A stretch of DNA of 64,000 nt from Myxococcales bacterium (GCA_045863395.1 BTVJ01000007.1:64001-128000), one strand, 5' to 3'. Counted from the stretch's first letter, positions 1 to 64,000 are shown. The notes: generated from the letters alone by a model not told the origin. Translations and numbers: made by a program.

Positions 1-2
1 TG

Positions 3-431
3 ACGAGCGGCGGCACCAGCTCCATGAGCCCCATGGACATGCTCCGGGGGGACAGCTTCCTGCCAGCGATGATCGCCGCCGAGCCCTCGTGGGCCCTGCG
101 CACCGCAATGCGCCTCGCGGGTCCCTTCATGTTCCCGGAGCGCCCCTACGAGGAGCTCTACTTTCTCGACGACGCGCTGCGGGTGCGCGACGCCGTCGGG
201 TGCGCGGTGATCTACGTGGGCGGCGCCAGCACGGCGGCGAGCCTGGAGCGGCTCATGGCGGAGGGCATGGACTTCGTGCAGCTCGGCCGGGCTCTGCTCG
301 CCGACCCGGATCTTCCCCGTCGCGTCGCAGACCCCGCCTACGTCAGCCCATGCACACACTGCAACCGGTGCGTCGCCACCATCGAGCGAGGCGTCCACTG
401 CACCGAGCGGCATCGATGGGAGGGCGCATGA
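3..431 (+). CDS. NADH:flavin oxidoreductase (Old Yellow Enzyme family), C-terminal part, truncated by window edge
   Basis: Open frame from position 3; VIYVGG...DFVQLGRALLADPDLP motif followed by CTHCNRC Cys cluster. Confidence 0.85.
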   Translation, partial: TSGGTSSMSPMDMLRGDSFLPAMIAAEPSWALRTAMRLAGPFMFPERPYEELYFLDDALRVRDAVGCAVIYVGGASTAASLERLMAEGMDFVQLGRALLADPDLPRRVADPAYVSPCTHCNRCVATIERGVHCTERHRWEGA

Positions 432-501
432 TCGACGACGTCTCGAGCCACGATTGCCGTCTGGGGGTCCGCGGCGGCGAGCGACCGCTCCGGGGGGCCT
501 C

Positions 502-1443
502 GTGAAGGTGCTGCTGACGGGCGCCTTCGGCAACCTGGGCCTCGCGTGCCTCGACGAGGCCCTGGATCGGGGCTACGCCGTGAGATGCCTCGACGTGGAC
601 TCGCGCCGGACACGCACCATTGGACGCCGCTACTCCGGGCGGGCCGAGATCGTGCTCGGCGACGTGCGGGACGAGGTCCTGCTGCGTCGCGCCGTGCACG
701 GCACCGACGCCATCCTGCACAACGCCTCGCTGCTGCCACCCCGCTCGGAGGATGACCCATCCCTGTCACGTGCCGTGAACGTCGACGCGAGCAAGCTCCT
801 CATCCGGTGCGCAGAGGACCTGCCCAGGCGCCCCGTGGTGGTCTTCCCATCGTCGGTTACCGTGTTCGGGGAGGCAGAGCCGGGAGAGGCTCCTCGAAGC
901 GCATCGGACCCGGTCTACCCAACGGACCATTACACCGCTCACAAGCTGGAGGTCGAGGCAGCCCTGCGGGCAGCCCGAGTGCCGTGGGCTGTGCTGCGGG
1001 TGGGGGTCTCCGTCGACTCGCGCACCCTCGGGACGGACCTGCGCACGCTGCGACGACTTCTTGCCGTGCGCCCCGACAACCCTCTGGAGTGGGTCCACCC
1101 GCGTGACGTGGCGCGGGCAATGTGCGCCGTGGCGTCCACCGAGGGTGCCCATGGCCGGATCCTCGCCGTTGGAGGCGGCTCCACGTGCCAGGTTACGCAC
1201 GGAGACTTCATGGGTGCCGCCTTCGGGGCGCTGGGCCTCGCCGTTCCCCTCCGCGGCACGGCCCCCTACTACACGCACTGGATGGACACGGCGGAGGGCC
1301 AACGTCTCCTCGACTACCAGCGGCACACCTTCGACGACTACCGGCGGGAGATGGCGACCCGCCTCGCCTTGACCAGGCGCCTGCTCTGGCCCCTCCGGTG
1401 GCTGGTCGGACGTGCGCTGGGGGCGCTGGCGCATCGGGGCTGA
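502..1443 (+). CDS. NAD-dependent epimerase/dehydratase (extended SDR)
   Basis: GTG at 502 gives VKVLLTGAFGNLG Rossmann motif; YTAHK (YxxxK) catalytic motif. Confidence 0.85.
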   Translation: MKVLLTGAFGNLGLACLDEALDRGYAVRCLDVDSRRTRTIGRRYSGRAEIVLGDVRDEVLLRRAVHGTDAILHNASLLPPRSEDDPSLSRAVNVDASKLLIRCAEDLPRRPVVVFPSSVTVFGEAEPGEAPRSASDPVYPTDHYTAHKLEVEAALRAARVPWAVLRVGVSVDSRTLGTDLRTLRRLLAVRPDNPLEWVHPRDVARAMCAVASTEGAHGRILAVGGGSTCQVTHGDFMGAAFGALGLAVPLRGTAPYYTHWMDTAEGQRLLDYQRHTFDDYRREMATRLALTRRLLWPLRWLVGRALGALAHRG

Positions 1444-1508
1444 CGGTCACGTCGGCGAGCACCGCTCGGGTCCGTTGCCGAGTGGACGCCCGCGCCGAGG
1501 ACGTTGTG

Positions 1509-2120
1509 TCACCCCTGCTGACGTCCACCCTGGCCGTGCAGGGCTACGGTGTCCCAGCACGCCCGCTCGGCCAGCTCGCGGTCGTCCTCCGTGAGGGCGA
1601 CGCGCCCCTCCCAGTGTGCGCGCATCATGCCGATGAAGGCCCCGAACACGAGCTCCATCAGGAGGGCGGGTGGGCCGGGCTTGATCTGCCCCTCCGCCTG
1701 GGCTCGCTCGACCATGGCCGCGCCAAAGGACTTGAGCGTGTTCTCCAGGCCGAGGCTCGTGGCGTCCAGGTAGGAGGCGTGGTGGTGGAGCTCCAGGAAC
1801 GCGAAGGCCTTGGGGTGGGCCAGGGCGAAGGCCACCATCTCGCGCCACATAGCGCGGAACTGCTCGCGGGGAGACGCGCCGGCGGGGAAGCCCGCGAAGA
1901 CGCGTTGGGCGATGACACCCTTCCACTTGCGGTAGACCGCGTTGACCATCACCTCCTTGCTCGGGAAGTAGTGGTACAGGGTGCCGGCCGCGACGCCTGC
2001 GCGCTTCGCGACCGTCGGGACCGCCGTGCCGTGGTACCCGTGGGTCACGAAGCAGTCCAGGGCGGCGTCGAGGATCTCGTCGCGGCGGTCGGGCGGTGTC
2101 GTGGCGGGCATCGGGCTCAT
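1509..2120 (-). CDS. TetR/AcrR family transcriptional regulator
   Basis: ILDAALDCF...GYHGTAVPTVAKRAGVAAGTLYHYFPSKE HTH; ATG overlaps the upstream stop (ATGA, 2117-2120). Confidence 0.92.
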   Translation of the reverse strand: MSPMPATTPPDRRDEILDAALDCFVTHGYHGTAVPTVAKRAGVAAGTLYHYFPSKEVMVNAVYRKWKGVIAQRVFAGFPAGASPREQFRAMWREMVAFALAHPKAFAFLELHHHASYLDATSLGLENTLKSFGAAMVERAQAEGQIKPGPPALLMELVFGAFIGMMRAHWEGRVALTEDDRELAERACWDTVALHGQGGRQQG

Positions 2121-3349
2121 CGGGAGGCAACGCTGGCGGCTTCTCTCAGGGATGTCAAGCGGCGGCGCCCGGCGAGCAGGGCAACCATGATGAGGGCGAG
2201 GGCGCCGCTCGGGGCGCGCCCGCCAGCGCCGCACCCCGCCGCGCCTGCGGACCCGCTCGGGATCGTGACGGACGACGTGGCGGGGAGCGTCGAAGGCGCG
2301 ACCGCCTGCACAGGCTCCGGAGATTCAACAGGCGCCGTCGTGCCCACCTTGTCGGTTGCGGCGCCCCCTGGGTCTGTGGCTCCGGGGACTGTGGACTCTT
2401 CGCCGACGGCGGCCTGCTCCTCGGGCGCTCCAATGCCCGGAGTGCCCTGGCCACCCGACGGGCCGTCTTCACCTCCCGTCTCCCCTTGCGTGCCCTCCGC
2501 GCCCGACGCCGGATCCCCCCCGTTCCACTCTGCCGCGTCGCCTGGCACGGGAGAGGTGAGGGCCGCGTGCATGATGAGATAGATGGCCGGGTCGTAGAAG
2601 GTCTGGAAGTGGCCCACGAACTCGTCGCAGAGGCCGATGTTGGTGGCTCCGGGCACGACGGAGGTCTGCCAAGGGCGGATGTACTCGTCGCCGCAGGTGT
2701 AGATGGACGTCACGGCCACGCCCTCGGGTAGCGGAACGCCGTTGACGGCCTCCAGGAATGCGCTCCCAGGAGACAGATCGTACAAGGCGGGCCACCCGGC
2801 GATGGCCGCCGCCATGGGGGCCTTGTCGATGCCGTTATGGGGGGACACGAAGGTCACCAGCCGCGAGACGTACTGGTCGCCGCCCAGCGACTGGATGTAG
2901 TGTCGCGCGATGACGCCGCCGGTGCACTCGGCGAGGATGTCGATCTTGTCCTGGCCGCTCTGTTCGCGAACCTGCTCCACCACGTCCGCCAGGTCTGCGG
3001 AGTTCTGGAAGAGGCTGCCGCTCAGGAGCGCCGGAGGTACATACACATAGGGGACGAAGCCGTCGCGCTCCAGGCGCGCCACGATGGGACCGAACCACTC
3101 CTCGCTGATGGTGACGCCAGTGATCAGCAGGACGGCGCGGGGTTCCACGAGAGGCGTGGGCCCCTCCTCGAGGTCTCCGACCACCAGCTCGCTGGCGTAC
3201 TTGTTGAGGAACAGCTCGCTCCAGAAGTAAGGCGACGTCTTGTCGCCGGAGGGCAGATCGTCGCAGCCCGTGATCGTCGCGAGCGTCAGGACGGTTGCTG
3301 CGGCGATCACGAGTGAGAGACGGGGTGTCATGGCTGTGTGGGCTCTCAT
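2117..3349 (-). CDS. Lipase-like alpha/beta hydrolase lipoprotein with Cys nucleophile and MYXO-CTERM-like tail
   Basis: Lipobox ITGC; KIDILAECTGG elbow, SIYTCGDE, VGHF; C-terminal GC...hydrophobic helix...RRR. Confidence 0.8.
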   Translation of the reverse strand: MRAHTAMTPRLSLVIAAATVLTLATITGCDDLPSGDKTSPYFWSELFLNKYASELVVGDLEEGPTPLVEPRAVLLITGVTISEEWFGPIVARLERDGFVPYVYVPPALLSGSLFQNSADLADVVEQVREQSGQDKIDILAECTGGVIARHYIQSLGGDQYVSRLVTFVSPHNGIDKAPMAAAIAGWPALYDLSPGSAFLEAVNGVPLPEGVAVTSIYTCGDEYIRPWQTSVVPGATNIGLCDEFVGHFQTFYDPAIYLIMHAALTSPVPGDAAEWNGGDPASGAEGTQGETGGEDGPSGGQGTPGIGAPEEQAAVGEESTVPGATDPGGAATDKVGTTAPVESPEPVQAVAPSTLPATSSVTIPSGSAGAAGCGAGGRAPSGALALIMVALLAGRRRLTSLREAASVASR

Positions 3350-3373
3350 GGCGGGGCTCCCTTGGTGTTTCGT

Positions 3374-3397
3374 GAGTCAATCGAACGTTCATTCGAA
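3374..3397. promoter_or_regulatory. Putative operator copy 1 (GAGTCAATCGAACGTTCATTCGAA)
   Basis: Imperfect palindrome TCGAACG-TT-CATTCGA upstream of the lipase-TetR operon; near-identical copy at 3486. Confidence 0.6.
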
Positions 3398-3485
3398 CAT
3401 GGTCTCACGCTAACACCAGCCCCCAAGATGTGTCAAGCACCTCCCCAGCTACTTTTTCGAGAATGAAGTGTGTTCGGCTGGATAC

Positions 3486-3509
3486 GAGTCAATCGAACGT
3501 TCGTTCGAA
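3486..3509. promoter_or_regulatory. Putative operator copy 2 (GAGTCAATCGAACGTTCGTTCGAA)
   Basis: Perfect inverted repeat TCGAACG-TT-CGTTCGA; 23/24 identical to copy 1. Confidence 0.6.
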
Positions 3510-3513
3510 TCAT

Positions 3514-6500
3514 CTACGGGTAGGGAACGGGTGCCCCCGGGACGGCCACGTTGACCTCGAAGACGCCCTTGTTCCATCCGTCGGGGAGGTAGAGCTTCTT
3601 TGCGTCCCAGCCGCCGATGCCCGAGCCGAACTGCATGTTCGGCAGGTAGGCGCCGCTGCCACCCTGGAACACCACCTGGTAGCTCTTGCCGTCGGGGGGG
3701 AGGCGGTAGACCTTGGTCACGTTGTAGTCGGCGATGTAGACGTTGCCGCAGATGTCGACTGCCATGCCGTCGAGCCACCCTGTTCCCACCTTGGTCGCCC
3801 AAGCGAAGGGGGCGCTGAAGTTGCCGCTCGCGTCGATGTCGAACGCGTAGATCGTGCCCACGCCGCTGAAGCCGGCCACGTACATGCGGGAGTAGTCCGG
3901 GTTGAAGGTGACGCCGTTGGGGTTGGAGATGAGCCCGTCGCTCAGCACCTTTACGACCTTGGTGTACGGCTCCACCTGCAGGACCCGCTTGGCGTCATGC
4001 TCCGTAACGTAGGCGAGGCCGTTCATGTCCACCGCGAGGCCGTTCGGGTACTTGAGGTTGTTGAGCACCACGTGGATGGTCGCGTCGGGCGTGATGCGGA
4101 CGAGCTGGCCCTTGTAGTTGTCGTTGACCACCAGGTCGCCCGTCGGCAGGTAGCGGAGCCCGGCCCGGAAGTTGAGGCTCGGCACCCACACCACCGGCGA
4201 CTGCTTGTACTTGCTCTTGAAGATCGCCTTGTCGTTCGAGCCGATGACGTTGCCCACGTCGTCGAAGGCCAGGTCCTCCGATGCCATGGGGCCCGTGAGC
4301 TTGGTCAGCGCGAACGGACCCTGCGGGATCGTCGCGCAGTTCACGCCGCAGTCTCCGCAGGAGCCGCCGCAGCCGTCGCTGCCGCAGACCATGCCCTTGC
4401 AGTCGGGGACGCAGGTGACGCACTTGCCCGCCGGGTCGCAGGTCAGTCCGGCTCCGCAGGTGCCGCAGGAGCCGCCGCAGCCGTTGTCGCCGCAGGTCTT
4501 GCCCGCGCAGCTCGGGACGCATGGAACGCACTTTCCAACCTCGCACGTGTCGCCCGTCGCGCACGACCCGCAAGAGCCCCCACATCCATCGTCACCACAT
4601 GCCTTGCCCGTGCAGGACGGCTGACAGCACTTGTCCGGGTTCACGTTGGGGCAGCTCGCGCACATGCCCTCGCAGCAGTCGCCGTAGCTGAAGCATACGG
4701 CGTCGCAGAAGCACGAGCCCGCGTTGCCGCCGCACTTGCCGTCGCAAGGCCCGCCGTAGCAGGCTCCAGCCTCGGTGCAGGTCTTGCCGCCCGTGCAGGT
4801 GCCACAGGACCCGCCGCAGCCGTCCGGGCCGCAGGCCTTGCCCGTGCAGCTCGGCACGCACGCGCACTGGCCCGACGCATCACAGATGGTGCCCGCGCCG
4901 CACGTCCCACAGGAGCCACCGCAGCCGTTGGGGCCGCAGGTCTTCCCTGCGCAGTCAGGGACGCAGGCGCAGTGGCCGCTTACGCAGGTCTTGCCCGCGC
5001 CGCAGGTGCCGCAGGAGCCACCGCAGCCGTTGTCGCCGCACTCCTTGCCCGCGCAGCTCGGCTGGCAGACACAGAGGCCCGCCGAGCAGGTCGTGCCGGT
5101 CCCGCAGCTACCGCACGAGCCTCCGCAGCCGTCATCGCCGCAGACCTTGCCCTCGCAGCTCGGCACGCAGACGCACTGTCCCCCGGCGCAGGTCTTGCCC
5201 GCGCCACAGGACCCGCAGGAGCCACCGCAGCCGTCGTCGCCGCACGCCTTCCCCGCGCAGCTCGGCTGGCAGAGGCAGAGGCCGTTCGCGCAGGTCTTTC
5301 CGTCGGTGCAGGTGCCGCAGGAGCCACCGCAGCCGTCGCCGCCGCACTGCTTCCCGGCGCAGGAGGGTTGGCAGACGCACTGGCCCGCCGCGCAGGTCTT
5401 TCCGTCGGTGCAGGTGCCGCAGGAGCCCCCGCAGCCGTCGCCGCCACACTGCTTACCGGTGCATGTCGGCTGGCAGCACTGCGCCGCGAGCTCCGTGGCG
5501 CAGGTCGCGCACACGTCCGGGCAGCAATCGCCGCGCTCTGGCAGGAAGCACTCGGCGTCGCAGGCGCACAGCGCTCCGTCTGGGCCCACGACCGTCGTGT
5601 CTTTGCCGCAGGACCCTGCGCAAGAGGTCGGGTGGCACGCGCCGGCTGCGCACACGGTGCCGTCCGCGCAGGAGCCGCACACCCCGCCGCACCCGTCGTC
5701 ACCGCAGACCTTGCCGGCGCACTGCGGTACGCACACGCACGCGTTGTCGGCGCAGGCCCACCCGTCGGCGCACCCGCCGCACTCGTGGGTGACGCCGCAG
5801 TGGTCGGTCACGGCGCCGCACGTCGCTCCCAGCGTCTCGCAGGAGAGCGGCGTGCAGGTGCACTGGTTGGCCTCGCAGACGTGGCCGGCCTGGCACGAGC
5901 CGCAGCTCAGGGTGCCGCCGCAGCCATCGGGAGCGGTCCCACAGCTCGCGCCGAGCGCCTCGCAGTCCGCCGGTACGCACGCAGGCTCGCAGGTGCGCGC
6001 CTTGGTGCACACCTCGTTGCCCGGGCACGGTCCGCAGACGAGGGTGCCGCCGCAGCCGTCGGGCCCCGAGTCGCACTCGGCGCCCAGCAGCTCGCAGGTC
6101 GTGGGCACGCAGACCACCTCGCAGGTCCGGGCCGGGGAGCACACCGCTCCCGACGCGCAGGCGCCACAGTCCAGAGTGCCTCCGCAGCCATCGGGGACGA
6201 GATCGCACTCGGCTCCGAGGGCGTCGCAGGTCGTGACCACGCACTCCGGTTCGCAGGTGCCGGCCCCGCAGTACTCCCCGCTCGGGCAACCGCCGCAGTC
6301 GAGCGTGCCGCCGCAGCCGTCGGGGGCCGGGCCGCAGGACGCTCCCGCGGCGAGGCAGTCCGCGGGGAAGCAGGGGGCCTCGCAGGTGAAGTGGGACGAG
6401 CACAGATCGCCCTCGTCGCAAGCTCCGCAGTCCAGCACGGCGCCGCAGCCGTCGGGCGGAGCGCCACAGGACGCGAGCAGCTCGGCGCAGGTCCGCGGCT

Positions 6501-7389
6501 CGCACTCGTCGGGGATGCACGTGTAGTCGGGCCCGCAGTGGAACCCGGGGTCGCACGCGCCGCAGGTCATCTTGCCGCCGCAGCCGTCGTCCATGGTGCC
6601 GCAGGTGAAGCCGAACTCCTCGCAGGTGAACTTGACGCAGGCGCCCCCGCAGACGTTGGCGGTCCCGTCGCCCCCGCAGGTGAGGCCCTCCGGGCAGTCC
6701 CCGCAGTCGAGCGCACCGCCGCAGCCGTCCGGGATGGCGCTGCAGTCCTTGCCCTCGGCCTCGCAGGTCGTGGGCACGCACGGGACCGGAACGTCACAGA
6801 CATTGGCAGTCGTGGCGCCGCATTCCTCGCCCCCGGCGCAGGCCCCGCAGTACACGGCGCCGCCGCACCCGTCCACGATGGCGCCGCAGTTCCGGTCGCC
6901 GCAGGTGTCCGGTGAGCACCCCTGGTCGGAGCAGGCCCCCGGCGTCGCTGCGCCGCAGGACTGGCCCGCCGGACAGTCGCCGCACCCGAGGAGCCCCCCG
7001 CAGCCGTCGTCCGCCGGCCCGCAGGAGTAGCCGATGCTCGCACAGGTCAGGGGGGTGCAGCAGGCGCCGCCCGGGGCGCACACCTCACCGTTCGCGCATG
7101 CGCCGCAGGCCAGCGTGTTACCGCAGCCGTCGGGCGCCTCCCCGCACGACAGCCCGAGGGCTGTGCACGTGGTCGGGACGCAGGGAGCCGCGGTGTCTGC
7201 CGCCGTGGTGTCTGCCGCCGTGGTATCCGAGCCGCTGCCGTCGGCAGTGTCGGGCGCCGCCACGTCTCCCGTGGGCTCTCCGATCCCGCCGCCCAGGGCG
7301 ACGTCGTCGGTGGACGTGCCCGTGGAACCTTCGTCGACCTGGCATGCGACGACCAGCGTCAGGAGGAGGGCGAGCGCGCGAAGCTGCAT
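3514..7389 (-). CDS. Large Cys-rich repeat lipoprotein with C-terminal SMP-30/gluconolactonase-like beta-propeller
   Basis: Lipobox LVVAC; many CxPxC..CG..DGCGG.CG.C repeats; C-terminal PNGLA/PNGVTF/DGMAVD propeller motifs. Confidence 0.85.
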   Translation of the reverse strand: MQLRALALLLTLVVACQVDEGSTGTSTDDVALGGGIGEPTGDVAAPDTADGSGSDTTAADTTAADTAAPCVPTTCTALGLSCGEAPDGCGNTLACGACANGEVCAPGGACCTPLTCASIGYSCGPADDGCGGLLGCGDCPAGQSCGAATPGACSDQGCSPDTCGDRNCGAIVDGCGGAVYCGACAGGEECGATTANVCDVPVPCVPTTCEAEGKDCSAIPDGCGGALDCGDCPEGLTCGGDGTANVCGGACVKFTCEEFGFTCGTMDDGCGGKMTCGACDPGFHCGPDYTCIPDECEPRTCAELLASCGAPPDGCGAVLDCGACDEGDLCSSHFTCEAPCFPADCLAAGASCGPAPDGCGGTLDCGGCPSGEYCGAGTCEPECVVTTCDALGAECDLVPDGCGGTLDCGACASGAVCSPARTCEVVCVPTTCELLGAECDSGPDGCGGTLVCGPCPGNEVCTKARTCEPACVPADCEALGASCGTAPDGCGGTLSCGSCQAGHVCEANQCTCTPLSCETLGATCGAVTDHCGVTHECGGCADGWACADNACVCVPQCAGKVCGDDGCGGVCGSCADGTVCAAGACHPTSCAGSCGKDTTVVGPDGALCACDAECFLPERGDCCPDVCATCATELAAQCCQPTCTGKQCGGDGCGGSCGTCTDGKTCAAGQCVCQPSCAGKQCGGDGCGGSCGTCTDGKTCANGLCLCQPSCAGKACGDDGCGGSCGSCGAGKTCAGGQCVCVPSCEGKVCGDDGCGGSCGSCGTGTTCSAGLCVCQPSCAGKECGDNGCGGSCGTCGAGKTCVSGHCACVPDCAGKTCGPNGCGGSCGTCGAGTICDASGQCACVPSCTGKACGPDGCGGSCGTCTGGKTCTEAGACYGGPCDGKCGGNAGSCFCDAVCFSYGDCCEGMCASCPNVNPDKCCQPSCTGKACGDDGCGGSCGSCATGDTCEVGKCVPCVPSCAGKTCGDNGCGGSCGTCGAGLTCDPAGKCVTCVPDCKGMVCGSDGCGGSCGDCGVNCATIPQGPFALTKLTGPMASEDLAFDDVGNVIGSNDKAIFKSKYKQSPVVWVPSLNFRAGLRYLPTGDLVVNDNYKGQLVRITPDATIHVVLNNLKYPNGLAVDMNGLAYVTEHDAKRVLQVEPYTKVVKVLSDGLISNPNGVTFNPDYSRMYVAGFSGVGTIYAFDIDASGNFSAPFAWATKVGTGWLDGMAVDICGNVYIADYNVTKVYRLPPDGKSYQVVFQGGSGAYLPNMQFGSGIGGWDAKKLYLPDGWNKGVFEVNVAVPGAPVPYP
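4340..5470 (-). repeat. Intragenic ~102-bp (34-aa) tandem repeats (CxPSCAGKxCGxDGCGGSCGTC)
   Basis: Near-identical units, e.g. starting at 5290 and 5392 (period 102). Confidence 0.8.
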
Positions 7390-7582
7390 GGTGCGTTCCT
7401 TGTGGGCCGGGGGCGCTCGGAGGAGCACCCGGGGGTAGAGGGCATGCCGCGAGGCCCTCTCGACTCGGCGACCATGCTAGCCGGCCCCACACCGTGATGC
7501 CACTGGGACGTCACCTGGAGGTTACCCTGTGAGTTCTTGCCGTCGTCGCGCCGTTGCTACACAATCGCCGAGCCCGAGCCGT

Positions 7583-7650
7583 GGGGTCAGGACTACTCAT
7601 ATCCCACGATCAGGCGCGCCGGGATATGAGATATGAGTATACTTGACCCC
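7583..7650. other. AT-rich imperfect inverted repeat in OPT gene leader
   Basis: GGGGTCAG..TACTCATATCCC-N15-GGGATATGAGATATGAGTA..CTTGACCCC. Confidence 0.55.
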
Positions 7651-7681
7651 CCGGGGCTCCCACCTCTCCGAAGGAGAATCC

Positions 7682-9706
7682 ATGGCGTTGTTCCAGAGGC
7701 CCCCCGCCACCATGGCCGATGTGGAGCGGTGCAAGCCGCTCGACATTCCTCCCGACAAGGTCCTCGACATGACCGAGGAGGAGTGGTACGCCCGCGTCTA
7801 CCGGGGCGATGACGTCCCGCAGCTCACCGTCCGCGCCGTGATCGTCGGGTCGGTGCTCGGCTTCCTGCTCGCCTTCACCAACCTCTACATCGGCCTCAAG
7901 ACCGGCTGGGCCCTCGGCGTGGCCATCACGGCCTGCATCCTCAGCTACGCCATCTGGAACGTGTTCCTCAAGGCGGGGCTCGCCAAGACGCCGATGACCA
8001 TCCTCGAGACCAACTGCATGCAGTCGTCCGCGTCGGCGGCAGGCTACGCGACGGGCGGCACGTTCGTCTCCGCCATCTCCGCGCTGCTCATGCTGTCCGC
8101 CACGGCGGAGAACCCGAAGGGCGAGCACCTCCCGTGGCTGGTGCTGGTGCTGTGGACCCTGTTCCTCGGGGTGCTCGGCACCGTGATGGCCATCCCCATG
8201 AAGCGCAACATGATCAACAAGGAGCGCCTCAAGTTCCCGTCGGGGACGGCAGCCGCGGTGACGCTCCAGTCCCTGTTCAGCGAGGGTGGGGCCGCGCTGA
8301 AGAAGGCCAAGGCCCTGCTGTGGGCCACCGTGGCCGGAGCCATCTTCCCGTTGGTCATCGATCTGAACATCCTGGTCAAGTCCGTGGTGGACGAGGCCAC
8401 CGGGGCGGTCGAGCGGGTGCGAGAGGCGCTTCTCCCGGCCGAGTCGCACCTGTTCGACTTCCTGCACCTGACGGTCCCAGGCACCCACGTGGTGGATGGG
8501 AAGGTCGTCCCGAACCAGCCCTCCAACTGGACCATGGTCATGGACCACAACCCGGTCATGATCGCCGCGGGCGCCATCGTGGGGCTGCGCACCACCATCT
8601 ATATGATGCTCGGCAGCCTCGCCCTGATCTACGTGGCGGGCCCCCTCGCCTACGACAACGTCTGGGTCAGCGAGGTCACCGGCAAGTCGCTGCGCGCGGC
8701 CACGGAGCCCTGGAAGGCCTGGAAGGAGATCGGCATCTGGCTCGGCGTGCCCATCATGGTGTCGTATGGGCTCCTGTCCTTCGCGCTTCAGTGGAAGACG
8801 ATCCTCCGGGCCATGCGCGGCATCGGTGGTGGTGGCGCTGGCGCGACGGACGCGGAGCTCGTCGCGCGCACGGAGGCGCCCCTGTCGTGGTTCGTCACCG
8901 GGACGGTGCTCGCCGGGGCCGCGGTCGTGTGGGTGGCGCACACCTACTTCGAGATCCCCTGGTTCTACGGGGCCCTCGCCGTCGTCATGACCTTCTTCCT
9001 GTCGCTGGTGGCGTGCCGCGCCACGGGCGAGTCGGACATCACGCCCATCGGCGCCATGGGCAAGATCATGCAGCTCACCTACGGCGTGCTGATCCCCCAG
9101 TCCACCACCGCCAACCTGATGACCGCGGGCATCACGTCCAGCGCCGCCGGCTCTGCCGCGGATCTCCTCAACGACCTGAAGTCCGGCTACCTCCTCGGCG
9201 CCAACCCGCGCCGCCAGTTCATGGCGCAGCTCCTGGGCGTCCTGGCGGGCACGGCCGCCACCGTGACCGGCTTCATGCTGCTGGTGCCCGACGCCACCGC
9301 CCTCAACGGCGCCGAGGGCGTCGCCCCCAAGTTCCCCGCGCCCGCCGCCCAGGCGTGGAAGGCCGTCGCCGAGGTCTTCAAGATGGGCCTCGCCAACATG
9401 CACCCCATGCACCGGCAGGCCATCTGGCTGGGGCTGACCCTCGGGGCGGCGATGCTCGTCCTGGAGCTGGCGCTGCCCCGGTTCAAGAAGTGGCTGCCGT
9501 CGGCGACCGGAGTCGGCCTCGGGCTGATCCTCCCCTTCCAGTACCCCTTCTCCATGCTCCTGGGCGCCGTGGCCGCCTACATCTGGACTCGCCGCAACAA
9601 GCAGTCCGCCGAGGACTACATGATCCCCGTGGCCGCCGGCATCATCGCGGGCGTCTCCATCATGGGCGTCATCGTTGCGATGCTGAACAACCTCGTGCTG
9701 CTCTAG
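7682..9706 (+). CDS. OPT family oligopeptide transporter
   Basis: NLYIGLKTGW, ETNCMQS, LKFPSGTA, DLKSGYLLGANPR, FPAPAA motifs; many TM helices; AAGGAG RBS. Confidence 0.93.
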   Translation: MALFQRPPATMADVERCKPLDIPPDKVLDMTEEEWYARVYRGDDVPQLTVRAVIVGSVLGFLLAFTNLYIGLKTGWALGVAITACILSYAIWNVFLKAGLAKTPMTILETNCMQSSASAAGYATGGTFVSAISALLMLSATAENPKGEHLPWLVLVLWTLFLGVLGTVMAIPMKRNMINKERLKFPSGTAAAVTLQSLFSEGGAALKKAKALLWATVAGAIFPLVIDLNILVKSVVDEATGAVERVREALLPAESHLFDFLHLTVPGTHVVDGKVVPNQPSNWTMVMDHNPVMIAAGAIVGLRTTIYMMLGSLALIYVAGPLAYDNVWVSEVTGKSLRAATEPWKAWKEIGIWLGVPIMVSYGLLSFALQWKTILRAMRGIGGGGAGATDAELVARTEAPLSWFVTGTVLAGAAVVWVAHTYFEIPWFYGALAVVMTFFLSLVACRATGESDITPIGAMGKIMQLTYGVLIPQSTTANLMTAGITSSAAGSAADLLNDLKSGYLLGANPRRQFMAQLLGVLAGTAATVTGFMLLVPDATALNGAEGVAPKFPAPAAQAWKAVAEVFKMGLANMHPMHRQAIWLGLTLGAAMLVLELALPRFKKWLPSATGVGLGLILPFQYPFSMLLGAVAAYIWTRRNKQSAEDYMIPVAAGIIAGVSIMGVIVAMLNNLVLL

Positions 9707-9714
9707 CCCACCGC

Positions 9715-11355
<1,641 letters not shown>

Positions 11356-11380
11356 GGGAGCCCTCCTGGTCTGGGGGCAG

Positions 11381-11482
11381 TGTACGTCAGCGGGCCGCAC
11401 GCGCCAGAATCGTGTCTGTCAGGCGGTGCACGAGGCACGCCCTGCCCCCGTGAACCCCAACGTGGGCGCCGGCTGGAGGGCG
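11381..11482 (-). pseudogene. Relic of 3' end of the NifK-like gene
   Basis: DNA closely matches 15211-15311; encodes ACLVHRLTDTILARAAR* versus TCLMHRLTNATLARAAR*. Confidence 0.85.
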
Positions 11483-11490
11483 GAGGAGGC

Positions 11491-11630
11491 TCAGGCGAGC
11501 ACGTCCCCGACGCGCAGCTCCCGCGCCCGCGCCGGGAAGGCCGCAGCCGCACCAGGGCGTCTTGTGGACGAAGCAGGTCCTCCCGCACCGCGCGCAGCCC
11601 GGACGCGAGCTCGTAGCCGGACCAGGCCCG
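11491..11630 (-). pseudogene. Frameshifted relic of 3' end of the NifH-like gene
   Basis: YELASGLRAVREDLL and AAFPARARELRVGDVLA* in different frames versus YELAAGLRAVREGLL...AAFPARARELRVGDLLA* at 18329-18460. Confidence 0.85.
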
Positions 11631-11869
11631 GAGCCCCGTGCCGAGCCCCATGGCGACGGCGACCGCCCTGTGCCGCTTGAAGAAGAACCCGCTCTGGAAT
11701 GTGACGCGAACGAGCGGGGCCGTGGTCGGGCCCCGAGGCGCTCGTCATTGGAAAGACAGGGCCCTGCCTGCGGCCTCACCTGCCAGCGGGGAGCATGTCA
11801 TGCACCAGCGCCTGACGAGCGCATTTCACGGCGTCGATCACTCTACAAAGCCAGGCCCCGGCCTGAAGG

Positions 11870-14620
11870 TCACAGGCAGGTGAAGCAGAGCTGGTCGCAG
11901 TAGCGCCCCCACCCGCAGTCGGCGTTCGAGTTGCATGGGTAGCCCCAATGATCCACAACGCAACCCTCCGGTCTGCCTGCGCACAAGAGGCCCGTCTTGC
12001 AATCGGTGCTATAGGCGCATGGGGCACCCAGCGACCGCGGACGTCCACATGCGCCGATCTTGCCGCTGGAACTTCCGGTCGGTGGGGAGCCCAGGCAAGC
12101 GAGCTTCGGAGCACAGTCGAGCCCATCGTCGCACGCTTCTCCAGCAAGGCCGACTGGCGCACACTCGTGGCTCCCTACGCCGTTCGGTCTGCACCGCAAC
12201 CCCACCTCACAGTCCCCCTCTGAGTTACACCCGTCTCCCAGGGTACCAAGGAGTCCGCAGGTCGAGAGTCGGCAGATCAGACCTCCGACACAGTCATCGG
12301 CCACCGTGCAACTCTCGCCTGGCTTCCCGGGACTCCTGCACAGGTGGTCGCTTCCGCAGATCGCTCCAACCACGCAGGATCCATCGTCGTGACAGTTCAG
12401 GCCCACTGGAATACTCTGGGGTGCCGGGATGCACTGGCCGCACTCATAGGGAATGGGAGCGTCGCCATAGTCAGGACACTCTTTCGAGCAGAAGCCACAC
12501 GTCGTCTCCATACAGGTGTACCCCGTCACTTTGATCGTGTGCACCGAAAAACAGGTGCCGTCTGCGCCGCCGAGCACGTTTGCGCAGACCAGGCCCTGCG
12601 CACACCCCCCGTCGTCCTCGCAGGGGGAGTAGAGAGGGGCGTAGCAACGTCCGTGCTCCCCGAGTCCGCAGACCAGCACGGGGTCGCAATCCATGGACTC
12701 ATCGCAAGTCTCCCCTACTGTGCGGGTTGGGAGACATCTGCTCCCGGCGTCGTCGGAAACGCACACGAGGCCTGAGGCACACTCGGCGTTGGACAAGCAG
12801 GAGGCATCAGCATCGAGGGCTGGCTCACACTGGTGCCCATCGAGCCCGTTTGAGCATGCCAGGCCGGAAGCACACTCCACTGATCGACCACAGGGGTCTC
12901 CGATTCCCTTGGCGGCAGGCGAAGGCACACACTGTCCGCAGAAGACTGTCTCGTACTTGTCGTAGCTCGCGATATCGCATCCATCGCAGCAGGCACAACC
13001 GTCGCAGGCCGTATAGTGACAAATAGGGGTCTGGCAATATTCGACCTTCGTGTGGAGTTCGCAGGCGCCGTCGATCCCACCGTAGCTCCACGCGCACACG
13101 AGGCCGAGTAGACAGTCGTTGTCCGACGCGCACTTCGCCAAGAGTCCTGGTTGACAGGTCCAAGTTCCATACCAGTCCGTGCAAGTGCTTGGTGCGGCGC
13201 AGTCATCGGCAGTGAGACAAGGGGCGCCCACTGGAGCAGGCACGCCACAGGCATTGAGAGACACACCGAACGGCGTGGCGCAGGCTGTCCCTGGAGCGCA
13301 GTTTGAATCTGATACGCAGGGCGTTCCGGTCCCACCCGTTGGTGGGAGACACAGCCCCAGTTTTGACCATCCGCTGAGTGTCATCGAGCACACGAACGGC
13401 GTCGCACACTCGGAGTCGTGGCCGCACAGTGAACCGAACGAACCCGGCGGACGACAGGCTGGGTTCTGTTTTCCAGAGGAGTACCATCCATCACCGACGC
13501 ACACAGTTCCAGGCGGGCAATTCCAGTCGGCGAGACACCCGGGGTAGGCTGCCCCGGACGGCTGGCATTGGAGGGTCGGCGCCCAGGTCACGAGGGTACA
13601 CTCCAACCCTGGAGAGCATTCGGAGGGAGCATCACAGGGTGCCTCCGCCGTCCCGTTGGGGATGCACCGTCCGAGGGTGCTCTTGACCGGCATGGCGCAG
13701 TGGTGATCTGGAGCGCAGTTGTCGTCCAGTCGACACGGAAACCCGGGCCGACCAGGAGGAAGGCACGTCCCAGGGGATGCAGCCGTCGGACTGAACGACG
13801 TGTTGCAGACGAGCCCGGAAGGACACGGGCTCGAAGCCGAGCAAGGCTGCCCATAGGGCTCCGTCGGACTGCACTCGCCAATGTCCCCGTCGGCCGCCAG
13901 CGCTTCACAGCTCGCGTCGTCTGCGCAGTCCTCGTCGCGGGTGCACAGCCAGCCAAGACCTCCCTTTGGGCTGCACAGGCCCGGGTAGGTCTGGCCATAG
14001 GCCTCGTTGCACACCGTCCCATCGGGGCACTCCTCGTCCGATGAGCAGGGAGCCCACACGGAGGGCCCTGCGGGTGGAATGCTCCCGGCGTCGACTGCGC
14101 CGGCGTCGACGTCCTGGGTGACGTCGGGCCCTGGTGACATGGGGGTGCCAGACCTGGCGTCGTCGGCTCCCGCGTCGCTGCCACCACCAACCCCGTCGAT
14201 CACCTTCCCGTCCCCGTCGGGATTGAGCCACCCGTCAGGCGCCTCACTGGTCGAATCGGACACGACGGCCACGCCTCCGTCCTCTGAGGCGCTGTCGGTG
14301 GATCTCTCGGCGGCGCCGTCGGAGGCGCCGTCCGATCTTCCGTCGGAGGTGCCGTCGGAGATCCCGTTGGCGGCGCCATCGGTTGCCTCGTCGGCTGCGT
14401 CGTTGGCGGTACCGTCAACGGGACCTCTGGAGACGTCATTCGGATCGACGGTCCAGCCTCCCCCTGGGGCATCGCTCGGGCCGCCGCCCGTCTCGGGCGC
14501 CGCATCGGCAGTCTCTGGTGACCCCGCAGCCGGGTCTGCGGAGGGAGGTTGCGACGGACCTTCGCAGCATGTGAGCACCGCACCGGACACGACGACGCAG
14601 AGCAGGGACCGTGCGCTCAT
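11870..14620 (-). CDS. Cys-rich repeat secreted/lipoprotein (916 aa)
   Basis: Signal ending VLTCC; Asp/Ser/Gly linker; many C..DxDC..GLxC repeats; visibly less GC-biased than its flanks. Confidence 0.75.
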   Translation of the reverse strand: MSARSLLCVVVSGAVLTCCEGPSQPPSADPAAGSPETADAAPETGGGPSDAPGGGWTVDPNDVSRGPVDGTANDAADEATDGAANGISDGTSDGRSDGASDGAAERSTDSASEDGGVAVVSDSTSEAPDGWLNPDGDGKVIDGVGGGSDAGADDARSGTPMSPGPDVTQDVDAGAVDAGSIPPAGPSVWAPCSSDEECPDGTVCNEAYGQTYPGLCSPKGGLGWLCTRDEDCADDASCEALAADGDIGECSPTEPYGQPCSASSPCPSGLVCNTSFSPTAASPGTCLPPGRPGFPCRLDDNCAPDHHCAMPVKSTLGRCIPNGTAEAPCDAPSECSPGLECTLVTWAPTLQCQPSGAAYPGCLADWNCPPGTVCVGDGWYSSGKQNPACRPPGSFGSLCGHDSECATPFVCSMTLSGWSKLGLCLPPTGGTGTPCVSDSNCAPGTACATPFGVSLNACGVPAPVGAPCLTADDCAAPSTCTDWYGTWTCQPGLLAKCASDNDCLLGLVCAWSYGGIDGACELHTKVEYCQTPICHYTACDGCACCDGCDIASYDKYETVFCGQCVPSPAAKGIGDPCGRSVECASGLACSNGLDGHQCEPALDADASCLSNAECASGLVCVSDDAGSRCLPTRTVGETCDESMDCDPVLVCGLGEHGRCYAPLYSPCEDDGGCAQGLVCANVLGGADGTCFSVHTIKVTGYTCMETTCGFCSKECPDYGDAPIPYECGQCIPAPQSIPVGLNCHDDGSCVVGAICGSDHLCRSPGKPGESCTVADDCVGGLICRLSTCGLLGTLGDGCNSEGDCEVGLRCRPNGVGSHECAPVGLAGEACDDGLDCAPKLACLGSPPTGSSSGKIGACGRPRSLGAPCAYSTDCKTGLLCAGRPEGCVVDHWGYPCNSNADCGWGRYCDQLCFTCL

Positions 14621-14756
14621 GGCATTGCCTCCAAAGCCTGTAGGTGTCGTCGCGCCTCGGGATCGATCAATGAATTACGCATGCGACCCTGCCGGCGTGA
14701 ACCACCCGCGCGCCCGTCAGTTGCGTGACCGCGGGCGTCGGGAACCCGCGGCTTCC

Positions 14757-14900
14757 ATGAAGTACTTCAATACCGCCGGGCCATGCATCGTGGGCATGCG
14801 GTACATGCTGCTGCCGCTCCCGCGCATCACCGAGGCGCCCGGCCTTGGGAAGAAGCGGACGGCCCCCACGCAGCCCGCTCGGGCGGGCACGCCCGCCTGA
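14757..14900 (+). pseudogene. N-terminal fragment of an AAA-like ATPase
   Basis: MKYFNTAGPC...YMLLPLPRI resembles the conserved FNTAGP...HYM-P N-terminus of a widespread ATPase family; ends before any Walker A. Confidence 0.6.
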
Positions 14901-15216
14901 GCCAGGGTGTCTCCCGGACCGGCACCTCCGCGGCGGAGGTTCCCCGCCCATCGTCCTCGAACCCGTACATCCTCCATGCCGGTCACCCAAGGAGGGCTCT
15001 CGGGACCCCACAGGAGGGGCGGATCTCGCCTCCCGAGCGTCCTCACACCCTCACAGGAGCGACGGAGGTGCCCTCCCCACACGCAAGGACGGCCCGCGTC
15101 CGTGACGGGCGTGCCCCTCCGGCGATGCTTCGGGGAAGCTCGAGTCAGGCTCCCCACCAGGAACACCTCCACTGCGGTGCAGAGGAGAGCCCACCAGGTT
15201 TGGCGGGCTGTGTACG

Positions 15217-16542
15217 TCAGCGGGCCGCCCGCGCCAGAGTCGCGTTCGTCAGGCGGTGCATGAGGCACGTCCAGCCCGAGAACCCCAACGTGGGCGCAGG
15301 GTGGAGGGCGTGGTAGCGCAAGGAGGGGAAGCCGAGCTCCACGAAGCGGTCGGGCGGGGCGACGGCCGCCTGCAGGAAGTGGCCGTCGCCGATCAGCAGG
15401 TCCGCGTCTGCCACCCGCTCGTGCAGGCTCGTGAGCTCTGCCGCGCGCGGCTGCCACGCCACCTCGATGGGCTCCCCCAGCTCATCGGCGAGATCCCCCG
15501 CGTGGGAGGCAGCGGCCGGGCTCGCGAGCCCCACCACCTCCATGCCCACCTCGGCAGCTACCTGGAGCATGCCCCCGAGGGTCGCCGGGTCCCCGGAGTA
15601 GGCGATGCGCCGCCCCGCGAGCAGGTGGTCCACGATGCGGGCGAAGCGGGGCACGGCGAGGGCGAGCTCCCGCTCGACCAGGGCCTCCGCAGCGTCCAGG
15701 CGCCCCGTCGCCCGACCCACCGCCAGCAGCAGCCGCCGCGTGCGGGGGATTCCCAGGGGCACCGGCGCCTCCACCACCCGTGCGCCGGTGGTGGCGGCGA
15801 TGCGGCGCGCCGCTCGGAGGCCGTGGGGCAGCGAAATGAGCGTCCCGGCGTGCCGCACGGCCCCCAGGTCCTGCGACGTGCCGCCGTCGAGCCACACGGA
15901 GACCACGTCCAGGGACAGCGCCTCCAGCAGCCGCCGCAGCTCGGCCACGTTGGCGCGCTGGTCCTCCTCCAGGCGGTCCATGACGTGACCCACCACGGCG
16001 ACCCGCTCCGGCGCCGGCATGCCGCCGGACAGGTCGAGGGAGCCCGCCAGCGCGAGCAGGGTCTCCGCGTAGCCGTGGAGCCAGTCTCCCTGCAACGAGA
16101 GGCTCGGCACCTCGATGAGCTGCGCCCGGGTGTGCGGCTGGGCGTCCCGCAGGAGCTGGTCGTACTGCGTCCCGATGATCGACACGTGGGGCATGGCGCA
16201 GACCAGGATCAGCCCCGCCCGGCGGTGCTGGTCGATGCGCCGGAGGCGGTCGACCACGTCCTCGCCCCGGCTCTTGACCACCCGGTCCGCGTGGAGGAGG
16301 GTCGGGACGATGCGGTGCCGCCCGAGCACGTCGAGGAGCGTCGCCTGCCAGTCGTGCTTTCCCTGGAGCCACTGGGCCTTGCGGATCACGCAGTCAGGGC
16401 CGTCCACCATCAGCACGGCGTCGGAGATGGCGTTGACCGCCATGTAGACGCCGAGCTGATACGGGAAGCGGTACGGGACGCCGAAGGCCCCGGTCAGCGG
16501 CTGCGGAGGGGCCGCGCCGCGTCGAAGCGCAGGTGTGGTCAT
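15217..16542 (-). CDS. Nitrogenase component-1-like oxidoreductase subunit (NifK/N-like paralog)
   Basis: VDGPDCV (cf. HGPxGC), SIIGTQY, GDWLHGY, NVAELRRLL, PLGIPRT, ELGFPS...PTLGFSG; ATGA overlap with upstream gene. Confidence 0.8.
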   Translation of the reverse strand: MTTPALRRGAAPPQPLTGAFGVPYRFPYQLGVYMAVNAISDAVLMVDGPDCVIRKAQWLQGKHDWQATLLDVLGRHRIVPTLLHADRVVKSRGEDVVDRLRRIDQHRRAGLILVCAMPHVSIIGTQYDQLLRDAQPHTRAQLIEVPSLSLQGDWLHGYAETLLALAGSLDLSGGMPAPERVAVVGHVMDRLEEDQRANVAELRRLLEALSLDVVSVWLDGGTSQDLGAVRHAGTLISLPHGLRAARRIAATTGARVVEAPVPLGIPRTRRLLLAVGRATGRLDAAEALVERELALAVPRFARIVDHLLAGRRIAYSGDPATLGGMLQVAAEVGMEVVGLASPAAASHAGDLADELGEPIEVAWQPRAAELTSLHERVADADLLIGDGHFLQAAVAPPDRFVELGFPSLRYHALHPAPTLGFSGWTCLMHRLTNATLARAAR

Positions 16543-18332
16543 GGCGCCTCCCCGAGGTGCGCGGAGTAGGTGCGGAAGAAGGACATGCGGCACAGCGCGA
16601 CGAGGCGCTCCGCCGTCTGCACGGCGCCGTCCAGCCCCAGCGCGACGTCGCGCGGCGAGAAGCGCGCCTTGCCCGCCCGCCCGGGCCGCGGGTCCATGGT
16701 GAGCTCCGTGTAGATGGCGTGGGCGCGGCTCTCCCGCAGGGCCGCGTCCAGCTCCTCGGCGGTGCGGAACGCGTCGATGCGAGCATCCACCGCGGCCAGG
16801 CGCTTCGCCACCTCGCCGACGGCAGCGCCCGTGCCGTCGGGGTCGTGCACCATGAGGTCGAGGCCGAACCCCATCTCTACGAGCAGCGCCAGGAGCGGCG
16901 CGCCGGTCATGCGGCACGAGCGCTCCAGCCGGGTCAGGCCGTGGCGGTCGAGCACGAAGCCGAGCCGGTAGCGGCCGGCGCGCTCTACTGCGTGCTCCCA
17001 CCGCCCTCGCAGCCGGTCCCACGCCATGCCCCACGCGCGGTCTGCCTCCGCCTCGCGGCCCGTCGCCAGGGCGATGGCCCGGAGCCACCGCTCCGTTCCC
17101 GCCACCCCAAAGGGCACGGGCGGCGCGATGGCCGGGCCGGGCCGGGCAGCGCGGAGCGCGTCGTAGGCAGCCACGTGGTGGTCCGTGCGAAAGTAGACCT
17201 GTACGCTCGCCTCGCCGAAGTGCTCCAGCATGGTCGGGTCCACGTCCGGGAGCAGCGCGGTGCGCACCTCGATGTCCGCGTCTCGCAGCAGGGCGAGCAG
17301 CGACGCCCGGCCGGGCAGCGAGGGGAGCCCCACCACGTCGGCGCTCCCCGGCTCCCTCGGGGGCGCCTCCGTCGGCGTGCGACCCGCCGCCCACGTCTGG
17401 ATCAGCCGGACCACGGGGTTGATGCTGTTGCCCAGGTACATGACGGGGGCCGCCACCCGCTTCTGGAGGCGCCCGATGGCCCCCTCCACGTCGTCGCCGA
17501 TGACCAGCGGGGTGCAGGAGGTGCCGACGGACACCAGGTGCGGCGCCTCGCCGTCCGCGATGGCGTCCATGAGCCGGTCGAGGCGCGCCGTGCCGCCCTT
17601 GATGACATCCATGTCCCCGAGGTCCGTGAACAGGGTGCGGGAGCCGGTGTCCACGGTGATGGACGCCCCCTCGGTCTGCGTGAGCGCGAAGAACGGCAAG
17701 CCTCCGTCGTCGTTGGGGATGCTGCCGAACAGGCACTCGATCTCCGTGTGGAGCACCTGGACGTGCTTGCCGAGCAGCCGGGCGGCCCCGCTCCGCTCCA
17801 GCTCGTTGTCCGCGAAGAAGCTCACCCAGGTCTCCTCCGCGCCATAGCCGTAGACCAGCGGGCTGAGCGCCCTGCCGGCGGCGCTCCTCGGCGCGCCCGC
17901 CGCGGCCTCCACCTCCAGGGGGCGGATGGAGCCGGGATCCTGGCGGATGACCCGCTCCAGCTCGTCGTAGCAGAGGGGGGTCAAGGCCCGGGCCACCCAG
18001 TCCAACAACGCCGCCTGGCGTGTGATGAGGTCCGCGCCCCGGTAGGTCAGCGCCAGGTGGGGCGTCTCTCTGTACACCGGGGCGCGACCGCGGAGGTGGA
18101 TCCAGAACGTCGTGTCGGGCTCAGGGCCCACGGTGACGCGGATGCCGTCCTGCGGGTCGAGAGTCAGGGAGCGTACCGTCGCTCCCGAGGCGGCCGGGAA
18201 GGCGAACACGCGGGCGAACGCTCGCAGGGAGCGCCTCCCGCCGACGATGACATGGTCCGTGGGGTCGGGGGCGAGGGGCGCCGGAGTCGCTCGTGGGCGC
18301 CGCCCCTCGAGCTCCGGGAAGAGGCGGCTCAT
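16539..18332 (-). CDS. Nitrogenase component-1-like oxidoreductase subunit (NifD/E-like paralog) with N-terminal extension
   Basis: TDLGDMDVIKGG (cf. TDLxExDVIFGG), TSCTPLVIGDDV (cf. TCxxxLIGDDI), PFGVAGT; ATGA overlap with the NifH-like gene. Confidence 0.8.
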   Translation of the reverse strand: MSRLFPELEGRRPRATPAPLAPDPTDHVIVGGRRSLRAFARVFAFPAASGATVRSLTLDPQDGIRVTVGPEPDTTFWIHLRGRAPVYRETPHLALTYRGADLITRQAALLDWVARALTPLCYDELERVIRQDPGSIRPLEVEAAAGAPRSAAGRALSPLVYGYGAEETWVSFFADNELERSGAARLLGKHVQVLHTEIECLFGSIPNDDGGLPFFALTQTEGASITVDTGSRTLFTDLGDMDVIKGGTARLDRLMDAIADGEAPHLVSVGTSCTPLVIGDDVEGAIGRLQKRVAAPVMYLGNSINPVVRLIQTWAAGRTPTEAPPREPGSADVVGLPSLPGRASLLALLRDADIEVRTALLPDVDPTMLEHFGEASVQVYFRTDHHVAAYDALRAARPGPAIAPPVPFGVAGTERWLRAIALATGREAEADRAWGMAWDRLRGRWEHAVERAGRYRLGFVLDRHGLTRLERSCRMTGAPLLALLVEMGFGLDLMVHDPDGTGAAVGEVAKRLAAVDARIDAFRTAEELDAALRESRAHAIYTELTMDPRPGRAGKARFSPRDVALGLDGAVQTAERLVALCRMSFFRTYSAHLGEAP

Positions 18333-19354
18333 GCGAGCAGGTCTCCGACGCGCAGCTCGCGCGCCCGCGCCGGGAAGGCTGCCTGCAGGCGCTCCAGTGC
18401 CTCCCTTGCGGGAAGCAGGCCCTCCCGCACGGCGCGCAGCCCGGCCGCGAGCTCGTAGCGGTAGTCGTCGGAGGCCTCGACGACCTCGGGCGCCGGGACG
18501 CGGACGGGCTCAGCCGTGCGCCTCGCTTCGATGAGGGCAGGCTCGGCGAAGCGGTTGCGGGTGTACTCGTAGAAGCTCACCTCGTCGATGGGAGTGGGCG
18601 GCTGCAACGTGGCGGAGTCGATGGACAGCACGGTCGCGGCCAGCTCCCGGAAGGTGCGCGCGATGGGCGAGGCGGGCGCCATCTCGACCGCCGTGATGCG
18701 CCGGTACTCCGCCTCCCGGATCGTCGCGTCCCGCGGGATCCACCCGATGATGCGCGTCGACAGCAGCCGCGCGAACCGCTCCATGGGCGCCCGGTCCACG
18801 TCGTTGTCTCGCAGGTTGATGATGATGCCGGCGAGCACGATGCCATTGGACCCGTAGTTGACCACCGCGCGCGCGATGTTGTTGGCGGCGTAGAGGGACA
18901 TGACCTCCTCGGACGCCACGATGACCACCTTGTGCCCCACGTCCTTCTTGAGGGGGGCCGCGAAGCCGCCGCAGACCACGTCGCCCAGCACGTCGAAGAG
19001 CACCGTGTCGTAGCGCCCCTCGTCGAGGAGGTTCGCGATGCGGAACACTTCGAGCATGCGCGAGATGGCGCGCCCCCCACACCCGACGCCGGCCGCGGGC
19101 CCGCCCGCCTCCACGCAGTCCACCCCCAGCGGCGACCGCACCACCACGTCGTCGGCGGTCGCGTCCTCACGCAGCGGCTGGTCCGTGACCGCCTCGATCA
19201 TGCGGCCGCCGAGCAGCGCGACTGTGGAGTCATGCTTCGGGTCGCACCCGACGTGAAGCACCCGCTGCCCCTGCATGGCGAGCGTGGCGCTGAAGTTCGT
19301 CGCGGTGGTGGACTTGCCGATGCCCCCTTTTCCGAAGAAGACCAGACGCTCCAT
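18329..19354 (-). CDS. NifH/BchL/CfbC-family Fe-protein (nitrogenase-like reductase)
   Basis: GKGGIGKSTT, GCDPKHDST, EAGGPAAGVGCGGR, DVLGDVVCGGFA, EEVMSLYAANNI; both [4Fe-4S] Cys present. Confidence 0.95.
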   Translation of the reverse strand: MERLVFFGKGGIGKSTTATNFSATLAMQGQRVLHVGCDPKHDSTVALLGGRMIEAVTDQPLREDATADDVVVRSPLGVDCVEAGGPAAGVGCGGRAISRMLEVFRIANLLDEGRYDTVLFDVLGDVVCGGFAAPLKKDVGHKVVIVASEEVMSLYAANNIARAVVNYGSNGIVLAGIIINLRDNDVDRAPMERFARLLSTRIIGWIPRDATIREAEYRRITAVEMAPASPIARTFRELAATVLSIDSATLQPPTPIDEVSFYEYTRNRFAEPALIEARRTAEPVRVPAPEVVEASDDYRYELAAGLRAVREGLLPAREALERLQAAFPARARELRVGDLLA

Positions 19355-19566
19355 GTGTGCTCCTGGGTGGTGCTGGCACCGTAGCGGAGGATGTGAAGGG
19401 TGTCCAGGGGCGGGGCAGCGTGCGTGCATCTCACTGCGTTGGTGTGCGCTTCGCCGGGACGGTGGACACGCAGCGTAACCCCGTCCGGCGGTTCTCTGGG
19501 CGCTTGCGCCTTCGGTGGAGTACGCTCGCGTGGGGATCCCTCACGGGATGCCCGGAGGGATGGGTG

Positions 19567-21834
19567 ATGGACAGGCGGCGGCGGTGGCGGTCGAGCCTCT
19601 ATGCGCGTGCGGCGCTGTTTCTGGCGCTGGGCGCCGCGAGCTTCGTCGGCGCGGTCGCGGTGCTGTCGGGGACGATGGTCGACGACTCGGTGGAGCGGCT
19701 GCTCGCGGAGCGGCTGGAGCTCGCCCGCACCGTCGGCGCCTTCGTCGAGCAGCGTATGAGCGCCAACCTGGCGCGCCTCAGCACCGTCTCTGCCGATTCG
19801 CTGGCGTCGGGTGACCCCGCCGCCGTCCGCGACGCCCTCGCCACCGAGTACCACGTCGGCATCTACCAGGAGGGCGCCTTCGCTCTGGATGGCGGTGGCG
19901 CCCTGATCGCCGTCGCGCCCTCCGACCTGCGAGACACCCTCGCCTCCGTCGATCTCGGCGCCATGATCCAGGTGGTGGACGCACGTGGTGGCGTCGCGAC
20001 GACACAGGTGCTCCCCCTCGGGAGGGGGGAGCGCCCGGTGGTCATCATGCTCGGGGTCGTGAAGAGGAAGGGGGAGCGCCTCGGCTATGTGGGCGGCGTC
20101 ATGCCGGTCACCGACAACAACGCGCTGGCGCCCGCGCTCCATGGGCAGCGCGGCATCGACTCGGTGATGGACCTCGTCGACACGGGCGGCGTGGTGGTCG
20201 CGTCCACGGACGCGCGGCGCCTGCTCGTGCCGGGCGACCACGACGAGGTGCTGTCGAAGGCGATCCGCGACGGCCGCGGCCTCCGGGGCCGGTGCCATGG
20301 CTGCCACACGACGGAGCAGAACCCGGCCCGCGTCGAGACGGTGCTCGCCTTCGCGCCGCTGCCGTCTCTGTCCCTCGGGGTGGCCGTGCAGCAGCCCGAG
20401 ACGGACGCTCTGGCCCCTGCCTTCGCGCTCCAGCGCCGCCTGGTGGTCATCGGGGTGTCCTTCGTGGCCCTGTTCCTGCTCTTCGCGGGGCTCTCCGTGC
20501 GCAGCGTGGTCGACCCCGTCAAGCGCCTGACCCGCGAGGTGCGCACGGTGGAGGCGGGGCAGGGCAGGGCGGCGCTGCCGGCGTTCGGGCGCGACGAGGT
20601 GGGGGTGCTCGCGTCCACCTTGGAGCGGTGGCGGAGCGGCCTCATCGATTCCTTGCAGACGGCTGAGAAGCACCGCCAGGCCCTCAACGGGGAGATGGAG
20701 CGCACACGCCAGCACCTGGAGGCGCTGCAGGAGATCGCCGGTCAGTACACGCTCGGCGCCGACGCGGAGGCCATCGTGGAGCATGGCCTCGACTCCATGC
20801 TCCACCTGCTGGGCCTCTCGCGGGGGGTGGCCCGGGTGGAGTTCGGGGAGCGCGAGATCGTCGTGCGGCGCCTCATGCCAGCCGACCAGGCGGCCCGGCT
20901 GCTCGACGCGTGCGTCGCTGAGGTAGAGCGGGGGCGGGGAGACGCCGTGCGCTGCCCCCCCGTGGACGGCCCCGACGGTGGGCGCCTCGCCACGGTCATC
21001 GGCGCCCACCACGTCGTCCCGCGAGGCATCCGGGTCGACTGCGTCCTGGCGGATCGGGCGGACCGCCCCGACGTGGAGCCTCGCTGGCTCAGCTCGCTCG
21101 TTCACCACCTGGGCATCAGCGTCACGTCGCGGCTGCTGCACGACCAGGAGCTGGCGCGACAGCAGCTCCAGGAGCAGTACCTGCACCGGGTGATGCGCGC
21201 CCAGGAGGACGAGCGGCGCCGCGTCGCGCGCGAACTGCACGACACGGTGGCCCAGGACCTGGCGGCGCTGCGGCTCGAAGTGGAGCGCCTCGGCGGGCGC
21301 CCGGAGTGTGCCCCGCTCCGGGCGGAGTTCGAGGCCCTGGAGCGGCGCGCCGGCGAGGTGCTGGAGTCGGTGCGCCGGACCCTGTTCGATCTGCGGCTCA
21401 CCGTGCTCGAGAACCTGGGCTTCCTGCCCACCCTTCAATGGCACCTGGAGCGCATGGAGAAGCAGAACGGGATTCGGGGTATCCTCGCGGTGCGTGGTCC
21501 CGAGCGGGAGCCAGAGTACGACACCGCGGTCGCCTTGTTCCGGATATTCCAGGAGTCCCTGCAGAACGTGGTCGCCCACGCGAGGGCCGAGCACGTGTCC
21601 GTAACGGTGCGGTTTGCGGACGGTCACGTGGAGATGGTCATCGAGGACGACGGACGCGGCTTCGACGTCACCCAGGCCCGCACGCCATCGGACACCGGGA
21701 GGGGCCTTGGCCTGCTCGGGATGGAGGAGCGCGCGAGGCTGGTCCGCGGGACCGTGAGCATCGAGAGCGTCGTCGGCGAGGGCACGACCGTCACCGTGTC
21801 CGCGCCCATGCCCACCCTGGAGGTCAGCGCATGA
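19567..21834 (+). CDS. Membrane sensor histidine kinase (HAMP, HisKA_3) with CxxCH heme motif in extracytoplasmic domain
   Basis: Two TM helices; RCHGCH; DEVG HAMP; ERRRVARELHD H-box; EDDGRGF and GLGLLGM ATPase boxes. Confidence 0.92.
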   Translation: MDRRRRWRSSLYARAALFLALGAASFVGAVAVLSGTMVDDSVERLLAERLELARTVGAFVEQRMSANLARLSTVSADSLASGDPAAVRDALATEYHVGIYQEGAFALDGGGALIAVAPSDLRDTLASVDLGAMIQVVDARGGVATTQVLPLGRGERPVVIMLGVVKRKGERLGYVGGVMPVTDNNALAPALHGQRGIDSVMDLVDTGGVVVASTDARRLLVPGDHDEVLSKAIRDGRGLRGRCHGCHTTEQNPARVETVLAFAPLPSLSLGVAVQQPETDALAPAFALQRRLVVIGVSFVALFLLFAGLSVRSVVDPVKRLTREVRTVEAGQGRAALPAFGRDEVGVLASTLERWRSGLIDSLQTAEKHRQALNGEMERTRQHLEALQEIAGQYTLGADAEAIVEHGLDSMLHLLGLSRGVARVEFGEREIVVRRLMPADQAARLLDACVAEVERGRGDAVRCPPVDGPDGGRLATVIGAHHVVPRGIRVDCVLADRADRPDVEPRWLSSLVHHLGISVTSRLLHDQELARQQLQEQYLHRVMRAQEDERRRVARELHDTVAQDLAALRLEVERLGGRPECAPLRAEFEALERRAGEVLESVRRTLFDLRLTVLENLGFLPTLQWHLERMEKQNGIRGILAVRGPEREPEYDTAVALFRIFQESLQNVVAHARAEHVSVTVRFADGHVEMVIEDDGRGFDVTQARTPSDTGRGLGLLGMEERARLVRGTVSIESVVGEGTTVTVSAPMPTLEVSA

Positions 21835-22484
21835 TCCGTGTCGTGATCGCCGACGACCACGCCGTGCTCCGTGTGGGCCTGCGGGCGTGGCTCGAGGAGC
21901 AGGGTGGCGCGTTCCAGGTGGTTGGCGAAGCCCCTGACGGAGAGGTAGCCATCGCGCTTGTAGAGAAGCTCCGTCCGGACCTCTTGCTGCTGGACCTCTC
22001 CATGGGGGGCCTGGGCGGTATGGAGACCACCCTGGAGCTGCGTCACCGGGGCAACCGGGTGCCGATCCTCATCTTGACCCAGTACAGCGAGCCCATGGTG
22101 CTCCGCCGCGTGCTGGAGGCGGGCGCAAACGGCTATGTCCTCAAGTCGGCTCGGGGCGAGGATCTCCTGTCCGCCATCCGCGCCGTGGCTGCCGGTGGAA
22201 CGTGGATCGACCCGTCCATGGCGGGCGCCCTCGTGTCGCGGGCCCTCGGGCGCCAGGAGAGTTCCAGCGAGGAGGAGGCCTTCGGGCGACTGTCTCCTCG
22301 CGAGCGTCAGGTCCTCAAGCTGGTCGCCGAGGGCCTCTCCAACAAGGAGGTCGCCGTGGCGCTGGACGTCGCGGTCAAGACCGTCATGGCCCACCGCGCG
22401 AACCTCATGGACAAGCTGGACATCCACAACCACTCGAAGCTGGTGCAGCTCGCCATTCGCATGGGGTTGATCCAGGTGGATTGA
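21831..22484 (+). CDS. NarL/LuxR family response regulator
   Basis: IADDH, LLDLSM receiver; LSPRERQVLKLVAEGLSNKEVA HTH; ATGA overlap with kinase. Confidence 0.95.
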   Translation: MIRVVIADDHAVLRVGLRAWLEEQGGAFQVVGEAPDGEVAIALVEKLRPDLLLLDLSMGGLGGMETTLELRHRGNRVPILILTQYSEPMVLRRVLEAGANGYVLKSARGEDLLSAIRAVAAGGTWIDPSMAGALVSRALGRQESSSEEEAFGRLSPRERQVLKLVAEGLSNKEVAVALDVAVKTVMAHRANLMDKLDIHNHSKLVQLAIRMGLIQVD

Positions 22485-22499
22485 GGGGGGCCTGGATGC

Positions 22500-23753
22500 T
22501 CAGCGGAAGAAGGCGGCATCGTCCGTGTCAGCCGACGCCCCACACGCCGGGCAGCGTGGGTTGCGGGCCACTCGAGCGCCGTACCAGCGCAGGATCGCCG
22601 AGCGATCAAACCGGTACCCCATGGGTGGGAGCTGGGCGTACACTCCCTCGCGCCTGTTTGCCCACACGTAGAGGTCAGCGGCCAGGTCGTCTTCCAGGGA
22701 CTCGACGGCGCCGTGCTGGCTCCGCGTCAGCTCGTGCAGGGCGAGCCGCGTGATCATCGTGCACACGGGGGCAATGTCGGCAGACAGGCCCGGCTGGATT
22801 CGAGCACCCAGTTCGCTGTCTGAGACATACTCCGGTGCCATTCGTCTCGCCTGAGCACGCTGGGAGATCTCTTCTTCACCGGACAGGAGCCCCTGCCCGA
22901 ACACGCAGGACAGGCACGGTCCCTGTCCTGGGCGCACACGCAGGACGTCTCCCCCCACTCCGCGCGAGAGGACCCGCCCGAAGAGGGCGGTGACACCCAG
23001 GTCCACGGCCGCGCGGTTGATGTTCGAGCGGCTCCGCCGATCATCCGTTGCTCCAATGACCACGTTGGCTGCGGACAGCGCTCGACTGAGGGCGCAGGGG
23101 TCATCGTTGACGTTCATCTCGACGGTCTCGACTCGAGCCCAGGGATTGCGACGCAGCAGGGCGTCTCGCACCGCCAGGGTCTTCAGTCGACCGAGGGCTT
23201 CGAGGCCGCAGATGTGCCGAGAGATGTTGGACGGCTCCAGGCGGTCGAAGTCGATGAGGACGAACCGGCCGACGCCCGCTCGGGCCAGCTCCAGCGCGAC
23301 GGCCGAGCCGCCGCTCCCGAGCCCGACGACGGCGGCGCAGCGGCCGGCGAGGAGGTCCGGGTCCGCGAGCCCCCGGTTTCGGCTCTGGATGGATTCTCGC
23401 CCGTCGACCCACTGCACGGATGCCTCCGTGCAGGACCCCTCCGAAACGAGCCATGCGCGCGCCTCAGGTCTGCGGGCGCCCGGCTCCAGGGAGATGACGA
23501 GCGCCGCAGCGCCCCCAGACGGAAACGGCAGGCGTTCGATCACACTCCCGGCTGCCGCCTCGGCGCCTCCCGGCGGGGCGACGACACAGGCGCATGGGAG
23601 CGGTTCTCCCGATGTCGAGTATGCCGGCGCCTCCGGCCATGCGTGGATGACGGACGAGTGGTCAAGTGCGCGCGCCGTCCAGCGACTGACTCCTGGACCC
23701 AGACGCAGCGTGGCGTTGCCCTGCGTCGATTCCATCCAGACAGTGGCCGTCAT
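22500..23753 (-). CDS. ThiF/E1-like adenylyltransferase
   Basis: VVGLGSGGS, DFDRLEPSNISRH, GATD, CLSC and CPAC Zn motifs; ~120-aa unassigned N-terminal region. Confidence 0.9.
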   Translation of the reverse strand: MTATVWMESTQGNATLRLGPGVSRWTARALDHSSVIHAWPEAPAYSTSGEPLPCACVVAPPGGAEAAAGSVIERLPFPSGGAAALVISLEPGARRPEARAWLVSEGSCTEASVQWVDGRESIQSRNRGLADPDLLAGRCAAVVGLGSGGSAVALELARAGVGRFVLIDFDRLEPSNISRHICGLEALGRLKTLAVRDALLRRNPWARVETVEMNVNDDPCALSRALSAANVVIGATDDRRSRSNINRAAVDLGVTALFGRVLSRGVGGDVLRVRPGQGPCLSCVFGQGLLSGEEEISQRAQARRMAPEYVSDSELGARIQPGLSADIAPVCTMITRLALHELTRSQHGAVESLEDDLAADLYVWANRREGVYAQLPPMGYRFDRSAILRWYGARVARNPRCPACGASADTDDAAFFR

Positions 23754-23956
23754 CGCGCACCTCCCCAGGCGAAGAACCCGTCCTGCGCGATCTGGTCGAC
23801 GACGGTCTCGTCGGGGCTCGGGTGTGTGGCGCCCTGGGAACGCACCACGAGCTCTCCGGTGCGGGCATCGAACACCAGCTCACCTGCGGCGCTCCCCTGG
23901 TCGGTCGTGATCTCGAGGTGGTTCAGGACATCCTGCGTCTTCTTGCTGCTCGACAT
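23750..23956 (-). CDS. Small acidic protein (68 aa), candidate E1/E2 substrate or modifier
   Basis: AGGAG RBS; stop overlaps ThiF ATG; C-terminus DQIAQDGFFAWGGAR. Confidence 0.7.
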   Translation of the reverse strand: MSSSKKTQDVLNHLEITTDQGSAAGELVFDARTGELVVRSQGATHPSPDETVVDQIAQDGFFAWGGAR

Positions 23957-23968
23957 GGTCGTGCTCCT

Positions 23969-24412
23969 CTACTGGTGCGGCAGGAAGTCGTCCATCGGCT
24001 TGCCGGTGCGGCGGTGACCTTCGAGGGCCTCGAGCCACAGTCTCACCTTCAGGAGGACGAGGTACAGGGTCTTGCGCTCGTCCCAGCGATCAGGACGGTA
24101 GTGGCACACCGCGACTCGTCCCTCGACCGGAGCGAGAGTGTGCATCGACGCGGACATGCCCCGCGCCGCGATGCTGGATCCGGCGTAGCCCAGCAGGGGA
24201 GCGGGACTTCAGATGATGGCCGTCGGCAGCGAGTGAGGCATGTCGGCCGGGATGACGACCCGGACCGTGAAGCGGTTCCCCGCGTTGGTCGTGAGGTCCC
24301 CCTGCACGAAGGTCCTACCCGTTGGATCGTACCACTGCATCGTCGGAAACATCCGGCGCAGGAGCGCCCGCTCGACTCCAAGGCGCTGCTGCTGCTCAGG
24401 GGTCCAGGCCAT
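23969..24412 (-). pseudogene. E2/UBC-fold-like protein interrupted by one in-frame TGA (24209-24211)
   Basis: QRLGVERALL...VIPADMPHSLP (cf. YPxxxP) TAII* then continues in frame SPAPLL...MHTL...VAVCHY...W...RLWL. Confidence 0.75.
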
Positions 24413-24770
24413 CGGTGTCTTCCGTCTTGCGTGGGAGCGCCCCTGCCGGAGCGTCTTGATCACAAGGACCAAGAACGTCGCCGCTCGTGTCTCTGACAAG
24501 ATCGTCTCGCTGAACTTCGTGGATCTCGCGCGCTGCGCGAATGAATGCTGACGGGTCGTCCCTCAAGACGGGGAGGCCCACCAGCGGACGCCAACCATCG
24601 TGCGTAGGCTTGTACGGGGTGACATCCTCGCCAGGGAAGCGCTCGGGGAACACGAGGCGAACGAATGTCGGGTCTCCCAAGTCCAGGACGAAGTTCCCGA
24701 TCCGGTTCGCCTCGCCTTCGTATATGACGATTCGAGCGGTCGGCGGGGTCGTGTACGTGCGTTGACTCAT
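24396..24770 (-). CDS. Hypothetical protein, possibly an internally deleted JAB/E2-like fusion
   Basis: GGAGG RBS; IVIYEGEANRIGNFVLD start, then LVFPERFP (UBC-like FPxxFP); no ETGG or HSH JAMM motif. Confidence 0.45.
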   Translation of the reverse strand: MSQRTYTTPPTARIVIYEGEANRIGNFVLDLGDPTFVRLVFPERFPGEDVTPYKPTHDGWRPLVGLPVLRDDPSAFIRAAREIHEVQRDDLVRDTSGDVLGPCDQDAPAGALPRKTEDTDGLDP

Positions 24771-24846
24771 GGGCTCTCCTCCATCATGTGGCAGAAAGCT
24801 CAGGAAACGTCACATCTGACAGAGAATCCGTGGTACGTGGCTTCTT

Positions 24847-27800
24847 CTACGCCTGCGAACGTCCTACCACCTTCTCTTCATAGGATTCGTTGCGGCTGAG
24901 TGAGTATGCAAGGGATTGGCCGCGCTGCCGTTGTGCTACGAACCACAGGCCCGGAGTGCCCGCCCTGTCCCGCTCGATCCACGCGAGGTCGCCGAGCGGG
25001 AGGCGAGACTGGCTGAACTCCAGCGCAACGTCGACGCGGCCCTCCAGGACGGTCTGCGCCGGTACGGACGTGGGGAAGGCTCTGAGTACCCAGGCCGGAC
25101 CCGTTCCTGGCAGCGCAATCAGAGTGGGCGGGGACTCGGCACAAAAGGCCGACCGGGAGAGGAGCGCCAGAAACGCCTCCGTCGCACCGTCCAGCTCCCC
25201 GGCGTGGCGAGAGAGTGGGCCGGGCGTGTGCTCGAACCGCTGAAGGGCGTCGATGGTGTCGAAGGCGAGCGCTGCAGTAGCAGGGTTGCGCAGCGGCGCC
25301 AGCAACGTCGCCAGGGGCCCCGGTTCGACGGCCGCGTCCGACAACGCATGGGCGACGCGCAGGAGAGCCATCTTCGTGGGGCGCGACAGCAGCTCGTCTC
25401 TCTGTCGGCCGGTGACCAGGTCCGCAGTGATCGCTGGGAAGACGTGCAGGCGGAGCCACGTGCTCGCTGCGAGGTCGAGGAAGGCGAGCCGCTGGCCCCA
25501 GGGACGACTCCCGCAGGTGCGGCGGTCCATCAGGGCCGCGACCATGGCGCCGAGGGGCATGGGGAGGAGGTGCGGTCTGGGGAGGGCGAACTCCAGCACC
25601 GGGCTCGTGCCAAAGGAGACGAGTGTTCCCTGCCCGGCCTCGCCCAGGGCGGTGGACTCGAGGACGAGCTCTGGGTCCTCGTTCGGGACATCGACGCGCA
25701 CATCGCGGGCCGGTTCGTAGCCCCAATAGCGCGCCCGCCCGGCGACGACCCCGCGGTACAGGCCGACAGAGCAGGGGTCTCCCGAAGGGTGGAGCGAACG
25801 AGCCACGGCGTGGAGATCGAGAGGAGACACGCCCTCGGGCCTCACGAACAGGTGGTGCTCCCCCGGGGTCGCGCTGACGCCAGATGATGGTGCCAGGTGG
25901 AGCTGCGCCCTTCGGAGGGGAGGGCCGAGGTGCCTCGTGACCTCGTCCGCTGCGAAGAGAAGCGCCGAGACGGACTCCGACGCAGGCGGTCGACCCGTCA
26001 CCGAGCCCGGGAGGTAGTAGGCGGCCCACTGCCCGACCCCGTGGAGGGCGCTGTTGCATATCCGGGCGAAGTGGAGTCCGCCAAGGCTGCTCCACGAGGT
26101 GGAGAGGTGATCCCCGATGCCCCCAAGGCGCGCGCGCAGTCTGGCTCCGGCGTCATCATTGTCGGGCGAGCTCCCTCGCGCGGAGTGACGGTTGCCGAGG
26201 GCCCGATCAAGGAGGTCCTCCATGCCCCCTATGGAAGGTCTGTGCGAGATGCTGCGAAGCCACGAGCGGATCGTCGCCGTGGCGGGTACGTTCGAGTCGC
26301 TGATCACCTCCCGGGCTGCTGCCAGCACGAGTGCCGCGGCCAGGTGCAGTGGCAGCTCTACTGCAACCTGAAGGGCCGTGAGCTGGTCCACGGGCTCGGT
26401 GGCGCTGCACAACGGGTCTGCGAGCTGCGCTAGAGGGCCTCCTGCCGCCAGACAGCGCAACGCGATGCGCGCGAGGCCGCCGCTGGCCGAGTCGAGTGGG
26501 ATCGACTCGGCCAGAGTCGAGATGTCCTCCGGGGCTCCTGTGGTCGCAAAGCGGTCCGCCAGGGCGTGCGCCCGGTCGGGGTGAGAGCAGCTCGCGGTGG
26601 CGCCGATGCGCGCCAGCGCCAGGTCCTCGTCGCCAGCCTGACGCGCATGCCAGGCGGCCAGGGCACCCCCGGCCGGCTCTCCCTGCCAGCGGGCGGCCAA
26701 CACTCCGAGGGCCCGGTGGGCCGCACGCATGCGCCCTCTTCCGGCGACGGTGGCCGCGCGGCTGCTGTCCCCCCGCGCGACCGAGGCGCCGCCTCCCGCC
26801 TGCACGAGCGTTGCCTCCGGCGGCGGGTCATCGAGCCAGTGCGCGATCTGGCGGGCGACGCTGAGCCCATGGGCGGAGGGACTCTCGGACATCTCCCCCA
26901 GCGCCTCCTCGATCTGGTCGCTGGTCACCGGTGCCTGGCAGGCTGCAAGCACGGCCAGCATCCGAAGGCGCAGCTCCTCGTGCTCGGGGGTGTTCAACCA
27001 TGACGAACGTTGTGGAGTCAGGGAGGGACCGACCATCACGCGGACGATCCTCTCTCCAAGCGCGAGCTCCACGGCGTGATACGCGTCTCGCGCTCTCTCG
27101 AGCCGGTTCTTGTGCACTTCGGCGTATACTGGCTGGCTCTTGGCGGAGGGAATCAGGAGCGCTGTGAGCTGCTGGCGTTGGGCCAGCGCTTGGAGCTTGG
27201 CCTCGACGTGGCTCGTCTCCAGCTCCTGCAAGCCCAGGTCGCGCACGCAGCCGCTGACAGCGAGGTGCGCCGGCAGCGCGAGCCCGCGGACCCGTGCGAC
27301 CATGGCCAGGAAGACCGCAAGCCCCAGCGAGCTTCCCGTCACCCAGCGTGGGTCTGATCGCCGCGGGAGCAGCTCTACTCTCAGCTCTGCGATGCGGTCA
27401 GGCGCCTGAAGCACATGTGCGGCGAGTTCGAGCGCGGCTGTGACTCCAGTGACCGTCTCGGGCTGGAGAGGGCGCCCGAGCGGAGGCTCTCCATGCCGTG
27501 CCACTCGCACCTCCAGCAGGGACGGGCAGTGGCCTCCGACCACCGGGAACGCGACGGTGTGCGCGAAACGACGATGATACCAGAGGCGCTCCATGGCGTG
27601 GGGAATGTCTGGCCTGCGTGCGGTGCGCAGCGCGGACATCACCCTGCCATGGAGGGCGCCCTGAGCGACCAGGACGCCCTCGCAGTCCATGGCCTCTTCG
27701 GCGAGCTCCTCGAGGAGGCCTGCGCGGACCTCGGGGGAGTCGATGGTCGCCGACGTGATGTGTTCGATGGCCTCGGGGATCGCCCCGCGACTGAGGTGGC

Positions 27801-27849
27801 GGCGGGCTTCCGCCCGCAGGGTCTCGACGGTCGACACAGCGCCTCTCAC
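24847..27849 (-). CDS. 1000-aa protein with N-terminal Lon-type (S16) Ser-Lys protease domain and helical C-terminal regions
   Basis: TGSSLGLA (Ser174), SG at +25, Lys at +44 (E. coli Lon: S679, T704, K722); no Walker A. Confidence 0.7.
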   Translation of the reverse strand: MRGAVSTVETLRAEARRHLSRGAIPEAIEHITSATIDSPEVRAGLLEELAEEAMDCEGVLVAQGALHGRVMSALRTARRPDIPHAMERLWYHRRFAHTVAFPVVGGHCPSLLEVRVARHGEPPLGRPLQPETVTGVTAALELAAHVLQAPDRIAELRVELLPRRSDPRWVTGSSLGLAVFLAMVARVRGLALPAHLAVSGCVRDLGLQELETSHVEAKLQALAQRQQLTALLIPSAKSQPVYAEVHKNRLERARDAYHAVELALGERIVRVMVGPSLTPQRSSWLNTPEHEELRLRMLAVLAACQAPVTSDQIEEALGEMSESPSAHGLSVARQIAHWLDDPPPEATLVQAGGGASVARGDSSRAATVAGRGRMRAAHRALGVLAARWQGEPAGGALAAWHARQAGDEDLALARIGATASCSHPDRAHALADRFATTGAPEDISTLAESIPLDSASGGLARIALRCLAAGGPLAQLADPLCSATEPVDQLTALQVAVELPLHLAAALVLAAAREVISDSNVPATATIRSWLRSISHRPSIGGMEDLLDRALGNRHSARGSSPDNDDAGARLRARLGGIGDHLSTSWSSLGGLHFARICNSALHGVGQWAAYYLPGSVTGRPPASESVSALLFAADEVTRHLGPPLRRAQLHLAPSSGVSATPGEHHLFVRPEGVSPLDLHAVARSLHPSGDPCSVGLYRGVVAGRARYWGYEPARDVRVDVPNEDPELVLESTALGEAGQGTLVSFGTSPVLEFALPRPHLLPMPLGAMVAALMDRRTCGSRPWGQRLAFLDLAASTWLRLHVFPAITADLVTGRQRDELLSRPTKMALLRVAHALSDAAVEPGPLATLLAPLRNPATAALAFDTIDALQRFEHTPGPLSRHAGELDGATEAFLALLSRSAFCAESPPTLIALPGTGPAWVLRAFPTSVPAQTVLEGRVDVALEFSQSRLPLGDLAWIERDRAGTPGLWFVAQRQRGQSLAYSLSRNESYEEKVVGRSQA

Positions 27850-29045
27850 GAGCCGACCACGGGGATGATGGCGACGGGAACTCCATCGACGAGCACGACG
27901 ACATCACCCGAGCCTGGTACCGCCGCAACGAGGACGAGCTGCGTGGGTGCCCTGATGATTGTGAGCGCTTGGAGCGACCGAGCCGAGAGCGACAGCTCCA
28001 TGTTCGGCACGACGTCGGCGACACCACCCGGCAACGCGATGCCGCTGAGGGATACCGCCAGCGCCCATGGTCGACTCTCGTCGTCGTCCCGCGCCGGTCT
28101 CCACCCGTCCTCGTCGTGAACTACCTCGCACCAAGCGAGCCGGAGACTCCCGTCGCGGAGCAGCATGAAGTGCTGTGAGTCGGCCGTCGGGTCGACGAAC
28201 GTGCGTGTCATGGCCGCAAGCACCATCTCGTAGGCGTGCCGCTCGGAGTGAATGGGTGGCTGTCTGATGGGCAGGACGACGACATTGCGGATGGGCTCAC
28301 GGCCCGTGTACTTCCTCGTGTCGACTTCGCACCCTTCGTCGGCGGGCCTGCGCGGCTCCCACGCGATGACCTCCTCCAGTCCGTCCAGGACGCCCAGGAA
28401 GTTATCCTGGGTAAGGGCGAGGGCAGGGTCTGCTTCGGCGAGGTCTGGATCGAACGAAGCCCGACACTCTGCAATCCACATCCATGCCGGGAACCAGACG
28501 CCAGGATCCTCGTTCACCCTCGCGATGGCGTCGGTGAGTGAGTCAGACCACTCCGAGGGTGGGTCCAAGCCCAGCGCCTCGAGCACTGCGGCGACCACGG
28601 TGGCGTCGTCCAGGTCGGAGAGGAGCTCCCTGGCAGCCCGGGACCGTACTCCCTCTTCAGCCACGGGATCGTCCGCGTCATCGGCGTAGGCCTGGGCAGA
28701 CTCCAGCCACGCCGCGACGCTCGGGAGATTGTCCAGCACCAGCTTCGCCAGGACGTGGCCCTCCCTCTGCATGACACTGGCGAGCGCAGTCGTGATCCCG
28801 AACGCTGGTCTCTGATCGCGAAGCGCAGGCCGGATGCGCCGCAGCGCTCCCCAGCAGGACAGAAGATCCCACGCTACCTCCACCGCATCGACCGTATCGC
28901 GCTCGACGGGCGGCAGGGCATCCCATCGCTCCAGAGCCTCCTGCGCTCGCGCCTCATAGAGCTCCGTGGCGTCGGTCCCTGGCAGCGTGACGCCGAAGTG
29001 CGCCGAGAGACCAGAGACGTCGAAGTGCTTGGTGATATCGTTCAT
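27846..29045 (-). CDS. Hypothetical acidic protein (candidate anti-sigma/protease substrate)
   Basis: 399-aa ORF coupled to the Lon-domain gene (GTGA overlap); helical N-part, YEMVLAA linker, beta-rich C-part. Confidence 0.6.
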   Translation of the reverse strand: MNDITKHFDVSGLSAHFGVTLPGTDATELYEARAQEALERWDALPPVERDTVDAVEVAWDLLSCWGALRRIRPALRDQRPAFGITTALASVMQREGHVLAKLVLDNLPSVAAWLESAQAYADDADDPVAEEGVRSRAARELLSDLDDATVVAAVLEALGLDPPSEWSDSLTDAIARVNEDPGVWFPAWMWIAECRASFDPDLAEADPALALTQDNFLGVLDGLEEVIAWEPRRPADEGCEVDTRKYTGREPIRNVVVLPIRQPPIHSERHAYEMVLAAMTRTFVDPTADSQHFMLLRDGSLRLAWCEVVHDEDGWRPARDDDESRPWALAVSLSGIALPGGVADVVPNMELSLSARSLQALTIIRAPTQLVLVAAVPGSGDVVVLVDGVPVAIIPVVGS

Positions 29046-29048
29046 GGC

Positions 29049-29852
29049 TCATTGCCTCTCTGCGCTCTGTGTGCCGCGCGTAGCTTCTCGCAAAGACCGC
29101 CAGTGTTCGAATCGGAGGCGGCTCAGAGGCGGCAGCTTCTCCTTCAGCCGGGCAGCGTGATTCCGCCTCCTGACTTGATCGAACTGCATGGCGCGCAGCG
29201 CCTGTACTGCAGGCTGAAATACGAAGTGGTAGACACGCTGATCGTTGGACCAGGATGCCTCTCGATGGGCCCGTCTGCTTGTCTCGTCCGCGCTCCGCGA
29301 GTCTCGCAATTCTCGGAGCTGTGCCCGTAGAGGCCGTGGACAGTCGCGCCACGGCCGGCTCCGGTCATCGGACCGCCCTCGCTCGATGGCCGAGACAGTG
29401 GTCTGGCCGGCGAGGAAGGCCGTGGTGAGCACGACAGACGACGCCTGACTCTCCACGATGCCGACCAGACCGTCGAGGGAAAGAAATGCTGACGTACTCC
29501 CCGACGTGACAACCCAGCCGAGCCGTAGAGCGTCGTCCAATCCGCGCTGGACGACCATGGCATACGAGTCGTAGACTTCCTGCAGAGTGGCGCCACGGGT
29601 CTCCATTGCCGCCCGCAGGAGATGCTCCCTGCGGCCATGGCTGGGCGCAGACTCGATTTCATCAAGCTCAGGCGCGATGAGGCGCCAGGCCAGCGCCTCC
29701 GGCTCGCTCAGGAGGTGGCGCGCCAGGTGCTCGACCGCCGAGCCCCAGGAAGCGAACAGGCGCACTCTCCTGCCGTCCAGCCACTCGGCCGTGGCCATGC
29801 GGAGCGACTCCAGATGCTCCGGAGGGCGATTCATTTCACCGTCGTTGGGCAT
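29049..29852 (-). CDS. Hypothetical protein (possible BECR-fold RNase-like)
   Basis: 267-aa ORF with GAGG RBS, 3-nt gaps to both neighbours; EHLARH and VVLTTAF motifs. Confidence 0.55.
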   Translation of the reverse strand: MPNDGEMNRPPEHLESLRMATAEWLDGRRVRLFASWGSAVEHLARHLLSEPEALAWRLIAPELDEIESAPSHGRREHLLRAAMETRGATLQEVYDSYAMVVQRGLDDALRLGWVVTSGSTSAFLSLDGLVGIVESQASSVVLTTAFLAGQTTVSAIERGRSDDRSRPWRDCPRPLRAQLRELRDSRSADETSRRAHREASWSNDQRVYHFVFQPAVQALRAMQFDQVRRRNHAARLKEKLPPLSRLRFEHWRSLREATRGTQSAERQ

Positions 29853-29855
29853 GGC

Positions 29856-30701
29856 TCACCTCCCTCGTTTGTGGCGGTTGCGTCCGGGGAAACGCGGAAA
29901 CAGGTCCAACAGGAGCTCCGAGAAGTGGACTTGGGGGTGGCGCGTCGCCCAGTCCGTGGCGCGACGGGTCCACTGGTAGAGCTGGTCCCTCGTGACGACG
30001 ATGAGCCGTGCGTTCGCGGCAGTCGACAGGCGCTCCACCTCCTTCGCCCGCGCATCAGCATCCGGGGGCATGTTCCTGGCGATGGCCAGTGCCGCCCATG
30101 CCTCCCACACCGCGAGCGCGGAGACCTCGACCGCGTCGCCGAGTGGCCAGGCGCCGGAGTCTCGACTCCAAGGCAGCTCCCGGCTCATCGCCTCCAGGAT
30201 CTCGTCCATCGGCACGTTCTGCTGGGCAGCCTCCACGAGGATGCGAAAGCGCGCGACGAGCAGGAGGATCGCTCGGTAGTCGACCAACTTCCCTGCGGGG
30301 CGCTTCGTGCACGCCACGCGGTCGAGCCCGGAGCACCACCTGGCGAAGCGCGGACCAATCGGCAGCGGACCCTCCGTGTCGTCCGGGTCAGGTGGCGGAG
30401 GGGTGGTTGCCTCTTTCTCGAGGCGCCTGTTCTCTGCTCTGGCCCAGTTCAAGAGGGCCTTGCGAAGGTATGCTTTCGGGAACGAGATGTCTGTTCCGGA
30501 GGCATGCTGCCCGAGGGTCCTGTTGAGGAATTGGATGCCGATGTCGTCGGAGTCGCTCCAGTACTTCGCCTTGACATGGGTGTATCGGGCGATGATGGCC
30601 CGGGCTGCGCTCCTCGCGAAGGCTTGGAGCTCCGGCAGCTCCATGTCTCCGATGCGCATCCAGCGGCTTTGGTCGTCGGGTGGGTCGATGTGGTCGCTCA
30701 T
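29856..30701 (-). CDS. Divergent ECF sigma-70-like protein
   Basis: DSDDIGIQFL...SFPKAYLRKALLNWARAENRR (region-2-like) and TRDQLYQWTRRA (region-4-like). Confidence 0.55.
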   Translation of the reverse strand: MSDHIDPPDDQSRWMRIGDMELPELQAFARSAARAIIARYTHVKAKYWSDSDDIGIQFLNRTLGQHASGTDISFPKAYLRKALLNWARAENRRLEKEATTPPPPDPDDTEGPLPIGPRFARWCSGLDRVACTKRPAGKLVDYRAILLLVARFRILVEAAQQNVPMDEILEAMSRELPWSRDSGAWPLGDAVEVSALAVWEAWAALAIARNMPPDADARAKEVERLSTAANARLIVVTRDQLYQWTRRATDWATRHPQVHFSELLLDLFPRFPGRNRHKRGR

Positions 30702-31129
30702 GGAGTCACCCCGTGGCTGGTCGATGCCCTCGACCCTACCAGCATGTTCCACCACCTGTCTACGCGTGCCGGCGCTCTCCGCTGTGATCGCTGTCAGACG
30801 GCGTGTGGGTTCCACGGGGGGCGGGTCATGCAAGCCGTCAGAAGGATCGTGGTCGGTTCGCCCGTCCCTCAAGGGACCTCCCATGGGGTTGGTGCCCTCA
30901 CCGTGCGGTGCCGTCGCCCGCGCGGTCAGGGCCGTCACTGCGCGGGCACACCATGTGGCTCCCGGCCAGCGCAATGGAGGAGAGTCTCGTCTTGCGTGGA
31001 TCTGACGAGAAACCTGTCCGCGGGATGTTCAGGCGTCCTCAAGGGCCTCCGTCCTTTGCGGCGCCACCGTGTCGCAGTGGCTCGAACCATCAGACTTGCC
31101 AGACTCGCGGGCGTGCCACGTCCGGTGTC

Positions 31130-33295
31130 CTACGGCGCTCCGGGTGGCTGCGGCGGGTTCGGTGGCATGGGTCGGTCGAGCTGTGCGGGTGGGTCCGGCG
31201 GCGCGGGCGCGTCGATGGGCACCTCAGCGGGGGGCGCATCGGGGGGCAGGGGCATCGCTGGGGGCTCAGGGGGCGCCAGGTCCGCCGGGGTTGGAGGTGC
31301 CGGGATGGCGAGCCCCGGCTCTGGCAGGTCCGCCAGGGCGCGGCGCAGCTCGTCGGCGCGATCCTGGGCGGTCCAGCGCTCTCTGCGGGAAGCCTCGTCC
31401 TGCTCGATGAGCTCCACCACGGACTTGGCGATGGTGGCCGCGGCATCGGGGATGGGCGCCGGCATGACCTGGGCGCCGCGGGCGACGAAGGCGCCGCCCT
31501 GGACGCTGCCGGACGCAGCGAGGACCCCGACGGTGCTGAAGATGCGGTCACCGAGACGGAGCTGGGCGTCCTCGCGGCGCTTCTCCAGGTCGGCGAGGGT
31601 CTTCTTCGCGGCCTGGTACTGGGCGAGGAGCTTCTTCTGCTCCGGAGACGCGTCGTCGGGGAGCGTCACGTCCGGCTCGGGCCAGGACCCCTGGAAGAGC
31701 AGGAAGAGCAGGCCGGCGAGGCGGTGGTCGTAGAGCATCATCGCGGAGGGCTCGGGGGTGGACAGCGCCTGGCCCACGGGGGTTCCCTCCAGGGAGGTGA
31801 GGAGCCTGGCCGCGCCGGCGGCCAGTCGCTCAAAGGCTCCCGGGTCGCTCGTGATGAGCACGGTGTCGCCGACCACCCCGACGTGCACGTCGTGCCAGTC
31901 GGGCACCTTGACCCGCGCCCGGTCTCCCTCCACGGTGACCAGCTCGGAGATCTCCGACACCTTCCAGACGGAGTTCAGCGCCTCCTTGGCCTTCGCTGGA
32001 TCCTTGACCCCGACCGTGAAGGTCATGCCGAACTTGCGCGAGACGTTCTCCTTCGGGTCGGCGTAGATCGCCGCGAGGTCCGCCGTGAAGGCGAAGCCGA
32101 CCCGGCCGTCGAGCAGCGGCCAGACCGCGCCGGGGACGTCGACGCCGACTCCCTTCAGCTCACCGAAGACCTGGTCCAGGTCCTCGCCGTCGGCGCGGGC
32201 GAAGAGCCGCACGACCTCCATGGCGACCGCCGGGTCCACGGTGCCCGCCGCGGCGAACATGGGCCGGTCCGCGAGGGACCTCAGCACGGCAGGCGCGCCC
32301 TTGGCGCCCTTGAGGCCCCGCGCCAGCAGGGTGCCCTCCTTGAGGCGCCCCCACGCCTTGAGGTTCAGCGCCGGGCCTTCCACCTCCAGGCCCAGGGCGA
32401 GTCCGTCGAACCCCCCGACGAGCTGGCGGAGGAGCTCCAGCTCCGCCTGCTGGCGCTTCGACCAGCGCTCGTTCTCCGCGTCCATCCTGGCCTTGTGCTC
32501 CTTCGCCCAGGCGTCGTCCGAGGGCATCTCCACGGGCTTCTCGCCCCGGTCTGCCAGGTCGGCCTCGACCGCCGCCACGAGGGCCTGGGTGTCCACCCAG
32601 ACGGTCGCGTCGCGCCCGAAGGCGAGACCGGACAGGGCCCCCTTGAAGCGGTCGCTGGCCAGCAGGGAGCCGTCTCGCCTCTGCGTGGCGACCCGTCTGG
32701 CGTGGCGCATGCCCTCCTCGCCGCCCCGGTCGCTGATCACCAGGAAGGCGGAGTCGGGGGCGACCACGAGCACGGCCTCCGGGTCGCGTTCGGCGTAGAC
32801 GAGCGTGACGTCCCCCTCCTTCTGCTCGATGGGCTCGCCGCCGCCGGCGCGGGCCATGAGCCCCTTCACGAAGGTGATCAGCTTCTGGGGCTCCTTGAGG
32901 GTGAAGAAGACCGCGATGGCCTCATCCCTCGCGTGGAGCCACGCGAAGCCGAACGGAGCGTCGGGGTCGACACCGAAGCCGGCCCACGCCGCCGGATCGA
33001 GCAGGTCGTGGCCCGAGAACAATGTGATGGCGGCCGCCGCCTTCGCGTAGGTCAGCCCGAGGGCATCGGTGACCTTCGTGCGGCCGAGCTTCTCTGCCAG
33101 GTCCTTTGGGGAGGCGCCCAGGACAACCGCCAGCGCGTCCGCCGGGATGCGCGCGAGCACCGCCGCGTCGCTTGCGGCGGGCTTGGAAGCGGCGAGGCCC
33201 TGAGCTTGGGCCGGGGGCTGCGGTGTCGGCGTGTCCTTCTTGCAGGACCAAATCCCCAGCGCCAGGACGCAAGCGAGCGCGATTCGTACGAGCAC
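31130..33295 (-). CDS. Large lipoprotein (DUF3352-like) with Pro-rich tail
   Basis: Lipobox IWSC; GGAGG RBS; LARIPADALAV motif; strong GC3 bias. Confidence 0.7.
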   Translation of the reverse strand: MLVRIALACVLALGIWSCKKDTPTPQPPAQAQGLAASKPAASDAAVLARIPADALAVVLGASPKDLAEKLGRTKVTDALGLTYAKAAAAITLFSGHDLLDPAAWAGFGVDPDAPFGFAWLHARDEAIAVFFTLKEPQKLITFVKGLMARAGGGEPIEQKEGDVTLVYAERDPEAVLVVAPDSAFLVISDRGGEEGMRHARRVATQRRDGSLLASDRFKGALSGLAFGRDATVWVDTQALVAAVEADLADRGEKPVEMPSDDAWAKEHKARMDAENERWSKRQQAELELLRQLVGGFDGLALGLEVEGPALNLKAWGRLKEGTLLARGLKGAKGAPAVLRSLADRPMFAAAGTVDPAVAMEVVRLFARADGEDLDQVFGELKGVGVDVPGAVWPLLDGRVGFAFTADLAAIYADPKENVSRKFGMTFTVGVKDPAKAKEALNSVWKVSEISELVTVEGDRARVKVPDWHDVHVGVVGDTVLITSDPGAFERLAAGAARLLTSLEGTPVGQALSTPEPSAMMLYDHRLAGLLFLLFQGSWPEPDVTLPDDASPEQKKLLAQYQAAKKTLADLEKRREDAQLRLGDRIFSTVGVLAASGSVQGGAFVARGAQVMPAPIPDAAATIAKSVVELIEQDEASRRERWTAQDRADELRRALADLPEPGLAIPAPPTPADLAPPEPPAMPLPPDAPPAEVPIDAPAPPDPPAQLDRPMPPNPPQPPGAP

Positions 33296-33398
33296 GGTTC
33301 ACCTCCATATATAGGGGCGGACCCTAGCACCGATGGCGAAGGGCGGCAATGGACTCGGACGGTGGCGCCATTGCGGGGCGCGGTCTATCATGGTCTCC

Positions 33399-33965
33399 AT
33401 GCGCGCAGAGATGAATGCCGACAAGGTTCACGCGGTGCTGAAGGCGCTCGGCAGGGAGGCTCGTGGGCCCGGCAGGGTCTACCTGACAGGGGGGACCACC
33501 GCCGTACTCGAGGGCTGGCGGCAGGCGACCATCGACGCAGACCTCAAGCTGGACCCGGAGCCCGCGGGGATCTTTGCCGCCATCCGCCGGGTCAAGGATG
33601 AGCTCGACGTGAACGTGGAGCTGGCGTCTCCCGACGACTTCATCCCCCCCCTCCCGGGCTGGCGGGATCGCAGCCGCTTCATCGCCCAACATGGGCCGGT
33701 GCAGTTCTTCCACTACGACCTCTATGCCCAGGCGCTGGCCAAGGTCGAGCGAGGGCACGACCGGGATCTGGCGGACGTGCGGGAGATGCTCCAGCGCGGG
33801 CTCGTCGAGGCAGGGGAGCTCCGCCGCCTGTTCGCGGAAATCGAGCCGGACCTGCTCCGCTATCCCGCAGTGGATCCGGACACCTTCCGCCGCACGCTGG
33901 GTGAGCTGCTGGCATCGACCGAAGACGGGAAAGCCGCCGCTCCCGCCGGGGGCCGCGATGAGTGA
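33399..33965 (+). CDS. DUF6036-like nucleotidyltransferase family protein
   Basis: YLTGGTTAVLEGWRQATIDADL (GG...TxDxD NTase signature); KVERGHDRDLAD. Confidence 0.8.
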   Translation: MRAEMNADKVHAVLKALGREARGPGRVYLTGGTTAVLEGWRQATIDADLKLDPEPAGIFAAIRRVKDELDVNVELASPDDFIPPLPGWRDRSRFIAQHGPVQFFHYDLYAQALAKVERGHDRDLADVREMLQRGLVEAGELRRLFAEIEPDLLRYPAVDPDTFRRTLGELLASTEDGKAAAPAGGRDE

Positions 33966-34257
33966 CTGGACCGGCCTTCCGGGCGCGGACCTCGTGACGG
34001 AGGGCCTGCGGGACCTGGAGGCCGGGCGGGAGTCCGTCGTGGCGCTGCTCGTGGCCGTGGCGACGACCAGGCTCCGGGGCCTCGGGGTCCCGGTGCCCGC
34101 GCACGGGTACACCGAGGCCGAGCTGTTGTTGTACCGCGCCCTGTGCCGTGAGGTCGGAGATGCTGCCTATGGGCGCTACAACTCGCTCCTGGGTCGCCTC
34201 ATCAGCTTCGTCCACGCCCTGGACCGTGAGGAGGGGCGGCTCAGGGCGGGGCGCTGA
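33958..34257 (+). CDS. Small partner protein of the nucleotidyltransferase (possible TA pair)
   Basis: 99-aa helical ORF overlapping the NTase end; LPGADLV...RYNSLLGRLISF. Confidence 0.65.
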   Translation: MSDWTGLPGADLVTEGLRDLEAGRESVVALLVAVATTRLRGLGVPVPAHGYTEAELLLYRALCREVGDAAYGRYNSLLGRLISFVHALDREEGRLRAGR

Positions 34258-34414
34258 GCCGGCGGGCAGGGGACCTCGTTTTGTGCGCGCAGATCTCAAT
34301 TTGAGAGCAGCCCGCGTCATCGGCTCGGATGGAAGTGTCTGAAATCGCTGTTGTCCATCCTGTGGCCCGGTTCCTGCTCAACCGTGAACCAGACACGGAC
34401 CCACGGAGGACGCG

Positions 34415-35209
34415 ATGACACGACGAGAGCTGCTGGGGGGATTGGGAGCGACGATGGCAGGGACGATAGGGCTCGATGCGCTGGCCCAAGGGAGTGGGGA
34501 GACCCTGGCGCCCGTGCTGGTGCGACCCGGCGCGGAGCGCGCCCGCTTCGACCACGGGTGGCTGGACACGCGCCACACCTTCTCGTTCGCGGCGTACCGC
34601 GACCCGCGCTGGATGGGGTTCCGGCAGCTCCGGGTGATCAACGATGATCGCGTCGTCCCCGGGGAGGGCTTCGGCACCCACCCGCACCGCGACATGGAGA
34701 TCTTCACGTGGGTGCTCGACGGCGGCCTGGAGCACCGGGACAGCATGGGCAACGGGTCGGTGATCCGGCCGGGCGACGCGCAGCGCATGACCGCCGGTAC
34801 GGGCATCACCCACTCCGAGTTCAACGCGTCGCAGAGCGAGGCCGTCCGGTTCCTGCAGATCTGGATCTACCCGGAGCGCGGAGGGCTGCGGCCGGGCTAT
34901 GACCAGCGGTCGTTCACTCGCGAGGAGCGGTCCGGGCGGCTGCGCCTCGTCGCCTCCCGCGACGGCAGGGACGGGAGCATCACGCTGGCCCAGGCGGCGG
35001 ACATCCACGCGACGCTGCTCGCGCCTGGGCAGGCGGTGGAGCACCGCGTCGAGGGCGGGCGTCATGCCTGGGTCCAGGTGGCGCGGGGGGAGGGGACCAT
35101 CAACGGGCGGGCGTTCGCAGAGGGCGACGGGTTCGCGTTCACGGGCCCGGGGCCCGTCCGTATCGCGGCGTCCGCGGACGTCGAGCTGCTGGTATTCGAT
35201 CTGGCCTGA
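34415..35209 (+). CDS. Pirin family protein (YhhW-like) with twin-arginine signal
   Basis: HTFSF, LRVINDD, GFGTHPHRDMEI, HRDSMGN, MTAGTGITHSE, LQIWI; N-terminus TRRELL. Confidence 0.92.
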   Translation: MTRRELLGGLGATMAGTIGLDALAQGSGETLAPVLVRPGAERARFDHGWLDTRHTFSFAAYRDPRWMGFRQLRVINDDRVVPGEGFGTHPHRDMEIFTWVLDGGLEHRDSMGNGSVIRPGDAQRMTAGTGITHSEFNASQSEAVRFLQIWIYPERGGLRPGYDQRSFTREERSGRLRLVASRDGRDGSITLAQAADIHATLLAPGQAVEHRVEGGRHAWVQVARGEGTINGRAFAEGDGFAFTGPGPVRIAASADVELLVFDLA

Positions 35210-35228
35210 ACCAAACAGGAGGCTGACC

Positions 35229-35777
35229 ATGAAGCTGTTCGCGCTCGCCGCCTCGCTCCGCGAGGGTTCACACAACGCCCGCCTGCTCGAGCTGGCGGTC
35301 GCCCACGCCAAGGGGGCTGGCGCCACCGTGGAGATCGTTCCCTATTCGCGTCTGATCACGCCCGCCTATGACGAGGGTGCGCGGGCGGGTGGGTATCCCG
35401 AGGGGGCCGAGGAGCTCAAGCGGCTCCTGGAGGGCTCTGACGGCTTCCTCCTCGCGTCGCCCGAGTACAACTACTCGTTCCCGGGCTCCCTGAAGAACAC
35501 CATCGACTGGGTGTCGCGGTACAGGCCCGTCCCCTTCACGGGGCGTCACGCCCTGCTGCTGTCCGCATCGACGTCTCTGGTCGGCGGCAACCGGGGCCTG
35601 TGGCAGCTCCGAGTGCCCCTGGAGGCCCTCAGCACCCACGTCTACCCCGATATGTTCTCGCTGGCGAAGGCCCAGGAGGCCTTCGACGGTGGGGTGCTGC
35701 GTGACGAGGCCCTCGGGCGGCGCCTGGAGGGGCTGGTCCGGGGGTTCGTGGGGCTGGTCGGGCGGGTCCGGGGGTAG
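35229..35777 (+). CDS. NADPH-dependent FMN reductase
   Basis: ASLREGSHN, SPEYNYSFPGSLKNTIDWVSR, GGNRG. Confidence 0.92.
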   Translation: MKLFALAASLREGSHNARLLELAVAHAKGAGATVEIVPYSRLITPAYDEGARAGGYPEGAEELKRLLEGSDGFLLASPEYNYSFPGSLKNTIDWVSRYRPVPFTGRHALLLSASTSLVGGNRGLWQLRVPLEALSTHVYPDMFSLAKAQEAFDGGVLRDEALGRRLEGLVRGFVGLVGRVRG

Positions 35778-35786
35778 GTTCCCGGG

Positions 35787-36245
35787 CTACAGCGGGCGAT
35801 GCAGGCCGTCGAGGACGCGGCGGGCCCTGTGCGGGGGCAGGTTCGTCACGATGATCGCCGGGCGGCCCTCCACGGAGCGCGAGAGCGTGCGCCAGCCCGT
35901 CGGGCACCCGCGGCCATCGAGGCAGCCTGCCGGGTGCAGATCTGGGGGGATCGCGCCCGCGCCAATCCACAGGGCGGGCTCTCCCGCGGCGTCGATGCGC
36001 ACCCACCACCCCTCCTCCGGCGGCAGACTCCAGGCGATGCGGCGGGGCGGCCAACTCAAAGGCTCAGGCAGATACGACGGGACGAGGGGGAGCCCTGCCT
36101 CGGGGGGGACCTCACCGATCGTCGAGGCGGACTGCCACCCCACCGGGGGCCGGGAGCCGAGCACCAGTCGGTCCGCCGCCGCCAGGGCCGCCACCAGGCC
36201 CACCGTCCACAGGACCGCCCGCGCCGTGCGTATGGCCGGCCTCAT
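35787..36245 (-). CDS. Hypothetical membrane-anchored protein
   Basis: ATGA overlap with the M56 gene; N-terminal TM; PSYLPEPLSWPP. Confidence 0.65.
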   Translation of the reverse strand: MRPAIRTARAVLWTVGLVAALAAADRLVLGSRPPVGWQSASTIGEVPPEAGLPLVPSYLPEPLSWPPRRIAWSLPPEEGWWVRIDAAGEPALWIGAGAIPPDLHPAGCLDGRGCPTGWRTLSRSVEGRPAIIVTNLPPHRARRVLDGLHRPL

Positions 36246-37195
36246 CCGATGCTCCAGAGCAGGGCGAAGAGCACCACCACGGTGGTGACGCGCAGGCCGA
36301 CGGCCGGGTGGTGGTGCAGCGGGGCGTCGAGGAGCTGGCGCACGCGGGCCCGGGTGGACTGGAGCTCTGCGTGGCGCAGGACCTCGGCGCGGGCGCGGGC
36401 GAGCAGGCCGGGGCCGTCGGTGTCCGGGTGCGCGTGCGCCTTGATCAGCGCGGAGGCCAGCGCCGCGGGCCTCCCCGTGACCCGGGCGGCCACCTCGTCG
36501 CAGGCGCCCTCCTCGGCCTCGACGAGGGCCCGGAACAGCACGAGGGCGCCGGGGTTCGGCGCCTGGAGCGCGCGCAGCGCCCAGACGAAGAGGATCCCGA
36601 GGTTCCCGCCGCGGACCCAGTGGGCCAGCTCGTGGGCGACGGTCGCCTCGCGCTCCTTGTCGTCGAGGGTCCCGAGGAGGCCGCGCGACGCAACGACCAC
36701 GGGCGCGGTGATCCCCGTGAGCCCGGCGACGGCGTCGTCGGTCTCCAGGCGCCGCGCGTGGGGAGGCCGGCCGCGCGAGGGGACGAGGCCGCTCTGGCGC
36801 AGGCGGGAGAGGACGTCCTCGGTGACCTGGCTCAGCTCCGGGTCCTGCACCGCGTCGTGGCGCATGCGCCCGCGGCGGTGACGCCAGGCCGGGGCCGCCT
36901 CCTGGACCAGGAACAGGGCCGCCGTGCCGGCGAGGAGCGCCCCCAGGAGCCAGGGCGCGACGGGGTTCGCCGCCAGTGCCTCGGTCCACAGGTCGACCCG
37001 CAGCGTGGTCAGGGCGTCCGGCGGAGGCGGGAGGCCCAGCACGCGCAGCGTGGCGACCAGCGGCGGGAGCCCGAGGCACAGGCGCAGCACGTCGGCCCAC
37101 AGCGTCGGGGACAGGGGGCCGGCAAAGCGGCGCACGCCCACCGCCCAGGAGAGGGCCACGAAGCCGTGCAGGAGGTTCGCGACGAGCAGCGCCAT
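36242..37195 (-). CDS. M56/M48 family membrane zinc metallopeptidase (BlaR1-like)
   Basis: VAHELAH, EEGACD, LASALIK; N-terminal TM helices. Confidence 0.85.
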   Translation of the reverse strand: MALLVANLLHGFVALSWAVGVRRFAGPLSPTLWADVLRLCLGLPPLVATLRVLGLPPPPDALTTLRVDLWTEALAANPVAPWLLGALLAGTAALFLVQEAAPAWRHRRGRMRHDAVQDPELSQVTEDVLSRLRQSGLVPSRGRPPHARRLETDDAVAGLTGITAPVVVASRGLLGTLDDKEREATVAHELAHWVRGGNLGILFVWALRALQAPNPGALVLFRALVEAEEGACDEVAARVTGRPAALASALIKAHAHPDTDGPGLLARARAEVLRHAELQSTRARVRQLLDAPLHHHPAVGLRVTTVVVLFALLWSIG

Positions 37196-37367
37196 CACCT
37201 GTGAGGGTGTAGAGCGTCGGCGGGGCCGTGTCTAGGCACTTTTACCAACCCGCGCTGGGGCATCGTCCCGATTTCGGGCCCCCCTCGGGCGGACGATACT
37301 GTGCGTGGAAGGGGGAGATGAGCGGATGAGACGACACATGCTGAAGCGGAAGCGAACGGAGGTCACC

Positions 37368-37787
37368 ATGAAGTTCCAGTCGACGCAGCCTGCTCCTTAC
37401 GGCCTCTACATCTCCACCCGACCGCTCGACGTGCGGTTCGTGGGCGCCGACGGGGAGTCCCTCGACGGGCTCCCCGGCGCCGCCTACAGCCGCGTCCCCA
37501 CCCTGCTGGCGGTCCTGCTGGCGCCGGTGCTCGGAGGGGCCTTCGTCATCGCGTTCCCGATCCTCGTGATCGTGGCGGCGGTGGTGGGCCTGCTGCGGGT
37601 CACCTTCGGCGGCATCCGGAAGGCGGCGGGGGACAACGCCTGGCTCGCCAGCTCGCGCTGGGAGCCGTCCACGTCGTACCTGAGCAAGAACGAGAAGAAG
37701 GAGGGCGCGGACGTGCCGCCCGAGCTCGCGGACCTGGCGAGCGAGGTGGATGACAAGCGCGCCGAGGAAGACTCGACGAGGTCCTGA
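37368..37787 (+). CDS. Hypothetical membrane protein
   Basis: GGAGG RBS; hydrophobic LLAPVLGGAFVIAFP segment; first gene of the cytochrome operon. Confidence 0.7.
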   Translation: MKFQSTQPAPYGLYISTRPLDVRFVGADGESLDGLPGAAYSRVPTLLAVLLAPVLGGAFVIAFPILVIVAAVVGLLRVTFGGIRKAAGDNAWLASSRWEPSTSYLSKNEKKEGADVPPELADLASEVDDKRAEEDSTRS

Positions 37788-37809
37788 GAGAGGGGCCGAA
37801 GGAGCTGCC

Positions 37810-38883
37810 ATGCGAGCCGGACAGCCTGCCATGGCTCTCGCGCTGCTCTTCGCCGTGGGGATGGGCCCCGCGGCGGGGGAGGCGAGAGCGGACGCCATCG
37901 GGGAAGCCAACCAGGGCTGCCTCGACTGCCACGAATCAGACGAGGACTCCACGCTGACCTTTGGAGACGAGTCCACCCTGGGGGTGATGGTGGACCCGGA
38001 GGTCTGGAAGAAGTCGGTCCACGGGACTGAGCTGAAGTGCACCGACTGCCACGCGGGCATCGAGGACCACCCTCACCCCGACGTGGATCTCCCGACGGCG
38101 CGGGCGTACCAGCTCGACAGGGCCGGCTCGTGCAAGAAGTGCCACTATGCGTACCACACGCGCATGCTGGACAGCATCCATTACAAGGAGCTGGAGCGCG
38201 GCAACCAGAAGGCCCCGACCTGCACCGACTGCCACGGCGCCCATGACGTCGGCGACCCGGCGGAACGCAGCTCGGTGACCGGGCGCTGCGCCAAGTGCCA
38301 CGAGGACGTGGCGACGGCGTACCAGGCGTCGGTGCATGGAAAGGCGCTGCAAGGGGAGCACGCAGCGGACGTGCCCACCTGCACGGACTGCCACGGCGCC
38401 CACGCCATCGCCGACCCGAGGGCGCCCCAGGCCCGGGTGAGCTCCTGGACGGTCTGCGGCAAGTGCCACTCCGACGAAGAGAAGATGGAGCGCCACGGCC
38501 TGTCGGCGGATGTGCTCACCACCTACCTGGACGACTTCCACGGGCGCTCCAACGCCCTCTACTCCCAGGGCGCGGGCCTGCCCGGCAAGCCCATCGCGAC
38601 CTGCGTCGACTGCCACGGGGTCCACGACATCCAGTCGTTCCGCGAAGGTGGGGCGACGGCGTCCGAGGTGCGCGAGCGCGTCATCGTCGCCTGCCGCAAG
38701 TGCCACGAGGGCGCCCCGGTGGAGTTCGCGGACGCGTGGCTCTCCCACTACCCGCCGACCTTGGAGTCGGCACCGCTGGTCTGGGCCGTGCAGTGGGGCT
38801 ACCGCATCCTGATCCCCCTGATCATGGCGGGCCTCGTGCTGCACATCCTGCTTCACCTGTGGCGCGCCCGGATGCACCGGTAG
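37810..38883 (+). CDS. Multiheme cytochrome c (9 CxxCH) with C-terminal TM anchor
   Basis: Signal peptide; CLDCH, CTDCH, CKKCH, CTDCH, CAKCH, CTDCH, CGKCH, CVDCH, CRKCH. Confidence 0.93.
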   Translation: MRAGQPAMALALLFAVGMGPAAGEARADAIGEANQGCLDCHESDEDSTLTFGDESTLGVMVDPEVWKKSVHGTELKCTDCHAGIEDHPHPDVDLPTARAYQLDRAGSCKKCHYAYHTRMLDSIHYKELERGNQKAPTCTDCHGAHDVGDPAERSSVTGRCAKCHEDVATAYQASVHGKALQGEHAADVPTCTDCHGAHAIADPRAPQARVSSWTVCGKCHSDEEKMERHGLSADVLTTYLDDFHGRSNALYSQGAGLPGKPIATCVDCHGVHDIQSFREGGATASEVRERVIVACRKCHEGAPVEFADAWLSHYPPTLESAPLVWAVQWGYRILIPLIMAGLVLHILLHLWRARMHR

Positions 38884-38892
38884 GAGGTCGTC

Positions 38893-39705
38893 ATGACACG
38901 CATCATCGAGAAGAACGGCACGGTCCTGGTCGAGCGATTCTCACCCATGCGCCGCGCAGAGCACATTCTCGTCCTGGTGACCTTCATCGCCCTGGTGGTC
39001 ACGGGCCTGCCGCAGAAGTTCGACGGGTCGTTCTCCACGTGGCTGCTCGGGGTCATGGGCGGCCTGGACAACGCGCGGCTCATCCACCGGGTCTTTGGCA
39101 TCGTGTTCTCCGTACACGCGGCGGTTCACATCGTCGGCTTCATCATGGGCGTGCTGCTCGGCAGGATGCGGCTCACCTTGCTCCCGACCCTCCAGGACCT
39201 GCGCGACGCCCGCGAGAACCTGTTGTATTACCTGGGGCTGCGCAAGAAGGCCCCGGAGCTCCCCAAGTTCGACTACCGCCAGAAGTTCGAGTACATCGGC
39301 ATGGTCCTGGGTGGGCTCGTGATGGTGGCGAGCGGCCTCATCCTCCTGTTTCCTCAGCTCGCGTCGGGCTTCATGCCAGGCCAGTTCATCCCGGCGGCCA
39401 AGGTGGCCCACTCCAACGAGGCGATGCTGGCGCTCCTGGTCCTCATCGTCTGGCACGTCTACGGGAGCCACCTGTCGCCGGAGGTGTTCCCCATGGACAC
39501 CAGCGTCTTCACCGGCTTCATGACCAAGGAGGAGCTCCGCGAGCGCCACGCCCTCGAGTTTCGGCGGCTGTTCCCCGGGGAGCCCGTCGAGCACGAGCAT
39601 GGGAGCGGCGAGGTGGAGGTGGAGGGGGAGGCGGAGAAGGTGCCGGCGCCACACAGAGCCGCTGGGGAGTTGGGGAAGGTAGGGAAGGTGGAGTCGGGGG
39701 TGTGA
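38893..39705 (+). CDS. Cytochrome b (FdnI/Ni-hydrogenase cytochrome b-like) membrane subunit
   Basis: RAEH, LIHR, KFDYRQKFEY, VAHSNEA, WHVY His ligands in TM helices. Confidence 0.88.
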   Translation: MTRIIEKNGTVLVERFSPMRRAEHILVLVTFIALVVTGLPQKFDGSFSTWLLGVMGGLDNARLIHRVFGIVFSVHAAVHIVGFIMGVLLGRMRLTLLPTLQDLRDARENLLYYLGLRKKAPELPKFDYRQKFEYIGMVLGGLVMVASGLILLFPQLASGFMPGQFIPAAKVAHSNEAMLALLVLIVWHVYGSHLSPEVFPMDTSVFTGFMTKEELRERHALEFRRLFPGEPVEHEHGSGEVEVEGEAEKVPAPHRAAGELGKVGKVESGV

Positions 39706-39838
39706 CAGAACAACGGCCCGCGGCGAAGATCACCGTCAGTCAGTGGGTCGACGTCAATGGCACGCAAGCCGAGTGGTGGTATGCACCGGAGTCAGCAGCA
39801 TCCGGACCCCAAGTGCCAAACCTCAAATCGCCGCTGCG

Positions 39839-40171
39839 TTATTGCCCCTCGGTTGTTTGTCGTGGCGCGGCAAGCTTGTTGTTGACCCGACTGCACATGC
39901 AGTTATCGAACGAGTCTGAGTGGCACTCATAGTCAGCGGGGCAACTGATTCTCTCGCAACATCTCGCCGCGCGGCAGTAGCAGTCGTCCCCTGAGCCGTC
40001 GCACACGGGCTTGTCTCCCGAGCACGCCTTAGCTTCACAACAGTACCTGGAGGGAGGATCATCCCCACAGCCTTGCATGCACAGGCCGAGGACCAGAAGG
40101 CCGATGAAGGTAATTGCAGCTAATACGCTCCTGCAGCTCCCTTTACTCCTACCGAATTGGATCTCGCCCAT
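39839..40171 (-). CDS. Small Cys-rich lipoprotein
   Basis: Hydrophobic stretch then MQGC; about a dozen Cys; A+T-richer segment. Confidence 0.5.
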   Translation of the reverse strand: MGEIQFGRSKGSCRSVLAAITFIGLLVLGLCMQGCGDDPPSRYCCEAKACSGDKPVCDGSGDDCYCRAARCCERISCPADYECHSDSFDNCMCSRVNNKLAAPRQTTEGQ

Positions 40172-40257
40172 AATAGATTCTCCCGTGGCAGAGACTCGCG
40201 TCGAAATGGACGCTACACTCGGTGGGTAGTGGCCCATCCGTAAGGTTTCTGTGCGAG

Positions 40258-41178
40258 TTACTTCAAACTCCATCCCCACCAAGGTCCAGACGAGACCGTC
40301 ACTCCCACGGACAAGTGGGACGCGGCATCACCCGATTGGAGTGTAGAAGCGGGGATGTGAATGAGCATGACTGTCGGCCCAACTCGAAAGTCTACAGTAT
40401 CGGTCCTCCCGACGTAGCTGATTGCCGCCGTTGCCAGGAACAGCCCACCTCGTGGGTCGAAGCTCTCCAGCTTATTGCCAGATGTGCTGGTTCTTGAGTC
40501 GACGACCGGGTCAGGGGCCCCTCCCAGAGTAGTGGAGATGCCCAGGCCGTGTGACATGGCGTCTGGCGAGCCCCAAGAAATGTCGCCAGAGAAGCCAACG
40601 CGGAGCGTCGCTCCGGAAATATTGGTAGTGACACCAGGCATGGCGTTGGAAGCGCTGGAGAGAAAGTAACTGGATCCCACGATGCCGCCGACGGAGTAGC
40701 TCACATCCGCCCGTCGATATCTGATGCCAATGAGCGCATTGAGCCCGAAGTCCAAGCTCGGGCCCAAATCTATCTGCCCAAATGGGCCCGTTGTGGCTTC
40801 GAGAAGCCCGGGTTTCGCCACAACGGCACCGAAGTCGAAGGTAAGGCAGGGCAATACGAAGAAGACGTCCTCGTCTTGAGCATTGGTGAAAGCAGGCAGA
40901 CCCGGAGTCTCTAGACTGAGTGGGTCCAACACTCCGTCGTCGGGTCCCCCCTTAGTTCCCTGCTCCGGGTACTTGTTGCCCGGATCGACCGCGGACGCGT
41001 TCGGGGCTGCTGCATCGACGTCGGACTCTGCAGGTTCATGCAAGGCGGAACCGTCGACCGTAGCTGGCGCCACCGTTCGCGTAATGCTCCATACACTGTA
41101 ACCTGTATGTGCCAATGCTCCAGCGCCCACAAGCACTGGCGCTGCTCCGGCTGCCACCCTCAAGATCCACATGGTCAT
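40258..41178 (-). CDS. Hypothetical exported protein, possible beta-stranded outer-membrane protein
   Basis: ATGA overlap with upstream gene; amphipathic beta-strand-like C-terminal half. Confidence 0.5.
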   Translation of the reverse strand: MTMWILRVAAGAAPVLVGAGALAHTGYSVWSITRTVAPATVDGSALHEPAESDVDAAAPNASAVDPGNKYPEQGTKGGPDDGVLDPLSLETPGLPAFTNAQDEDVFFVLPCLTFDFGAVVAKPGLLEATTGPFGQIDLGPSLDFGLNALIGIRYRRADVSYSVGGIVGSSYFLSSASNAMPGVTTNISGATLRVGFSGDISWGSPDAMSHGLGISTTLGGAPDPVVDSRTSTSGNKLESFDPRGGLFLATAAISYVGRTDTVDFRVGPTVMLIHIPASTLQSGDAASHLSVGVTVSSGPWWGWSLK

Positions 41179-42449
41179 TGGTCCCTCCAGCGCCAGTTCT
41201 GATCGTCAAACCCTCGCTCCAGGAGAACGTCGAGAGTCGCTCCATCGATAATCTGGAGTACGTCTCGTTCGCCGCTCTTTGCGTTCCAGATGAAGTCCGG
41301 CACTCCGTCGCGGTTATAGTCCGGTGCCACAGCGATCTGGCGCCTCGTTCCATCAAACTCGCTCTCCTGAGTCTGGAGCGATGAAAGAGTCTTGCCAGAT
41401 ATCACATCTACGCGGGAGCCCGTGCAACCGTTGTAGCAGGTCGATGTGCGAGCAAGGTCATTTACGCCGTCTCCATTGACGTCATCAAGCACGCTGATTG
41501 TCTCGGTGATACTCCCGGTCTCAGTGCTTGGAGGCAGCAGAGCATCGCCCATTCTGAGTATTTCACACGTAGTCGGGTCGAGGAGCACGAGGGAAACATC
41601 GATGCTCTCGGCTTTGTCCACTGAGCCGACAACTACCCGCGGTGATTGGGTCATGTCCGAATTTGCGACAGGAACAACTGTCGCCAGTGAAAACCCGAAG
41701 TGTGTCATGTGACTAGGTGAGCAGGACGAAACTTTGGAACCACTCGCTCCTGAATGAATCGAGAGCGAGAAGGAGTCTGTGTCTCTGTTGTAGGTGGTGG
41801 CAACTGCCTCGCTCAACTGGTCTCCGTCAATGTCAAGTAAGAGTCCAGTTAGGATGTGTGCATACTCGCTGTTCTTCTGGAGGGCGATTTCCCACAAAAC
41901 TTCTCCATTGGCGCCCGAGACCGCAGCCCAACGCTGTCTATCAGGCGATCTCAGTCCGAAGTCCTCAAATCCGTCTCCGGAAATGTCCCCAAGACTATGT
42001 GCAAGGCTGGACGCGAACTGGACAGCCCCGACTTCGGTGAACCATTCCGCGTCAATTATGTGACAAACTCCTTTCCATTCGCCTCCCCGAGCGCGTTCAC
42101 CAGGTGCACAGGCCACCAAGCGACCGGGACCCGTTGGGGTTGCCAGCGAGATTATTGAGCTTCCTAGGAATGCCCCCCCGTTTGCTCCGTAGTGGCATGA
42201 ACGTGTTACGCCGGTTTGGCCGGAAATGACGCACAGTCCACCGGCATTCACTCGTGTTCTTCTATCTCTGGAGAAACTGTGTAGCGGAATAGCCGCGATG
42301 ATGTCTTCCACCCCGTCACCATCAATGTCTGGAACGACGGCGAAGCTGTGTCCGAAGCCCGCTTCAGATGGCGGCTTAGGGTCGCATGCGAGGAAGAACA
42401 GCGCCAGCAGTCCAAGTGCGGGCGAGCGGATGACAGTCGATGCACTCAT
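41175..42449 (-). CDS. FG-GAP/integrin-alpha-like repeat lipoprotein
   Basis: Lipobox FFLAC; DIDGDGVED, DISGDGFED, DVNGDGVND, DYNRDGVPD. Confidence 0.8.
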   Translation of the reverse strand: MSASTVIRSPALGLLALFFLACDPKPPSEAGFGHSFAVVPDIDGDGVEDIIAAIPLHSFSRDRRTRVNAGGLCVISGQTGVTRSCHYGANGGAFLGSSIISLATPTGPGRLVACAPGERARGGEWKGVCHIIDAEWFTEVGAVQFASSLAHSLGDISGDGFEDFGLRSPDRQRWAAVSGANGEVLWEIALQKNSEYAHILTGLLLDIDGDQLSEAVATTYNRDTDSFSLSIHSGASGSKVSSCSPSHMTHFGFSLATVVPVANSDMTQSPRVVVGSVDKAESIDVSLVLLDPTTCEILRMGDALLPPSTETGSITETISVLDDVNGDGVNDLARTSTCYNGCTGSRVDVISGKTLSSLQTQESEFDGTRRQIAVAPDYNRDGVPDFIWNAKSGERDVLQIIDGATLDVLLERGFDDQNWRWRDQ

Positions 42450-42834
42450 TCCTAAACTCCTGCCTGCAATCACACTGTTGATCTTGGCCGAAAGGCCCTT
42501 CACAAGTCTCGTGCCCTTCGGGGTTGCGCAGCCAATTGTAACAGGCCCAAAGACGCAGCTTGCGCAACTTCGCGGACGTACAGTATGGTACGGCATGGGC
42601 AAACGCATTGGTACTGGGCTGCCCAATGCCTTCATCATGCCGTGCATTCCAGATCAACCACAGCAGTCAATTTAGCATCATCGAGAGGGTTCGAGCAACG
42701 AGGTTGTCCTAGCCGCGTGACACCTGGGCATTCGTGCAGTCACCTGATCCGTCGGAATCGGCAACGGTGAAATCGATAGGTGAATAGTCGTCCGGGCGTT
42801 TTTTGGGAGTTCAGAGACAGGAGGCCGTAGGGAG

Positions 42835-44556
42835 TCAGTGAAGCATGAATGCCTCGATGTGAAACCCCCCAGAATCGTCCGAAACGTCAGAATCCAGGTT
42901 CGGGGTGAAGGAGATGTGGAGGGGGGAGGGGCAGTCCTTCGCTCGGAAGAGGGCGCGGTGGGCGGCGGGGTCGTTGGCCAGCGCTTCGGTCTTGGCGCAG
43001 GCGAAGGTGACGGGGGCTACCGTGCCGCCGGCGACCTTCTCGATGTGGCTCCAGGCGTTGAGGGGGCCGGTTTCGATGCCGGCGCCGATGGCCATGAGGC
43101 CTCGGACCTCGACGAGGACGTCGGCGACCGGGGTGTCGAGGGGGATTAGCAGGTCCGGGACCTCAGTGAGCCACGGGATCTTGGCTACCTTTCCGCGGCG
43201 GAGGACGCCCCCTCCGAGGTACTTGCCCACCGGGTGGCCCAGGCGGAAACCGGGGGCGTCGCTGAGCAGCAGTGGGTGGTTCGCCGGCGCTGGGTAGATG
43301 GTCACCTTGAGGCTCCCCTTGTTGTCATCCCACGCCGCCGGGTCGTTGCCTAGGCCGTCGTGGATGGAGAGGCGCAGGATGTGGCTGGTGGGGATTGCTG
43401 CGAAGAGGTACGTGCTGGCAAAGAGGCACTCGCGGACCAGGGTCGGGGGGAGGCCGTCCACCTGGAAGGAGAAGTTGGCGTCGACTCGATCAAAGTCGGG
43501 GAAGTAGTCGCAGCCTACGCACACGGGCTCCGACGGGTTCGCCTGGTAGGGCTTGTGCCAGCGGCGCAGGCCGTCCTGGCAGCCGTCGACGGAGAACATG
43601 AAGACGCCTCGCACCAGGAGGAAGTACGTGGCGCCGGCCTTCACGCCCGGGACCAGCGTTCCTTGCTGGGAGGTGGCGTCCACTTCTACGGTGAGGCTTC
43701 CGGGCGGTGGGGTCTCCAGACAGCCGACGGGTGTTGGGGGCGTCACGCAGGGGCCGAAGGGAGCGAGGCCGACGAATCCGGTGCCAGGCAGCGTCGATCC
43801 TGGTAGCGGAGGGACCGCAGGCTTCTCCGGGGTTGGAGGGTTGGGGGCTGGCTGCTGTGCGGACTTGGCCGCGGGTGTGTTCTTCTGGGCAGGATCCGGT
43901 GTGGGCGGCGCATCGGGCGTGGGCGCGTCCTTCGCGACCGGGGAGGACACGTCCCCGGTGGCCGGCTCGGGCGCCACGGCGGGGCTCTTGTTGTCCGCCG
44001 CCTGTGGGGGTGCCGCGCCGGACCCGCTGCTCTTCGAAGCGACCGGCAGTCTGGCGCCCCAGAGTGCCGGGGATGAGGGCAAGAGGGCGACGAGCTGATC
44101 ATCCGGTGCATTTGCGATCCCGAGGTCCGGCGGGTGCTCCGGGATCTCCAGGCCGGCGTAGATGGCGCCGCCCGGCGCAACGGTCGGGACCTGGACGTCC
44201 GCAGCGAACGCATGCGCGGTCACTCCGGGGGCTGCCCTGGCGGTGGGCTGCTCCCGCGGTGATGTGCTGCCCGGCTCGCCGACATGGGCAGGTGCTCGCG
44301 CTGGTCCCTTCGGCGTGCTCCCCGCCGACGTGCCGGCCTGCGGCTCCGCCGGATCTTCGCCTTGCGGAACCTTCTCGGGCCCATGGACCCAAGGCAGCCG
44401 CAGACCGCGCAGTGGATCGCTCTTGTCTCCCCGCTCCCGCCGGCCCCGGGCTCCGTTGTCATCTCCCTCTCCGCCGCTCCCGGTCCACCACACTGCCGCC
44501 ACGCACCCGAGAAGAGCGAGCACCAGGAGCGCGCCGCCGGCTCGCCGCGTGGTCAC
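42835..44556 (-). CDS. Membrane-anchored protein with Pro-rich stalk and two possible PA-IL/LecA-like beta-sandwich modules
   Basis: GTGA overlap with upstream stop; N-terminal TM; WDDNKGSLKVTI and SDDSGGFHIEA end-of-domain motifs. Confidence 0.6.
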   Translation of the reverse strand: MTTRRAGGALLVLALLGCVAAVWWTGSGGEGDDNGARGRRERGDKSDPLRGLRLPWVHGPEKVPQGEDPAEPQAGTSAGSTPKGPARAPAHVGEPGSTSPREQPTARAAPGVTAHAFAADVQVPTVAPGGAIYAGLEIPEHPPDLGIANAPDDQLVALLPSSPALWGARLPVASKSSGSGAAPPQAADNKSPAVAPEPATGDVSSPVAKDAPTPDAPPTPDPAQKNTPAAKSAQQPAPNPPTPEKPAVPPLPGSTLPGTGFVGLAPFGPCVTPPTPVGCLETPPPGSLTVEVDATSQQGTLVPGVKAGATYFLLVRGVFMFSVDGCQDGLRRWHKPYQANPSEPVCVGCDYFPDFDRVDANFSFQVDGLPPTLVRECLFASTYLFAAIPTSHILRLSIHDGLGNDPAAWDDNKGSLKVTIYPAPANHPLLLSDAPGFRLGHPVGKYLGGGVLRRGKVAKIPWLTEVPDLLIPLDTPVADVLVEVRGLMAIGAGIETGPLNAWSHIEKVAGGTVAPVTFACAKTEALANDPAAHRALFRAKDCPSPLHISFTPNLDSDVSDDSGGFHIEAFMLH

Positions 44557-45353
44557 TTCGTGTCCTCTCTGGAAGCGAGCGCCACTGCGTCGAGGGCATC
44601 GAGCGAGCGTGGGCCTAGCCTGCCCCCGTTGATGCCGCCCCACGTGGCATCCGGCTGGCGCGCCACGACCTCGGTGGGTCCCTCCCCTTGCTTCACTATA
44701 GTAATGATGTACTCCCCGTCTTCGAGCGAGGTGTCGCCGTCGCCAACGTAGATGCGAAGGTAGCCCCCGTCGTCGACCAGGCGGAGCGTCGTGGTCCTGC
44801 CGGGGTCGCCTCGGAGCGCGACGCGCACGGACTCCTCGCGCCGACCGCCAGCGGCGGCTAGAGGGTAGGCGCGGGAGCCTTGCCCGGCCCGCTGCGCCCT
44901 GCGGCAGCGCACGCACGCAACGAGCCCCTCTACGTGCGCTTGGATCCAGGCCCCGAGGGTCGCGTCCGGCGCCTTCGCCAGCGCTTCACCTGAAGGGTGG
45001 AGCACCAGCAGGATCTGCGTCAGGGTGTCGATGCGTCGCCGACGGAACGGGGCCCCCTGCCCACCGCCAGGGAACCGTGTGAAGTAGGCGGCCAACGCCG
45101 CAGGCTCTGCCCCGGTGGACGCGAGCGCCCCGAGCAGCTCGTCGCCCGGGCGCCCCTCCTCGGCCAGGATGAGCCAGGCGGCCTCCCCCGCCGGCCAACA
45201 CCCGGCCGCACGCAGCCCCTCGCCGCACGCGGACTCGGCCGCCCGCAGCAGCACATCGGAGTTGGACGCATCGGGCAAGGACAGGTGCAGCGCGCGGAGT
45301 GCCGCGAGGACGCGCCGTTCTTGCACCAACAGGGGGTCTCGGTTGCTCAGCAT
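44553..45353 (-). CDS. Hypothetical protein (candidate Zn-binding anti-sigma-like)
   Basis: GAGG RBS; H...CVRC motif, then YPLAAA linker and beta-rich C-terminal domain. Confidence 0.55.
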   Translation of the reverse strand: MLSNRDPLLVQERRVLAALRALHLSLPDASNSDVLLRAAESACGEGLRAAGCWPAGEAAWLILAEEGRPGDELLGALASTGAEPAALAAYFTRFPGGGQGAPFRRRRIDTLTQILLVLHPSGEALAKAPDATLGAWIQAHVEGLVACVRCRRAQRAGQGSRAYPLAAAGGRREESVRVALRGDPGRTTTLRLVDDGGYLRIYVGDGDTSLEDGEYIITIVKQGEGPTEVVARQPDATWGGINGGRLGPRSLDALDAVALASREDTK

Positions 45354-45363
45354 CGCGCGTCCC

Positions 45364-46701
45364 TCAGTTGCCCTTGCATCGCTGTGGTGCCTGACTGCGT
45401 TGGCTGCCGCGCCCCGATGTCGTCCCTGTTGGCGCGGACGTGCTGGTCGGAGTGGTCGCCTTGTCGAAACGGTCACGCACCTCCCGAAGTATGTCCAGCA
45501 GCTCGTCGTGCATGCAAAAGAGATCGCAGATCGTGCTCGACTTGCGTCGGAGCCACGCGTCCAGGCAATGCGGCTCCAGATCATCCGGGTCGGGGCGCTC
45601 CCTCGTTGCGGCCTCCCTCACGGAGGCTTCGCTCCACCACGTGCGGTGACGGGCGCGCTTGAGGCGCTGGCGACCCGCGTCGGTATCATTCCTTGCGCCC
45701 GGAAGGTAGTGGTCGTCGCGCACAGAACCATCCAGGTCCAGGGTGCCCTGGAGGAACATCACCACCTCGTGAAGGATCACGTCCTCGACCTCGTGCCAGG
45801 CGCTCGGGGCCTGCTGCTGCTGCGGTGCCGACGTGGAGGATGACTTCGATTCGTCGGTCGCTCCTTGTGTCTTCGGGCCATTGCGGTGCTTCAACCAGCT
45901 CTGGGCGCCCGCGAGGACGGACAGCTTGAAGTCCAGCAGGAGACGCACCCAGCCTCCCTCCGGAGGGGAGAGCAGCTCGTAGGTCTGCTGGGTACGCGCG
46001 ACCGCCGTCGTGAGCCGCTCGACGTGTCGCCTCTCCTCGCCCCTGAAGCTCGTGTGGTCCGCGGCGAGCTGCATGGCGACCGAGCGCCATGGTGGCTCCG
46101 CAACGCAGGTCGCCAGCGCGATGTGCTCCGCGACCTTCGGACCGGGCCACAAGACGTCCTTGCCGAACCCCACGGACACGGCGCTCGTCGCGGAGGCCAT
46201 CGCGTCCAGCGGGCCGGGCATCCGCCGCCGGGCCATCTCGAGCATCTGGAACTCCGTCCCCGACGCACCCGCGGCCTCGCCGTGGAGCAGCGCCGGGAGC
46301 TCATTGACCAGGACCGCGGGGTAGTAGGACTTGACCCGGGGAGGAGGCTCGCAGTCGCAGATCCTGGCGACGCCCAGGACGATTGCCGCCTGGACCGCCA
46401 GCGGGTACTCGGTGCACAGCCGTTCGAGCGCGCATCTCGCGCACGCACCACAGGTACAGGGCGCCTCGCCGGGTCTCTGCGGGTGAATCCATTCCGTGTA
46501 GCCGTCCGCGCAGTCCTCGCAGACGGCCACTATCTCAGCCAGGGCGGCGAGCAGCAGGCAGCGTTCCTCATTCTCAGACGGGAGCTCGAGCTGGGCGGAG
46601 ATGGTCCCTGCCAGCTCCTCGGTGTTGCCCGTGGCGGCGTCCTCATAAAGAACTTGCAGCAGTTGTATCCACTTCTGAACACTTTCGAGCCCGTATGGCA
46701 T
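45364..46701 (-). CDS. Hypothetical Cys-containing protein (possible highly divergent sigma-like regulator)
   Basis: Likely start MPYGL; CEDC..CTCGACARC cluster; GRQRLKRAR near C-terminus; start and function uncertain. Confidence 0.5.
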   Translation of the reverse strand: MPYGLESVQKWIQLLQVLYEDAATGNTEELAGTISAQLELPSENEERCLLLAALAEIVAVCEDCADGYTEWIHPQRPGEAPCTCGACARCALERLCTEYPLAVQAAIVLGVARICDCEPPPRVKSYYPAVLVNELPALLHGEAAGASGTEFQMLEMARRRMPGPLDAMASATSAVSVGFGKDVLWPGPKVAEHIALATCVAEPPWRSVAMQLAADHTSFRGEERRHVERLTTAVARTQQTYELLSPPEGGWVRLLLDFKLSVLAGAQSWLKHRNGPKTQGATDESKSSSTSAPQQQQAPSAWHEVEDVILHEVVMFLQGTLDLDGSVRDDHYLPGARNDTDAGRQRLKRARHRTWWSEASVREAATRERPDPDDLEPHCLDAWLRRKSSTICDLFCMHDELLDILREVRDRFDKATTPTSTSAPTGTTSGRGSQRSQAPQRCKGN

Positions 46702-46783
46702 CGCCCGCACCTTCCATTCCCCGTGTAGTCGAGGTATATCCCATGTTGCTCGACCTGGGAAGTCCGCATTCAGGGTGTCACGC

Positions 46784-47104
46784 ATGCACCCCGCTCTACG
46801 GCAGCGTGTTCTGATTCCCGCGGGGAAGCGGAAGGCCAACATGGATCGCTGGATTACGCTCCGAACATTCGACGACCACGGGTGGTTGCGGTTCGTCCTG
46901 GACGCGCCGGGTGCGCGCGACGCCGAGTCGCAGTACCGCGTGACGTTTCGGCTGAACGATGGGACGCACATGGAGGCCGTCTTCCACCTACCTCGCGACG
47001 TCTGGTGGGGTGTCAATGCCGGCGCCCTCGGGAGGCACGACGTCGATGACATCGAGGCGGTGGTCATCGAGCGCGATGCCCAACCTGAGGGCGAGGCCGA
47101 CTGA
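46784..47104 (+). CDS. Small hypothetical protein
   Basis: Stop overlaps next ATG (TGATG); globular beta-rich composition. Confidence 0.6.
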   Translation: MHPALRQRVLIPAGKRKANMDRWITLRTFDDHGWLRFVLDAPGARDAESQYRVTFRLNDGTHMEAVFHLPRDVWWGVNAGALGRHDVDDIEAVVIERDAQPEGEAD

Positions 47105-49428
47105 TGCGCATCCCGTGGTGGCTCGGCGTCCCCTTCGCCCGGCGTAACGCCCTGGGGCTCTGTCTGGGGATTCCGCTCGCCGTGTTCCTGGTCATCCTCG
47201 TGGCGCTCCCCATCCCGCGCATCGAGTGGGAGCCTCTCCCCGTGCCCGACGAGGGAAACGGCTGCCGCGCTCCCGTCCTCGACACGCTGACGGTGCCCTC
47301 GATCTGCCGTCCGATCACCAACACGCCGGTGTCCCCGCTCTACTCGTGCAGCCCGATCGGGTTCAGCGACGCGGATTGGCGGATTGAGGTCCGACTGCGG
47401 GGGCTGACCGACGGGTGTGAGTACGCCTTCGAGTGGGTCTCGCTGCCGTTTCGCCGGCTTGACCCGGGGCGGGTGCGCCCGGCCCTCGGGTTCTCTCTCG
47501 ACCCGCAGTACGCTCCCCCCGTCTGTGACGTGCCGGCGGACGGGGTGACCCGGTGCGCGACCGATGCGGCGCCGTGGAAGGCGTACTACCTCGTCGCGCG
47601 ATCAGTGTCCGAGGGCGGGCAACAGTCCGGTCCTGCCTACGCGGGCGGGTTCGAGGTGTATCAGACCGACGGACCCAACATCCGAGGCCGAATGGCCGCC
47701 CGGGGACTTGGCGTCGTGCTCGGCGGCGCGGGTCTCCTGCTGCCGCTTGCCCTGTGGTGGAGGCGGCTCAACGCCGGTGTACCCCGTCTCCCGCGCAGCG
47801 CGGTGGTCGCGACCATGACCGCCTGGGGTGGCGCCGTCACGGCCCTCGCTCTCGCGCTGCTGCCGTCAGACCTGGGGGGGCCGGACCTCCTCAGGCTCGA
47901 CCGCCTGGTATGGCAGCCGTTGTACGGCGCGGTAGCGGGCGCAGCGCTCGGGGTCGGCGCCGATGACCTCCGGCGCCGGTACAGCCTTGCGAGCACCGCG
48001 GGGCGTCTGTTCATCTTGGGGACCTTCGTCGTCCTCATCGTCGGGGGGGCGCTGCTGATGCATCACTCCACGAGTGCTGGCAGCGGCCCGACGCTCTCCT
48101 TCACGTATCTGAAGTACAAGTCTCGCTACTACATCTACCTTCTGCTCTCACTCACCCTCCCATTGCTCGCCGTCGGTCAGGTCCCCTGGCGTGGTCCGGA
48201 GTGGAGCCTGACGGGGACACTGAACCCCACGCGCTCCGTGGCTGCGCGGACTCTCCTGGTTGCGTCGCTCTGTGGGGTAGCGACCAACGCCGTCGCGCTC
48301 GCCGTGGGCTCCGTCGTCGAGGTCCCCAACATCGGGACGTCCATGTCCGGCTTCTTCAAGCCTGCGTCTGCCTGGGGCATCCTGGCGTGTCTCCTCCCGG
48401 CGCTCGGCACCCTGGCCGTCGCGGTCAACCTGGGTGAAGGCCGCCCCCCGTGGGTCCAGTCATTGGTCGCCTTGGCGGATGAGCTGCTCCGGTCCCAGGC
48501 CGTGGACACCACGCGCCGGGCTGCGAAGGGGCGGGAGCTGCTCGGGTCAATGATTGCTGCCGACCCGGCGACCCTGAGCCGGCACGCACGCCAGCTCCTG
48601 CCGGTGGCGGTGTGCCTCCCCGAGGTGATCGGCGCCGTGGCTACCTCTGCGCACGACGTGGAGCAGCTTGCGGAGCAGCTCAGCCTCCCTCCGTCCGTGG
48701 CCTCTGAGAAGTTGCGGGTGGTTCAGGACATCCTCGCCGCTGCCCGGCAGGCATGGACTCGTGAGACCACGCGCGGCTTGGTGCCCATGGTCGGGCGCGA
48801 CGGGACGCTCCACGCAGGGGTCGTGCACAGCCATCTGGGGCCGAACCTGGCGCCCGAGCCGGAGCCCCGGCTCGAGGTGTGGTGCAATGGGCGACTGCAC
48901 CTCGCGGCGCACCCCGTCGCGACGAGCGTGCAGGCGGTCTTCAACGGCGTCCGGGATGCCTGGTTCCCCCGCGACGACGTAGCCGTCCTCAGGTGGGCGG
49001 TGGTGCAGGTCCACCTCGATTATCCTGACGAGCCCATGCTTGGGAGCATGGGCCGCGGTGTCAGCGGCCAGAGCTACGAGCTCGCCGTGGCCCTGAGTCT
49101 GCTGGAGCTGATCCTCGCGCAACCGCCGGTCGTGCCTTGGGCCGCAACCGGGCTGATCGATCACGGGAGCAGAGTCGTCACGGGCGTGGACCACGCCGCC
49201 ACCAAAGCGGGGATCACCACCGATCGCGTCCTGCTGCTCCCACCTCAACACGTCGCAGAGGTCTCGCCGCACGTCGACCACGTGCTGGAGGTCTCCACGC
49301 GCATCGACGCCGACCGGGTCCGCGCAAGGCTCGCATCCGGTGTCGTCGCCGGGCAGCGGGTGGCCGTGGCCGTGGAGTCCGTCTACCTTGCGGCGGCCGT
49401 CCTGTACGGGGAGCGCCTGGACGCGTGA
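47104..49428 (+). CDS. Multi-pass membrane protein with C-terminal Lon-type (S16) Ser-Lys protease domain
   Basis: N-terminal TM, Cys-containing ectodomain, about 7 further hydrophobic helices; SGQSYELA (Ser657), ATG peptide with Thr at +25, Lys at +44. Confidence 0.72.
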   Translation: MRIPWWLGVPFARRNALGLCLGIPLAVFLVILVALPIPRIEWEPLPVPDEGNGCRAPVLDTLTVPSICRPITNTPVSPLYSCSPIGFSDADWRIEVRLRGLTDGCEYAFEWVSLPFRRLDPGRVRPALGFSLDPQYAPPVCDVPADGVTRCATDAAPWKAYYLVARSVSEGGQQSGPAYAGGFEVYQTDGPNIRGRMAARGLGVVLGGAGLLLPLALWWRRLNAGVPRLPRSAVVATMTAWGGAVTALALALLPSDLGGPDLLRLDRLVWQPLYGAVAGAALGVGADDLRRRYSLASTAGRLFILGTFVVLIVGGALLMHHSTSAGSGPTLSFTYLKYKSRYYIYLLLSLTLPLLAVGQVPWRGPEWSLTGTLNPTRSVAARTLLVASLCGVATNAVALAVGSVVEVPNIGTSMSGFFKPASAWGILACLLPALGTLAVAVNLGEGRPPWVQSLVALADELLRSQAVDTTRRAAKGRELLGSMIAADPATLSRHARQLLPVAVCLPEVIGAVATSAHDVEQLAEQLSLPPSVASEKLRVVQDILAAARQAWTRETTRGLVPMVGRDGTLHAGVVHSHLGPNLAPEPEPRLEVWCNGRLHLAAHPVATSVQAVFNGVRDAWFPRDDVAVLRWAVVQVHLDYPDEPMLGSMGRGVSGQSYELAVALSLLELILAQPPVVPWAATGLIDHGSRVVTGVDHAATKAGITTDRVLLLPPQHVAEVSPHVDHVLEVSTRIDADRVRARLASGVVAGQRVAVAVESVYLAAAVLYGERLDA

Positions 49429-49503
49429 CCGCCCCCTCCCAGCGCATGACACGCACCGCCCACCGGAGTAGCATGCGCCCGAGGCACATGAGCGGAGGGC
49501 GCG

Positions 49504-52500
49504 ATGAAGAGGTGGCTGTGGTTGGTGCTGGTGCTCGGGGCGTGCGGCGAGGGGGTGACCACGGGCGGCGGTGACGTTGCAGACACCAGGGGCGACAGCC
49601 TCGGGGTAGACTCCGGGAGCGCCGACGCCGCCATCGCGGACGTGGGGGCGCCCGACGTCGCCTCCGTGGACGTCGCTGAGGAGGACGCCGGCACCGCCCC
49701 GACCTGCGACGACTCCGACAGCGGCGGCTTCGGCTGCCCCTGCGCGACGAACGCGGACTGCGAAAGCGGGTACTGCCATGCCGCCAAGAGCGGGAGCTTC
49801 TGCACCGTCGTCTGCGAGGAGTCCTGCCCCAAGGGGTGGCAGTGCAAGAGCACGGTGACGGGGCCCGACATCGTCTGGCTGTGCGTGCCCAAGGCGGACA
49901 TCCTGTGCGAGCCCTGCGCCGACTCCAAGGAGTGCGGCGAGCTGGCGGACCTGTGCACGCCGGTCGGCGACTCGGGCACCTTCTGCACCCTCGGGTGTGC
50001 CACGGACGCCGACTGCCCCATCGACTACCGCTGCGGCGACGTCGGCGAGGCGGGGGGGCTGACCGTGCGCCAGTGCCTGCCCGAGACCGGGAGCTGTGTC
50101 TGCACCGCTGCGCTCGACGGCACCAGCGAGGCGTGCTCGATCACCAACGACCACGGCACCTGCTACGGGCAGCGGACCTGCGACGGTCCGGCCGGCTGGT
50201 CCGAGTGCAACGCCAAGGCCCCCGCCGTCGAGACCTGCAACGGGTTCGACGACGACTGCAATGGGGTCTCCGACGATGGGCTCGCTCCTCATGCGTGTGA
50301 GGCCAGCAACGAGCATGGTTCGTGCGCCGGCACCGAGACGTGCAAGGGGGTCGACGGCTGGGTCTGCGACGCCCCGCTCCCATCGCCGGACCTGTGCGAT
50401 GGCCTCGACAACGACTGTAACGGCGTGACGGACGACGCCTTCCCGACCCTGGGGGAGCCCTGCGACGGAGATGACCCGGACACCTGCCCGTCCGGCACCT
50501 GGGCGTGCGCCGGTGACGGCCTGAGCCTGGTGTGCGTGGGCGATACGCCGTCTCTCGAGGTGTGCGACGGCCTCGACAACGACTGCGACGGCCTGACGGA
50601 CGAGGACTTCGCGCTGCTCGGCGATGCGTGCGACACCGACGACCCGGACGAGTGCGCCGGAGGCACCTGGCAGTGCACTCTCGATGGCAAGGGGACGGCC
50701 TGCGCCGGGGACGTCAACCAGGTGGAGGTCTGCAACGGCGCGGACGACGACTGCGACGGCCAGACCGACGAGGGCTTCGGGGACTCGGACGGAGACGGGG
50801 GTGCCGACTGCGTGGACGAGGACGACGACGGGGACGGGGACCCCGACGCGAGCGACTGCGCCCCGCTGGACCCGGCGATCTACAGCGGCGCCGCCGAGGC
50901 GTGCAACGGTGTCGACGACGACTGCGACGCCCTGATCGACGAGGACTTCCCCGACACGGACGGGGACGGCAAGGCGGACTGCCTGGACGACGACGACGAT
51001 GGGGACGGCATCAAGGACCCGAACGACAACTGCCCGCTCGTCTACAACATCGATCAGAAGGACACGGACGACGACGGCCTCGGTGACGCCTGTGACGACG
51101 ACGACGATGGGGACGGTGTGCCTGACAAGCAGGACAACTGCCCGCTCGTCTGGAACGCGGGCCAGCAGAACAGCGACGAGGACCCCCTCGGTGATGCCTG
51201 CGACGACGACGATGACGACGACGGGGACCCGGATCAGACCGACTGCGCGCCGAAGAACCCTGCCGTGCACCATGGGGCCGTCGAGGTCTGCGACGGCCTC
51301 GACAACGACTGCGATGTGGTGGTGGACGAGGGCTTCCCGGACACGGACAAGGACGGCGTGGCGGACTGCGTGGATCTGGACGACGACGGCGACGGGGACC
51401 CGGACGAGACGGACTGCGCGCCGCTGAACCCGTCGATCTTCAACGGGGCCTTCGAGCTGTGCAACGGCAAGGACGACGACTGCGACGGGGAGACCGACGA
51501 GGGCTACCCGGACAAGGACGGAAACGGCGTGCCCGACTGCCAGGACGACGACATCGACGGGGACGGCGATCCCAACGGGTCGGACTGCGCCCCGGAGGAC
51601 GCGACCATCCACCACAACGCGCCGGAGAAGTGCAACGGCAAGGACGACAACTGCAATGGCGTCGTCGACGAGGGCTTCCCCGACACTGACAAGGACGGGC
51701 TGGCGGACTGTCTCGACACGGACGACGACGCCGACGGCGTGCCGGACGAGTCCGACAACTGTCCCCTCGTGTCGAACCCGACCCAGGCAGACAAGGACGG
51801 CGACGGAGTGGGGGACGCCTGCGACCCGGACCAGGATGGCGACGGAGACCCCAACCAGACGGACTGCGCCCCCCTGAACCCGCAGATCGGCCACGGTGCC
51901 ACCGAGGTCTGCAATGGCGTGGACGACGACTGCGACGCGCTGATCGACGAGGAGGGCGCGTCCGGGTGTCAGCCGTACTCCTTCGACGGAGACAACGACG
52001 GGTTTGGCAATGACGCAAACGTCAAGTGCCTGTGCGCCCCGTCGGGCAAGCACACCGCGCTGCTCGGGGGAGACTGCAATGACGCCAACGCGACCGTGTT
52101 CCCCGGGGCCGCGGAGCTGTGCAACGGCGTGGACGACGACTGCGACGGAGAGACCGACGAGCAGGACGCGGGCGGGTGCAAGCCCTACTATGCGGACACG
52201 GACGCGGACGGGTATGGCGCTGGGGATCCGGCCTGTCTCTGCAAGGCCGCGGCGCCGTTCACGTCGAGCGTGGCAGGAGACTGCGACGACGCGGCCAAGA
52301 CGGTCAATCCCGGCGTGGCTGAGACGTGCAATGGCGTCGATGACGACTGCGACGGCCAGGTGGACGAGGTCGGGGCCGGCGGCTGCCAGGTCTGGTACAT
52401 CGACGGCGACGGAGACAACTATGGCGCAGCGGGCACCGGCCTCTGTCTGTGCGGCGCGAGCGCGACGCACACGGTCAAGCAGGGCGGGGACTGCAATGAC

Positions 52501-55308
52501 GGAGACCCGACGATCAACGGCGGCGCGGCGGAGCTGTGCAACGGCATCGACGACGACTGCGACGGCAGCATCGACGAGGACGGCGCGGCGGACCCGGCCT
52601 GCATCGCGTTCTTCAAGGACGGCGATGGAGACAAGTACGGCACCGGCTCCTCGAAGTGTCTCTGCAAGGCGGACGGACAGTGGTCTGCGATCACGGACGG
52701 AGACTGCAACGACGCGGACCCGGCGGTCAATCCGGGTGCCCCGGAGCTCTGCGGGAACCTCAAGGACGACGACTGTGACGGCCTCACCGACGAGGAGGGC
52801 GCGACGGGGTGTCAGTCCTGGCTCAAGGACGCCGACCAGGACGGCTACGGGGTCACGGCAGACTCCAAGTGCCTCTGCGCCCCCACCGCCCCCTACTCCG
52901 TGAAGGTCGGCGGAGACTGCGACGACGGGGACCCGGCGGTCAAGCCGAGCGCGAAGGAGTCGTGCAACGCCGTGGACGACGACTGCGACGGTACGGTCGA
53001 CAACGAAGGCGCCACGGGCTGCGACAAGTACTACGTCGATGGGGACGGCGACGGCTACGGGGCCAATCTGCCGCCCAAGTGCCTGTGTCTCCCCGCGGGA
53101 GACTATCAGGCCGTGCTGCCCGGAGACTGCAACGACGGGGACAGCGGAGTCTATCCGGCCCATCCCGAGTTGTGCGATGGCAAGGACAACAACTGCAACG
53201 GCAGCATCGACGAGGGTGTGACCACCACCTGGTATCTGGACCAGGACGGCGACGGCTTCGGCGCGAGCTCCACGCAGAAGGAGGCGTGCACGAAGCCCGT
53301 CGGGTATGCGGACAAGGGCGGAGACTGCGTGGACTTCAACCCGGCCATCAACCCGGGAGCCAAGGAGATCTGCAACGACCTCGACGACAACTGCAACGGT
53401 GCCATCGACGAGGTGAACCCGGCAGACCCCAATGACCCCAACAAGAAGGTGCCGGTCTACAAGGACCTGGACGGAGACGGGCACGGCGCGGTCCAGGCAG
53501 TCGCCGAGCTGCGCTGCCTGTACGACACGGATGGAGACGGCGCGGGGGACACGCCGCCGGCGGGTCTGTCCCTGGTGAAGGACGACTGCAACGACTCCAA
53601 CGCGACCGCCTACCCCGGGGCGCCCGAGCTCTGTGACGGAATCCTGAACAACTGCTCTCAGGCGGTCGCCGACGCCCACTGCCCGACGAAGTGTGCCGGG
53701 AGCTGGCCGGTCACAGCAGGCGGAAGCTCGGGCTACCCCGTCGTGGCCCAGCTCGACGACGACAACGACCTGGAGGTGGTCGTCCAGCAAGGCGGAACCG
53801 TCCGCGTCCTGGAGCACACGGGCGCCGAGAAGTGGAGCGCGGCGGCCGCAGTCAACTACAGCTACCCGGTGGTCGCCGACATGAACGGCGACGGCACCCT
53901 GGACGTGGTGGTGGGTGGCGGCGGCGTGCTGCGCATCTTCCACGGCACGACGGGTGCGCTGCTCTCGTCCATCTCCGCGGGCAGCATCGGCTCCTACTAC
54001 GGCGTCAGCGTCTTCGACGTGGACAACGACGGGGTGCTCGACGTGATCCCCACGGGGTCTGCTCCCTACCACTTGCTGCTTCTCAACGCCAACCTGACAC
54101 TCAAGCAGGACATTCTGCTGAGCCCCGTTGGCGGAGACGGCTTCTACCTGGCCCAGACCACGTTGGCAGACCTGGTCGGCGACGGCGTCCCCGAGATTGC
54201 CCTCGGCAGCGGCAACTGGACCTGCCAGTCGAGCCCATCCACGTGCAAGGGGCGCATGTACGTGTTCGGCGCGAGCGGCGCCCTGTGGAACGACCCGACA
54301 GGCGCCGACCTGGGCGCGCCACAGTTCGCCGTGTCTGGCTACCCGCTTGGCTACGCGGGCGAGGGACGGTGGCCCGTGGCGGCGAACATCGACGGCGCCG
54401 GCGGCACGGAGCTGCTCCAGGCGTTCGCGACCGCCGGCCCCCATGTGTGGCGCAAGGACGGGACGGACCACCCGCAGACGGGGGCCTTCGGGGCCTCGTT
54501 CCCGATGCTGGCGCCCATCAACTCTGCCGGCGCATCCATCAACACGCTCTCTCTCGTCGCCGGTCCCGTCGCCGACGTGGACGGTGACGGCATCTACGAG
54601 GTCTTCGAGGGGGGCGCGGGCCTCACTCTCCGCAAGGCGGGCGCGGTCATGGACGGCTTCCCCGTCAAGCTCGGCGCCAGCCCGCCCGTCATCGCGGACC
54701 TCAACCGCGATGGCCAGCTCGACGCGCTGTTCCTGAGCGGGTCCAACAACGCCGTGAACTGCTACACGCTCGGGGCCGGCACCTACGACGACGCGCGCAT
54801 CCTCCACTACGGGACCGTGGACGGCCTCGGCCGAAACCACGGCTACACCGGCGCCCTCGACCCCTTCGAGCCCAACGACGTGCGTCAGGCGCCCTACGTG
54901 CCTGCGTCGAGCCCCAACCCGGTCCTGGCGTCGCGGGCGTACAAGATCCGCGCCCTGCGCGACGTATACAGCTCCGGCGGGGGCTGGACCCACCGCCTGC
55001 GCGCGCTGATCTCCGAGCCCGGTGACCGGGACCTCTACACGCTCAGCGGGTCCATCATCGCGGTGACGCTGAGCGCGCTCGCGAAGGACTATGACCTCCA
55101 CGTACACATCTTCAAGCCGGACGGCACCTACATCGACACCCTGAGCAGCACCAAGGGTGGCGCGGCCGCCGAGTCCATCACGTGCCACACCACGACAGGC
55201 TGCCCGGCCGTCGGGGGCAGCATCTTCCTCATCGAGGTGCGGGGGAAGGACGAGGCCACCGACTTCGGGCCCTTCCCCTACATCCTGAACACGAGCTGGG
55301 CGAACTGA
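49504..55308 (+). CDS. Giant surface lipoprotein (1934 aa) with MopE-like metal-binding and thrombospondin type-3 repeats, FG-GAP region and C-terminal PPC-like domain
   Basis: Lipobox VLGAC; many ExCNGxDDDCDGxxDE and DxDxDG repeats; DNCPLVx[15 protein letters not shown]. Confidence 0.9.
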
Positions 55309-55387
55309 GGCGGAGCATCCTTCCTGGCGATGGCGCCCCCTCGCTGCTACCCTGCCTCGTTGCCGGCGCCCGGGGTGGCCCGGCGCT

Positions 55388-57472
55388 GTGAGGTCTTCGT
55401 TGAGACACCTGCCTTCGTGGCTGCTGCCGGCCCTCGTCGCCCTGACCGCGTGCAGCGACGACACTGCGACCACGGTTGACACGTCAACCGTGGACCTGGA
55501 CGCGACCCCCTTCGTGCCGGACGCAGGGCCGCCCGACGCGCTGCCCTCGGACGTGGACGCGGCGCCCTTCGTCCCGACGGGGAGCTGCGACGACGGCACC
55601 GTGCGGGTGCTGCGTGTGGCGCCGTGGCCTGGGCGGGGGCTCCAGATCACGCTGGAGCTGCGCACGCCCGAGGGAGCGCCCGCCACGGAGGGAGAGGCGA
55701 TCAGCGCGCGCCTCTTGAGCCCTGGTGGGGAGCACGAGGCGGTGATCAAGAAGGCCTGGCAGACCGGCGGCATCACCGGCGTCATCGTCGTCCCGTCGCC
55801 GGACGCGGCGACCCACGCGGCCCGCGTCGCCGCCGCGAGGGCCTTCGTCGCGGCCCTCCCCGAGCGGGAGCGGGTCGCCCTGTGGGCAGCGTCCGTGCCC
55901 GTGACGCTCCTCGCCGAGCTCACCGACGAGAAGGCCCACCTGGACGCGCGCCTGGCGGCGCTCGCGCCCTCCGCCGGCAGCGCCCCCGCCGGCCCCCAGC
56001 TCTCCGGGATCAGGCAGGCGCTCGTCGCGGCGGAGGGGGCCTACGGCCCGCCAAGCCGGCACCTGGTGATCGTGGACGCGGACGCCGGGGACCCCGACGC
56101 GCTGCCTCTCGTTGCCATCCAGACGTCGTGGCTCCTGCCGGGGGAGGACGGTGCCTCGCTTGCCGCCGACCTCGTCGCGCGCCGCTACGGCATCGTGCGG
56201 GTCGGGGCGTGCCCAGGGGCCGCGAAGGGCGAGGTGCTCACGCTGGAGCTCGACGGGACCCCCTGTGCCCTGAAGGCCCCTGCGCCCATCGATCACATGA
56301 CCGAAGAGCCCTGCGACCCGGCGGCCGCAGCCCTGGACGACTACCCCTTCCCGGCGACCATCGAGCTGTCCTTCACGGCGACGGAGCGCGCCGCCTGGCA
56401 GGCCCGCAAACAGGCGAACAGCAAGGAGGACTTCCGGACGTCGGTGCGCCTTGGCGCCGGGAGTCCCATCGCCGCGACGGCTCACCTGCGGGGGCACACC
56501 TCGTTGAGCTGCGACCGTCGCAACTACAACGTCAATCTGGACGGCGGCGACGAGCGGCGCCTCGCCCCCGGGGCCGCCACCGACAAGTTCTATCTGATCA
56601 GCATGTGCAAGGACGTGGGCTACTTCAACCAGACCTTCGCGGCCCGGCTGCTTGCGCCCCTCGGTGTGTTCAACCTCCAGTGGCGCTACGTGCGCCTCGT
56701 GGAGGATGGCGTGGACCGGGGCGCCTACCTGCTGCTGGAGCAGCCGGACGAGGGCCTCGTCCAGGACCACGTGGACCTGGCCGCAATCATCCGGCGCCGC
56801 TTCGACCCGGAGGATCAGCCCGAGGACGTCAAGCTTGCGAAGGCGGGCAACGCCAAGGCCCTCGCAGCCTATGAGGCGGTGGTGGACATCGCCCAGAAGG
56901 CGCCCCTCGACGAGCTGGAGCAGCGCCTCGGCGAGGTGCTCGACGTGGACGCCTACCTGCGCTGGCTCGCGTTCATGACCTTCATGGTCAACGGCGACTA
57001 CGTGGACGAGGTCTACTTCTACGGAGCCGAGGAGGCGGGGCACGTCTACTTCCGCATCCTCAACTGGGACCCCGACGACCTGTTCAGCCCGTGCCACCAC
57101 GGCAGCAAGTTCGCCTACAAGGACCCAGCGGGCATCCTCTACTGCTCCGAGGGCAAGATCGACGAGGCGGTGCTCCGGTCGCCGGCGCTCTACGGGCGTT
57201 TCGTGCAGCACCTGGAGCAGGTCATGGCGGACCACCCGGCCGACAAGCTGGCCTGGACCATGGGGGAGATCCGGGACCAGCTCTTCGCCGTCGTCGCCAC
57301 CGACGCCACCGCCAAGGCCATGGGCGAGCTCCAGCAGTCCCACCCGGACGCGGGCACCCAGGCCGGGTTTCGGAAGGTGGTCACCACGCTGACGGAGGAG
57401 ATGCTCGCTGCGGCCGAGGCCTCCCGCAAGGACCTGAAGGCGAAGATCGTCGTGTGGAGGGCCTCCCGATGA
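55388..57472 (+). CDS. CotH kinase family lipoprotein with extended N-terminal domain
   Basis: Lipobox LTAC; HLRGHTSL..RRNY, GAYLLLEQ, NGDY, NWDPDD. Confidence 0.82.
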   Translation: MRSSLRHLPSWLLPALVALTACSDDTATTVDTSTVDLDATPFVPDAGPPDALPSDVDAAPFVPTGSCDDGTVRVLRVAPWPGRGLQITLELRTPEGAPATEGEAISARLLSPGGEHEAVIKKAWQTGGITGVIVVPSPDAATHAARVAAARAFVAALPERERVALWAASVPVTLLAELTDEKAHLDARLAALAPSAGSAPAGPQLSGIRQALVAAEGAYGPPSRHLVIVDADAGDPDALPLVAIQTSWLLPGEDGASLAADLVARRYGIVRVGACPGAAKGEVLTLELDGTPCALKAPAPIDHMTEEPCDPAAAALDDYPFPATIELSFTATERAAWQARKQANSKEDFRTSVRLGAGSPIAATAHLRGHTSLSCDRRNYNVNLDGGDERRLAPGAATDKFYLISMCKDVGYFNQTFAARLLAPLGVFNLQWRYVRLVEDGVDRGAYLLLEQPDEGLVQDHVDLAAIIRRRFDPEDQPEDVKLAKAGNAKALAAYEAVVDIAQKAPLDELEQRLGEVLDVDAYLRWLAFMTFMVNGDYVDEVYFYGAEEAGHVYFRILNWDPDDLFSPCHHGSKFAYKDPAGILYCSEGKIDEAVLRSPALYGRFVQHLEQVMADHPADKLAWTMGEIRDQLFAVVATDATAKAMGELQQSHPDAGTQAGFRKVVTTLTEEMLAAAEASRKDLKAKIVVWRASR

Positions 57473-59049
57473 GGCGCGCGCTCGCCCTCGTGCTGCTCCT
57501 GGCGTGCGATGACGCGGGGGACCGTGCGCCCGAGGCCGGAGCGGCGGACGTTCCCGGCGACGGGGGGAGCGGCAGCGTCGATGCAGGCGACGCCGGCTGC
57601 CCCACCTGCCCCACGTTCGACGTGACCGTGGACACCACCGACGTCCTGCCCGACGCGCCGCCAGTCCTGGTCTCCGTGGAGCTGCCCCACGAGCTGGTCC
57701 CCGGCCGGCCCGCCACGGCGGTGCTGCGGGTCCCCGCGGGGGAGCTCGGTCCGGTCACGGCCACCGTGGATGTGGTGGTTGGGGGGACGACGCGCAAGGC
57801 CACCATCTACCGCGGCGTCGGCAGCCTCCCGGTGGTGGCCCCATCCGAGGGCGAGCTGACCATCGCCGTCGCGGGCGACGGGCTCGCCGGTGAGCGCGCG
57901 GTCCCCACCGTGGCCAGACCCGCGCGCACACTGACCGGCGTCTTGTCGGGGGGCGACCTGGCGTGGGGCCCGGAGCAGGACGTGCGCATTACTGGCGAAG
58001 TCGTGGTGCCGGCTGGTGAGACGCTGACAATCGAGGCCGGCGCGCGGGTGCTGCTGGAGCCCCAGGCGCGTCTCAAGGTCGACGGCAAGCTGGTCGCCGA
58101 GGGTACGGAGGACGCCCCAGTCCTGCTGACCAGCGCCTCGGAGCCGTGGGGGGAGCTGGACGTCCCGGGTGACGCGACGCTGGCCCACACCTGGCTCATC
58201 GACGGCGGTGGCGACGGGTCGCGCGCGGTGGGCCACTCCAAGTCGCAGCCGGTCGTGCGCGTGGTGGGGGGCTCGCTCACCATGACCGGTGGCGGCATCG
58301 CCGACAGCCCCGGAAAGGCGCTGTGGTCGGACGGCGCCAAGGTGCACCTGGACGGCGTGCTGATCACGCGCTGCGACACGGGCGGCGAGCACAAGGCGTC
58401 GGAGGTGATCCTCTTGCGCTCCCACGTGCTGGAGATCCCCGACGGGGACGGGGTGGTGGCGGACGACGACAATGACGGCATCTACCTGGGCGGTGGGGAC
58501 ACGGGCGGCCCCCAGAGCCACATCGGGGACACCACCTTCGCGGTGGGGGAGGACGACGCCATCGACCACAACGGCGCCAAGGTGCGCATCGAGCGGGTGT
58601 GGATCGAGGGCTTCTTCCACGAGGGCATCGCGACCTCCACCGGCGGGCGGGTGGAGGTCATCGACACGGTGGTCAAGGGGTGCGCGCAGGGCATCGAGTG
58701 TGGCTACGGCGCGCCCGATGTGTCGGTGGTGGGGTGCCTCGTCACGGGGAACGGCGTGGGGCTCCGGTGGGGGGACGACTACGACTGGGAGGCGAAGGGG
58801 ACGTTCCACGTCGAGCGCACCGTGGCCGTGGGGAACACGACCAACGTCCGCTTCGAGGACGACCAGCAAGGAGCGCCGCCGGTGGGCGCGACCTCGATCA
58901 CCTGCTCCATGGTCGACACCCCCGCGTGGGACGGGGTGGGGAACAACGGCGCCGGCATACCGGGCGGGGGCCCGGGTGGGTGCGTCCACCAGGGGAGCGT
59001 CACGGTGGGGCCGACCTGTGGCGTCGTGGGGCCCGGAGCCTGCAAGTGA
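57469..59049 (+). CDS. Right-handed parallel beta-helix lipoprotein
   Basis: ATGA overlap; lipobox LLLAC; VPAGETLTIEAGARV, GTEDAPVLLTS, DNDGI, DDAID, HEGI. Confidence 0.8.
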   Translation: MRRALALVLLLACDDAGDRAPEAGAADVPGDGGSGSVDAGDAGCPTCPTFDVTVDTTDVLPDAPPVLVSVELPHELVPGRPATAVLRVPAGELGPVTATVDVVVGGTTRKATIYRGVGSLPVVAPSEGELTIAVAGDGLAGERAVPTVARPARTLTGVLSGGDLAWGPEQDVRITGEVVVPAGETLTIEAGARVLLEPQARLKVDGKLVAEGTEDAPVLLTSASEPWGELDVPGDATLAHTWLIDGGGDGSRAVGHSKSQPVVRVVGGSLTMTGGGIADSPGKALWSDGAKVHLDGVLITRCDTGGEHKASEVILLRSHVLEIPDGDGVVADDDNDGIYLGGGDTGGPQSHIGDTTFAVGEDDAIDHNGAKVRIERVWIEGFFHEGIATSTGGRVEVIDTVVKGCAQGIECGYGAPDVSVVGCLVTGNGVGLRWGDDYDWEAKGTFHVERTVAVGNTTNVRFEDDQQGAPPVGATSITCSMVDTPAWDGVGNNGAGIPGGGPGGCVHQGSVTVGPTCGVVGPGACK

Positions 59050-60335
59050 GATGGTTCGTCCTGGCGCTGCTCGTGGCCTGCGGAGGGTCGCCGCCCGAGC
59101 CCGCGGACTCCGGGTGGGCCGATGTGGGCGCCTTCGACGCGGGGGCGCTGGACGTGGGCGATTCGGGTGGGCCGACGGACACGACCGGCGGCGCCGGTGA
59201 CACCACGGCGCCCGACGGGCCAAAGCTCCTGCGCATCGACGTGAAGGTGGGGGCCAAGGCGTGGGATCACCTCCACGCGGACCCCAACGGGACGGATGAG
59301 ATCGAGGTGGAGCTGACCGTCGGCGGCCAGACCTTTCCCGGCACGGAGATGGAGCTGCACGGAGGCTTCGCGCGCACCGTCCCAAAGAAGTCGTATCGCT
59401 TCTCCATCGACGACGACTTTGGCTCCGAGCTGGACCTGTTCGGCGACGGCGTGGAGCGCCAGCGCCGCTTCGTGCTCAAGGCGTCCTGGAATGATCGCAC
59501 GTGGATGCGTGGCCCCCTGACCATGGACCTGCTGCGGGAGGCCGGCGGCCTGGCGCCCCGGGAGCGCCACGCCGAGCTGTACGTCAATGGCGGCTACTTC
59601 GGCCTCTACGTGCTCGTGGAGCGCATCGACAAGCTCTACCTGAAGCGGCAGGGCCTCGAGAAGGACAAGGCGAGCCTCTACAAGGCGGAGAACCACAACG
59701 CCAACTGGAAGCCCAAGGCCGATCCGCTGGCTGGCTATGATCAGGAGCTGGGGAAGGAGGGGGACGTGGGGGACCTCGCCGCCCTCCTCGACGCCTGCGG
59801 CAAGACGGAGACGACCGCCGAGGCCTTCGCGGCCAAGGTGGAGCCGTGGCTGTCCCTGGAGGACTTCGTCCGCTGGCAGCGCGTCAACACCTACGCCGAC
59901 AACAAGGACACCTACACCAAGAACTACCTGCTCCACCACGACAGGGCCGCGTCCTACGGCGCTCCCACCCACCCGTTTCGCTTGATTGCGTGGGACGCGG
60001 ACGCGACCTGGGGCAACAACTGGGACGGCGAGCCGCTGGAGCCCGACGCAGGTGCCTGGCATGGCACGGACGGCTTCTCCCCGCGGCTGTTCTCCATACC
60101 CGCGTGGCGGTCGTCCTACCTTGCGGCGTATGAGGACGCCCTGGCCGGTCCGTTCCGCCCGGATGCCATCGGCGAGCGCATCTCTGCCCTGACCTTCAAG
60201 CTCCGTGCGGCGGCCATGAAGGACCTGGCCAAGTGGCAGCCGGGGTTCTCCTTCGACGCGGAGATCGCGCGGCTGCGGTGGGCCGTCGAGCAGCGCCACG
60301 AGCGCATGAGCGCCGTGATCGGCGCACTGAAGTGA
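59046..60335 (+). CDS. CotH kinase family lipoprotein
   Basis: GTGA overlap; lipobox LVAC; PKKSY, NGGYFGLYVLVERID, NKDTYTKNY, AWDADATWG. Confidence 0.88.
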   Translation: MRWFVLALLVACGGSPPEPADSGWADVGAFDAGALDVGDSGGPTDTTGGAGDTTAPDGPKLLRIDVKVGAKAWDHLHADPNGTDEIEVELTVGGQTFPGTEMELHGGFARTVPKKSYRFSIDDDFGSELDLFGDGVERQRRFVLKASWNDRTWMRGPLTMDLLREAGGLAPRERHAELYVNGGYFGLYVLVERIDKLYLKRQGLEKDKASLYKAENHNANWKPKADPLAGYDQELGKEGDVGDLAALLDACGKTETTAEAFAAKVEPWLSLEDFVRWQRVNTYADNKDTYTKNYLLHHDRAASYGAPTHPFRLIAWDADATWGNNWDGEPLEPDAGAWHGTDGFSPRLFSIPAWRSSYLAAYEDALAGPFRPDAIGERISALTFKLRAAAMKDLAKWQPGFSFDAEIARLRWAVEQRHERMSAVIGALK

Positions 60336-60393
60336 CCGCCGGCGCTGTCCCTGGCGACGCGGTCCCGCTATCATCGCCCGCCCGGAGGTGTTC

Positions 60394-61140
60394 ATGAAGC
60401 TGCGCCCCCTCATCGCGCGCCTCAATGGCGCCACCAACACGCTCTACCGCCGCCTGGCGACCCGGCCCCACTACTTGGAGGTCTACGGCCGCATGGTGGA
60501 TCGGGCGGTGATGGACTCCGACGCCATCATTCATCTGGGCTGCGGGCCCCTTGGCTTCGACCAGGTGTGCCGGGTGCCGCTCCAGGGCAAGACCGTCTAC
60601 GCCGTGGACCCCGACGCCGAGGCCCTCGCGCGGAACCCGTGCCCCAACCGCATCGTCGCCTATGGGGAGGCGGTGCCGCTGCCGAGTGGATGCGCGGACA
60701 CGGTGGTGCTGGAGCACGTCGTGGAGCACCTGGATGATCCCGCCGCCGTGCTGCGCGAGGCGCACCGGCTGCTGCGGCCGGGCGGCCGGGTGGTGTTCAC
60801 CACGCCCAACCTCCTGTCCTACTCGGGGCTGGCGACGCACCTCACGCCGATGCAGTTCCACGTCTGGTATCTGGGGCTGATGAGGCGGGGAGGCTCGGGG
60901 GGCAAGCGGGACCCGTACCCCACGGTGTTCCACATGAACACCATCGGGAAGATCCGGCAGATCGCAGCGGACACGGGCTTCGAGGTGGAGGAGCTCTCCA
61001 CGGGCGTCGACTGGCCCACCTACACCTGGCCACTGCCGGTCATCCACCAGCTCGCGGCGCTCTGGCACCTGGTCCTGGACCGCGTGGAGGCCCTCGCACC
61101 GCTCCGGATCACGCTCACCGTGTCGCTGCGCAGGGCGTGA
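60394..61140 (+). CDS. Class I SAM-dependent methyltransferase
   Basis: HLGCG, AVDPD, VVEHLDDP, LLRPGGRVVFTTPN. Confidence 0.88.
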   Translation: MKLRPLIARLNGATNTLYRRLATRPHYLEVYGRMVDRAVMDSDAIIHLGCGPLGFDQVCRVPLQGKTVYAVDPDAEALARNPCPNRIVAYGEAVPLPSGCADTVVLEHVVEHLDDPAAVLREAHRLLRPGGRVVFTTPNLLSYSGLATHLTPMQFHVWYLGLMRRGGSGGKRDPYPTVFHMNTIGKIRQIAADTGFEVEELSTGVDWPTYTWPLPVIHQLAALWHLVLDRVEALAPLRITLTVSLRRA

Positions 61141-61143
61141 GGC

Positions 61144-63171
61144 TCACTGTGGCGTGTACCAGATCGGCGACGTCCAGGCGCGCTCCTGCGTCGTCTTCGT
61201 TACGGCAGGGTCCGTGCAGGCCGCCGGGCGCTCCGGCTCGGGGAGGGACAGGCACTCCCAGGCGTTGTAGCGGCAGCTCGGGTTCTCGATGACCCGCACG
61301 TACCAAAGAGCGCGCTGAGCGGGGTCGAAGGTGGGGTCTTCCCACACCGCGCAGAGGGAGTCGGCGCCTGCGCCGACAGGGGCGCAGGTGGCCGGGTCCA
61401 CCGAGGCCCCGTTCGTCGGGTCGCCCGCCACGTCCCACACCTGCTCGTGGCCCGCGCCATCTGCGTCCACCCACCCCTTGACGATCTGGACTCGCTGGAG
61501 CTGCACCCCTGGCAGGTCCGGGGTGCCCGGATCGCGCTGCGCCAGCACGACGAAGCGCGGGGCGTCCGTCGCCGGCAGGTCGCCGCCCATGGGAACGCCG
61601 CTGGCGTAGCCCTTCTCCACCAGGTCCGGATCGTCGCACAGGTCTGCCGGGTAGCTCCCGCCGAAGAAGCGCACCGTGATGCGCGGCCCGCTGGTCGCGA
61701 AGACCTCGCGGCGCCGCAGCGCCTCGAAGATCGCATCCCTGGACTTCTCCACCGCCCAGACGCCGGCCAGCCCGCCGGGGGTGTTCATGATGCCGCCGGG
61801 AAGGAGCCCACCGACGCCGAGGCGCTTCTCCGGCGTGTCGTCCTCCAGGCCCACGTGGCCGGGGAAGCCTGGCTCATCAACCGCTCCGGGGGTGCCGTTG
61901 TGGGTGTCCGTGCTCCCGATGAGGCCGAGCTTGTAGGGGTTGGCGCCGATGCGCGCCTCCTCGCGGAGGCCCTCGACCAGCGTGGTGCGCACGAAGTCGA
62001 GGCGGGAGACGCACCCCAGGTTGACCATGCCGCCCTCGCCGACACCGTCGCCGCAGTCCTCGAAGGGCGGCTTGCGGAGCTTCTCGAAGGTGCACAGCTC
62101 GTCGGGGGGGCCGAGCGGGCTCGCGAGGCCGGGGCTGCACTCCGAGTCGCCCTTGTGCTGGAAGACCTCGACGAGCGGCTCCATGGCGACACGCTCCGCT
62201 GCGGCGGCCCCCTGCTCAGCGAGGGTCTGCGCCTGGCCGTACTCGATGGCGAACATGCGCCCGTTGCTCCAGTTGGAGTTGTGGGGAATCGCCAGCACGT
62301 CGCACCCCGTCGCGGCCTCCAGGCAGGCGCCCCGTAGGGCGGCCCACAGGCCACGCGGCTCGGGCTCGTCGAAGTAGTGGACGGGCAGGGCCGGCACGGC
62401 CGCGTTCCTGAAGATCACGTTGCGGTGGATGTTGCTCACGTAGGGCGAGCCCGAGTACTCGTAGCCCACGAAGGTCGTGAAGGTGCAGGCCGCTGTCCGG
62501 TCGTAGAAGTCCTCGGCCGCGTCTTGAAGCTCCTGCCAGATGGTGCTCGCCTCGGCTGCGCAGAGGGCCCCGTCCTCTCCACAGATGCCGGCGGGGTGGG
62601 AGGGGGCTGGCTTGGACAGGCGGATGCCCAGGGTCGGGACTCCGCCGACGCCCGTGTAGCTCTTGCACATGGCCGAGTCTGCCGCCGGGCCGTCGCCGGC
62701 GCACAGCGACGTCTCCGCCATCAGCTCCGCGTGGTCCGTGACCGCCGCGAAGTCCAAGGGGCGCCGGAGCCGCACCTCCCGGGTCCCCTTGCCGTCCGGG
62801 CCCAGCGGGGGGAGCCAGACGGACTCGCCCCGCGCGAAGGCGTAGGCCTGCGCCGGGGTCGTGCGGACGTCGTAGCGCGAGGCGTCGAAGGAGTACGCCG
62901 TGTGGACGTGGAGGTCACCGAAGTAGGCGTTGCGAAGCGGGTTGCGGTCCGCGCAGGGCTCCCGGTCCTCCGTCAGCGTGACCAGCGTCGTGTCGTCCGA
63001 GCCTGGCTGCACGTCGCTTGCGCCTGTGGGCGCGTCGGACCCGGTGGTGTCCGCCTCGACCGTGGGGGTGTCCCCTTGAGGCGCTGCGTTGGTGTCGGTG
63101 TGGTGAGCGGCGCCGTCGGGATCGGTGCAGGCCACTCCCAGGACAACCAGCATGGGCAGGGCGACCTTCAC
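61144..63171 (-). CDS. DUF3604 family (PHP-like metallohydrolase) lipoprotein
   Basis: FGDLHVHTAYSFDA, AVTDHAE, HRNVIFR, IPHNSNWSNG, QHKGDSEC, STDTHNG, QERAWTSPIWY. Confidence 0.9.
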   Translation of the reverse strand: MKVALPMLVVLGVACTDPDGAAHHTDTNAAPQGDTPTVEADTTGSDAPTGASDVQPGSDDTTLVTLTEDREPCADRNPLRNAYFGDLHVHTAYSFDASRYDVRTTPAQAYAFARGESVWLPPLGPDGKGTREVRLRRPLDFAAVTDHAELMAETSLCAGDGPAADSAMCKSYTGVGGVPTLGIRLSKPAPSHPAGICGEDGALCAAEASTIWQELQDAAEDFYDRTAACTFTTFVGYEYSGSPYVSNIHRNVIFRNAAVPALPVHYFDEPEPRGLWAALRGACLEAATGCDVLAIPHNSNWSNGRMFAIEYGQAQTLAEQGAAAAERVAMEPLVEVFQHKGDSECSPGLASPLGPPDELCTFEKLRKPPFEDCGDGVGEGGMVNLGCVSRLDFVRTTLVEGLREEARIGANPYKLGLIGSTDTHNGTPGAVDEPGFPGHVGLEDDTPEKRLGVGGLLPGGIMNTPGGLAGVWAVEKSRDAIFEALRRREVFATSGPRITVRFFGGSYPADLCDDPDLVEKGYASGVPMGGDLPATDAPRFVVLAQRDPGTPDLPGVQLQRVQIVKGWVDADGAGHEQVWDVAGDPTNGASVDPATCAPVGAGADSLCAVWEDPTFDPAQRALWYVRVIENPSCRYNAWECLSLPEPERPAACTDPAVTKTTQERAWTSPIWYTPQ

Positions 63172-63174
63172 CCG

Positions 63175-63999
63175 TCAGCTCTGAGCGCCGGAGCGCCGAC
63201 GCAGGGACCAGGCGCGGCGACGGGTCGCAAAGGCAATCGCCGCGAGGGTCAGCGCCAGCCATGGGCCAGCGGCGCCAGACCGCGTGGACGTGCATCCGCC
63301 GGACGTCGTGCCCTGGTCGTAGATGACCGGCTGGTTGGCGCCCTGGCCCGAGCCGCCCGCTCCGCCGGCGTCCGTCCCGCTGCCACCACCGGCGCCACCC
63401 GCCCCCCCGCCTGCACCACCACCACCGGCACCACCACCGGCACCACCACCGGCACCACCACCGGCACCACCACCGCCTCCGGCGTCGTCACCACCGCCCC
63501 CGCCCCCACCACCGCCTCCGGCGTCGTCACCACCGCCCCCGCCCCCACCACACCCCTCGTCGATCGCACCGTCGCAGTCGTCGTCGCGCCCGTTGTCGCA
63601 GATCTCCGTCGCCCCCGGGTACACGGCGGCCTTCGTGTCGTCGCAGTCGTCCGGTAGACACGCGCCGTCGCCGTCGCCGTCCACACACGCGCCGCAGCCG
63701 TCGTCCGCCGTGCCGTTGCAGTCGTCGTCGCGGCCGTTCTCGCAGACCTCCGCCGCGTCGGGGTGCACCTTCGGGTCGCCGTCGTTGCAGTCGTCCTCGA
63801 CGCAGTAGCCGTCCCCGTCCGCGTCCGTACAGGCGTCGCAGCCCTCGTCCTTCTGACCGTCACAGTCGTTGTCCCGGTTGTCGCCGCACTTCTCCGTGGC
63901 GCCGGGATGGATGGCGGCGTCACCGTCGTGGCAGTCGTCGGCCTCGCAGTAGCCGTCCCCGTCGGCGTCCGTGCAGTCGCAGTCCTCGTCCGTCGCTCC
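63175..63999 (-). CDS. MopE-like repeat surface protein with MYXO-CTERM-like tail, 3' part only
   Basis: DCxDxxxxxxPGAxExCxxxxDxDCDG repeats; Gly-rich linker; GGC...hydrophobic helix...RRR. Confidence 0.85.
   Translation of the reverse strand, partial: GATDEDCDCTDADGDGYCEADDCHDGDAAIHPGATEKCGDNRDNDCDGQKDEGCDACTDADGDGYCVEDDCNDGDPKVHPDAAEVCENGRDDDCNGTADDGCGACVDGDGDGACLPDDCDDTKAAVYPGATEICDNGRDDDCDGAIDEGCGGGGGGGDDAGGGGGGGGGGDDAGGGGGAGGGAGGGAGGGAGGGGAGGGAGGAGGGSGTDAGGAGGSGQGANQPVIYDQGTTSGGCTSTRSGAAGPWLALTLAAIAFATRRRAWSLRRRSGAQS
63417..63550. repeat. Coding tandem repeats (12-bp CACCACCACCGG x4+, then 39-bp x2) in Gly-rich linker
   Basis: Exact copies at 63417, 63429, 63441, 63453; 39-bp period at 63471/63510. 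Confidence 0.85.
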
Positions 64000-64000
64000 G

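Follow-up and report, generated by a model that had tools for sequence, protein, structure and literature searches.

A putative protease-controlled sigma factor module in a Myxococcales bacterium, related to type III CRISPR Lon-CARF effector cassettes

The genes for an ECF-like sigma factor, a 267-aa protein (protein X) and a 399-aa protein, which lie side by side in a 64,000-nucleotide stretch of DNA from a Myxococcales bacterium (the window), are a conserved module, and this module usually occurs as a type III CRISPR effector cassette with a Lon-CARF protease. In the window the three genes are followed by one for a 1000-aa protein with a Lon-like protease domain. We put at somewhat better than even the chance that this is a protease-controlled sigma switch, descended from a type III CRISPR Lon-CARF cassette, in which the protease has been exchanged.

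The four genes and related loci

Reading the window sequence confirmed the four packed minus-strand ORFs (281, 267, 399 and 1000 aa) described in an initial annotation of this DNA, including the junctions, which are TGA-GCC-ATG twice and then a GTGA overlap before the 1000-aa gene. No usable match was obtained for any of the four in Pfam, PADLOC, NCBIfam or PHROGs. The feature is, nonetheless, more than a chance arrangement, as homologs were found for each gene and the gene order recurs. GC3 is 0.74–0.83 in the four genes and 0.70–0.85 in the island, as against a genome median of 0.91 and 0.92 for the upstream gene, with the reference biased upward by the ORF filter. The same DNA is present in sludge, wastewater and aquatic metagenome runs from several studies, and contigs from two further DNA runs cover the four-gene region in pieces.

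The module was found in two of 400 other genomes of this phylum and in five of 401 genomes from a sample centred on that of a planctomycete; six further loci came from a pattern scan, and one more from a check of those genomes. Among the 13 other loci, two of which are cut by contig ends, the sigma gene is present in ten and the 267-aa gene in nine. The module adjoins a Lon-CARF gene of the CARF_m2 type (PADLOC PDLC01981) in 12 of the 13, and a CARF remnant in the thirteenth. The Lon-CARF profile was built from seven loci, and the other five match it with E values of 1e-21 to 1e-95; all seven protease partners tested match PADLOC CARF_m2--CARF_LON (E 7e-39 or better), and the partner profile matches Lon and Csm6 structures. 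Pfam-confirmed cas genes (cas10, RAMP, cas1, cas6 or Csm6-HEPN) lie near the module at nine of the 13 loci. Of the remaining four, one includes, by eye, a cas10-like start and another is too short, while L012 and L016 have no cas genes in the stretch examined, with cas10 elsewhere in both genomes. The co-occurrence of homologs that the initial proposal would predict is supported. The association of the module with a different protease was directly observed in the window lineage only.

The initial annotation had called this system CRISPR-independent, which as a family it is not. It was right that no cas gene or SAVED domain is recognisable at this copy, where a CARF domain is not seen either, and no cas genes were found in the window, either by eye in the ORF list or by genome family searches. 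However, the genome holds three Cas10-palm loci together with RAMP clusters, the nearest of which lies on this contig at a distance of about 75 kb, and the absence of nearby cas genes is therefore no proof of independence from cyclic oligoadenylate (cOA).

The sigma-like protein, its predicted anti-sigma and protein X

The 281-aa protein (29856–30701, minus strand) is an ECF-type sigma-like protein, as first annotated, with region 2 at the N terminus and a C-terminal half that is specific to the family. It matches the sigma family derived from the loci with an hhalign probability of 92.7 (E 4e-7). Though Pfam yielded nothing for the window copy, five of seven homologs tested match Pfam Sigma70_r2 (E 1e-5 to 1e-3) and the family profile matches ECF sigma structures (E 2e-4), so that region 2 is established at the level of the family. 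These PDB matches span profile positions 7–128 only. The C-terminal half includes a conserved helix, TxxxWxQWxxRA, and is probably a region 4 with an insertion, judging from this helix and from the shorter homolog at L016.

The 399-aa protein (27846–29045, minus strand) is acidic (pI 4.4, 66 D+E versus 32 K+R). A two-sequence profile recovered 103 relatives at 50 % clustering, mostly of 340–410 aa, and all of them match its N-terminal 230 residues. From an alignment of the query with 78 relatives of nearly full length (79 rows in all), AF2 predicted a confident helical bundle (all-helical over residues 5–229; pLDDT about 89–98 over 11–230), followed by a disordered linker (238–292) and a weaker beta domain. 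The 79-sequence profile matched none of the PDB chains at E 10, and this together with the all-helical model ruled out an anti-sigma of the CalpT type; no clear structural relative of the model was found.

The relatives, the predicted fold and a model of the complex point to the helical N-terminal domain (residues 1–236; 28338–29045, minus strand) as a predicted anti-sigma domain. When modelled with the sigma-like protein, it scored 0.83 (three runs), while the best of three controls scored 0.00; 116 of 157 solved pairs reach the mark for this score, as do two of 215 mismatched pairs, a calibration that is rough here, with our own alignments. The runs share at least 83 % of contacts with a partner pLDDT of at least 86. 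The modelled contacts on the sigma are at 31–44, 76–95 (the region-2 helix) and 236–250 (a putative region-4 recognition helix), a pattern that is as expected of an anti-sigma. A caveat to the score is that complexes of ECF sigmas and anti-sigmas are common among solved structures. As far as a model can tell, the 399-aa protein seems to be a genuine anti-sigma that binds the neighbouring ECF-like sigma, and the pairing for which the initial annotation had suggested structure modelling holds up.

Within the linker, L276-A277-A278 (28212–28220, minus strand) is a predicted Lon cut site and C-degron. Of the 79 homologs, 66 carry the motif [LMAVIF]AA in the linker, compared with a mean of 32 and a maximum of 45 in 1000 shuffles; scans of other parts of the protein gave 54 (N-domain, a count probably inflated by an FLAA visible in the alignment), 35 and 21. 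In 48 of 69 cases the linker motif is placed 7–26 residues before a conserved Trp of the C-domain, whereas equivalent intervals shifted upstream gave 14–15 and those shifted downstream 2–6. The linker of the window protein reads EMVLAA278-M, the corresponding letters in its two closest relatives are LLAA and LMAA, and P0002, P0007 and P0011 retain an LAA-type motif. The AA motif is missing from 13 of the 79 linkers, and the proteins of this family are Ala-rich. From the motif and the likeness to the CalpT degron, we predict that the 399-aa protein is cut after A278.

The beta-rich C-terminal domain (27846–28178, minus strand) is a putative protease-docking domain. Scored against a C-domain model of the CARF-Lon-linked substrates, window-type C-domains reached -0.9 to 3.2 bits and the CARF-Lon-linked ones 13.8–70 bits in 11 of 12 leave-one-out tests, while window-type N-domains scored 96–115 bits on the CARF-linked model. 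At L016 and L017 the C-domain is kept and the N-domain is not, and these proteins adjoin different sigma or X genes. By these profile scores, the type of N-domain follows the type of sigma, and the type of C-domain follows the type of protease. The single exception in the leave-one-out tests was L007 (3.9 bits), the C-domain of which fails the CARF-type model despite linkage to a CARF-Lon gene; this counts against the favoured switch. In a tree of 41 N-domains (ten from locus proteins and 31 from family members picked by hand), a quick tree with many open forks, the four window-type proteins group together (SH-aLRT 91) among the CARF-linked proteins, a placement that fits a derived swap.

Protein X (29049–29852, minus strand) is a conserved basic protein of 267 aa (pI 9.8) that is 28–33 % identical to seven homologs found at the same position. 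Residues H42, H46, E52, W56 and T144 are invariant, as is an Arg. No match was found in Pfam, PDB or PHROGs, and the designation as a toxin in the initial annotation has no database support. Gene X is absent from L018, and non-matching genes stand in for it at L016 and L017. One strand ends in TAF, which we take to be reminiscent of RelE-like RNases.

The Lon-like protein

The gene for the 1000-aa protein spans 24847–27849 (minus strand), and public gene calls begin at residue 5. The Ser and Lys codons had been read correctly in the initial annotation, 27328–30 being TCG (S174) and 27196–98 AAG (K218), and the dyad, with a spacing that agrees with the 41–44 residues or so expected in the S16 motif context, aligns with the catalytic motif positions of the LonB protease 1xhk. 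S174 stands in a GSSLG motif, which is also found in a Lon-TPR protein elsewhere in the same genome. The sole full-length homolog found in searches, P0009, is 43 % identical and retains both S and K. On the assignment of an S16 fold to residues ~95–265 the searches were divided: all ten Atlas structure rows for this domain are Lon_C-bearing clusters and a two-sequence profile matched only 1xhk among PDB sequences (E 0.35, S and K in register), but each Atlas row is under the naming bar and all of these matches fall below formal thresholds. Pfam Lon_C did not match, an hhalign comparison with the CARF-Lon family was not significant, and a low-confidence single-sequence model (pLDDT 49) did not recover the Lon fold. 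Hence, a Lon-like (S16) protease domain at residues about 95–270 (27040–27567, minus strand) is supported, below formal thresholds, by the Atlas rows, the LonB match and the dyad.

The remaining C-terminal region of about 730 aa (24847–27027, minus strand), which has a single homolog and no family match, is a candidate sensor or regulator that replaces the CARF domain. AAA+, CARF and SAVED were not matched in the 1000-aa protein in Pfam, PADLOC, NCBIfam or PHROGs, so the earlier description of a Lon-type dyad without an AAA+ module stands. A search for SAVED in PDB sequences was likewise negative, though a very remote version is possible. PADLOC CARF_m2 did not match P0001 or P0009 and a CARF profile from the canonical partners scored -3.5 bits on the C-terminal region, and the window protease was rejected as a CARF_m2 (PDLC01981). 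With the 730-aa region as query, no homolog was found in 390 other genomes of the phylum. STAND-like and HEPN-like resemblances of this region were considered and found no support. If, as we favour, a CARF-Lon was exchanged for a Lon with the 730-aa region, the trigger is probably read by that region, and it is probably something other than cA4 bound to CARF.

Comparison with known systems and proposed mechanism

In the available text of bioRxiv 2024.05.08.593097, cleavage of CalpT by CalpL exposes PEDTLQLAA, a ClpXP-type degron. The window system resembles CalpL-CalpT-CalpS, as described there, in having an AAA-less Lon with the Ser-Lys dyad behind a short N-terminal domain, a two-domain soluble anti-sigma with a linker that is cut (predicted here), an ECF-like sigma and an Ala-Ala end as degron (also predicted here). 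It differs in that the protease is without SAVED, there is an extra conserved gene (X) and there are no adjacent cas genes; moreover, CalpT has a MazF-like N-domain plus DUF2080, in contrast to the all-helical N-domain of the anti-sigma here. RseA, which in the same text is cut to expose a VAA degron for ClpXP, spans the membrane and is triggered from the periplasm, whereas no convincing transmembrane helix was seen here (top 19-residue hydropathy 1.8–1.9). Type III-E Craspase (Csx29, Csx30, Csx31 and CASP-sigma in the available portion of PMC10028731) likewise combines a protease, a large helical anti-sigma substrate, a conserved protein of unknown role and an ECF sigma, but there the protease is of the caspase family and is activated by Cas7-11. 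Homology to Csx30 or Csx31 was not found by PDB-sequence or fold match, the solved chains possibly being fragments only; a Csx30 fragment was at rank 44 (E 2.7) in the Foldseek listing. Of the protease/anti-sigma/sigma logic of CalpL and Craspase proposed at the outset, the sigma, the modelled anti-sigma and the Lon-like domain are supported, and the sensor and anti-sigma fold of CalpLTS do not.

Compared with CARF_m2, the window protease belongs to a different Lon subgroup (GSSLG), has no CARF and carries the 730-aa C-terminal region. CARF-Lon fusions are in print as predictions, and the available texts of PMC9704534, PMC11229360, PMC12669027 and bioRxiv 2023.06.23.546230 present them without a sigma module; in the first, where the effectors are a bioinformatic prediction, host-protein or toxin targets are speculated on. 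Our literature search found no published description of a CARF-Lon/sigma/anti-sigma module, though the text or supplements of Makarova 2020 may name these neighbours.

In the switch that we favour, the helical N-domain of the 399-aa protein would, according to the complex model, clamp the ECF-like sigma at rest. On activation, the Lon-like domain (S174/K218) would cut the disordered linker, most likely after L276-A277-A278, and the new -LAA end would, by analogy with CalpT and RseA, direct the N-domain to ClpXP; clpP- and clpX-like genes, read by eye, are on the same contig and were counted for this step. The freed sigma may then start a defence transcription programme, with the 267-aa protein as a putative co-regulated partner. 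Descent from a type III CRISPR Lon-CARF cassette is indicated by the gene neighbourhoods, and its direction is suggested by a weakly supported tree. In the window lineage, the protease would have been exchanged for another Lon with the 730-aa region, and the substrate C-domain changed along with it. A fuller version, in which rewiring lets the protease with its 730-aa sensor respond directly to a cue from phage or stress, without cyclic oligoadenylate, cut after LAA278 and launch a transcriptional defence, is more tentative, at a little under an even chance.

The protein could, instead, still be a CRISPR effector working in trans, its 730-aa region being an unrecognised cOA sensor or docking, in the manner of Csx29 on Cas7-11, on a type III complex that has been activated. 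The Cas10-palm loci and RAMP clusters of the genome, the CARF-Lon copies at L012 and L016 that are likewise without nearby cas genes, and the existence of non-CARF sensors (available text of PMC11229360) all favour this, but there is no CARF or SAVED signal and no cas gene in the window, and the low GC3 of the island suggests separate acquisition; we judge it unlikely. That the sigma/anti-sigma pair is real but serves mainly to release or activate protein X as a growth-arresting effector, possibly an RNase, is less probable again: it would suit the invariant His, His, Glu, Thr and Arg residues, the basic protein beside an acidic one and the presumed RelE-like TAF pattern, yet no family or structure was matched and the gene is missing or replaced at three loci.

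Decay or chance assembly, in which the island is degenerating and the 1000-aa protein has no activity or no link to the trio, we regard as improbable. The stops in the adjacent E2-like gene (below), the very sparse distribution and the poor single-sequence model are what it would predict; however, none of the four frames is interrupted and the genes are translationally coupled, S174 and K218 persist in a homolog that is 43 % identical overall, protease and substrate C-domain have changed together, and the three relatives noted above retain the LAA-type motif.

Should the favoured switch be correct, the CalpLTS/Craspase logic would extend to a third, unrelated anti-sigma family, and CARF-Lon effectors, the targets of which are so far guessed at in the available text of PMC9704534, would gain a likely substrate and a predicted cut site. 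A sensor swap, if true, uncouples a transcriptional defence arm from CRISPR signalling and defines a new sensor region, and such rewiring would make these cascades plug-and-play, the N-domain picking the sigma and the C-domain the protease.

The module is followed on the same strand by a cassette that the initial annotation did not mention (22500–24770, minus strand), made up of a 124-aa ORF, an E2-like gene (PADLOC E2, E 0.0075), a 68-aa peptide and a ThiF/E1 gene (ThiF, E 4e-33). The E2-like gene has an in-frame TGA at codon 68, and a second stop (codon 27) is present in contigs from three of the four runs compared. JAB-E2-peptide-E1 cassettes occur in two other genomes (G072 and G162) in which tblastn found no match to the four module proteins. 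Because of the stops and the occurrence elsewhere without the module, the cassette is unlikely to be the module's input; it is probably separate and decaying. Five of seven listed strain differences in the sigma gene change a residue and, taken with the broken E2-like gene, suggest that the island may be drifting.

Variant and decaying modules at other loci

At two of the compared CARF-Lon loci, L016 and L017, in which the protease takes the CARF_m2 form usual beside related modules, the protease substrate (the predicted anti-sigma) has a different N-terminal domain but retains the C-terminal domain and the hydrophobic-Ala-Ala motif of the linker. The substrate genes there are adjoined by different sigma or X genes, and the L017 protease also carries a Csx16 match. 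Two decaying copies of the module were found, both in genome G402 (L013:9926-10983 and L018:8409-11211); the anti-sigma gene is split in one, and the other lacks X and has its CARF reduced to a remnant.

Lon-like proteins and type III CRISPR loci of the same genome

Within its own genome (G000), the closest relative of the window Lon domain (E 0.0075) is in an AAA-less Lon-like protein fused to TPR repeats (contig C32, 44017-45747), and the GSSLG motif is common to both proteins. Type III CRISPR loci with matches to the Cas10 palm number at least three in this genome, which also has a fourth RAMP cluster and three cas1 genes (contigs C78, C2, C42 and C7:9-15 kb).

Other genes in the window

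Near the module lie an E2-like gene, a 68-aa peptide ending in DGFFAWGGAR and a ThiF/E1 gene (22500-24412, minus strand). Related cassettes in genomes G072 and G162 comprise a JAB-like gene, E2, an acidic peptide and E1, with the peptide apparently fused to E1 in G162. The set is a cassette of the ubiquitin-like or peptide-modifying kind that lacks ubiquitin, and the copy in the window is broken.

Two small plus-strand ORFs (33333-34257), one of 210 aa overlapped by a second, short frame, read by eye like a candidate nucleotidyltransferase-type pair; a scan of minus-strand references gave no Pfam match for them. A NifH/BchL-like and nitrogenase component-1-like gene pair (16539-19429, minus strand) adjoins a two-component system.
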